In this document: piece after piece, positions 1 through 31,728 of the stretch
How positions within the stretch are numbered: position 1 is the first letter of the stretch
Layout: each line of letters opens with the position of its first letter
Assembly (NCBI GenBank): GCA_043812975.1
Contig: JBDRLP010000057.1
Location: forward strand, 1-31,728
DNA length: 31,728 bases
Direction: 5' to 3'
From: Candidatus Iainarchaeum sp.
GTDB lineage: Archaea > Iainarchaeota > Iainarchaeia > Iainarchaeales > Iainarchaeaceae
Program-made: the position numbers and the translations under genes
Notes under the pieces: generated by a model
Databases searched by the model: none
Told to the model about the DNA's origin: nothing
Seen by the model: only the letters and a program-made list of their open reading frames with translations

Positions 1-29
1 TTCAAACTCAAAAAGATTTCGCCAAAGAA
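1..29 (-). repeat. Orphan copy of the scpA 3' end (FFGEIFLSL...), truncated by the window edge
   Basis: Minus strand reads ttc ttt ggc gaa atc ttt ttg agt ttg aa. Bases 1-23 are identical to 1123-1145, and the peptide matches scpA 2311-2340. Confidence 0.85.
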
Positions 30-89
30 TACATACTACAATTCCGATTTACTTGGTTTTGAAATATTACTTGCAACAAGAAGAATTTC
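30..89. repeat. 60-bp conserved non-coding arm, copy 1
   Basis: 55/60 identical to 1650-1709; abuts the scpA-tail copy at the same register. Confidence 0.9.
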
Positions 90-111
90 CGGCAGAAGTA
101 TTTATATTTTT

Positions 112-1053
112 TTAAAACCAGTTTCTTTTTTTGAAAAACCAAAGCATTGAAACTGACAAGATTATCATGAAAAAAATCATTACCCAAAATCCATAAGGAA
201 AAGCAGCTCCAGGAAGAATCTCGAAATTAGTCCCATAAATCCCAGAAACAACTGTTAACGGCAATGCAATAGTAGCAATAACGCTCAAAATTTTCATTAC
301 TTCATTACTGTTATTTGCTATTGAAGACATGTACACATCAAAGGCATTTCCTACTGCTTCTCTGGAATTATCAATATAATCAGAAACTCTTACTGCATGG
401 TCATAAACATCTCTAAAATAAGGAACAGCTTTCTTTGAAATTAATTCATAATCATTCTTTGCAAGGAAAGAAACTTTTTCTCTCTGAGCAAAAGCAGATT
501 TTTTGATTTTTACAACCATTCTTTTTAACTTCAAAATTTCCACAAGAGAAGAAGGAAGTGGTTTTTTTGCAACCTTTTCCTCAAGCACTTCAATTTTGTC
601 ACCAATTTCTTCCAAAACAGGAAAATAATTATCCACTTCCATATCAAGCAATTTATGGAAAATAAAATCCGGGCCTTTCTTAAATAATGATTCGATTTTT
701 TGTGAATCGTTTTTGAGTTTTGAAAAAGAACCAATTTCATTTTTATGATTGCTTATCACAAAATTTTTTCCTATCACAAAATCAAGTTCAATCAATTCAA
801 CAGACTTTGTCTTCTTGATGCCATAAAAAACACAAAAAAGATAATCAGAAAATTTTTCAACCTTAATCCTTATATGCTGATTAATAAAGTCTTCAATTGT
901 CAAAGGATGCAAACCAAAATTAGCTTTAACCAACTCAGCTTCTTCCTTTGTTATACCCGTAATGTCAACCCAAACCAGTTTGTCATTTAATTTTGACAAA
1001 TCCGCAGGTTTAGCTTTTTTCAATACTTTATCAAAATAAAAAATATCAATCAT
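112..1053 (-). CDS. corA: CorA-family Mg2+/Co2+ transporter
   Basis: WVDI and FGLHPL motifs, YFRDVYDH, two C-terminal TM helices, and signature GIYGTNF (a GMN variant). Confidence 0.93.
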   Translation of the reverse strand: MIDIFYFDKVLKKAKPADLSKLNDKLVWVDITGITKEEAELVKANFGLHPLTIEDFINQHIRIKVEKFSDYLFCVFYGIKKTKSVELIELDFVIGKNFVISNHKNEIGSFSKLKNDSQKIESLFKKGPDFIFHKLLDMEVDNYFPVLEEIGDKIEVLEEKVAKKPLPSSLVEILKLKRMVVKIKKSAFAQREKVSFLAKNDYELISKKAVPYFRDVYDHAVRVSDYIDNSREAVGNAFDVYMSSIANNSNEVMKILSVIATIALPLTVVSGIYGTNFEILPGAAFPYGFWVMIFFMIILSVSMLWFFKKRNWF

Positions 1054-1106
1054 TAATGCAATATAAAGCCAAATTATTTAAAAGAACTCGGAATCACCAA
1101 ATTGAT

Positions 1107-1151
1107 CTAAATTTTGTCATTATTCAAACTCAAAAAGATTTCGCCGAAAAA
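1107..1151 (-). repeat. Orphan copy of the scpA 3' end encoding FFGEIFLSLNNDKI*
   Basis: 10/10 aa identical to ScpA FFGEIFLSLN with five synonymous codon differences; has its own TAG stop at 1107-1109. Confidence 0.88.
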
Positions 1152-1176
1152 AGGTAATGGGTGTTTGGAAATATAC

Positions 1177-1554
1177 TCAAAAACCAAACCCAATCCAAGA
1201 CAGCCAAATGCCCAAAAGCAGAAGAAATAAAGTTGAAAAAAACTGTTTGTTCTTAAACATCTGCGCCTTCTCATGTATCGATTCAGGAAAACCTATTTTG
1301 TGGATTCCCTTCATAACCGTGCCCCAACCTAAAATCGTTATAGCAACAGGCCAATCCCACACCCAAATGTTATGGATTGCCACAGTGCCCAGGCCCATCA
1401 ACAACGTGCTATAACCGGTGGCAATAACAAATTTCTTGTCATCAGTCATTTCGATGGTTTTGCCTAATTGTTGTGTAACAATAAACAACAAACTGAAAAT
1501 TATGTAAAATAAACCCCAAAATCTTGCCAATGCAAAAGAAATTTCAAGCTCCAC
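1177..1554 (-). CDS. Small integral membrane protein (about 4 TM helices), function unknown
   Basis: 125-aa ORF with four hydrophobic segments; GTG start preceded by a GGTGTGA RBS-like sequence. Confidence 0.8.
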   Translation of the reverse strand: MELEISFALARFWGLFYIIFSLLFIVTQQLGKTIEMTDDKKFVIATGYSTLLMGLGTVAIHNIWVWDWPVAITILGWGTVMKGIHKIGFPESIHEKAQMFKNKQFFSTLFLLLLGIWLSWIGFGF

Positions 1555-1595
1555 TTTTCACACCAATAAAAAGAACAATTATCAAAAATAAATAA

Positions 1596-1649
1596 CTATC
1601 GTTTTTCTTCAGGATTCTTTACTGTGGCAATGAAAATCTCGTCAAAGAA
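1596..1649 (-). repeat. Divergent orphan scpA 3' end encoding FFDEIFIATVKNPEEKR*
   Basis: FFxEIF core in the same register relative to the arm as the copy at 1-29; TAG stop at 1596-1598. Confidence 0.75.
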
Positions 1650-1709
1650 TATATACTACAATTACGATTTACTTGGTTTTGAAATATTATTTGCAACAGG
1701 AAAAATTTC
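1650..1709. repeat. 60-bp conserved non-coding arm, copy 2
   Basis: 55/60 identical to 30-89 (offset exactly 1620 bp). Positions 1664-1700 are an imperfect inverted repeat of 2227-2262. Confidence 0.9.
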
Positions 1710-1711
1710 TT

Positions 1712-1930
1712 TCAGTAGAACTCTTCTTTTGGTTTTCCAGTCTGCTTAATGATAAACTTTATTACAAAAAGCGTAACCATTTTGTGATGAGGAACCCAAG
1801 TTGTAAGAACGTTTCCTTTTGAATCAGTTTTCTTGAAAGTAATATGCTTGCCGCTTCTTACTCGTTTAAAACCGTTTGACTCAAGAATTTTGATTACTTT
1901 ATCCTGACTTAGAGAGTGAAGCCTTCCCAT
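1712..1930 (-). CDS. hicA: HicA-family toxin (mRNA interferase)
   Basis: 72 aa, basic, with the pattern VIKILESNGF..VR.GKH...K...VPHH; overlaps the upstream hicB. Confidence 0.85.
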   Translation of the reverse strand: MGRLHSLSQDKVIKILESNGFKRVRSGKHITFKKTDSKGNVLTTWVPHHKMVTLFVIKFIIKQTGKPKEEFY

Positions 1931-2189
1931 GCAAAACCCCCAGTTTAACAGGCATGCTCACAAGAGACACCGAACTTGACAAAATCTCTTTCAAAGAAGG
2001 TTTTCTTGTGTCAGGGTCTTCAAAATACTCGCCAATCAAATCCTTCATGTTTTCCTTAACTTCTTTTTCAGTCTTACCTTGTGTTGCAATATCCAAAATA
2101 GGACAAGAAGCCACAAACCAACGACCTTCTTTACTCATTACAATAGGCAGAGAAACAGGAAACTCATTTTGCTTTTGCATAGAAACCAT
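1899..2189 (-). CDS. hicB: HicB-family antitoxin (short form, no obvious DNA-binding domain)
   Basis: EGRWFVASCPILDIATQGKTEKEVKENMKDLIGEY is the HicB motif. The start could be at 2189 or 2180. Confidence 0.87.
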   Translation of the reverse strand: MVSMQKQNEFPVSLPIVMSKEGRWFVASCPILDIATQGKTEKEVKENMKDLIGEYFEDPDTRKPSLKEILSSSVSLVSMPVKLGVLHGKASLSKSG

Positions 2190-2226
2190 AATGTAAATGA
2201 TGGCAAGCGAAGTATAAAAGCATATT

Positions 2227-2271
2227 CCTGATTCAACAAAATCTCAATACCAAGTAATTCGTCCTGCCACA
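2227..2271 (-). repeat. Hybrid site: scpA WQDE-coding half joined to an arm-related sequence
   Basis: 2256-2271 aattcgtcctgccaca matches scpA 2339-2354 aattcatcctgccaca (15/16). 2227-2262 matches the reverse complement of 1664-1700 (29/37 with one gap). Confidence 0.75.
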
Positions 2272-2286
2272 ATTTTTAAAATGCTT

Positions 2287-3084
2287 TTAATTGTCATTTT
2301 GAGACGTTTTATTCAGGCTCAAAAATATCTCGCCGAAGAATTCATCCTGCCACATGTTGATTCTTCCTTTATTGGTTAGGAACAAGCAAGGAAGAAAAGT
2401 CCTGACAATATTGACAATGTCTCCGTCCTTGTTTTTAATTAATTGAGAAAACAAAACAAGACCCTCAGAATCAGCATTTTTTGTTATCATTTTGTAAACC
2501 TTATCCATTTCCTCATCAATCTGAAAATCCGGCATCGGAATATCAAATTTAGTTCTTTCTCTTTTCAGAAAACTTTTATCCTTGGTTTTTTTGGATTGCT
2601 GCAGCATCTTTTCAATCGAATCAACCAAAGCATCAAGAGAAACTTTTCCCTCCTTAATTTTTCTAATATTTTTCAAATCAGGAAGCAAGGCCTCAAACTC
2701 AGCTCTTTCCTCAGGAGACATTTCCTTTTTCTTTTCAAGAAACTCATCCTCATCATCAATATCACTAAGCTTCAAAACATTAGACTTAAATTTAAGGAGA
2801 ATCGCACTCGCGAGGATAGCATTAGCAGGCAACCTCAAATCAGTGCCTGTAAGCGCATTAATTTTTCCAAGATACATTTCAGCCAGATGAGCAATATCAA
2901 TATCCCAGGGATCCATTCTTTCCTTTTTCACCAATTCTATCAAAATCGTTTTCCACGCAGGCTGGTCAATCAAATCAACCAAACCCTCCTGATTCATGGA
3001 TTCAGGTAAGGCTATAGTAGAATCAGAATCTGTAGAAGACTCTAATTCCTGTAAATCAGAATTGCTGTTATCAGGGTTTTCCAT
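2287..3084 (-). CDS. scpA: Segregation and condensation protein A (kleisin subunit of SMC condensin)
   Basis: MDPWDIDI, ANAILASAILLKFKS and C-terminal FLPCLFL...G.I..WQDEFFGEI match archaeal ScpA. Confidence 0.92.
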   Translation of the reverse strand: MENPDNSNSDLQELESSTDSDSTIALPESMNQEGLVDLIDQPAWKTILIELVKKERMDPWDIDIAHLAEMYLGKINALTGTDLRLPANAILASAILLKFKSNVLKLSDIDDEDEFLEKKKEMSPEERAEFEALLPDLKNIRKIKEGKVSLDALVDSIEKMLQQSKKTKDKSFLKRERTKFDIPMPDFQIDEEMDKVYKMITKNADSEGLVLFSQLIKNKDGDIVNIVRTFLPCLFLTNKGRINMWQDEFFGEIFLSLNKTSQNDN

Positions 3085-3164
3085 ATAGAATAAAGGAAAA
3101 CAATGGAATAAATAAGTATTGGTTATGTAGCATTCATAGTGTATTTATGGTTAATTTGAGTTGC

Positions 3165-4412
3165 TTAAGTCCCTTCTTTCCACGAATTTAAGTACTTTAT
3201 TTGTTCTTCAGTAAGCTCGTCCATTTCTACTTTCATTGCATCTAACTGAAGCTGAGCAATACTCTTATCAACTTCCTCAGGAAGCATGTGCAAATTAACA
3301 TCTAATTTGTTCTTCAAACCATATTCAAGAGCAAGTGCCTGACCGCAAAAACTCAGACTCATTACAGCACTTGGATGGCCTTCAGCAGCACCTAAGTTTA
3401 CTAATCTTCCTTCTGCACACAAATTAATTTTTTTACCATCTTTCATTGTGTACTCATCCAACTGCCATCTGATTCTTTTTTTGCTGACACTTAACTCTTC
3501 CAAACCAGAAACATCTATTTCAGAATCAAAGTGACCTGAATTAGCAAGTATAACTCCGTCTTTCATTTTTGGCATTACTTTTTTTGGAATAACATTTTTG
3601 TTTCCGGTAACTGTTACAAAAATATCCCCTAATGAAGCTGCTTCATCCATTGGCATTACTCTGTAACCATCCATCTTAGCCTGTAAAGCAGGAATAGGTT
3701 CAACTTCCGTAACAATAACATTTGCGCCAAGGCCTTTGCTTCTTAATGCAACTCCTTTTCCGCAGGAACCATAACCAATAACAACAACGGTTTTTCCTGC
3801 AAACAAAATATTTGTTGCTCTTAAAATTCCATCAATAGTACTCTGACCTGTTCCGTAATAATTATCAAATAAGTGTTTTGTTTTGTTATCATTCACAGCG
3901 ACAACAGGATATTTCAATGCATTTTCTTTTACCATTGCTTTTAATCTTATAATTCCTGTTGTGGTTTCTTCTGTTCCAACAACCAAATCATCAATTAATT
4001 CAGGTCTCTTTAAATGAATTTCAGAAACCAGATCAAGACCATCATCAATAGTTGCTGTTGGTTTAATATCCAAAACTTTACTCAAGTACTCATAATATTC
4101 CTCATTAGTTTCTCCTTTTTTTGCATAAACATTAACTCCTTCTTTTGCGAGAGCTGCAGCAACATCATCCTGAGTACTTAATGGATTACAACCAGTGATT
4201 GCAACTTCTGCACCGCCGGCAATCAGAGTTCTGACTAGGACTCCTGTTTCTTTAGTGACATGCAGAGCCATTCCTACTCTGTGACCTTTCAATGGCTTTT
4301 CTTTTTCAAAGCGTTTCTTAACTTCTAAAAGCGCCCCCATCTGGGTTTCAGCCCATTCTAACTGCATTTTCCCCTGTTCTGCTAACTTGATATCTTTCAC
4401 ATCATAACTCAT
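3165..4412 (-). CDS. ahcY: Adenosylhomocysteinase (SAH hydrolase)
   Basis: LHVTKET, CNPLSTQD, EETTTG, KHLFDNYYGTGQS and EGRLVNLGAAEGHP motifs. Confidence 0.98.
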   Translation of the reverse strand: MSYDVKDIKLAEQGKMQLEWAETQMGALLEVKKRFEKEKPLKGHRVGMALHVTKETGVLVRTLIAGGAEVAITGCNPLSTQDDVAAALAKEGVNVYAKKGETNEEYYEYLSKVLDIKPTATIDDGLDLVSEIHLKRPELIDDLVVGTEETTTGIIRLKAMVKENALKYPVVAVNDNKTKHLFDNYYGTGQSTIDGILRATNILFAGKTVVVIGYGSCGKGVALRSKGLGANVIVTEVEPIPALQAKMDGYRVMPMDEAASLGDIFVTVTGNKNVIPKKVMPKMKDGVILANSGHFDSEIDVSGLEELSVSKKRIRWQLDEYTMKDGKKINLCAEGRLVNLGAAEGHPSAVMSLSFCGQALALEYGLKNKLDVNLHMLPEEVDKSIAQLQLDAMKVEMDELTEEQIKYLNSWKEGT

Positions 4413-4511
4413 ATAATCACTTAAAAATTACAATTCAGAGCTTTTTTAAATCATTGGTACGATTCGGGTAAATTGACAATATTTAAATATGCTCAATAAG
4501 TTGTATAATAT

Positions 4512-4820
4512 ATGGCTAGACGAAGTAGACGAAAGAAAAGAAAACCTGAACGTGGATTTTTTAGCTTTTTAAAAAGAGGAAGTTATTACGAAAGAAGTTG
4601 GGGTAGTAGAAATATTACTCATTTAAGCTCAAGGTTACCTTCTGCTATTTCAGAAAAATTAAGAACCGAAAATATAGTTTCGGTTGGCTGGGCATTAAGG
4701 GGAACTAAATTAGTTTATAAAAAAGAGGGAAAAAGCAGGGTAAACGTACTTGACTCTGCCAAAAATACAATTATGCGATACGATTATTTTACTAGAAATG
4801 CAATTAATCCAGTAGAATAG
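4512..4820 (+). CDS. Orphan basic protein with Arg/Lys-rich N-terminus (MARRSRRKKRKP)
   Basis: 102-aa ORF with a TATA box (atttaaata, 4481-4489) about 23 nt upstream, consistent with a leaderless transcript. Confidence 0.7.
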   Translation: MARRSRRKKRKPERGFFSFLKRGSYYERSWGSRNITHLSSRLPSAISEKLRTENIVSVGWALRGTKLVYKKEGKSRVNVLDSAKNTIMRYDYFTRNAINPVE

Positions 4821-4843
4821 GATTTAAGAAAACCAGTGATTAT

Positions 4844-5119
4844 ATGCCTAAGTTCAGAATACCAAGAATAATTCCGAGATCCGTAAGTAAACACATACCT
4901 TATTTTGGAAAACCAAAAACTGTTCCACAAGTTGTGAGAGAACAATTAGCTTCAGGAATTTCTCCAGCCGTACACAAAAGAGCTGTTTGGACTGGATTTA
5001 AAAAAATACATTGGACTAAAGAAGAATCTAGTTTCATAGCAAGGTATCTTAAAAAAAAGGGAAAACTTAAAACACATAAAATATGGGCAACCTATGACAA
5101 TGAAGGGAATCTAAAATAA
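4844..5119 (+). CDS. Orphan basic protein (MPKFRIPRIIPR)
   Basis: 91-aa ORF with a GTGAT RBS just upstream; its stop abuts the convergent pfkB-family stop. Confidence 0.7.
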   Translation: MPKFRIPRIIPRSVSKHIPYFGKPKTVPQVVREQLASGISPAVHKRAVWTGFKKIHWTKEESSFIARYLKKKGKLKTHKIWATYDNEGNLK

Positions 5120-5122
5120 TAA

Positions 5123-6031
5123 TTAAAACTTCACAAATTCTTCAAATTCTTTATAACGTTTTTCAATATCTTCTATTGTTAATTCTTTTAGTTTTTCAAC
5201 AGAAAAGCCTTCAGCATTGAAAGAAGCAACAGCACTCGCATACACCAAAGCTTTTCGCATGTTCTCTTCGGAAAAATCATTTGTTTTTGCTAAATAACCA
5301 ATAAGAGTACCGCCAAATGAATCTCCGCTTCCTGTTGGATCTTTAACATTTTCCAGAGGATAACCCGGACATGAAAAATATTTTCCGCCAGAGAACATTA
5401 TACACCCATGTTCCCCTTTTTTTATTACCGCGATTTTAGAATCAAGTTTTAAAATTTCTTTTGCAGCCTTTGCAAGGTTTGAAGTATTGAACAACTGCCT
5501 TGCCTCAGCATCATTCATTAAGATCAAATCGACTTTTTTCACAACCTCAAGAACTTTATCACGTTTAATATTAATCCATAAATTCATTGTATCAGCAATA
5601 ACAAGACCAGGTCTTTTTTTCATCTGAGAAAGAACGCTTAATTGTAATTCAGGGTCTATGTTTCCTAAAAACAAAAAATCAGCTTCTCTGAATTCCTCAG
5701 AGAGTTCTGGGTTAAAAGTTTTCAGAACATTAAGATCAGTTTGCTTTGTAATTGCAGTGTTCAAATCCAACCCGTATTCACCTTCCCAGTGAAAGGTTTT
5801 CTCTCCACCCCTAACTTCAATTCCGGAAGTATCAATTCCTTTTGATTTAAACAATTTCAAATGCTCTTTTGGAAAATCATCCCCCACAACACCAACAATT
5901 CCTGCTTCAGAAAATAAAGAACACGCAAGCGAAGCAAAAGTAGCAGAACCTCCTAATACAGATTTAGCTTCCCCGAAAGGCGTTTTTACATCATCCAGTG
6001 CAAGAGAACCAACAATAACAACTTTTGGGAT
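5123..6031 (-). CDS. PfkB-family carbohydrate/nucleoside kinase (possibly adenosine kinase), with an apparent ATC start
   Basis: C-terminal DPTGSGDSFGG PfkB signature. The frame extends 48 codons beyond the ORF-track start to (I)PKVVIVGSLALD...LGGSATF, the conserved PfkB N-terminus. Confidence 0.9.
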   Translation of the reverse strand: MPKVVIVGSLALDDVKTPFGEAKSVLGGSATFASLACSLFSEAGIVGVVGDDFPKEHLKLFKSKGIDTSGIEVRGGEKTFHWEGEYGLDLNTAITKQTDLNVLKTFNPELSEEFREADFLFLGNIDPELQLSVLSQMKKRPGLVIADTMNLWINIKRDKVLEVVKKVDLILMNDAEARQLFNTSNLAKAAKEILKLDSKIAVIKKGEHGCIMFSGGKYFSCPGYPLENVKDPTGSGDSFGGTLIGYLAKTNDFSEENMRKALVYASAVASFNAEGFSVEKLKELTIEDIEKRYKEFEEFVKF

Positions 6032-6033
6032 TT

Positions 6034-6681
6034 TTAATCACTCTCATATTTTTTCAGGGTTTTTTCTACTTCTGAAAAGATTTCATGAAGTGTTCTGTTT
6101 CCATCAACTTTAATCAGTAAACCTTTTTCAGCATAAAAATCAGATAAGGGCTTTGTTGTTTCAGTATAAAGTTTAAGTCTTTTTTCAACAATTTCGGGGT
6201 TATCATCTGCACGAAGAATAGTTTTTCCGCTGCAATCATCACAGACGCCTTCTTTCTTAGAAGGGACATCAAGACCATAAATTCTTTTACAATCCACACA
6301 CTGCCTCCTTGCTGAAAGCCTTTTTACAATAACATCTATTGGAGAATCAATCTCAAGTACAACCTCCAGAGAAATTTTTAATTCATCTAAAAGCTGGTCA
6401 AGCATTTTTCCCTGAGGAAGATTTCTTGGAAAACCATCAAGAATAAAATAACCGTTAAGTTCATTCAGTCTCTTTTTCAGAATATTAAGGACTACTGAAT
6501 CACTTACAAGCAAACCGTCTTTCATAATTGGTTCTACTTTCATTCCAATTTCAGTTTTTTTGGCAACCTCATCCCTAAGTAAATCACCAGTTGAAACATG
6601 AGTGCATTTAAACGTGGTTTCAATAAACTTAGAAATAGTTCCTTTTCCCGTACCCGGAGGGCCCAACAACACTAAATTCAT
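6034..6681 (-). CDS. adk: Adenylate kinase (long form with Zn-binding lid)
   Basis: GPPGTGKGT P-loop, STGDLLR, ILDGFPR and a CxxC...CxxC lid. Start reassigned to MNLVLL. Confidence 0.96.
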   Translation of the reverse strand: MNLVLLGPPGTGKGTISKFIETTFKCTHVSTGDLLRDEVAKKTEIGMKVEPIMKDGLLVSDSVVLNILKKRLNELNGYFILDGFPRNLPQGKMLDQLLDELKISLEVVLEIDSPIDVIVKRLSARRQCVDCKRIYGLDVPSKKEGVCDDCSGKTILRADDNPEIVEKRLKLYTETTKPLSDFYAEKGLLIKVDGNRTLHEIFSEVEKTLKKYESD

Positions 6682-6712
6682 AATAAATCTAAATAAAAAT
6701 GGAGAAAAAGAC

Positions 6713-6730
6713 TTATTAATGCTATTGCCG
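6713..6730 (-). promoter_or_regulatory. BRE/TATA promoter of adk (cggcaatagcattaataa)
   Basis: Lies about 32 nt upstream of the adk ATG; 16/18 identical to the 18-mer at 22803 and 23214. Confidence 0.55.
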
Positions 6731-6736
6731 AAGTTT

Positions 6737-7612
6737 TCATTTTTCCCATACTTTGAAATCAATTACAACCTGAATAATATTAGGGGCAAAATCCCTTACT
6801 TTTCGCTTTTCAACAACTCTGAATTTTCTGCCAAGTTTTTCGCACGAATCCTTAATCTGTTTAAGAGGAAGCTCATACGGATTTTCACGGGAAGTAAACT
6901 GATAATAATGTACAATTCCTCCGGAAGATTTGATGTATCTTATTGAATCTTCCAGAAAATTCTCTCCGCCTTTAGGAAGAGGCATTACAGCACGATCAAA
7001 CTTCCCTTTATATTTTTTTGAGAGTTTTTTTACATCTCCCAGAACAGGGTCAACAATACCCTCAACTTTATTTTTCATAACATTTTCTTTCATGTTTTCC
7101 ACTGCGTGAGGATTTAGTTCAATAGCAACTGCTTTTCCCATTTTTGAGTTTTTTGCAAACACAATCGGAAAAGGACCAACTCCTGCAAACAGCGCAGCAA
7201 TATGTTCTCCTTTTTTTATGCGTTCGGAAATTCTTTTCCTTTCAGTTGAAAGCCGAGGAGAAAAGAAAACTTTACCAACCGAAATTTTAAACACACAACC
7301 ATATTCTCTATAGAGTGCAGTCTTGTTTCTTTTTCCTGCAATTATTTTCACTGGTTCTGCTCTGAACTTTCCCTTATGTGCCCCTGTTTTTTTACATACT
7401 GTTTCAATTGAATTGTTAACTTCTAGAAGTGCTTCTCCTATCAGGGCTTCTTTTTTTTCTAATTCAGAGGGAATTTCCATTATCGCAATATTCCCAAGAG
7501 TATCAAATGAGGTTTTCAGAAAAGAAAATTCTTTTTTAGTAAGCTTGGTCTTAAGGGCTTCTTTCAGGTTTCTGGGTTTTAAGCCTTTGAGTTTATTTTT
7601 TGAATTCAGCAT
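6737..7612 (-). CDS. trm5: Trm5/Tyw2-family tRNA methyltransferase (Met-10 type)
   Basis: SFDTLGNIAI, FFSPRLSTER, LFAGVGPF, AIELNP and DRAVMPLPK motifs. The start could be at 7612 or 7633. Confidence 0.85.
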   Translation of the reverse strand: MLNSKNKLKGLKPRNLKEALKTKLTKKEFSFLKTSFDTLGNIAIMEIPSELEKKEALIGEALLEVNNSIETVCKKTGAHKGKFRAEPVKIIAGKRNKTALYREYGCVFKISVGKVFFSPRLSTERKRISERIKKGEHIAALFAGVGPFPIVFAKNSKMGKAVAIELNPHAVENMKENVMKNKVEGIVDPVLGDVKKLSKKYKGKFDRAVMPLPKGGENFLEDSIRYIKSSGGIVHYYQFTSRENPYELPLKQIKDSCEKLGRKFRVVEKRKVRDFAPNIIQVVIDFKVWEK

Positions 7613-7646
7613 AAAATTAATAAGCTGATTCAATGATTATAAATCA

Positions 7647-8504
7647 ATGGTTCAGGAGTTTATTCAGGAGTATTTCTGCAGCCCGATAATTAATCCTGCT
7701 GTTCAGGGTTATAATTTTGTGAATACCTCGGTTTATGCTTTAATATTGCTTTTAGTTGTTTGGTTTGGAATACTCCCTTTTCTGAAAAACAAAGATATTC
7801 CTGTTAATTTTAAGTTCATGCTTGCTTTGCTTCCATACGTTTTCTTTGGAGCGGGTTTCAGAGTATTTAATGACACAGGAATTTTTCAGAAGACATGCAA
7901 CATTTTAGATCCTGCTTTCTTTACATTCACCCCAGGAATCTGGTTTTTAACAGCAGGAATTACAATAACTGCAATTTTGCTAAGCAAAAAAATTTCGACC
8001 GAAGGGAGTCCAGCAGGGACAAAGAATGAGGATTCTTTCTACAAGTACTTCGGAGGAATTGGATTATTGTTTGCAGTTCCTGTACTGCTTTATTTATTCA
8101 GTGTTTTTAAATCATGGGGCGGATTTTTCTTTGTAATAATAATTGCAACCATTATTACACTTCTTACAAAATTTGTTGTTGAACTAAAGGAAAAAAATTT
8201 CTTTAAAAATAAATTAAATGTTCTTGTTGTTGGCGGCCAAGTTTTAGATGGAACCGCAACATTCGTGGCTACGGATATTTTTAACTGCGGAGAACAGCAT
8301 CCCTTAAGTGAATCGATTTTAGGAGTTCACCCTGCTTTATTCATTCTGGTGAAAATTATTCTGGCATTACTCATAATCCATTACGTGGAACGGGATGTTA
8401 AGGATGAAAGAGCAAGAGCATTCATCAAAATAGCAGTAATAATCCTTGGTTTTGCTACCGGAAGCAGGGATTTGCTTACTTTAGGCGCAGGAACGTGCTT
8501 ATAA
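7647..8504 (+). CDS. DUF63-family archaeal membrane protein
   Basis: GYNFVNT.VY, PY..FG..FRV..D, LDG.AT, EQHPL and LGFATG.RD motifs, with multiple TM helices. Confidence 0.88.
   Translation: MVQEFIQEYFCSPIINPAVQGYNFVNTSVYALILLLVVWFGILPFLKNKDIPVNFKFMLALLPYVFFGAGFRVFNDTGIFQKTCNILDPAFFTFTPGIWFLTAGITITAILLSKKISTEGSPAGTKNEDSFYKYFGGIGLLFAVPVLLYLFSVFKSWGGFFFVIIIATIITLLTKFVVELKEKNFFKNKLNVLVVGGQVLDGTATFVATDIFNCGEQHPLSESILGVHPALFILVKIILALLIIHYVERDVKDERARAFIKIAVIILGFATGSRDLLTLGAGTCL
7996..8020 (+). repeat. Short GC-rich palindromic (REP-like) segment read in frame within the DUF63 gene
   Basis: cgaccgaagggagtccagcagggac is 17/25 GC in AT-rich context, with mini-hairpins cc-GAA-gg and gtcc-N5-ggac. Confidence 0.4.
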
Positions 8505-8527
8505 ATTTATTCAAAAATCATTCTTAT

Positions 8528-9289
8528 ATGCTATATTTAATCGGAATTGGTTTGAAGCCAAAACACATAACTTCAGAGGCACTGGAATGCCTGAAAGAAT
8601 GTGAAAAGACTTACTTGGAAGTTTATACTTCACAGTACTCTGAAGGGTCAAAGGAAGAACTGGAAGACCTTATTGGAAAAGCACTTACTGAACTTTCAAG
8701 AAAAGAAGTTGAGGAAGAATTTCAGCAGGTTCTGGAAGAAGCCAAAAACAAGAACATTGCACTGTGTGTTTACGGAAACCCAATGAATGCTACTACTCAT
8801 TTACAGATTATTCTTGATGCACAAAAACTAGGAGTTAAAACAAAACTAATTCCGGGTTTAAGCATTTTTGAATTTGTTGGGTTCACTGGTTTAGAAAGAT
8901 ACAAATTCGGAAAAACCACGAGCATTGTTTTTCAGGAACCAGAATACGAACCTGAAAGTTTTTATGATGTAATAATCGAAAACAAGGAAAAAGGATTACA
9001 CACACTTTGCTTACTTGACATCAAAAAAGATCAGGATAAAATGATGAGTATTACACACGCACTATCCTTGCTTGAAAGTATTGAAGTTAAACGCGAGAAA
9101 AATGTTTTAGGAGAAAGTATTTTTGTCGGACTAGCAGGAGTAAGTGGAGAAAAACAACAGATAAAAGCAGGTTCTATTCAGGAACTTAAAAAATTTAATT
9201 TTTCACAATACCCTCAGTCAGTTATTGTATGCGGCAAGCTTAATGAGAAGGAAATAGAAGGGCTAAAGGCATTGAGTGATCTTAAATGA
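8528..9289 (+). CDS. dph5: Diphthine synthase
   Basis: MLYLIGIGL, YLEVYTS, G.PM.ATTH, GL..YKFGKT and GLHTLCLLDI motifs. Confidence 0.95.
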   Translation: MLYLIGIGLKPKHITSEALECLKECEKTYLEVYTSQYSEGSKEELEDLIGKALTELSRKEVEEEFQQVLEEAKNKNIALCVYGNPMNATTHLQIILDAQKLGVKTKLIPGLSIFEFVGFTGLERYKFGKTTSIVFQEPEYEPESFYDVIIENKEKGLHTLCLLDIKKDQDKMMSITHALSLLESIEVKREKNVLGESIFVGLAGVSGEKQQIKAGSIQELKKFNFSQYPQSVIVCGKLNEKEIEGLKALSDLK

Positions 9290-9555
9290 GCGAGAATATT
9301 GAAGAAAAGGTTTCAAAGTACAGAGAATTAACAAAAAGAGCACTTGAAAAAGTAGGAATTATTGATACTGAAAAAGGAAATGAATTATTGGAAATGGCCA
9401 GAAACTATTACAGCGATGCAATGCACTTTGAAAAGGAAGGAAAGCTTCTTACTGCACTGGCTGCTTATTCCTATGCTCATGCATGGATTGATTGCGGAGT
9501 GAGATTAGGGTTTTTAGACGGGAAAAATGATAATCAGCTTTTTGTTTTACCTTGA
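9286..9555 (+). CDS. DUF357-domain protein
   Basis: MA..Y.SDA.HF...G....ALAA.SYAHAWID.G.RLG pattern; coupled to dph5 by an ATGA overlap. Confidence 0.9.
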   Translation: MSENIEEKVSKYRELTKRALEKVGIIDTEKGNELLEMARNYYSDAMHFEKEGKLLTALAAYSYAHAWIDCGVRLGFLDGKNDNQLFVLP

Positions 9556-9593
9556 GCATACATAACCAATAAATATCTGTTTTCCCCATATAA

Positions 9594-10076
9594 TTGAGTG
9601 ATTTTATGGGTGTTTATGATTCAGGTTTAAACCTAGATTTTGGATTCAGGTTTGATAAAAAAAAGTTCATTCCAATAATCGGAGTACTTGTTGTACTGAT
9701 AATTCTTGCTTACATTGTGATTTATGTTGTTTCAAATTATGAGTCAAGCCCTATGGAATTCAGATTTGAAAAAAACCCAATAAAAAACGGTGAACAGACA
9801 AAAGTTTTTGTTAAAATTTCAAACCAAACAAAAACTGATGCAGAAAATGTTTCTCTCACTTTAAAGGCAAAAGAGATTAGTGATTTTGATATTATCCCCC
9901 TGAATGAAAAGTTTGATGGTTCAATTAAACTTTTATCATCAGGAACTTCCAGAGAAATAACTTTTCTGATTAATCCTATTGGAGAAGTTCTCCCCGGAAC
10001 ATACACTTTAGTTGCTGAATCAATAATTAATGGACAGCTTCACAAAAAAGAAACAAAACTTTTTGTTGAAAACTGA
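9594..10076 (+). CDS. Single-TM protein with a beta-rich Ig/CARDB-like domain
   Basis: N-terminal hydrophobic helix followed by VKISN...AENV and PGTYTL patterns. The start is TTG 9594 or ATG 9606. Confidence 0.7.
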   Translation: MSDFMGVYDSGLNLDFGFRFDKKKFIPIIGVLVVLIILAYIVIYVVSNYESSPMEFRFEKNPIKNGEQTKVFVKISNQTKTDAENVSLTLKAKEISDFDIIPLNEKFDGSIKLLSSGTSREITFLINPIGEVLPGTYTLVAESIINGQLHKKETKLFVEN

Positions 10077-10086
10077 GTTTTCAAAA

Positions 10087-10359
10087 CTAATACCTTATTT
10101 CAAAACTGGAAAATTCTTTAATAGCTTTTGATTTATTAACAGCAATATTTTCAATATGCGAAAGCGGAGGGCCTTTTTTTAATTCAGTTAGAAATTTTTC
10201 AATTTTTTCTTTTTTCCCCTCAGCAACCACTTCTACTGAACCATCAGCAAGGTTTTTTACAAAACCTTTCAATCCAAGAGAAGAAGCAATTTGTAAAGCA
10301 AAAGCTCTAAAACTAACCCCCTGAACTCTTCCAGAAACTAATATTTCAATTCTCTCCAC
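10087..10359 (-). CDS. acyP: Acylphosphatase
   Basis: VSGRVQGVSFR and GFVKNLADGSVEVVAEG signatures; GTG start with a GGGTGA RBS. Confidence 0.95.
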   Translation of the reverse strand: MERIEILVSGRVQGVSFRAFALQIASSLGLKGFVKNLADGSVEVVAEGKKEKIEKFLTELKKGPPLSHIENIAVNKSKAIKEFSSFEIRY

Positions 10360-10780
10360 TTTTATCACCCAGAATATCAAGGGCTTCTTTGAAAATTCGT
10401 TTATTATCATTATGTGTTAAAAATGATTCAACTTCACTTTCTTCAACCCATTTGAAAGCATCATGCTCAGTAATTTCCTGTTCTAAATTAACAGGTTCAT
10501 CCATATTTCCTTTCAAAACAAACGGAGTGTAAACATATTTTGTGTCTTTTGCAATCCAAGTAAATTTTTGTGGTAGATTAGAAATAATTTTCACCTGACT
10601 TAAACTGCTTTCCTCATCAATTTCCCTTAACAAAGCCTGTTCGGGAAGTTCATTTTCATCAATACCACCCTTTAAAAATTCCCACCCGGTCCAGTTTAAA
10701 ACTCTATGAAGAATAAGGAAATATCTTTTGCCTTCGCGTTCATCATAAATAATTGCGGTAACGCCATGCTTTTCTTTCAT
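10346..10780 (-). CDS. NUDIX hydrolase (Ap4A hydrolase-like)
   Basis: Nudix box KGGIDENELPEQALLREIDEES and an EHDAFKW motif. Confidence 0.9.
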   Translation of the reverse strand: MKEKHGVTAIIYDEREGKRYFLILHRVLNWTGWEFLKGGIDENELPEQALLREIDEESSLSQVKIISNLPQKFTWIAKDTKYVYTPFVLKGNMDEPVNLEQEITEHDAFKWVEESEVESFLTHNDNKRIFKEALDILGDKSGEN

Positions 10781-10789
10781 AAATATTAA

Positions 10790-11692
10790 TTATTCAGATT
10801 CTTTTTTAGGAGCCATGCCTGTTTTTTCCAGCAAGTCGTCATAATTTAGGTTAGCCTGTTGCTGAATATGCTCAATCTGCTTTTCATCCAAATGTTTGAA
10901 TCTTTTTTGTAATGCTAAATACTCTTTCACCGGCTTTGGGTTTGAAGGATTAAAGTTCAATTTATATTTTCCGTTTTCAACCTCAAATAAATACCAAAGT
11001 CTCGTCTGAACCGCAAGCTTTGCGACTTTTATTGTAATTCCGCCATCAAAACCAGCACCTAAACAACAAGGAGCATCAATTGTAATGAAAGTCGGTCCCT
11101 TGATTTCCTTTGCTTTTTTTAATTTCATTTGCATATCAGCATAATAAGCAACTGAAGCTGAAGCAGCATAAGGAATTCCGTGAGCTGCGGCTATTTCTAC
11201 AATTGGTTTTCTTTCAGTTTCTTTTCCTTTGTGCACTGAACCCACCTCAGTAGTGGTTGTTGCCGCACCGTAAGGAGTTGCTCCGGATTTTTGAACGCCT
11301 GTGTTAGCATAAAGTTGATTATCATAGCAAACGTAAAGTACATTGTCTCTTCTTTCAAACATTCCACTCAAAGCACCAAAACCAATATCATAAGTAGAAC
11401 CATCTCCGGCAATAACAACAACTTTTGTGTGGTCATTTCCCTGAGCTTTCAAAGCAGCAGCTACACCAGAGGCCACTGCAGGAGCATTTTGAAACAAGCA
11501 ATGAATATAAGGAACTCTCCAGGCACTATGAGGGTACTGACTTGAAGTTATTTCCATGCAACCGGTTGCATTAACCACAATAATATCATCACCCAGAGTA
11601 TCAGTAACCTGAATTAAAACATTGCTTGGACCACAACCAGGACAACCACTGTGACCTGGAGAAAAAAGATGCATTTTGGATTGCTCGCTCAC
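10790..11692 (-). CDS. porB: Pyruvate/2-oxoacid:ferredoxin oxidoreductase beta subunit
   Basis: GHSGCPGCG, ATGCME and TPP motif GDG...YDNQLYANTGVQKS. Confidence 0.95.
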   Translation of the reverse strand: MSEQSKMHLFSPGHSGCPGCGPSNVLIQVTDTLGDDIIVVNATGCMEITSSQYPHSAWRVPYIHCLFQNAPAVASGVAAALKAQGNDHTKVVVIAGDGSTYDIGFGALSGMFERRDNVLYVCYDNQLYANTGVQKSGATPYGAATTTTEVGSVHKGKETERKPIVEIAAAHGIPYAASASVAYYADMQMKLKKAKEIKGPTFITIDAPCCLGAGFDGGITIKVAKLAVQTRLWYLFEVENGKYKLNFNPSNPKPVKEYLALQKRFKHLDEKQIEHIQQQANLNYDDLLEKTGMAPKKESE

Positions 11693-12849
11693 ATTTTCAC
11701 CTCTTCGTGTTTTAAATTATGAGTTCTTGGAGTAATCCATTTTTTCACAGGCCCTTTCTTCAAATCTTCATACAATTTTCTAACTTCAACTCTTCTCACG
11801 CCTCTTCCACCCAAACCGCCATAGAAACTTGAAATCTCTGTTTTTGTTCCACTTAACGCTTCTGCAATATCAACATAGATTGGCGCCTGAGAACCAATAC
11901 TAAGATCTCTATCAATAACCCCGACTTTCCTGCCTTCCAAAACTTTTCTTAACTCTTCTCTCGGGAATGGCCTGAAAATCCTCAAGTGAACTGCTCCAAC
12001 TTTTTCCCCTTTTTCACGAAGCTCATCAACAACAGTAAAAACATTATCCATTGGCGATCCAATACCAACAAGTACACGATCAGCATCTTTAACTTTGTAA
12101 TCTTCAATCAAACCATATTTTCTTCCGGAAATTTTTCCCCATTTTTCTCCTGCTTCAATCAAAAGTTTTTTTGATTTTTCCATATCCTTTACAACATCTT
12201 CTCTAAAATCCTGATAATGAGTTGGATTAGCATAAACTCCCAAAGAAACAGGGTTTTTTGGATCTAGTTTTAATGGAGACTTAAAAGGAGGAAGAAATTC
12301 CTGTACTTTTTTTTCTTCTACAACATCAACCTGTTCTACAGAGTGAGTTAAAAGAAAACCATCAAGACAAATCATTACCGGTAAAAGTATTTTTTCAGCA
12401 ACATAATATGCCTGCGGAACTGCGTCTACTGCTTCCTGATTATTTTTACAATAAATTTGTATCCACCCGTTATCACGCTGACTTATAGTGTCTTGAGTAT
12501 CATTCCAAATGTTTAAAGGAGATGAAACAGCTCTGTTTCCAACAACCATTACTATTGGCAAACGCATCCCTGCAGCACTAAATAATGGTTCATGCATATA
12601 AAGAAGTCCCTGCCCCCCAGTAGTGCTGAATGTTCTTGCTCCTGCAGCACTTGCTCCGATAAGAGCAGAGATTGCTGAAAATTCTGCTTCAACAGTAAGG
12701 TATTCTGGAATTTTCCCATCAGCATAAAATTTATTTAATTCATTTGTAAGCGGAGTGGTTGGCGTTATTGGATAACAAGCCAATACATCTGGTTTGCAAT
12801 TAACAACCATGTCTCCTATTACTCTTGCACCAGCCTTTGTTTTAATCAT
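11689..12849 (-). CDS. porA: Pyruvate/2-oxoacid:ferredoxin oxidoreductase alpha subunit
   Basis: YPITPT, EAEFSA, GLLYMHE and DGFLLTH motifs. Confidence 0.95.
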   Translation of the reverse strand: MIKTKAGARVIGDMVVNCKPDVLACYPITPTTPLTNELNKFYADGKIPEYLTVEAEFSAISALIGASAAGARTFSTTGGQGLLYMHEPLFSAAGMRLPIVMVVGNRAVSSPLNIWNDTQDTISQRDNGWIQIYCKNNQEAVDAVPQAYYVAEKILLPVMICLDGFLLTHSVEQVDVVEEKKVQEFLPPFKSPLKLDPKNPVSLGVYANPTHYQDFREDVVKDMEKSKKLLIEAGEKWGKISGRKYGLIEDYKVKDADRVLVGIGSPMDNVFTVVDELREKGEKVGAVHLRIFRPFPREELRKVLEGRKVGVIDRDLSIGSQAPIYVDIAEALSGTKTEISSFYGGLGGRGVRRVEVRKLYEDLKKGPVKKWITPRTHNLKHEEVKM

Positions 12850-13093
12850 CTTCAACTCTCTCCATCTTAATGCATTTCACAGGACATTCATTAGCACAAA
12901 TACTGCACCCTTTACAATAATCATAATCGATTTCAGGAATCTTTTTAACAACACCCATAATTCCTTCCGGACAAAAGTTCTGACAGATTCCGCATTTAAT
13001 ACATTTATCTCCATCAACTACAGGCATGTATGATTTCCATTCTCCTGTGTGGTTATCTGTTGCGGTTCCAGGTTTTGCATGCGGAATAATCAT
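12842..13093 (-). CDS. porD: POR delta subunit (2x[4Fe-4S] ferredoxin-like)
   Basis: TGEWK..PVVD..KCIKCGICQNFCPE and DYDYCKGCSICANECP. Confidence 0.95.
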   Translation of the reverse strand: MIIPHAKPGTATDNHTGEWKSYMPVVDGDKCIKCGICQNFCPEGIMGVVKKIPEIDYDYCKGCSICANECPVKCIKMERVEDD

Positions 13094-13217
13094 GATTTCA
13101 CCTCCACAGTTTCCCCCTTGCGGGGACTTCGCTCAAGCGAAGCGGCTGTGGGGTACGATAGCCTATACGCAGTATAGGCTTGGCTCACTACGTTCGCAAT
13201 AATCATTCTTTCACCTC
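13085..13217. mobile_element. 93-bp GC-rich palindromic (REP/MITE-like) insertion at 13105-13197, flanked by a 20-bp imperfect direct repeat
   Basis: Insert is 54/93 GC with several hairpins. Flanks are 13085-13104 aataatcatgatttcacctc and 13198-13217 aataatcattctttcacctc (18/20). Confidence 0.7.
13090..13206 (-). CDS. 38-codon ORF spanning the insertion (MIIANVVSQAYTAYRLSYPTAASLERSPRKGETVEVKS)
   Basis: Its ATG overlaps the porG TGA and its TGA overlaps the porD ATG; a GAGGTGA RBS lies upstream. The product may have no function. Confidence 0.45.
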   Translation of the reverse strand: MIIANVVSQAYTAYRLSYPTAASLERSPRKGETVEVKS

Positions 13218-13766
13218 TTCAACATCTATTTTGTCATAAATTTCCTGTATAGCATTAATATTCGCGTTTACTATTTTTTCCGGAAACTTATCTCCAAGTT
13301 TTTCCTTAATTGCTCTTTTAACGGACTCAAGTTTTACAACTCCGGTAATTTTACAAAATGCTCCAAGCATTACTGTGTTTAAGATTAATTTTTTGAAATG
13401 TTTTAAAGCTACTTCAGTTGCGTCAACTGTGAAAACTCTTTTTGCTTTCAAACCAAGTTCTTCAGGTTTTTTGTCAGAATTAATTATAACAATTCCATTC
13501 TCTTTTAATCCTGCACAAACATCAACCGAATCCATTATTGAAGGATCTCCGACAATAACATAATCAGGTTCTGATATTTCTTCGTGAATAGTAATTTGTT
13601 TATCATCTATTCTGGCATAAGCTTCAACAGGAGGGCCTCTTTTTTCAGAACCAAAAAAGGGAAATGCTTGACTATACTTACCCTCATAATGTGCAGCCAA
13701 AGCTATTAATTCTGCTCCGGTAACCATTCCCTGACCGGCTCTTGCATGCAATCTAATCTCTTTCAT
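13203..13766 (-). CDS. porG: POR gamma subunit
   Basis: EIRLHARAGQG, FPFFGSEKRGPPV and NTVMLGA motifs. Confidence 0.95.
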   Translation of the reverse strand: MKEIRLHARAGQGMVTGAELIALAAHYEGKYSQAFPFFGSEKRGPPVEAYARIDDKQITIHEEISEPDYVIVGDPSIMDSVDVCAGLKENGIVIINSDKKPEELGLKAKRVFTVDATEVALKHFKKLILNTVMLGAFCKITGVVKLESVKRAIKEKLGDKFPEKIVNANINAIQEIYDKIDVEEVKE

Positions 13767-13834
13767 CTATGAATGAATCAGTGAGAAGTATTTAAAGGTT
13801 ACGTTAAATGCCAATAAAAAAAACGTTAATTGAC

Positions 13835-13855
13835 TTAGCAAGGTATAATTGCTAA
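13835..13855. promoter_or_regulatory. Palindrome TTAGCAA-N7-TTGCTAA upstream of the por operon
   Basis: Perfect 7-bp arms in the cutA-porG intergenic region. Confidence 0.3.
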
Positions 13856-13895
13856 TTAACACTGTTAAAGACTGTTTGCAGGACTTTCATTTTAT

Positions 13896-14195
13896 TTAAA
13901 GTTCTCCTTCAACCCATGCAGAATATTCATTATTAGCACTCACAGGCACCCGAATAATACATGGCACTTCATAAGAATGTAATTCCTTAATCCGTTTTTC
14001 TGCATCACTGGATTTTTCCTCAACTGTCTTTGCAAAAATAATAAACTCTTTAGAATTTTCTCTTTTACCTTTCCAATTGAAAATTGATTTACTCTCAATA
14101 ATATTTGCACACGCAATAAGTTTTTCATCTAAAAGAGTGTTTGAAATTTTTTCAGATTCTTCTTTTGAAGAACTAGTAATGTAAAATAAAATCAT
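13896..14195 (-). CDS. cutA: Divalent cation tolerance protein CutA
   Basis: KLIACANI, S.F.WKG and LHSYEVPCI motifs. Confidence 0.95.
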   Translation of the reverse strand: MILFYITSSSKEESEKISNTLLDEKLIACANIIESKSIFNWKGKRENSKEFIIFAKTVEEKSSDAEKRIKELHSYEVPCIIRVPVSANNEYSAWVEGEL

Positions 14196-14314
14196 TTTTT
14201 TTCAGCTTCTAATCTTTCAACAATCAGTTTGTAAATATAATACAAAATCACAAAAACTATTAAGGCGCCAATTATGAATTCGATTATCGGTACAAAGTCT
14301 AATAGAATAATCAT
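14192..14314 (-). CDS. 40-aa single-TM membrane microprotein (MIILLDFVPIIEFIIGALIVFVILYYIYKLIVERLEAEKK), absent from the ORF track
   Basis: Fills the gap exactly, with ATGA overlaps to both the upstream gene and cutA; hydrophobic helix followed by a charged tail. Confidence 0.75.
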   Translation of the reverse strand: MIILLDFVPIIEFIIGALIVFVILYYIYKLIVERLEAEKK

Positions 14315-15147
14315 TCTATGACCGCCCCTAAATAGAAATACCAAATTCCTGCAAGAACAACAACCCCTATAATAATTAATAAAAGAACAACAATGTTCAG
14401 TGCATTACTTTCTTTTTGTTTGTACTCAACTTTTTTATTCACCCTTGAATCAAGAATTTCCTTTGCAAGACTTGAAGCTGTTTCTTCCTGCCACTCAGAA
14501 GGAGCAACATTATTTTTTTGCGCAACTTTTTGCACAATTGGTTCCTTTTTAGAAGAAAAACTTTCATCAACAGAAGATTTTTCAGGAATTGGTTTTGGTT
14601 CCTGTTGCACTTTAAATTTAGCTGGCTTAAAAGGCTCTGGTTTTGGCTCAGGCCTCTGAACCGGTTTTGGCGGAATTGGTTCTGGAATAGGTTCTGGTTC
14701 AACCGGTTCTGGTTTTTCCTCTAAGGGATCATTTTGAGTAAATTTTTCGTCATAACCAAATCCTATTTTTGAAATGATTTCATCAGTTTTATCAGAATTT
14801 CTTTCATGTGGTTGCGTACCCAAATCTTTTCGCATTGAATAGGGTTTGCTTCCAAAAGCAGCACCTACTGTTTGTTTGGAATCAGACTCTGACTTTGGTT
14901 TTTGTTTCAAAAAACCAAACAAACCTTTTCCTTCAGATTTAGGTTTTGGCGGAACAGATTTTGGGTTTTGTTCAGGAGAAGTTTGTCTTCCAAATAAAGA
15001 AGCACGGCTTTTGTCAGGAGCAGACTCTGTTGTAGTTTGTTTCTGAGAATTATCAGGATAAATACTTGATTCAGTATTAACTGAATCTGATTGACCTGGT
15101 TTCTTTACCTGTTTTTTTAAACTGTTAAAAATACTTTCCTTTTCCAT
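14311..15147 (-). CDS. Low-complexity Pro/Glu/Lys/Ser-rich protein with a C-terminal TM anchor
   Basis: PEP/PKP repeats, a hydrophilic body and one hydrophobic helix at the extreme C-terminus. Confidence 0.8.
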   Translation of the reverse strand: MEKESIFNSLKKQVKKPGQSDSVNTESSIYPDNSQKQTTTESAPDKSRASLFGRQTSPEQNPKSVPPKPKSEGKGLFGFLKQKPKSESDSKQTVGAAFGSKPYSMRKDLGTQPHERNSDKTDEIISKIGFGYDEKFTQNDPLEEKPEPVEPEPIPEPIPPKPVQRPEPKPEPFKPAKFKVQQEPKPIPEKSSVDESFSSKKEPIVQKVAQKNNVAPSEWQEETASSLAKEILDSRVNKKVEYKQKESNALNIVVLLLIIIGVVVLAGIWYFYLGAVIE

Positions 15148-15185
15148 CAAGGTAAAAGTAGTCTATTCCACTATATAAAAGTAAT

Positions 15186-16226
15186 TCAAGCTATCTCAGG
15201 GAGATCAAGGCTTTCTTCGTCTTTTCCTGAAATCTTGCCTAATAACCATGCTTTTTCACTATTTTTGTTCAGGAATTCAATTGCCTTTTCTGCGTCTTTT
15301 CTGGAAACAACGATAACAAGGCCAATTCCCATGTTAAACGCCCTGTACATTTCCTTTTCATCAATATTTCCGGAATTCTGGATTAATTTGAAAATATACG
15401 GTACTTCAATCGAAGAATAATCATATTCTGCTTTTAGTCCTTTTGGAAGTATCCTTGGAACATTCTCAACCAACCCTCCGCCCGTAATATGAGAAATTCC
15501 TTTTACAGTTATTTTACTCATTAAAGAGATAATTACTTTTGAGTAACTTCTGTGAACTTTCAATAATTCATCGCCAAGAGTTCCACGGAATTCTTTGAAA
15601 TAATCTTTAGGATCCAAATGAGATTGTTCAAACAAAACATGTCTTGCAAGAGAATAACCATTTGTATGAAGGCCATCAGATGCAAGTCCTATCATTACAT
15701 CTCCTGCTTTTATTTTAGAACCATCAACAAGGTTTGTTTTTTCAACAACACCAACCATACAGCCAACAACATCGTGTTCTTTTTTTTCATATACTCCAGG
15801 CATTTCTGCAGTTTCCCCGCCAATTAAAGCACAGTCAATTTCCTTGCATGCTTTTGCCATTCCTGTTACAATATCCTGAACATTTTTTGGCAAAATTTTA
15901 TCAGAAGCCAAATAATCCAAAAAGAAAAGCGGCTTAGCCCCCAAAGCAAGAATGTCATTCGAACAATGATTTACAATATCCTGACCTATTGTTTTCCAGT
16001 TTTCCATTTTAGAAGCAACTTTTAATTTAGTTCCGACACCATCAATAGTAGAAACAAGAATAGGGTTTTTCATTTTTACAATTTTTGCTAACGAAAATGC
16101 ACCGCCAAAAGAACCAAGACCTGTAAGAACCTGAGCATTATGAGTTTCTTTCACAACATTTTTTATTCTTTCAACTGATTCATTGCCGGCGTCAATATCA
16201 ACACCGGCATCCTTGTAAGATGCCAT
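15186..16226 (-). CDS. purM: Phosphoribosylformylglycinamidine cyclo-ligase (AIR synthetase)
   Basis: SYKDAGVDI, DGVGTK, GGETAEMPG, GLHTNGYSL, HITGGG and FNMGIG motifs. Confidence 0.98.
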   Translation of the reverse strand: MASYKDAGVDIDAGNESVERIKNVVKETHNAQVLTGLGSFGGAFSLAKIVKMKNPILVSTIDGVGTKLKVASKMENWKTIGQDIVNHCSNDILALGAKPLFFLDYLASDKILPKNVQDIVTGMAKACKEIDCALIGGETAEMPGVYEKKEHDVVGCMVGVVEKTNLVDGSKIKAGDVMIGLASDGLHTNGYSLARHVLFEQSHLDPKDYFKEFRGTLGDELLKVHRSYSKVIISLMSKITVKGISHITGGGLVENVPRILPKGLKAEYDYSSIEVPYIFKLIQNSGNIDEKEMYRAFNMGIGLVIVVSRKDAEKAIEFLNKNSEKAWLLGKISGKDEESLDLPEIA

Positions 16227-17602
16227 TACTTGAACCTCTTTTTCCAATAAGCACAAACTTCTTCGGTTTTTTTGACTGACAAACCAATGTATTCTTCAGG
16301 AGTTTCAAGAAGGAGCAATTCTTTCTTTGATAATTTTTTTAAATAAGGTTCGAGTATTTTATTGTTTTTTGCAATCTCCATAACTGTTTTGTCTGAATCT
16401 TGTGCTTTGAGGGTTATCTGTCTTACAATTTCATGAGCATCTTCATACCCGTACTTTGCAAGCAGAATGTAAAGCGGTTCTGCGATTACTTTTTCTTTTG
16501 CAGAATCAAAATTTTTCTTCATTGAGTTTCGGTCAACAACTAAATTTGAACACACTTTATACAATCGCTCATTGGATGATAAAAGTGCTAAGAATAATTC
16601 AGGAATAAACCTTGCAGAAGCACTGTTTGTTAAATCTCTCTGGTGTTCTGAAATTGAATCTGAATAAAAAGTGATTATTCTTGGCATAAACTGTTTCCAG
16701 AGACTTTTCACGTTTTCAAAATTAATCGGGTTTCTCTTATGCGGCATTGTGGAAGAACCTACTTGTTTTGCTCCAAAGCCTTCAGCAATTTCACTTATTT
16801 CACTTCTTTGCAAATGCCTCATATCATCAGAAAAGTTTGCAAGAACATTGAAAACTTCAATTGTGGAATGCATCAAATCTAAAAGAGATTCAGGAGGAAC
16901 TATTTGTGTTGAGTGCATTGCAGTTTTTAATCCAAGCTCCTGCATAATATCTTTTTCAAACTTTGCAGGATTTTTTAATAATAATGAGGAAGCATTAAAC
17001 GCACCAACTGCTCCTGAGAACTTTCCTTCAAGCTGTTCAGAGCAATACTCCATATTTGCAATTGATTTTCCAAGACGGTTAACAAAGCCTGCCATTGCAA
17101 AACCAAAAGTTATTGGTTCTGCATGCTGACCATGAGTTCTTCCAATTTGAATTGTTTTCTTTTCACGTAAAGCAATTTTGCACCATAATTTCAATAATCT
17201 TTTTAGTTCAGGCAAAACAAGTTCATTAACTGCTTCTTTATACCTTATTGCTGAAGCAGTATCAACAATATCATAAGAGGTTGCTGAAAAGTGAATGTAA
17301 GGTTTTGCTTCCTTTGAAACCTTGGATCGCATTACATTTGCCAAGGCCCTTACATCATGCTTTATTCTTGCTTCTTCCTTGTAAACATCTTCGGCTTTTA
17401 TTTTTTCTGCAATTCTTTTAACTTCTTTTGCTATTTTTTTTGAACAAACACCCTGCTTTGAAAGGCCAGTTACTAATGCTGCTTCAACCATTGCCTGATA
17501 ATAAACACGCGCATTTTCAGAAAAATAGAGCTCAGCCCTCTTTTTCAAAGGACCGCTAATATAACGATAATCTAATGGTGAGAATAAATCAAACTTATCC
17601 AT
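16226..17602 (-). CDS. purB: Adenylosuccinate lyase
   Basis: GRTHGQHA and the fumarate-lyase signature GSSTMPHKRNPINFE. Confidence 0.97.
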   Translation of the reverse strand: MDKFDLFSPLDYRYISGPLKKRAELYFSENARVYYQAMVEAALVTGLSKQGVCSKKIAKEVKRIAEKIKAEDVYKEEARIKHDVRALANVMRSKVSKEAKPYIHFSATSYDIVDTASAIRYKEAVNELVLPELKRLLKLWCKIALREKKTIQIGRTHGQHAEPITFGFAMAGFVNRLGKSIANMEYCSEQLEGKFSGAVGAFNASSLLLKNPAKFEKDIMQELGLKTAMHSTQIVPPESLLDLMHSTIEVFNVLANFSDDMRHLQRSEISEIAEGFGAKQVGSSTMPHKRNPINFENVKSLWKQFMPRIITFYSDSISEHQRDLTNSASARFIPELFLALLSSNERLYKVCSNLVVDRNSMKKNFDSAKEKVIAEPLYILLAKYGYEDAHEIVRQITLKAQDSDKTVMEIAKNNKILEPYLKKLSKKELLLLETPEEYIGLSVKKTEEVCAYWKKRFK

Positions 17603-17647
17603 TAAAACGCCTAATTAATTTATGAATTAAAGTATATAAAACAGTAT

Positions 17648-17923
17648 TTATTTATCCAATCTTGCATGTTTTTGAACAAGTCTGGCAGTCAATCTCACCA
17701 TAGCAGAATCAGGAAATTTATGCCCAAACCATAATAAATTCAAAGATTTTAAAGCACTCTGAACTTGAGTCAAACTTTCAGAACTCCTTGCAATATATTC
17801 TATTTCCCTAAGCAATCTTCTTTGCTCAGGAGTAGCATGAATCACCCAGTGCTTTTTTGTACCAGAGCGTGTTTCAGCACCATTATATACTCTCTTCTTT
17901 CCTGCCATGGGATAATTAGGCAT
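17648..17923 (-). CDS. Orphan basic protein between purC and purB (start may be MAGKKR at 17908)
   Basis: 86-91-aa ORF filling the purC-purB gap, with no recognisable family. Confidence 0.6.
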   Translation of the reverse strand: MPNYPMAGKKRVYNGAETRSGTKKHWVIHATPEQRRLLREIEYIARSSESLTQVQSALKSLNLLWFGHKFPDSAMVRLTARLVQKHARLDK

Positions 17924-18881
17924 TTTTCTCTAAAAAAGCTTTGTATTGATTCATTGTTTCTTCAATAGTGGGTGCTTTCCAGATTTTTTTACCAATCCAG
18001 GCTTCACAAACTGATTTATACATGTTTGAAATGATTTCTTTCAAATCTGCAGGAAGCGGTTCAGGAGCAGACCAATTTACTTTTTCAACTCCATTCTTTT
18101 TTGCGTCTTCCAGTTCTTTAACCCACGGAGTTGTATTGTAATAATCCCTTGCAACCTGCTTGCTCATATGAATTCCATTCCACAAAAACCTGTTTTCATC
18201 TAACGTTCCACAGACATCAACAAGAATCAATTCATTCTTTAGAGTTAAACCAAACTCTACTTTACCATCAGCATGCTCTAAACCAATGCTTTCTGCTTTT
18301 TCAGAAATAAAATCATTAATATTCAAAGCAGTTTCTTTCAGCTCATACAACTGATCTTCAGAAAGTTTAGACATATCCATTGCCTCATCCCATGAAAGAT
18401 AACGATCTGTTGGTTCTAACTTTGTTGAAACATCGATAAAAGCTTTCTCAAACTTGTGACCTGGCTGAGGCATTTCTTCCAAACCTAAATCATCCAAAGT
18501 TAAACTGCCATTTTCTAATCTTTTAAAAACACTGCTTCCTTTTGGAAGTGAATTCCTGAAAATAACTTCAAGCGGCACTAAATAATTTCTTGTTTCCTCA
18601 AAAATCTGGTTATCCTGCGGCATTAAAACTCTCACAAGATTAACCTGCATCTTGTTTCCTGAAACAAGTTTTCTGAAGTGGGTTTTAATCTCAAATTTTT
18701 TTTCGAGTTCCTTAAAATTATAAGCAGCTTGTTTGCACAAGGCCTCTCCTTTACCTGGAATTGTATCAGGCATTTTTCCGTAATCGAAAACACTGTAATC
18801 ATCAGTAAACTCGAAAACACCTACACCCATTGATTCTCCGGTTGCTTCCTTTTCAACAGTCAGATTTTTTACAGAACCCAT
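17916..18881 (-). CDS. purC: SAICAR synthetase (long archaeal form)
   Basis: MGSVK, FTDDYSVFDYG, PLEVIFRN, STKLE, DGKVEFG and DENRF motifs. Confidence 0.95.
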   Translation of the reverse strand: MGSVKNLTVEKEATGESMGVGVFEFTDDYSVFDYGKMPDTIPGKGEALCKQAAYNFKELEKKFEIKTHFRKLVSGNKMQVNLVRVLMPQDNQIFEETRNYLVPLEVIFRNSLPKGSSVFKRLENGSLTLDDLGLEEMPQPGHKFEKAFIDVSTKLEPTDRYLSWDEAMDMSKLSEDQLYELKETALNINDFISEKAESIGLEHADGKVEFGLTLKNELILVDVCGTLDENRFLWNGIHMSKQVARDYYNTTPWVKELEDAKKNGVEKVNWSAPEPLPADLKEIISNMYKSVCEAWIGKKIWKAPTIEETMNQYKAFLEKNA

Positions 18882-18924
18882 TACAACACCTCATTAAGAT
18901 TAGGGGTATTTAATTTATAAAAGT

Positions 18925-19710
18925 TCATTTTTTATTGGCATCAAGCACTTTTTGAGTAGCTTTTTTTTTCAATGAAACAAGTATATCATTATACTGGCCA
19001 TCAAGGTTTATCAGCTGAAGAGCCGAAATTGCAGCATTTTTATAAGAATTAAGTCCAACAGAAAATGAACTCTGAAGTGAATCAAAGAATTGTAAGGAAT
19101 CCTTTTTGGTTGAATTGTCTTTTACAAGAACTCTTATAATTACGTTTCTGTTTTTTGTGATTTTTTTCCCAAGCTTTGTAAACTCAATAAAAACTTTCGA
19201 ATGGTTTGGTTTGATTGAACTATTTTCAATTGTGAAAGGAATATTATTTTCTTCCATGAACTTTTTACATTGTTCAAAATACTTTTTCTCAACATCAGTT
19301 TTTTTCTTGACAAGAACAATTTCGTTAAATCCATTGACATAATTACTGCAGAGTCTCACAACTTTGCTTGTTTTGCCAACGCCAACAGCAAGAACAGGAA
19401 CATCAGGAGGCATTTGTGAAATAGTCAAAAAAGCATCAATTCCATTGAACGCACCATCACAAGGAATTCCTATTACTGGTTTTATTTTTTCAGCAGCTAA
19501 AGACCCAGGCAAAGCCGCACTTAAACCTGCACCCGCAACACAAATACTTGCATTAGTATCATTCAACGCAGATTTTACTTCCCTTGGAGTTTTATGTGCA
19601 CTAAGAACCTTGAATTCGTAAGAAATTCCAGCTTTATTGAATTTTTCTAATAATGACTCATAAACAGATTCATCACTTTTCGAGCCAAAAACAACAAAAA
19701 CATCAGTCAT
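18925..19710 (-). CDS. purE: PurE (AIR carboxylase/N5-CAIR mutase) with an extra degenerate PurE-like domain
   Basis: GSKSD, SAHKTP, AGLSAALPG and QMPPDVPV motifs; 261 aa versus about 160-170 typical. Confidence 0.9.
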   Translation of the reverse strand: MTDVFVVFGSKSDESVYESLLEKFNKAGISYEFKVLSAHKTPREVKSALNDTNASICVAGAGLSAALPGSLAAEKIKPVIGIPCDGAFNGIDAFLTISQMPPDVPVLAVGVGKTSKVVRLCSNYVNGFNEIVLVKKKTDVEKKYFEQCKKFMEENNIPFTIENSSIKPNHSKVFIEFTKLGKKITKNRNVIIRVLVKDNSTKKDSLQFFDSLQSSFSVGLNSYKNAAISALQLINLDGQYNDILVSLKKKATQKVLDANKK

Positions 19711-19721
19711 AGTAATAGATG

Positions 19722-19739
19722 AAAGGATTTGTTTTTAAA
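19722..19739 (+). repeat. 18-bp direct repeat, left of vapBC (contains a TATA box)
   Basis: aaaggatttgtttttaaa is identical to 20392-20409. Confidence 0.9.
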
Positions 19740-19782
19740 TCGGATTTTCAGGAAAAACCAGAAAAACAAAAATTTAAATATA

Positions 19783-19813
19783 ACTAGTTGTATAATTATA
19801 CTAGTGGTATAAT
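19783..19813 (+). promoter_or_regulatory. Probable antitoxin operator: two ACTAGT-centred 14-mers between the TATA box and the vapB start
   Basis: actagttgtataat (19783-19796) and actagtggtataat (19800-19813); TATA box atttaaata at 19772-19780. Confidence 0.6.
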
Positions 19814-20024
19814 GAATGATTTGGTTGCTGTTGCAAGAAAATGGGGAAACTCAATAGGGGTCACTTTTTCCAAAGAACTGGTTGAAAAACAGAGAATAAA
19901 ACCCAATGACAGGCTTGTGATTTCTGTCAGGAAAGCAAAGGGGATTGAAAGTCTTTTTGGCACACTCAAAACCAAAAAATCCGCACAAAAAATAAAAGAT
20001 GAGCTAAGGCAGGGCTGGGATTAA
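19812..20024 (+). CDS. vapB: AbrB/MazE-type antitoxin
   Basis: RKWGNSIGV AbrB motif and a C-terminal SLFG...ELR.GW; directly upstream of a PIN toxin. Confidence 0.88.
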   Translation: MNDLVAVARKWGNSIGVTFSKELVEKQRIKPNDRLVISVRKAKGIESLFGTLKTKKSAQKIKDELRQGWD

Positions 20025-20026
20025 AA

Positions 20027-20392
20027 TTGATTTTCTTTGCCGACACATACGCCATAATAGACTTTTTGAAGGGAAATCCAAGATATAAAAAATATTTTGT
20101 CCAGCACGATTTTATAACAACAAAACTTAACCTGCTTGAACTTTATTATTCAGCCCTTTCTGAAGAATCACAAGAATTAGCAGATGAGTATTATAATTCC
20201 TTTCTCTCAAAAACAATAGAAATTGAGGATGATGATTTCAAAAAAGCAGCAAAATTCAAATTCAAGCATAAAAAACAGAATATTTCATATGTGGACGCAA
20301 TAGGCTATCAAATTGCTAATTCAAGGAAAATAAAGTTTCTCACTGGTGACAAGGAATTCAGGAAAATGTCAAATGTAGAATTTGTGAAATAA
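20027..20392 (+). CDS. vapC: PIN-domain toxin
   Basis: FADTYAII, LLE, ISYVDAI and LTGDKEF acidic PIN motifs; TTG start. Confidence 0.92.
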   Translation: MIFFADTYAIIDFLKGNPRYKKYFVQHDFITTKLNLLELYYSALSEESQELADEYYNSFLSKTIEIEDDDFKKAAKFKFKHKKQNISYVDAIGYQIANSRKIKFLTGDKEFRKMSNVEFVK

Positions 20393-20409
20393 AAGGATTT
20401 GTTTTTAAA
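20392..20409 (+). repeat. 18-bp direct repeat, right of vapBC (probable purA TATA box)
   Basis: Identical to 19722-19739. Confidence 0.9.
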
Positions 20410-20439
20410 GCCTGCCAACTTTTATTTTTAGGGACTAAA

Positions 20440-21696
20440 ATGTCAGGAACTGTTATAATCGGATCCCAGTTCGGGGATGAAGGAAAAGGAAAAGTAACTG
20501 ATTTTTACGGAAACAACGCTGATTTGGTTGTAAGATATCAGGGCGGGAACAACGCAGGCCATACAGTAGTTATAGGAAATCGAATCCTCAAATTCCATTT
20601 ACTGCCTTCAGGAGTTGCTCAGGGAAAAAGAATCTTAATAGGAGCAGGAGTTGTTCTTGATCCAAGGGTTTTGAAAAAAGAAATTGAAAATTTTAAGGAT
20701 AAAGTTGACCTTGGAATTGACCCGAGAACACACATCATAATGCCATGGCATAACCTGGAAGATGAAGGAAGAGAAGATTCACGAGGTAAAACCAAAATCG
20801 GCACAACAAAAAGAGGAATAGGGCCTGCTTATGCCGATAAAGCACAAAGAGTAGGAATTCGTTTTGAGGATTTAGTTGACAAAAACAGGTTAGCTGAAAA
20901 AATCAGAGATATTTTTCAGGTAAAAAAAGCTATTTTAGAAAAAGTTTATGAATTAAAATTACCATTTGATGAAAATTCTGTTTTAGAAGAATACTCCAAA
21001 CTCGGGAAATTATTCAAACCAATGCTGAGCGACGTAAGCTTAGAGGTTTGCACTGCACTTGATCAGGGAAAAAATGTTCTTTTTGAAGGAGCTCAGGGAA
21101 CTTTTTTGGATAATGATTTTGGAACATACCCATTTGTAACAAGTTCACACCCGATTTCCGGAGGAGTTTCAACAGGAGTCGGAATGCCACTCAACAAAAT
21201 TGAAAGAATAATAGGAATTGTAAAAGCATACACCACAAGAGTTGGTTTCGGGCCTTTTCCTACTGAACTGAAAGATGAAATCGGGAATCATTTGGTTGAG
21301 AAGGGTAATGAATTCGGAACAACAACAGGAAGAAAAAGAAGAGTCGGCTGGTTAGATCTTCCAATGATGAAAACTTCAATGAGATTAAATGGTTTTTCAG
21401 AAATAGCAATAACCAAACTTGACGTGCTTTCAGGATTAGAAAAAATTAAGGTTTGTACGAGTTATACTGTTGGCGATAAAAAAATCGATTTGTTTCCTTA
21501 CTCGAACAAGGGCCTGGAAAATGCAGTTGCAAATTACGAAGAATTTGACGGCTTCAAAATTACAGGAAAGGAAAAAAATTATTCTGAATTGGATGAGAAT
21601 GCTCGTAAATATTTGGATTTTATTGAAAAAGGAATAGGTGCTCCGATAAAACTTGTTTCAATTGGGCCTGAAAGAGAAGAAACTATTCTAAAGTGA
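20440..21696 (+). CDS. purA: Adenylosuccinate synthetase
   Basis: QFGDEGKGK, GGNNAGHT, GIGPAYADK and EFGTTTGRKRRVGWLD motifs. Confidence 0.98.
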   Translation: MSGTVIIGSQFGDEGKGKVTDFYGNNADLVVRYQGGNNAGHTVVIGNRILKFHLLPSGVAQGKRILIGAGVVLDPRVLKKEIENFKDKVDLGIDPRTHIIMPWHNLEDEGREDSRGKTKIGTTKRGIGPAYADKAQRVGIRFEDLVDKNRLAEKIRDIFQVKKAILEKVYELKLPFDENSVLEEYSKLGKLFKPMLSDVSLEVCTALDQGKNVLFEGAQGTFLDNDFGTYPFVTSSHPISGGVSTGVGMPLNKIERIIGIVKAYTTRVGFGPFPTELKDEIGNHLVEKGNEFGTTTGRKRRVGWLDLPMMKTSMRLNGFSEIAITKLDVLSGLEKIKVCTSYTVGDKKIDLFPYSNKGLENAVANYEEFDGFKITGKEKNYSELDENARKYLDFIEKGIGAPIKLVSIGPEREETILK

Positions 21697-21702
21697 AATC
21701 TA

Positions 21703-22131
21703 ATGCCTAGAAAAAAAAGCACTCTTGCGGACAGAAAAGAAGTCCACGAAAGAGGGTTACCTGAAAAACGAGAGTTAGGCACAATTGGTACACTCAGCAA
21801 ATTTCTTCGGTTAAGAAGACTCAGGCAAGAAGAAAATATGGTAAGAGCAAATGGAAATTACAAAAAGGTAATGACAAAAGTTAAGGAACACGGATTAAGC
21901 CATTGGAAAATCTCTATGAAAAAAAAACTTGCATTATTAGAGTTTCTTTCACACCCATATAACCGTGTAGCCCCTGAAAAAAACACTCATAGTTTTGAAA
22001 TTTACACTAAAAAAAAATCACATATATCACATATAGGGCAGAAGGAAACAATAACAATTACAGTTACAACAGGAGTAGCTGTTGAAAAAATCAATGAAGA
22101 AGCCATAACAATTGCAATAACAAGAGTTTAG
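21703..22131 (+). CDS. Orphan basic protein (MPRKKS...)
   Basis: 142-aa ORF starting 6 nt after the purA stop, with no recognisable family. Confidence 0.65.
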   Translation: MPRKKSTLADRKEVHERGLPEKRELGTIGTLSKFLRLRRLRQEENMVRANGNYKKVMTKVKEHGLSHWKISMKKKLALLEFLSHPYNRVAPEKNTHSFEIYTKKKSHISHIGQKETITITVTTGVAVEKINEEAITIAITRV

Positions 22132-22136
22132 AAAAA

Positions 22137-22337
22137 TCAGATTTTTCTGATTCCATCACACATTGGAAAAGCCATGCAACCCCAAAACGCACCGAATTTA
22201 CTTTTTCTTATCTGCATTGCAAGATTACAGTTAGGGCATTTAGGGGAATTTACTTTTGCTTTTGCATGCTTGGAACAAACAGGCATTCCGCTTGAATTAG
22301 ATTTTGATGCTTCGCTTCCACATTCAGCGCATTTCAT
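22137..22337 (-). CDS. Small zinc-ribbon protein with a topoisomerase I C4-type zinc finger
   Basis: MKCAEC...CSKH plus CPNC...IRKSKFGAFWGCMAFPMC. Start reassigned to the ATG at 22337. Confidence 0.85.
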   Translation of the reverse strand: MKCAECGSEASKSNSSGMPVCSKHAKAKVNSPKCPNCNLAMQIRKSKFGAFWGCMAFPMCDGIRKI

Positions 22338-22404
22338 TAGAATCAGAATGAGTAAAAGAACAAAAGGAATATAAAACTTCATCTCCAAATACTGAAAAAA
22401 AAAT

Positions 22405-22791
22405 TTAACTTGCAGCAAACTTTTCTTTGTCAAGATTAATTTCTTCCTGCAACCGGTTGAAAACTTCTCTGAAGGTTTCCAGAACTTCTTTTGATTTTTC
22501 GCCAAACAATGGTTTTAGCATTCCAATAGCCTGACCAAGCTCCTCATCCTTAACCAAAAAAACATTTATAGATTCAGACTGGTCTTTAATAATATCAATG
22601 AAAGAAGCCTTAGCCTGAAGAGCAATACCGTCAACAGAAAGTGCTTTTTCAAGCGCAAATTTGGCACTTTCATTAATCTGAAGCTTTAAAACAGCATCAA
22701 ACCTGATCTTTTTCTTCCTTGTTCTGCCAAAAATAGCATCATTAATACTTTTAGCTTTTTTTGAAAGCTCTTCTCTTGAAATTTCAGCCAT
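22405..22791 (-). CDS. Hypothetical protein
   Basis: 128-aa ORF with typical codon usage and a TATA box about 25 nt upstream. Confidence 0.75.
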   Translation of the reverse strand: MAEISREELSKKAKSINDAIFGRTRKKKIRFDAVLKLQINESAKFALEKALSVDGIALQAKASFIDIIKDQSESINVFLVKDEELGQAIGMLKPLFGEKSKEVLETFREVFNRLQEEINLDKEKFAAS

Positions 22792-22802
22792 GATTAAAAT
22801 AG

Positions 22803-22820
22803 CGGCGAAAGCATTAATAA
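22803..22820 (+). repeat. 18-bp direct repeat, left of the orphan ORF (BRE/TATA-like)
   Basis: cggcgaaagcattaataa is identical to 23214-23231; aaaatagcg is also shared (22796-22804 and 23198-23206). Confidence 0.85.
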
Positions 22821-22893
22821 AGATTTAATGTTGGTCGCTTGATGATTAAGCATCTTTAAAATAGGAGTTTGGATTATATTCTACTTGATAGGT

Positions 22894-23190
22894 ATGATGG
22901 TGAAACCAAAAAAGTTCAGGGAGAGGAGAAGAGGACAGGAAAAGGCGGATCACGAAGTCTATCATTATTCTGACCCTTCTGGGTCTGGTGGCCAGAGTGG
23001 AACAGAAAAACGTTCTAAGTATGGAAATCGCAGAGAATCCGGAAGAAGGACAGAGGACAGGGGGTTGGTCGGAGACCGCAGAAAATCTTTTATAGGAAGT
23101 CTTTCCTATGGTAAACCTGGCAGCCCAGATAAGCGCAAAGCTATTGTAGCAAGGCGCAAGCGTAGGGGCGATAGAAGGGATGTTGAATAA
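22894..23190 (+). CDS. Orphan Arg/Gly-rich, probably disordered protein with (D/E/N/G)RR motifs
   Basis: ORF MMVKPKKFRERRRG...GDRRDVE with its own TATA box (ctttaaaata, 22854-22863). Confidence 0.65.
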   Translation: MMVKPKKFRERRRGQEKADHEVYHYSDPSGSGGQSGTEKRSKYGNRRESGRRTEDRGLVGDRRKSFIGSLSYGKPGSPDKRKAIVARRKRRGDRRDVE

Positions 23191-23213
23191 AAGCACCAAA
23201 ATAGCGTCCAAAA

Positions 23214-23231
23214 CGGCGAAAGCATTAATAA
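23214..23231 (+). repeat. 18-bp direct repeat, right copy; probable glyA-operon promoter
   Basis: Identical to 22803-22820; lies upstream of the GGTGAGG RBS of glyA. Confidence 0.85.
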
Positions 23232-23270
23232 TTATTAATCCCTAATTCTATTACAATTGCTTGGTGAGGT

Positions 23271-24527
23271 GTGGTCTTGTATAAGCAACATTTGGATTAC
23301 TTAAAAATACACGATAATAAAGTATTTGAGTTAATAGAGAAAGAAAAAGAAAGACAAATGAATGGAATAGAGCTAATTGCTTCAGAAAATGTTGTTTCTC
23401 AGGGAGTGTTAGAAGCAATGGGAAGCGTTGCAACAAACAAATACTCTGAGGGATACCCGCACAAAAGATATTACGGCGGAAACGATGTAATTGATGAAAT
23501 AGAAGACCTTGCAATCAGCAGAGCAAAACAACTTTTTAATGCAGAACATGTAAACGTACAACCGCTAAGCGGGAGCCCTGCAAACATGGCTGTTTATTAT
23601 GCAATGTTAGAATTAGGAGACACTGCACTTGGAATGAAATTAACTGAAGGCGGACACTTAACTCACGGTCACAAAGTTAATTTTTCAGGAAAACTTTACA
23701 ATTTTGAACAATTCGGAGTAGATAAAGAAACAGAACAACTTAATTACGATGTAATAGCAGAACAGGCAGCAAAAATAAAACCAAAATTAATATTATCTGG
23801 TTTTACTGCTTACCCCCGAGAAATTGATTTCAAAAAATTCAGAAAAATAAGTGATGAAGTTAATGCGTTTTGTATGGCTGATGTTGCACACATTGCGGGT
23901 TTAATCGCAGGCGGAGTTCATGAAAATCCAGTGCCTTACTTTGATGCAGTAACAACAACAACTCACAAAAGCCTGAGGGGTCCAAGGGGGGCAATGATAA
24001 TGTGCAAAGAAGAATTTGCAGAAAAAATTGATAAAGCTGTTTTCCCGGGTTTACAAGGCGGACCGCACGAACATATTATTGCTGCAAAAGCAGTTGCATT
24101 CGGAGAAGCTTTAGAACCAAGCTTCAAAGAATACGCAGCACAAATAGTGAAGAATGCAAAAACACTTGCAAAAACACTTATGGATAATGGTCTAAGAATA
24201 ATTTCCGGAGGAACAGATACTCATTTGATTCTTGCAGATGTTACAAGCATTGGATTAAGGGGTAAAGAAGCAGAAACTACACTTGATAAGGTTGGAATTT
24301 ACTGTAATAAAAACACTGTTCCGTTTGATACTGGTTCTCCCTGGGATCCAAGCGGAATAAGATTAGGAACTCCTGTTCTAACAACAAGAGGAATGAAAGA
24401 AAAAGAAACAGAACAAATAGGGATGTTCATTTCTGAAGCATTAAAGAATTCAAAGGATGATATAAAGCTTCAGGAAATAAGAAAGCAAACACTGGAATTA
24501 TGCAAACAGTTTCGCTTTTATGAGTGA
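23271..24527 (+). CDS. glyA: Serine hydroxymethyltransferase (bacterial-type)
   Basis: [33 protein letters not shown] and FPGLQGGP motifs. Confidence 0.98.
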
Positions 24528-24531
24528 TTGA

Positions 24532-25389
24532 ATGCCGGGAAAAATAATTGATGGAAAAGCAATAGCAGATGATATACTTAAAAAACTAAAGAAAAAACTG
24601 AGTGTATGTGGTAAAATTCCCAAACTTGTTGTTGTACAGGTCGGGAAAGATCCTGCTTCTACAATTTATGTAAACAAAAAACATAAAACCTGCGAAGAAA
24701 TCGGAATAGCTTCCGAAATCAAAAGACTTCCTGAAACAATTTCTTATTCTGATTTTTTAAAAGAAATAGGAAACCTGAATAAGGATGATTCAGTAAATGG
24801 AATTCTTATACAAGTTCCTTTGCCGGAACATTTGAATCATAAACAAGTGTTTGAAACAATTGCACTTGAAAAAGATGTGGATGGTTTCCACCCATCTAAC
24901 CATGGAAAAAATCTTTTGGGAAAAAACGGAATTCAACCAGCAACTCCAAAAGGAATAATGACTTTGCTTAAAAGCACAGGAGTTGATTTTGAAGGAAAAA
25001 ACGCAGTTGTTGTGGGGAGAAGCAATATTGTGGGAAAACCAATAGCACTAATGCTGATTAATGCTGGATGTACGGTTACTGTTTGCAATAGTAAAACCAA
25101 GGATTTGAAAAGTTTTACAAAAAAAGCAGACATGCTTGTTTCTGCTGCCGGAAAATATAATCTTATTACTGAAGATATGGTGAAAAAAGGAGCAATAGTA
25201 ATTGATGTCGGAATGAACAGAAACAAAGAAGGAAAGCTTTGCGGGGATGTTGATTTTGAGAACGTTAAAAAAGTTGCTTCATGGATAACTCCAGTTCCCA
25301 AAGGAGTCGGACCTATGACAATTGCTTCATTAATGGAAAACACAGTAAAAGCGTGCAACCAACAGGGGAAATGCACATGCTTAAAATAG
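24532..25389 (+). CDS. folD: Methylene-THF dehydrogenase/cyclohydrolase
   Basis: KDVDGFHP, GRSNIVGKP and TPVPKGVGPMT motifs. Confidence 0.98.
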   Translation: MPGKIIDGKAIADDILKKLKKKLSVCGKIPKLVVVQVGKDPASTIYVNKKHKTCEEIGIASEIKRLPETISYSDFLKEIGNLNKDDSVNGILIQVPLPEHLNHKQVFETIALEKDVDGFHPSNHGKNLLGKNGIQPATPKGIMTLLKSTGVDFEGKNAVVVGRSNIVGKPIALMLINAGCTVTVCNSKTKDLKSFTKKADMLVSAAGKYNLITEDMVKKGAIVIDVGMNRNKEGKLCGDVDFENVKKVASWITPVPKGVGPMTIASLMENTVKACNQQGKCTCLK

Positions 25390-25982
25390 GCGTACTTGGT
25401 TCCACCAAAGGAACTGATTTGCAGGCTATTATAGATGCAATAGAAAACAAGGAATTAGAAGCAGAAATTGTTCTTGTTGCCTCGGATGAAAAAGATTCTT
25501 TTATTCTAGAACGTGCATCAAAGCACGAGATTGAAACTTTTTCGGCGGATTATAAAGAATTTGAAACACGAGAAGAAGCTGAAAAACCAATTATTGAAAA
25601 ACTCAGGGAAAAAGAAACTGAACTGGTTTTGTTGATTGGGTTTATGAAAATAATTTCTCCAAATTTTGTAAATGAATTCAAAGGAAGGATTTGGAATATT
25701 CATCCAAGTTTGTTGCCAAAATATACAGGAGGCATGAATAATAATGTTCATGAGGACGTTCTGAAGAACGGAGATACAGAAACTGGTTGTACTTTGCACG
25801 AGGTTTCTGAGGAAGTTGATAAAGGTAAAATAATCCTGCAAAAAAAAGTAGCTGTTGATTCTGAGGATAATGTTGATTCGCTTAAGGAAAAAGTGCAGAA
25901 ATTAGAGCAGGAGTGCTTTTTAGAAGCACTTAAAAGCGTTATTGAGGGCAAAATTATTATTGGTGAGAAAAATGAAAATTAA
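25377..25982 (+). CDS. purN: GAR transformylase
   Basis: GS.KGTDLQAI, NIHPSLLP and TGCTLH.V.E.VD.G motifs. The start is at 25371 or 25377. Confidence 0.96.
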   Translation: MLKIGVLGSTKGTDLQAIIDAIENKELEAEIVLVASDEKDSFILERASKHEIETFSADYKEFETREEAEKPIIEKLREKETELVLLIGFMKIISPNFVNEFKGRIWNIHPSLLPKYTGGMNNNVHEDVLKNGDTETGCTLHEVSEEVDKGKIILQKKVAVDSEDNVDSLKEKVQKLEQECFLEALKSVIEGKIIIGEKNEN

Positions 25983-27507
25983 AAGTGCATTAATCTCGGT
26001 TTCTGATAAAACAGGCCTTGTGGAGTTTGCAAAAGAACTTGCTTCCAACGGAGTTAAGATAATTTCTTCCGGAGGAACTTTCAAAAAACTTGAAGAAGCC
26101 GGAGTAAAAGCTGTTACTGTTGATTCAGTTACTGGTTTTCCGGAAATGCTGGATGGCAGGGTTAAAACTCTGCACCCAAAATTACACGGGGGAATTCTTG
26201 CAAAAAGAACTCCTGAACATTTGAAACAATTAAAAGAACAAAACATTGAAACAATTGATCTTGTTGTTGTAAACTTATATCCATTCAGGGAAACTATTTC
26301 AAAGGAGAATGTTTCAATTGAAGAAGCAATTGAAAATATTGATATTGGCGGACCAACAATAATTCGCGCAGCTGCTAAAAACAATGAAAGTGTTGGAGTT
26401 ATAGTTGACCCTTCACAGTATGAAAAAGTTCTTGCTGATTTGAAAAAAAATGATTTTTCTCTTTCTGAAAAAATGAAAAAAGATTTAGCAATCGAAGCAT
26501 TTGAACACACAGCATTTTATGATGCAACAATTTCTAATTATTTGAATAAAAAATTAAAAGGAAAAAAGTTTCCTCAGAAACTTACTCTTGGTTTTGAAAA
26601 AAAATCCTCACTTAGGTATGGAGAAAATCCACATCAGGAAGCAGCAGTTTATGAATCTTCTTTGAAAGAGGGTTCAGGAATAATTGATGCTGAACAACTG
26701 AACGGAAAGGAACTTTCGTTTAACAATTATAATGATACTAATGCTGCAATTGAATTATCAAAAGAGTTTGATCAAACAGCAGTTGTTATTGTAAAGCACG
26801 CAAATCCTTGTGGAGTTGCAATTGGAAAAGAACTTGAAGAAACCTTCAAGAGAGCACTTGAATGTGATTCTGAAAGTGCTTTTGGAGGAATTATTGTGCT
26901 CAATAAAGAGTGTGATTTGGCTACTGCAAAGCAGATTACTTCTTTTTTCAATGAGGTTGTTGTTGCTCCAGGGTATTCACGTGATGCTTTGGAAGAACTG
27001 AAATCAAAGAAGAATTTGCGCATATTAAAGCTTGAAAATATGGCTAAAAACCTTCAAACCCTCAATTTTAAGCATGTAAAAGGCGGTTTACTTGTTCAGG
27101 ATGAGGACAGGATTGGCTGTGAAAAGTGGGAAAATAAATCCGGAATTAAGGTTGGAAAAGAGGTTACTGATGATTTATTGTTTGGTTGGAAGGTTGTTAA
27201 GCACGTGAAGAGCAACGCAATTGTTTTAGTGAAAAATCAGGCTACTATTGGAATTGGAGTTGGGCAAACATCCAGAGTTAAGGCTGCTGAACAAGCTATA
27301 AAACAAGCAGGCAATAAAACAAAAGATTGTTCTTTAGCTTCTGATGCATTTTTTCCATTCAAAGATTCTATTGAGTTAGCTGCAAAAGCAGGAATCAAGG
27401 CAATTGTTGAACCAGGCGGTTCAGTAAAGGATGATGAAGTAATTGCAGAAGCAAAAAAGCAAAAGATTTCACTTTACTTCACTGGTGAAAGGCATTTTAA
27501 ACATTAA
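25972..27507 (+). CDS. purH: Bifunctional AICAR transformylase/IMP cyclohydrolase
   Basis: ALISVSDKTG, GRVKTLHP, IDIGGP, LRYGENPHQ, KHANPCG, ASDAFFPF and RHFKH motifs. Confidence 0.98.
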   Translation: MKIKSALISVSDKTGLVEFAKELASNGVKIISSGGTFKKLEEAGVKAVTVDSVTGFPEMLDGRVKTLHPKLHGGILAKRTPEHLKQLKEQNIETIDLVVVNLYPFRETISKENVSIEEAIENIDIGGPTIIRAAAKNNESVGVIVDPSQYEKVLADLKKNDFSLSEKMKKDLAIEAFEHTAFYDATISNYLNKKLKGKKFPQKLTLGFEKKSSLRYGENPHQEAAVYESSLKEGSGIIDAEQLNGKELSFNNYNDTNAAIELSKEFDQTAVVIVKHANPCGVAIGKELEETFKRALECDSESAFGGIIVLNKECDLATAKQITSFFNEVVVAPGYSRDALEELKSKKNLRILKLENMAKNLQTLNFKHVKGGLLVQDEDRIGCEKWENKSGIKVGKEVTDDLLFGWKVVKHVKSNAIVLVKNQATIGIGVGQTSRVKAAEQAIKQAGNKTKDCSLASDAFFPFKDSIELAAKAGIKAIVEPGGSVKDDEVIAEAKKQKISLYFTGERHFKH

Positions 27508-27645
27508 AAAAATATTTTAAAAAATAAAAAAATAAATTTACTCATTAGAACTAATTTTAAAAATAATTTAACAGAGAAATAACCAGTGCTGCTAAAAACT
27601 TCATGATTTAATAAAGCAATTCAGAATTTAAAAAAGTTACTAATG

Positions 27646-28212
27646 CTAAAAAACTTCATTTTCAGTAACAATAAGATCCATTCTCACGTCATGTGCTTTG
27701 TGGGAGATTTTTTCAACTATTTGGAATTCAAAAGCAAGACCTATTTTTTTAGCGGAAATTTTGTTGAAATTGAAAAAACGATCATAGAAACCTTTTCCCC
27801 AGCCCACGCGATTTCCTTCTTTATCAAAAGCTAATCCGGGAACAATAAACAATTCAATCTCATTAGGGGAAATAAATAATTCTTCTTTAGGTTCAAGAAT
27901 CCCCTTGTTGTTTTCAGAAAGATTTTGAAAAGAATCAATCTTAGCAAAATGCAAATGTTCATCTTTTTCTTCTTTCATAACAGGAACAAAAACATTCTTT
28001 CCGAGTTTCCAGAGTTTTTCAATAATTGGTTTTGTTTCAACTTCATTATTAACAGAAATATATACTGCAATGTTCTGGGTACTTTTTATTTCTTCAAGTG
28101 AAAAAAGATTTTCAAATATTTTTTGGCTTTTTTCACGCGCCTCAGAATCTAAAAGCTTCCTGCGCTTTCTCTTTATAAGCTCACGAAGAAAATGCTTATC
28201 CAAGAAAATCAC
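27646..28212 (-). CDS. ygfA: 5-formyltetrahydrofolate cyclo-ligase
   Basis: GILEP, VPGLAFDKEGNRVGWGKGFYDR and HDVRMD.IVTE motifs. Confidence 0.95.
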   Translation of the reverse strand: MIFLDKHFLRELIKRKRRKLLDSEAREKSQKIFENLFSLEEIKSTQNIAVYISVNNEVETKPIIEKLWKLGKNVFVPVMKEEKDEHLHFAKIDSFQNLSENNKGILEPKEELFISPNEIELFIVPGLAFDKEGNRVGWGKGFYDRFFNFNKISAKKIGLAFEFQIVEKISHKAHDVRMDLIVTENEVF

Positions 28213-29474
28213 CTCTCCAAAGCTCTTTTTCCGATATCGGTTCTGAAATGCATTTTGTTAAAATTAATCTGAGAAACACCAGTATAAGCAGTATCAATAG
28301 CGCTTTTTATATCAGAACCTAAACCAACAACACCCAAAACTCTTCCACCGCTGGTGAGAACCTTTCCGTCCTGCAACTTGGTTCCTGCATGGAAAACAAT
28401 TACATTTTCAAAAGCAGCAGCATTTTTCAAACCTTCAATAACTTCGCCTTTTTCATAAGCTTCAGGATAACCACTGGAAGCAAGAACAACGCAACAGGCA
28501 GATCCATTATCCCATTCAAGGTTAATTTCACTTAATTTACCATCAATACAAGCTTCAACAACATTGACCAAATCAGTTTTCATTCTTGGAAGAACACACT
28601 GACACTCAGGATCTCCGAACCTTGCATTGAATTCTATAACTTTTATATCAGAATTATTAATCATCAAACCAGCATAAAGAATTCCAATGTAAGGAGTTCC
28701 TCTTTTTTGCATTTCATCAACCATAGGCTGCATTATTTCTTTCTGGATTCTTTCCTCTAAACCTTCAACAACAGGTGCAGGACTATAGGCTCCCATTCCG
28801 CCTGTGTTTAATCCTTCATCATTATCAAGTACGCGTTTATGGTCTTGGGAAGAAACCATCATTTTCACGGTCTTGCCATCACAAAAACCAAGAATAGAAG
28901 CTTCTTCCCCCACAAGCATTTCTTCCACAACAACTTTATCACCTGCAGAACCAAAGGCTTTATCACCTAAAATTTTTTGCAGTGCTGCTTTGATTTCTTC
29001 TTTGGAATTGCAGAGCAAAACCCCTTTTCCCGCGGCTAAACCATCGGCTTTTACAGCGACTTTATCAAACTTTCCAAGAATTTCATCAACCTGTTCAAGA
29101 CTGGTTATTTCAACGTATTCAGCAGTAGGAACACCCGCTGCAAGCATTACTTCCTTGCAAAAAGCCTTTGAACCTTCAAGCATTGCAGCTTCCTTTTTAG
29201 GGCCAAAAACCCTTAATCCTGCATGTTCAAACTCATCAACAATACCATTCACTAAAGGTGCTTCAGGACCCACAATGGCAAGGGTAATTTGTTCTTTTTT
29301 AGCAAATTTAAGCAAAGCAGGAATATCATCAGAACTAATAGGAACATTTTCCCCTAATTCAGCTGTGCCTGCGTTTCCTGGTGCACAAAAAATCTTTTTT
29401 ACTCTAGAGCTTTGAGCAAGTTTCCAGCAAAGAGTGTGTTCTCTTCCGCCACCGCCAATAACAAGTATTTTCAT
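28209..29474 (-). CDS. purD: Phosphoribosylamine-glycine ligase
   Basis: GGGGREH, KADGLAAGKGV, NTGGMGAY and EFNARFGDPE motifs. Confidence 0.98.
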   Translation of the reverse strand: MKILVIGGGGREHTLCWKLAQSSRVKKIFCAPGNAGTAELGENVPISSDDIPALLKFAKKEQITLAIVGPEAPLVNGIVDEFEHAGLRVFGPKKEAAMLEGSKAFCKEVMLAAGVPTAEYVEITSLEQVDEILGKFDKVAVKADGLAAGKGVLLCNSKEEIKAALQKILGDKAFGSAGDKVVVEEMLVGEEASILGFCDGKTVKMMVSSQDHKRVLDNDEGLNTGGMGAYSPAPVVEGLEERIQKEIMQPMVDEMQKRGTPYIGILYAGLMINNSDIKVIEFNARFGDPECQCVLPRMKTDLVNVVEACIDGKLSEINLEWDNGSACCVVLASSGYPEAYEKGEVIEGLKNAAAFENVIVFHAGTKLQDGKVLTSGGRVLGVVGLGSDIKSAIDTAYTGVSQINFNKMHFRTDIGKRALER

Positions 29475-29559
29475 ATATTCACTATTGGAATGGAATAGGA
29501 TTAAAAGAGTATTTTTTAGGTAGAAAAAGAATTATATTGAATGAACATTTATTGTTTGT

Positions 29560-30126
29560 ATGCTTCACGGAAGACCTCGGGATAAAATTCACCAAGTCCA
29601 TGGACAAGTAATTGTCGAACACCATTCTTTTGAACCTGTGATTGATGAATTAAGCCAAAAACTAACAAACCCTAAGTATTTCAAAAGTTTACCTGATATC
29701 CGAAATCCTCCTGATTCAGAGCGGCCAGATTCCAGTGTAAGATTAGTTCAAATTGGAAAAAAGAAATATGTTATAAAGAACACTTACGGGGCAGAGGAAC
29801 ATGGACATGATTACCATAAGCTTAGACGCGATATTTTAGCACATCAGAAAGCAGTTAGAAGTAGAAAAATAAACCCTAAAAACTATAAATTAGGATCCAT
29901 AAAAGTACTCGGCAGAATAGGAAATTATTTAATAATGGAACATGTTGAAAATGTGAAATTAGATTGGGAAACTCACCAAAAAGTTACAGAAGAACTACGC
30001 GATAATTTTTTACGTTTAACACAAGAAGATCATAACCTACAGATTCCCCAAGTAGCAGACATATTGGTTTCAGGAAAAAGAGAAAATGGAAAATTTATAG
30101 TTTATTTACCTTACGATTACCATTAA
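29560..30126 (+). CDS. Orphan protein with degenerate protein-kinase-like features
   Basis: V...KKYVIK (beta3 Lys), YLIMEHV (hinge-like) and QVADILV (catalytic-loop-like); lies antisense between purF and purD. Confidence 0.7.
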   Translation: MLHGRPRDKIHQVHGQVIVEHHSFEPVIDELSQKLTNPKYFKSLPDIRNPPDSERPDSSVRLVQIGKKKYVIKNTYGAEEHGHDYHKLRRDILAHQKAVRSRKINPKNYKLGSIKVLGRIGNYLIMEHVENVKLDWETHQKVTEELRDNFLRLTQEDHNLQIPQVADILVSGKRENGKFIVYLPYDYH

Positions 30127-30127
30127 T

Positions 30128-31696
30128 TTATTCATAAGTTCTTTCGGTTTCTAAGCCTCTTTCGTGTCTATCAAGTGCTTTTACTCTGAGTTTTGTTCCC
30201 CATTCGGTTGGATATTCTCCTGTAATGCAGGCCGTGCACAAATCGTCTTTTCCGTTTTCAAGGTTAATTGATTTTACCAAACCATTAAGAGACATGTATT
30301 GTAATGAATCAACATCGATTTCTTTTGCAATGTTTTCAACAATGCTTTCATCAGCATCCTCAAAACCGGCTCTCTTTATTTGTTCCTTGGTTGAATTACG
30401 ATTAGCTATCAATTCATTAATAGTTGACATGTCAATCCCGTAAAAACAAGGACTTCTTATTGGCGGACATGAAACTCTCATGTGAATTTCTTTTGCCATA
30501 CCTTTTTCTCTCAAATACTTTACAATTGCCTGTGAAGTTGAACCTCTGACAATTGAATCATCAACAAGAATTACTTTTTTATCTTTCAAAACAGATTTGT
30601 TCAGATTAAACTTTTCCTTAATTCTAGCCATTCTGTCTTTCGTTTCAATAAAAGTTCTTCCGACATACCTGTTTCTCACCAAACCCTCCATAACAGGAAG
30701 ACCAATTGTGTGAGCATAAGCATCAGCACTTGGTTTTGCAGTATCAGGAACAGGAACAACAACCCAGTCATCACCATTAACCTCAAGTTTCTCCTGCTTT
30801 GCCAGTTCCTGTCCAAGGCGCCATCTAACCTGATAAACACTCCTGCCATCAATGACAGATGCAGCATTTGCAAAATAAACATACTCAAACATACAGTGCG
30901 CAATTCTCTTGCTTTTAGTGAACCTCTTAACTTCAACACCGCTTTTGTCAGAAATCAGCATTTCCCCGGGTTTCAAATCCTTAACCCCATTGCTTACGAG
31001 ATTTGACATTGCAACGCTTTCGGAAGCAGCACCAACAAAATCATCATCAATAACATAGCACAAAGGCCTTACTCCAACAGGATCTCTCATAGCAGTTACT
31101 GTGCCTTCAGCATCAGCGTAAACCATATTATAAGCACCATCAAACTTTTCAGAAAGATCAGCAAAAACCTTGTCTATTGGTTTTTTCTTTTCCCCTACCT
31201 GCTCCTTTTCCAAAAAATGCATTATTACCTCAGTATCAAGGTTTCTCACCAAATGATATTGTTTGTTTTCAAGTTCTTTTTTTAATTCAGAAAAATTAGC
31301 CAAATTTCCATTAAATGCAAATGAAAACCACTTCCATTTTCTTCCATGGTGTCTTTCAAAAGGCTGAGTAGAACCAATATCATCTCCACCAGAAGTACTA
31401 TACCTTACATGACCAATTCCTTTGGTTCCTGAATACTTTTGTAAAATAGCTCTTGATTTTGGTATTATTTTAGTTGAAAAAGCTTCTGAAACAGAACCTC
31501 TTTTTCTGAAAGTATCAATCAATTGTTTTCTTTCTTCATTATAAGTAGTAATTCCAGTAGCCAATTGTCCTCTGTTCTGCATTTGAAGAAGCATTTTGTA
31601 AAGATAATAAGAAGCTCCACCAATAGGATATTTGTCAAGTTTTTTTGGCAAATAGACTGCAGCAACACCGCATTCGTCTTTAACTTCACCAGACAT
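30128..31696 (-). CDS. purF: Amidophosphoribosyltransferase (propeptide/Fe-S type)
   Basis: N-terminal propeptide ..DE|CG, GHVRYST, VDDSIVRGST, PCFYGID and LCTAC motifs. Confidence 0.97.
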   Translation of the reverse strand: MSGEVKDECGVAAVYLPKKLDKYPIGGASYYLYKMLLQMQNRGQLATGITTYNEERKQLIDTFRKRGSVSEAFSTKIIPKSRAILQKYSGTKGIGHVRYSTSGGDDIGSTQPFERHHGRKWKWFSFAFNGNLANFSELKKELENKQYHLVRNLDTEVIMHFLEKEQVGEKKKPIDKVFADLSEKFDGAYNMVYADAEGTVTAMRDPVGVRPLCYVIDDDFVGAASESVAMSNLVSNGVKDLKPGEMLISDKSGVEVKRFTKSKRIAHCMFEYVYFANAASVIDGRSVYQVRWRLGQELAKQEKLEVNGDDWVVVPVPDTAKPSADAYAHTIGLPVMEGLVRNRYVGRTFIETKDRMARIKEKFNLNKSVLKDKKVILVDDSIVRGSTSQAIVKYLREKGMAKEIHMRVSCPPIRSPCFYGIDMSTINELIANRNSTKEQIKRAGFEDADESIVENIAKEIDVDSLQYMSLNGLVKSINLENGKDDLCTACITGEYPTEWGTKLRVKALDRHERGLETERTYE

Positions 31697-31728
31697 AACA
31701 ACAATTAGATTGAATTAGAGAGAGAATA

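Follow-up and report, generated by a model that had tools for sequence, protein, structure and literature searches.

The window, meaning the whole stretch of DNA analyzed here, is a contig of 31,728 nt (JBDRLP010000057.1) from a Candidatus Iainarchaeum sp. genome, a 68-contig MAG (GCA_043812975.1) with strain bubbles at the scpA locus. The anchor gene of this locus, scpA, encodes the kleisin of the SMC complex; its product matches Pfam SMC_ScpA (E 5e-12, 46.7 bits, cut-off 24.6), and the match is present in 40 of 41 related genomes. By its sequence, judged by eye, the gene upstream of scpA encodes an AdoHcy hydrolase; its homologue in a relative (G016) matches Pfam AdoHcyase. At scpA and downstream of it we found the following features:

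2287-3084, minus strand: scpA, 265-aa ORF
2311-2352, minus strand: scpA tail WQDEFFGEIFLSLN
2290-2340, minus strand: tail T0, the copy in service; FFGEIF core (2323-2340) followed by LSLNKTSQNDN
2220-2272, minus strand: degenerate fifth tail-like copy (WQDELLGIEILLNQEY), including the WQDE codons, 15 nt behind the scpA stop
1712-2189, minus strand: cargo of cassette 1, a hicB-like ORF (1899-2189) and hicA (1712-1930)
1650-1730, minus strand: class A upstream arm at the cassette boundary (copy 1)
1596-1649, minus strand: orphan tail T1, FFDEIFIATVKNPEEKR and a stop; core 1632-1649
1177-1554, minus strand: cargo of cassette 2, a hydrophobic membrane-type protein of 125 aa, no family
1107-1151, minus strand: orphan tail T2, FFGEIFLSLNNDKI and a stop; core 1134-1151
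112-1053, minus strand: cargo of cassette 3, the magnesium-transporter gene corA (Pfam CorA, E 1.8e-68)
30-110, minus strand: upstream arm (class A), copy 2
1-29, minus strand: orphan tail T3, truncated at the end of the contig; core 12-29

The last 18 codons of scpA are the current tail, supplied by an element. Its core is written with TTC TTC GGC GAG, minority codons in four genes of the window. The FFGEIF core codons occur four times in the window, every time on the scpA strand. When the pattern TTYTTYGRCGARATHTTY was searched with up to one mismatch, four matches were obtained, compared to a mean of 0.03 in 100 shuffles, none of which reached four. T1 resembles the working scpA tail of the sister genome G003 (FFGEIFIATVKSDEKP and a stop) and T2 that of G002 (FFGEIFLCLNNGKI and a stop). 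T3 continues in two contigs of the same assembly, C48 (ending in LSLNNDSEKKP and a stop) and C62 (ending in LSLNTGSVNLDQK and a stop), which overlap positions 1-140 of the window, part ways just past the T3 core and represent two strain variants; the ending in C48 is matched by that of the distal G003 orphan (LSLNNDSEKKA and a stop). With 1-4 nt of difference between neighboring cores, any exchange was either not very recent or tolerant of mismatches. The degenerate copy forms one side of an inverted repeat that encloses hicBA, and the unit of tail plus degenerate copy seen at the scpA end here exists as an orphan in G014.

The three units of the window measure 0.5-1.1 kb and hold one or two genes each. 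The hicA product matches Pfam HicA_toxin (E 6.4e-10); the hicB-like ORF (96 aa) gave no Pfam match at 0.01, and its name reflects only where it lies and how long it is. A 98-nt repeat (13-110 vs. 1633-1730, 83% identity) shows that the corA and hicBA units have a common arm of about 70 nt upstream of the tail copy. Two of the three units thus keep arm and core; no conserved arm was found between the T2 tail and the stop of the 125-aa ORF. The 23-nt center of the class A arm was present in this genome and absent from the 22 other genomes of the family (23 compared), a metagenome scan with the arm gave three chance matches, none with scpA or an integrase, and the arm is only loosely like those of the integrase-bearing elements described below. 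No recombinase was detected in the three units by tblastn and Pfam, nor an integrase within positions 1-6000. Positions 1-3200 contain no 40-nt segment exceeding 58% G+C, so GC-rich hairpin insertion elements play no part at this locus.

Misassembly of the array is unlikely, because a single contig contains all three internal copies, which have diverged from one another. In addition, contigs from public runs (Logan, depth about 2-5), which may themselves come from the source sample, bridge 1480-1795 and 2162-2416 without differences and thereby span the T1 junction and that of the scpA tail/hicB end. These contigs, the only public data that cover the region, showed no joint, loose end, excised circle or empty site between 1 and 3100, but at this depth they are too thin for excision or empty sites.

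A sequence-only reading had placed orphan copies at the positions of T1, T2, and T3, all in scpA orientation and starting exactly at the FF codons, with hicBA, a membrane-protein gene and corA between them. Positions, strand, starting codons and ORFs are exactly as it described. Position 1, from which it proposed to extend leftward, is the end of the contig; T3 itself is continued in the overlapping contigs C48 and C62. The degenerate fifth copy, the arm of about 70 nt and the contig end had been overlooked.

Recurrence of Orphan Tails in the Order

We compared 21 scpA loci, our own and those of 20 relatives of the order, fetched regardless of repeats. Orphan tails downstream of scpA and on the same strand were present in nine of them. 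The orphans begin at the FF codons, and the sequences upstream of them are unrelated. Over 196 genomes of the order the core pattern gave 143 matches, vs. 21 for the pattern read backwards. Cassette content varied between relatives, as the sequence-only reading had anticipated, and also between the strains of this assembly.

In 45 loci (366 kb), 26 same-strand intervals from core to core were identified, 25 of 408-2553 nt and one of 10,684 nt. The 25 small intervals (0.4-2.6 kb) hold mostly toxin-antitoxin pairs. No integrase was found in them by tblastn with the four tyrosine recombinases of our genome (in the loci searched) and by Pfam on those of the listed ORFs that were scanned, and tblastn detected no integrase fragments in the small intervals of the loci searched either. 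Three of the 25 intervals have ORFs of at least 55 aa on the opposite strand only; the overall count of 37 co-oriented and 21 opposite ORFs is inflated by spurious antisense ORFs and is used here solely to state that orientation is not uniform.

Cassettes, arms included, are common to different genera at an identity above that of scpA: a cassette of G003 and G014 is 84% identical over 655 nt (scpA 75%), and one of G002 and G014 82% over 758 nt (scpA 71%). Four successive boundaries in G014 carry one and the same arm. After the core, an orphan of G097 and the working tail of G038, which belong to different families, are identical at 18 of 18 nt. The core shows synonymous variation across the order. 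When 17 orphan cores were compared with the resident ones, 41 of 49 differences fell on third codon positions (L050 rows were left out as mis-registered, and the detection profile favors a third-position result); this bias is consistent with orphan tails having evolved while in service.

Orphan tails were also observed away from scpA, in our genome on contig C44 and in G022 and G003 next to secY and secD. Simple stacking does not account for these.

Integrase-Bearing Elements at scpA

In three genomes (G098, G170, and G035) a tyrosine integrase with a zinc ribbon, catalytically intact by its residues, begins 37-73 nt behind a scpA-type tail. In G098, scpA (2875-3597) is followed by the integrase (3635-5080), a large terminase and an orphan tail at 16178; in G170 the integrase starts 37 nt behind scpA and an orphan tail lies 10.7 kb on. 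Both elements, of 12.6 and 10.7 kb, respectively, end at this orphan tail. The integrase that follows scpA in G035 is truncated where its contig stops; a second G035 contig has an orphan tail and, 73 nt behind it, an integrase of 484 aa. The full-length integrases (G098, G170, and number 2 of G035) show 71% identity to the G035 protein in the alignment (71-74% in a second comparison), and R, K, HxxR, and Y are retained in all three in the alignment.

For one family (f25), six mini-cassette boundaries (three each from G097 and G103) were compared with the right ends of the G098 and G170 elements. Seven of these eight boundaries had TGGCAA about 45-50 nt upstream of the core and CTAA just before it. 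The f25 mini-cassettes and the integrase-bearing elements have their upstream arm in common.

In our genome (94.5% complete) no close homologue of the scpA-associated integrase was found. The sequence-only reading had suggested looking for a recombinase elsewhere in the genome. Tyrosine recombinases are present, but the three integrase paralogues match the scpA-associated integrase at 32-39% in the catalytic part only. One of these paralogues lies near a tRNA-Glu gene. Searches of this genome for a serine recombinase (PF00239) and a HUH Y1 transposase (PF01797) gave no match. Arrays are likewise present in G003 (92% complete), G002, G004, and G014, where the scpA-associated integrase had no match at E 1e-25. 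In viral contigs the core pattern, searched as a sign of an episomal attP, occurred at 81 loci, none with a scpA-like tail context, and the G098 integrase found no relative there.

Discussion

The explanation that we favor, with a probability of about 0.65, is integration by a tyrosine integrase at an att site in the 3' end of scpA, with tandem accretion of integrase-less cassettes resembling CIMEs. The last codons of scpA (core TTYTTYGGNGARATNTTY, encoding FFGEIF) would act as attB for a family of mobile elements of this archaeal order. Each element would bring a core and the rest of the tail codons with it, so that after the crossover scpA would end in the tail of the element and the former tail would be left as an orphan behind the insert. 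Repeated at one site, this would yield the order scpA, tail, hicBA, tail, membrane gene, tail, corA, tail. The three units of the window are non-autonomous and probably depend on the integrase of full-size relatives, candidates being the 10.7-12.6-kb elements that G098 and G170 carry at scpA, together with the G035 integrase genes directly behind tails. The integrase may act in trans, or a full-size element may land beside the cassettes and excise together with them (accretion and cis-mobilization). We infer the position of the crossover, the mobility of the cassettes at present and the integrase serving this array. The repeats, their fixed left edge, the recurrence, the integrase-less small units, the integrase-bearing elements at the site and the common arms were observed directly. 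As in integrative elements, the inserts are flanked by direct repeats of the target 3' end and the reading frame is restored; an integrase gene at one end with R..K..HxxR..Y occurs in G098, G170, and G035 and is absent from the units of the window. These units have the att sites on both sides and the lack of integration and transfer genes that define a CIME. The tail footprints and their recurrence across the order bear out the earlier proposal of serial insertion at one site by recombinase-less units, each bringing a replacement tail.

Alternatively, the small units might be dead remnants, full-size integrase elements that have decayed to CIMEs and no longer move, and in which toxin-antitoxin genes persist by resisting loss. 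Full-size elements at the same site, the divergence of adjacent cores, T2 without an arm and the lack of a cognate integrase in this genome, G003, G002, G004, or G014 all fit such a history, and decay is the standard route of CIME formation in bacteria (PMC5704250, in the part of that paper available). However, random deletion would not yield such uniform, compact units, and no integrase fragment matched in the small intervals of the loci searched. Arms stand directly behind intact gene pairs, one arm recurs at the four G014 boundaries, and cassettes shared between genera, arms included, are more similar than the scpA genes are. We regard dead remnants as rather unlikely. Movement by the host XerA, with the core as a dif-like site for cassettes of the IMEX/pdif type, would account for the lack of a recombinase in them but appears very unlikely. 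XerA is present (a protein of contig C27, NCBIfam recomb_XerA_Arch 271 bits vs. a cut-off of 220) and nearly universal in the order (PF00589 matched in 186 of 196 genomes), it is the only tyrosine recombinase seen in the array-bearing G003 and G002, and an inverted repeat flanks hicBA. Yet 52 aligned tail sites showed no 11-nt arms around a 5-8-nt spacer (mean best 5.96/11 vs. 6.33 in shuffles), the core is variable at synonymous sites, and dedicated integrases lie directly at the site in three genomes.

Duplication of tails by homologous recombination of foreign DNA from relatives through the conserved end of scpA, or mis-joining of strains during assembly, is highly improbable. The fragmented MAG with its strain bubbles and the many relatives whose contigs break at or near scpA would suit it, but the left edge of the orphans is fixed, the arms are conserved, one contig holds three diverged copies, public-run contigs bridge two of the array junctions, and the same anatomy is found in a 2-contig, a 10-contig and other assemblies from other sources. 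Least credible of all is a true integron, or an attC cluster without its integrase, in which IntI would capture cassettes through folded single-stranded attC sites. The locus does have short cassettes, many toxin-antitoxin pairs, a repeat of about 75-100 nt behind each and a fixed insertion point, and integrons are known from archaeal MAGs (PMC9668308, as far as the accessible portion goes). Folding of 107 nt of DNA at 15 sites on both strands was nevertheless no better than in shuffles (z -1.7 to +1.4), and the boundary repeat contained no local inverted repeat. On the integron-integrase model TIGR02249 the three integrases associated with scpA reach 20-32 bits (the three paralogues of our genome 38-55, XerA 202), and no scanned protein passes its cut-off of 265. 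Moreover, the insertion point is the FFGEIF codons inside scpA instead of a site beside intI, and in 3 of 25 intervals ORFs of at least 55 aa lie solely on the opposite strand. The earlier description of the locus as integron-like, taken as a mechanism, is not supported by the folding or the integrase scores.

A bolder reading, which we offer tentatively as possible but doubtful, is a working cassette platform of Iainarchaeia convergent with the integron, in which a dedicated clade of zinc-ribbon tyrosine integrases of proviruses would capture and reshuffle cassettes and spread them between genera and families. The site would be bipartite and double-stranded, consisting of an arm of 45-70 nt, the scpA-tail core and a replacement tail. 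It might draw on a shared pool of 0.4-2.6-kb cassettes, mostly of toxin-antitoxin or defense type and including transporters such as corA, and the capture site could be stable because it lies in an essential kleisin gene.

Comparison with Known Systems

ICESt1-type elements target the 3' end of fda. In Streptococcus thermophilus, these elements include CIMEs with attL and attR and undergo tandem accretion with ICEs and IMEs (PMC5704250, in the same part). As in our loci, the 3' end of a protein-coding gene is targeted and restored, the flanks are of att type, integration genes are lacking, and integrase-bearing relatives occur in tandem or at the same site. Here, by contrast, the host is a DPANN archaeon and the target scpA, the full-size partners look viral (terminase in G098) and not conjugative, and the units are far smaller (0.4-2.6 kb), stand in arrays that reach five or more and are without remains of a decayed integrase. 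Phage 21 and e14 integrate in the 3' part of Escherichia coli icd and carry an alternative 3' end. There too the target gene remains whole, with an orphan tail behind the insert, but each is a single bacterial prophage with no array of mini-cassettes. Recombinase-less, Xer-dependent IMEX and pdif modules, often with toxin-antitoxin genes, gather at or between recombination sites; in contrast, the scpA site is without a dif-type dyad and dedicated integrases are associated with it.

In the Prochlorococcus tycheposon islands, older elements are pushed inward and integrases, including fragmented ones, are found (bioRxiv 10.1101/2020.12.28.424599, in the portion available). According to the same portion, these islands resemble our loci in repeated integration at one site, scattered partial copies of the target and cargo that varies between strains, and they differ in targeting tRNA genes and in having their own integrase and often replication genes, whereas most units here show no integrase. 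Since attL/attR anatomy and tandem accretion are already known from CIMEs and tycheposons, the locus type has precedents, although the sequence-only reading knew of no description. Integrons, as presented in the accessible portion of PMC9668308, share with the scpA loci a fixed capture point, short cassettes each with a site of about 60-140 nt, toxin-antitoxin cargo and integrase-less clusters. The scpA loci differ in having no folded attC or IntI, a capture point inside a housekeeping gene that receives a new tail with every capture, and mixed orientation.

DPANN archaea have tiny genomes and few recognized routes of gene exchange. In this order the scpA locus is a recurrent and precisely bounded site of entry and accumulation for accessory genes. 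Known archaeal attB sites are mostly tRNA genes (PMC8371274, available portion), and scpA would add a protein-coding attB to that list. Our literature search for scpA as an integration site of archaeal integrases found nothing relevant, and the main text of an archaeal provirus survey (PMC13573593), as far as it was available, does not contain 'scpA', 'attB', or 'integration site.' Linking the mini-cassettes to provirus-type elements with a likely enzyme provides a concrete pair of integrase and site. If the cassettes are mobile, they would represent a second, independent way to build integron-like arrays. For annotation, the orphan tails explain the frequent assembly breaks at scpA in these genomes.

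Repeated scpA tails in the window

Every gene in positions 1-4400 of the window lies on the minus strand. The features of this stretch are:

Within 1-4400, minus strand: AdoHcy hydrolase gene (named from sequence)
2287-3084, minus strand: scpA, the anchor gene
2311-2352, minus strand: scpA tail WQDEFFGEIFLSLN
Downstream of scpA, minus strand: hicB-like ORF and hicA
Between hicA and corA, minus strand: 125-aa hydrophobic ORF
Last in the array, minus strand: corA
1596-1649, 1107-1151 and 1-29, scpA orientation: tail copies from the FF codons (T1, T2 and T3)

The sequence-only reading had claimed repeated scpA tails in scpA orientation, starting at the FF codons, and this was confirmed for T1, T2 and T3, which are orphan tails, i.e., copies of the scpA end outside scpA. 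The core pattern (codons for FFGEIF) occurs at 4 sites in the window against 0.03 expected, and 4 sites were reached by none of 100 shuffles. Overlooked at that time were a degenerate tail copy at 2220-2272, which includes the WQDE codons, and a 98-nt repeat (13-110 versus 1633-1730, 83%), from which it is seen that the corA and hicBA units have a common arm of about 70 nt upstream of the tail copy (class A, the window's type). Around hicBA there is a 28-nt inverted repeat (1664-1691 versus 2235-2262, also 45-68; 82% complementary); the degenerate tail copy that follows scpA forms one of its arms, and the second falls within the class A arm, which therefore holds an inverted tail-like piece. 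The scpA core (2323-2340) uses the codons TTC, TTC, GGC and GAG, which make up 20%, 20%, 14% and 25% of their families in four window genes; this may point to the tail being constrained at the DNA level or being of foreign origin. No tRNA genes were found in the window.

Recurrence across the order and cargo between the cores

Of the 20 relatives fetched, which were picked solely as scpA hits, whatever their repeats, most have a ScpA ending in WQ-E-FFGEIF. Same-strand orphan tails lie downstream of scpA in nine of 21 loci (the own genome, G000, and its relatives G003, G007, G014, G022, G017, G016, G030 and G037), and the genes between them vary by genome; the pattern is a trait of the lineage. 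The other 12 loci show no orphan tails downstream; 3 of these have less than 1.3 kb of downstream sequence. Across the order (196 genomes) the core pattern matched 143 times, compared to 21 for the reversed pattern, with further same-contig, same-strand clusters in G002, G004, G055, G057, G097, G103, G123 and G162; the G055 pair, once fetched, did not resemble tails. The relatives' contigs often stop at or inside scpA, which is what one would expect if arrays break assemblies.

Using a tail-site profile, built from many of the sites it then counted, we obtained 26 same-strand intervals between cores across 45 loci (366 kb), 25 of these intervals measuring 408-2553 nt. In these 25 small intervals toxin-antitoxin or similar pairs predominate: VapBC in G007; two RelE/ParE-type pairs, MazF with an RHH partner and HicBA in G014; MNT-HEPN in G057 and G097; and PIN, Fic/DOC and ParE-type genes elsewhere. 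Other cargo comprises an AAA_14 ATPase, a PEP-utiliser-domain protein and unknowns. No recombinase domain was detected among the scanned ORFs of these small intervals, and in the loci searched by tblastn with the four tyrosine recombinases of G000 no small interval matched.

Integrases and full-size elements at scpA

Searching the fetched loci with the G000 integrases revealed a match directly behind scpA in the genome G035, truncated by the contig end; a second G035 contig has a 484-aa integrase placed 73 nt after an orphan tail. Full-length close homologues of the G035 integrase show 71-74% identity. In G098 a 481-aa integrase begins 38 nt past the scpA stop and an orphan tail follows 12.6 kb on; in G170 the integrase (478 aa) begins 37 nt past the stop and the orphan tail lies 10.7 kb on. 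Among the products of the G098 element are a large terminase and one with a phage cement-protein domain; the G170 element encodes HTH proteins and unknowns. The scpA-associated integrases combine a Phage_integrase domain with a C-terminal zinc ribbon, have kept the residues R, K, HxxR and Y, and have in common about 170 N-terminal residues that are absent from other homologues. NCBIfam cut-offs exclude them as integron integrases or XerA; the XerA of G000 is, by NCBIfam, a protein on contig C27. A 35%-identical relative (locus L170, ~2830-2960) directly follows a tRNA gene with an apparent insertion, and target choice therefore varies within the integrase family.

Within the family f25, six boundaries of mini-cassettes, small core-to-core units without integrase, in G097 and G103 align with the right-hand ends of the elements in G098 and G170. 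TGGCAA about 45-50 nt upstream of the core and CTAA just before it are present at 7 of the 8 f25 boundaries. In the three integrase-bearing units the new tail is followed by the reverse complement of the boundary 8-mer (a raw motif match, perfect in one unit and one base off in the other two). The class A arm of the window has TTGCAA at the same distance and is otherwise of its own type; it was not found outside G000 among the 23 genomes of the family examined.

Arms and tails shared between genomes

In G014 four boundaries in succession have the same arm of ~45 nt, also present in G003, G002 and G022, each with a tail variant (in order FFGEVF, FFREIF, FFGEVF and FFGEIF). Different genera have cassettes with their arms in common, at an identity above that of scpA: G003 and G014 agree at 84% over 655 nt (scpA 75%), G002 and G014 at 82% over 758 nt (scpA 71%). 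The orphan tails of the window resemble the working scpA tails of the sister genomes G003 and G002, and an orphan in G097 matches the working tail of G038, a genome of a different family, over 18 nt past the core without a difference. The window's current tail (LSLNKT.Q.DN*) and the degenerate copy behind it occur together as a distal orphan in G014 (L037 6845-6953), another genus; a unit of about 105 nt thus travels as a whole. Of 49 differences between orphan and resident cores (17 orphans, leaving out two mis-registered rows), 41 affect third codon positions, which suggests that the tails diverged while in use; the figure is soft, as the detection method favours such sites.

Probable mode of integration and alternatives

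This anatomy is that of tyrosine-integrase integration into a gene 3' end, in which the remainder of the gene comes from the element and one site is used repeatedly. The small units fit the definition of cis-mobilisable elements, which in one account retain att sites and lack the integrase (PMC5704250), and array growth at scpA is like that described for tycheposon islands (bioRxiv 10.1101/2020.12.28.424599). Unlike both, the scpA arrays reside in a DPANN archaeon and target scpA, and their units are uniformly small, biased toward toxin-antitoxin genes and free of integrase debris. Archaeal attB sites are, by a review of archaeal tyrosine recombinases, mostly tRNA genes (PMC8371274). Our literature searches turned up no account of integration at scpA in archaea.

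The integron-like mechanism initially proposed was not sustained as worded, since it breaks down both at attC folding and at IntI. Insertion by Xer at dif-type sites would agree with XerA being the sole tyrosine recombinase seen in two array-bearing genomes; however, it fails on site symmetry. Misassembly or homologous exchange is at odds with the fixed left edge, the conserved arms and the recurrence in independent assemblies. As for integration by a tyrosine integrase, live mobility at this locus is counted against by the divergence of adjacent cores, by T2 being without an arm, and by the lack of a cognate integrase in G000, G003, G002, G004 and G014, all of them incomplete MAGs; low-depth contigs from public runs yielded no joint, empty site or excised circle.

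Strain variants and orphan tails away from scpA

Window position 1 is the contig end and lies inside T3. In the G000 assembly (68 contigs, 1.24 Mb), contigs C48 and C62 each overlap window positions 1-140, split a few bases past the T3 core and converge again 4.7-5.9 kb on at msrB (named from sequence); two strains in the sample therefore differ from exactly the T3 core onward. Between split and msrB, C48 encodes a 525-aa secreted-type and a 1183-aa hydrolase-type protein (DUF5648/esterase-type), and C62 carries a VIT1-like gene, a DsbD-like gene, DUF134, DUF5320 and a serpin. From corA to msrB the two have in common only a membrane-protein gene of ~400 nt (81%), and no tail core bounds the far side of the variable stretch. 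Contigs C54 (3536 nt) and C55 (2803 nt) agree exactly in the 40 bases at either end and probably represent a further strain bubble.

Orphan tails were also observed on contigs without scpA, namely in G022 (L068 4094, behind secY; L069 4047) and G003 (L065 4059, behind secD); in G003, class B arms, another type, and hicBA come next. Such tails beside housekeeping genes could be pieces relocated from arrays or else mark secondary sites of insertion. In G000 itself the orphan tail FFGEIFLSLNKEQV* lies far from scpA (C44:24191-24235; L163 6192-6235). It comes 33 nt after a Band 7/SPFH gene, with a VapBC pair and a HicB-like gene next in line; this is a second small toxin-antitoxin island with the same tail footprint. 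The same locus contains a LonB-type protease gene (L163 158-3352) with an intein-splicing domain match inside the ATPase part.
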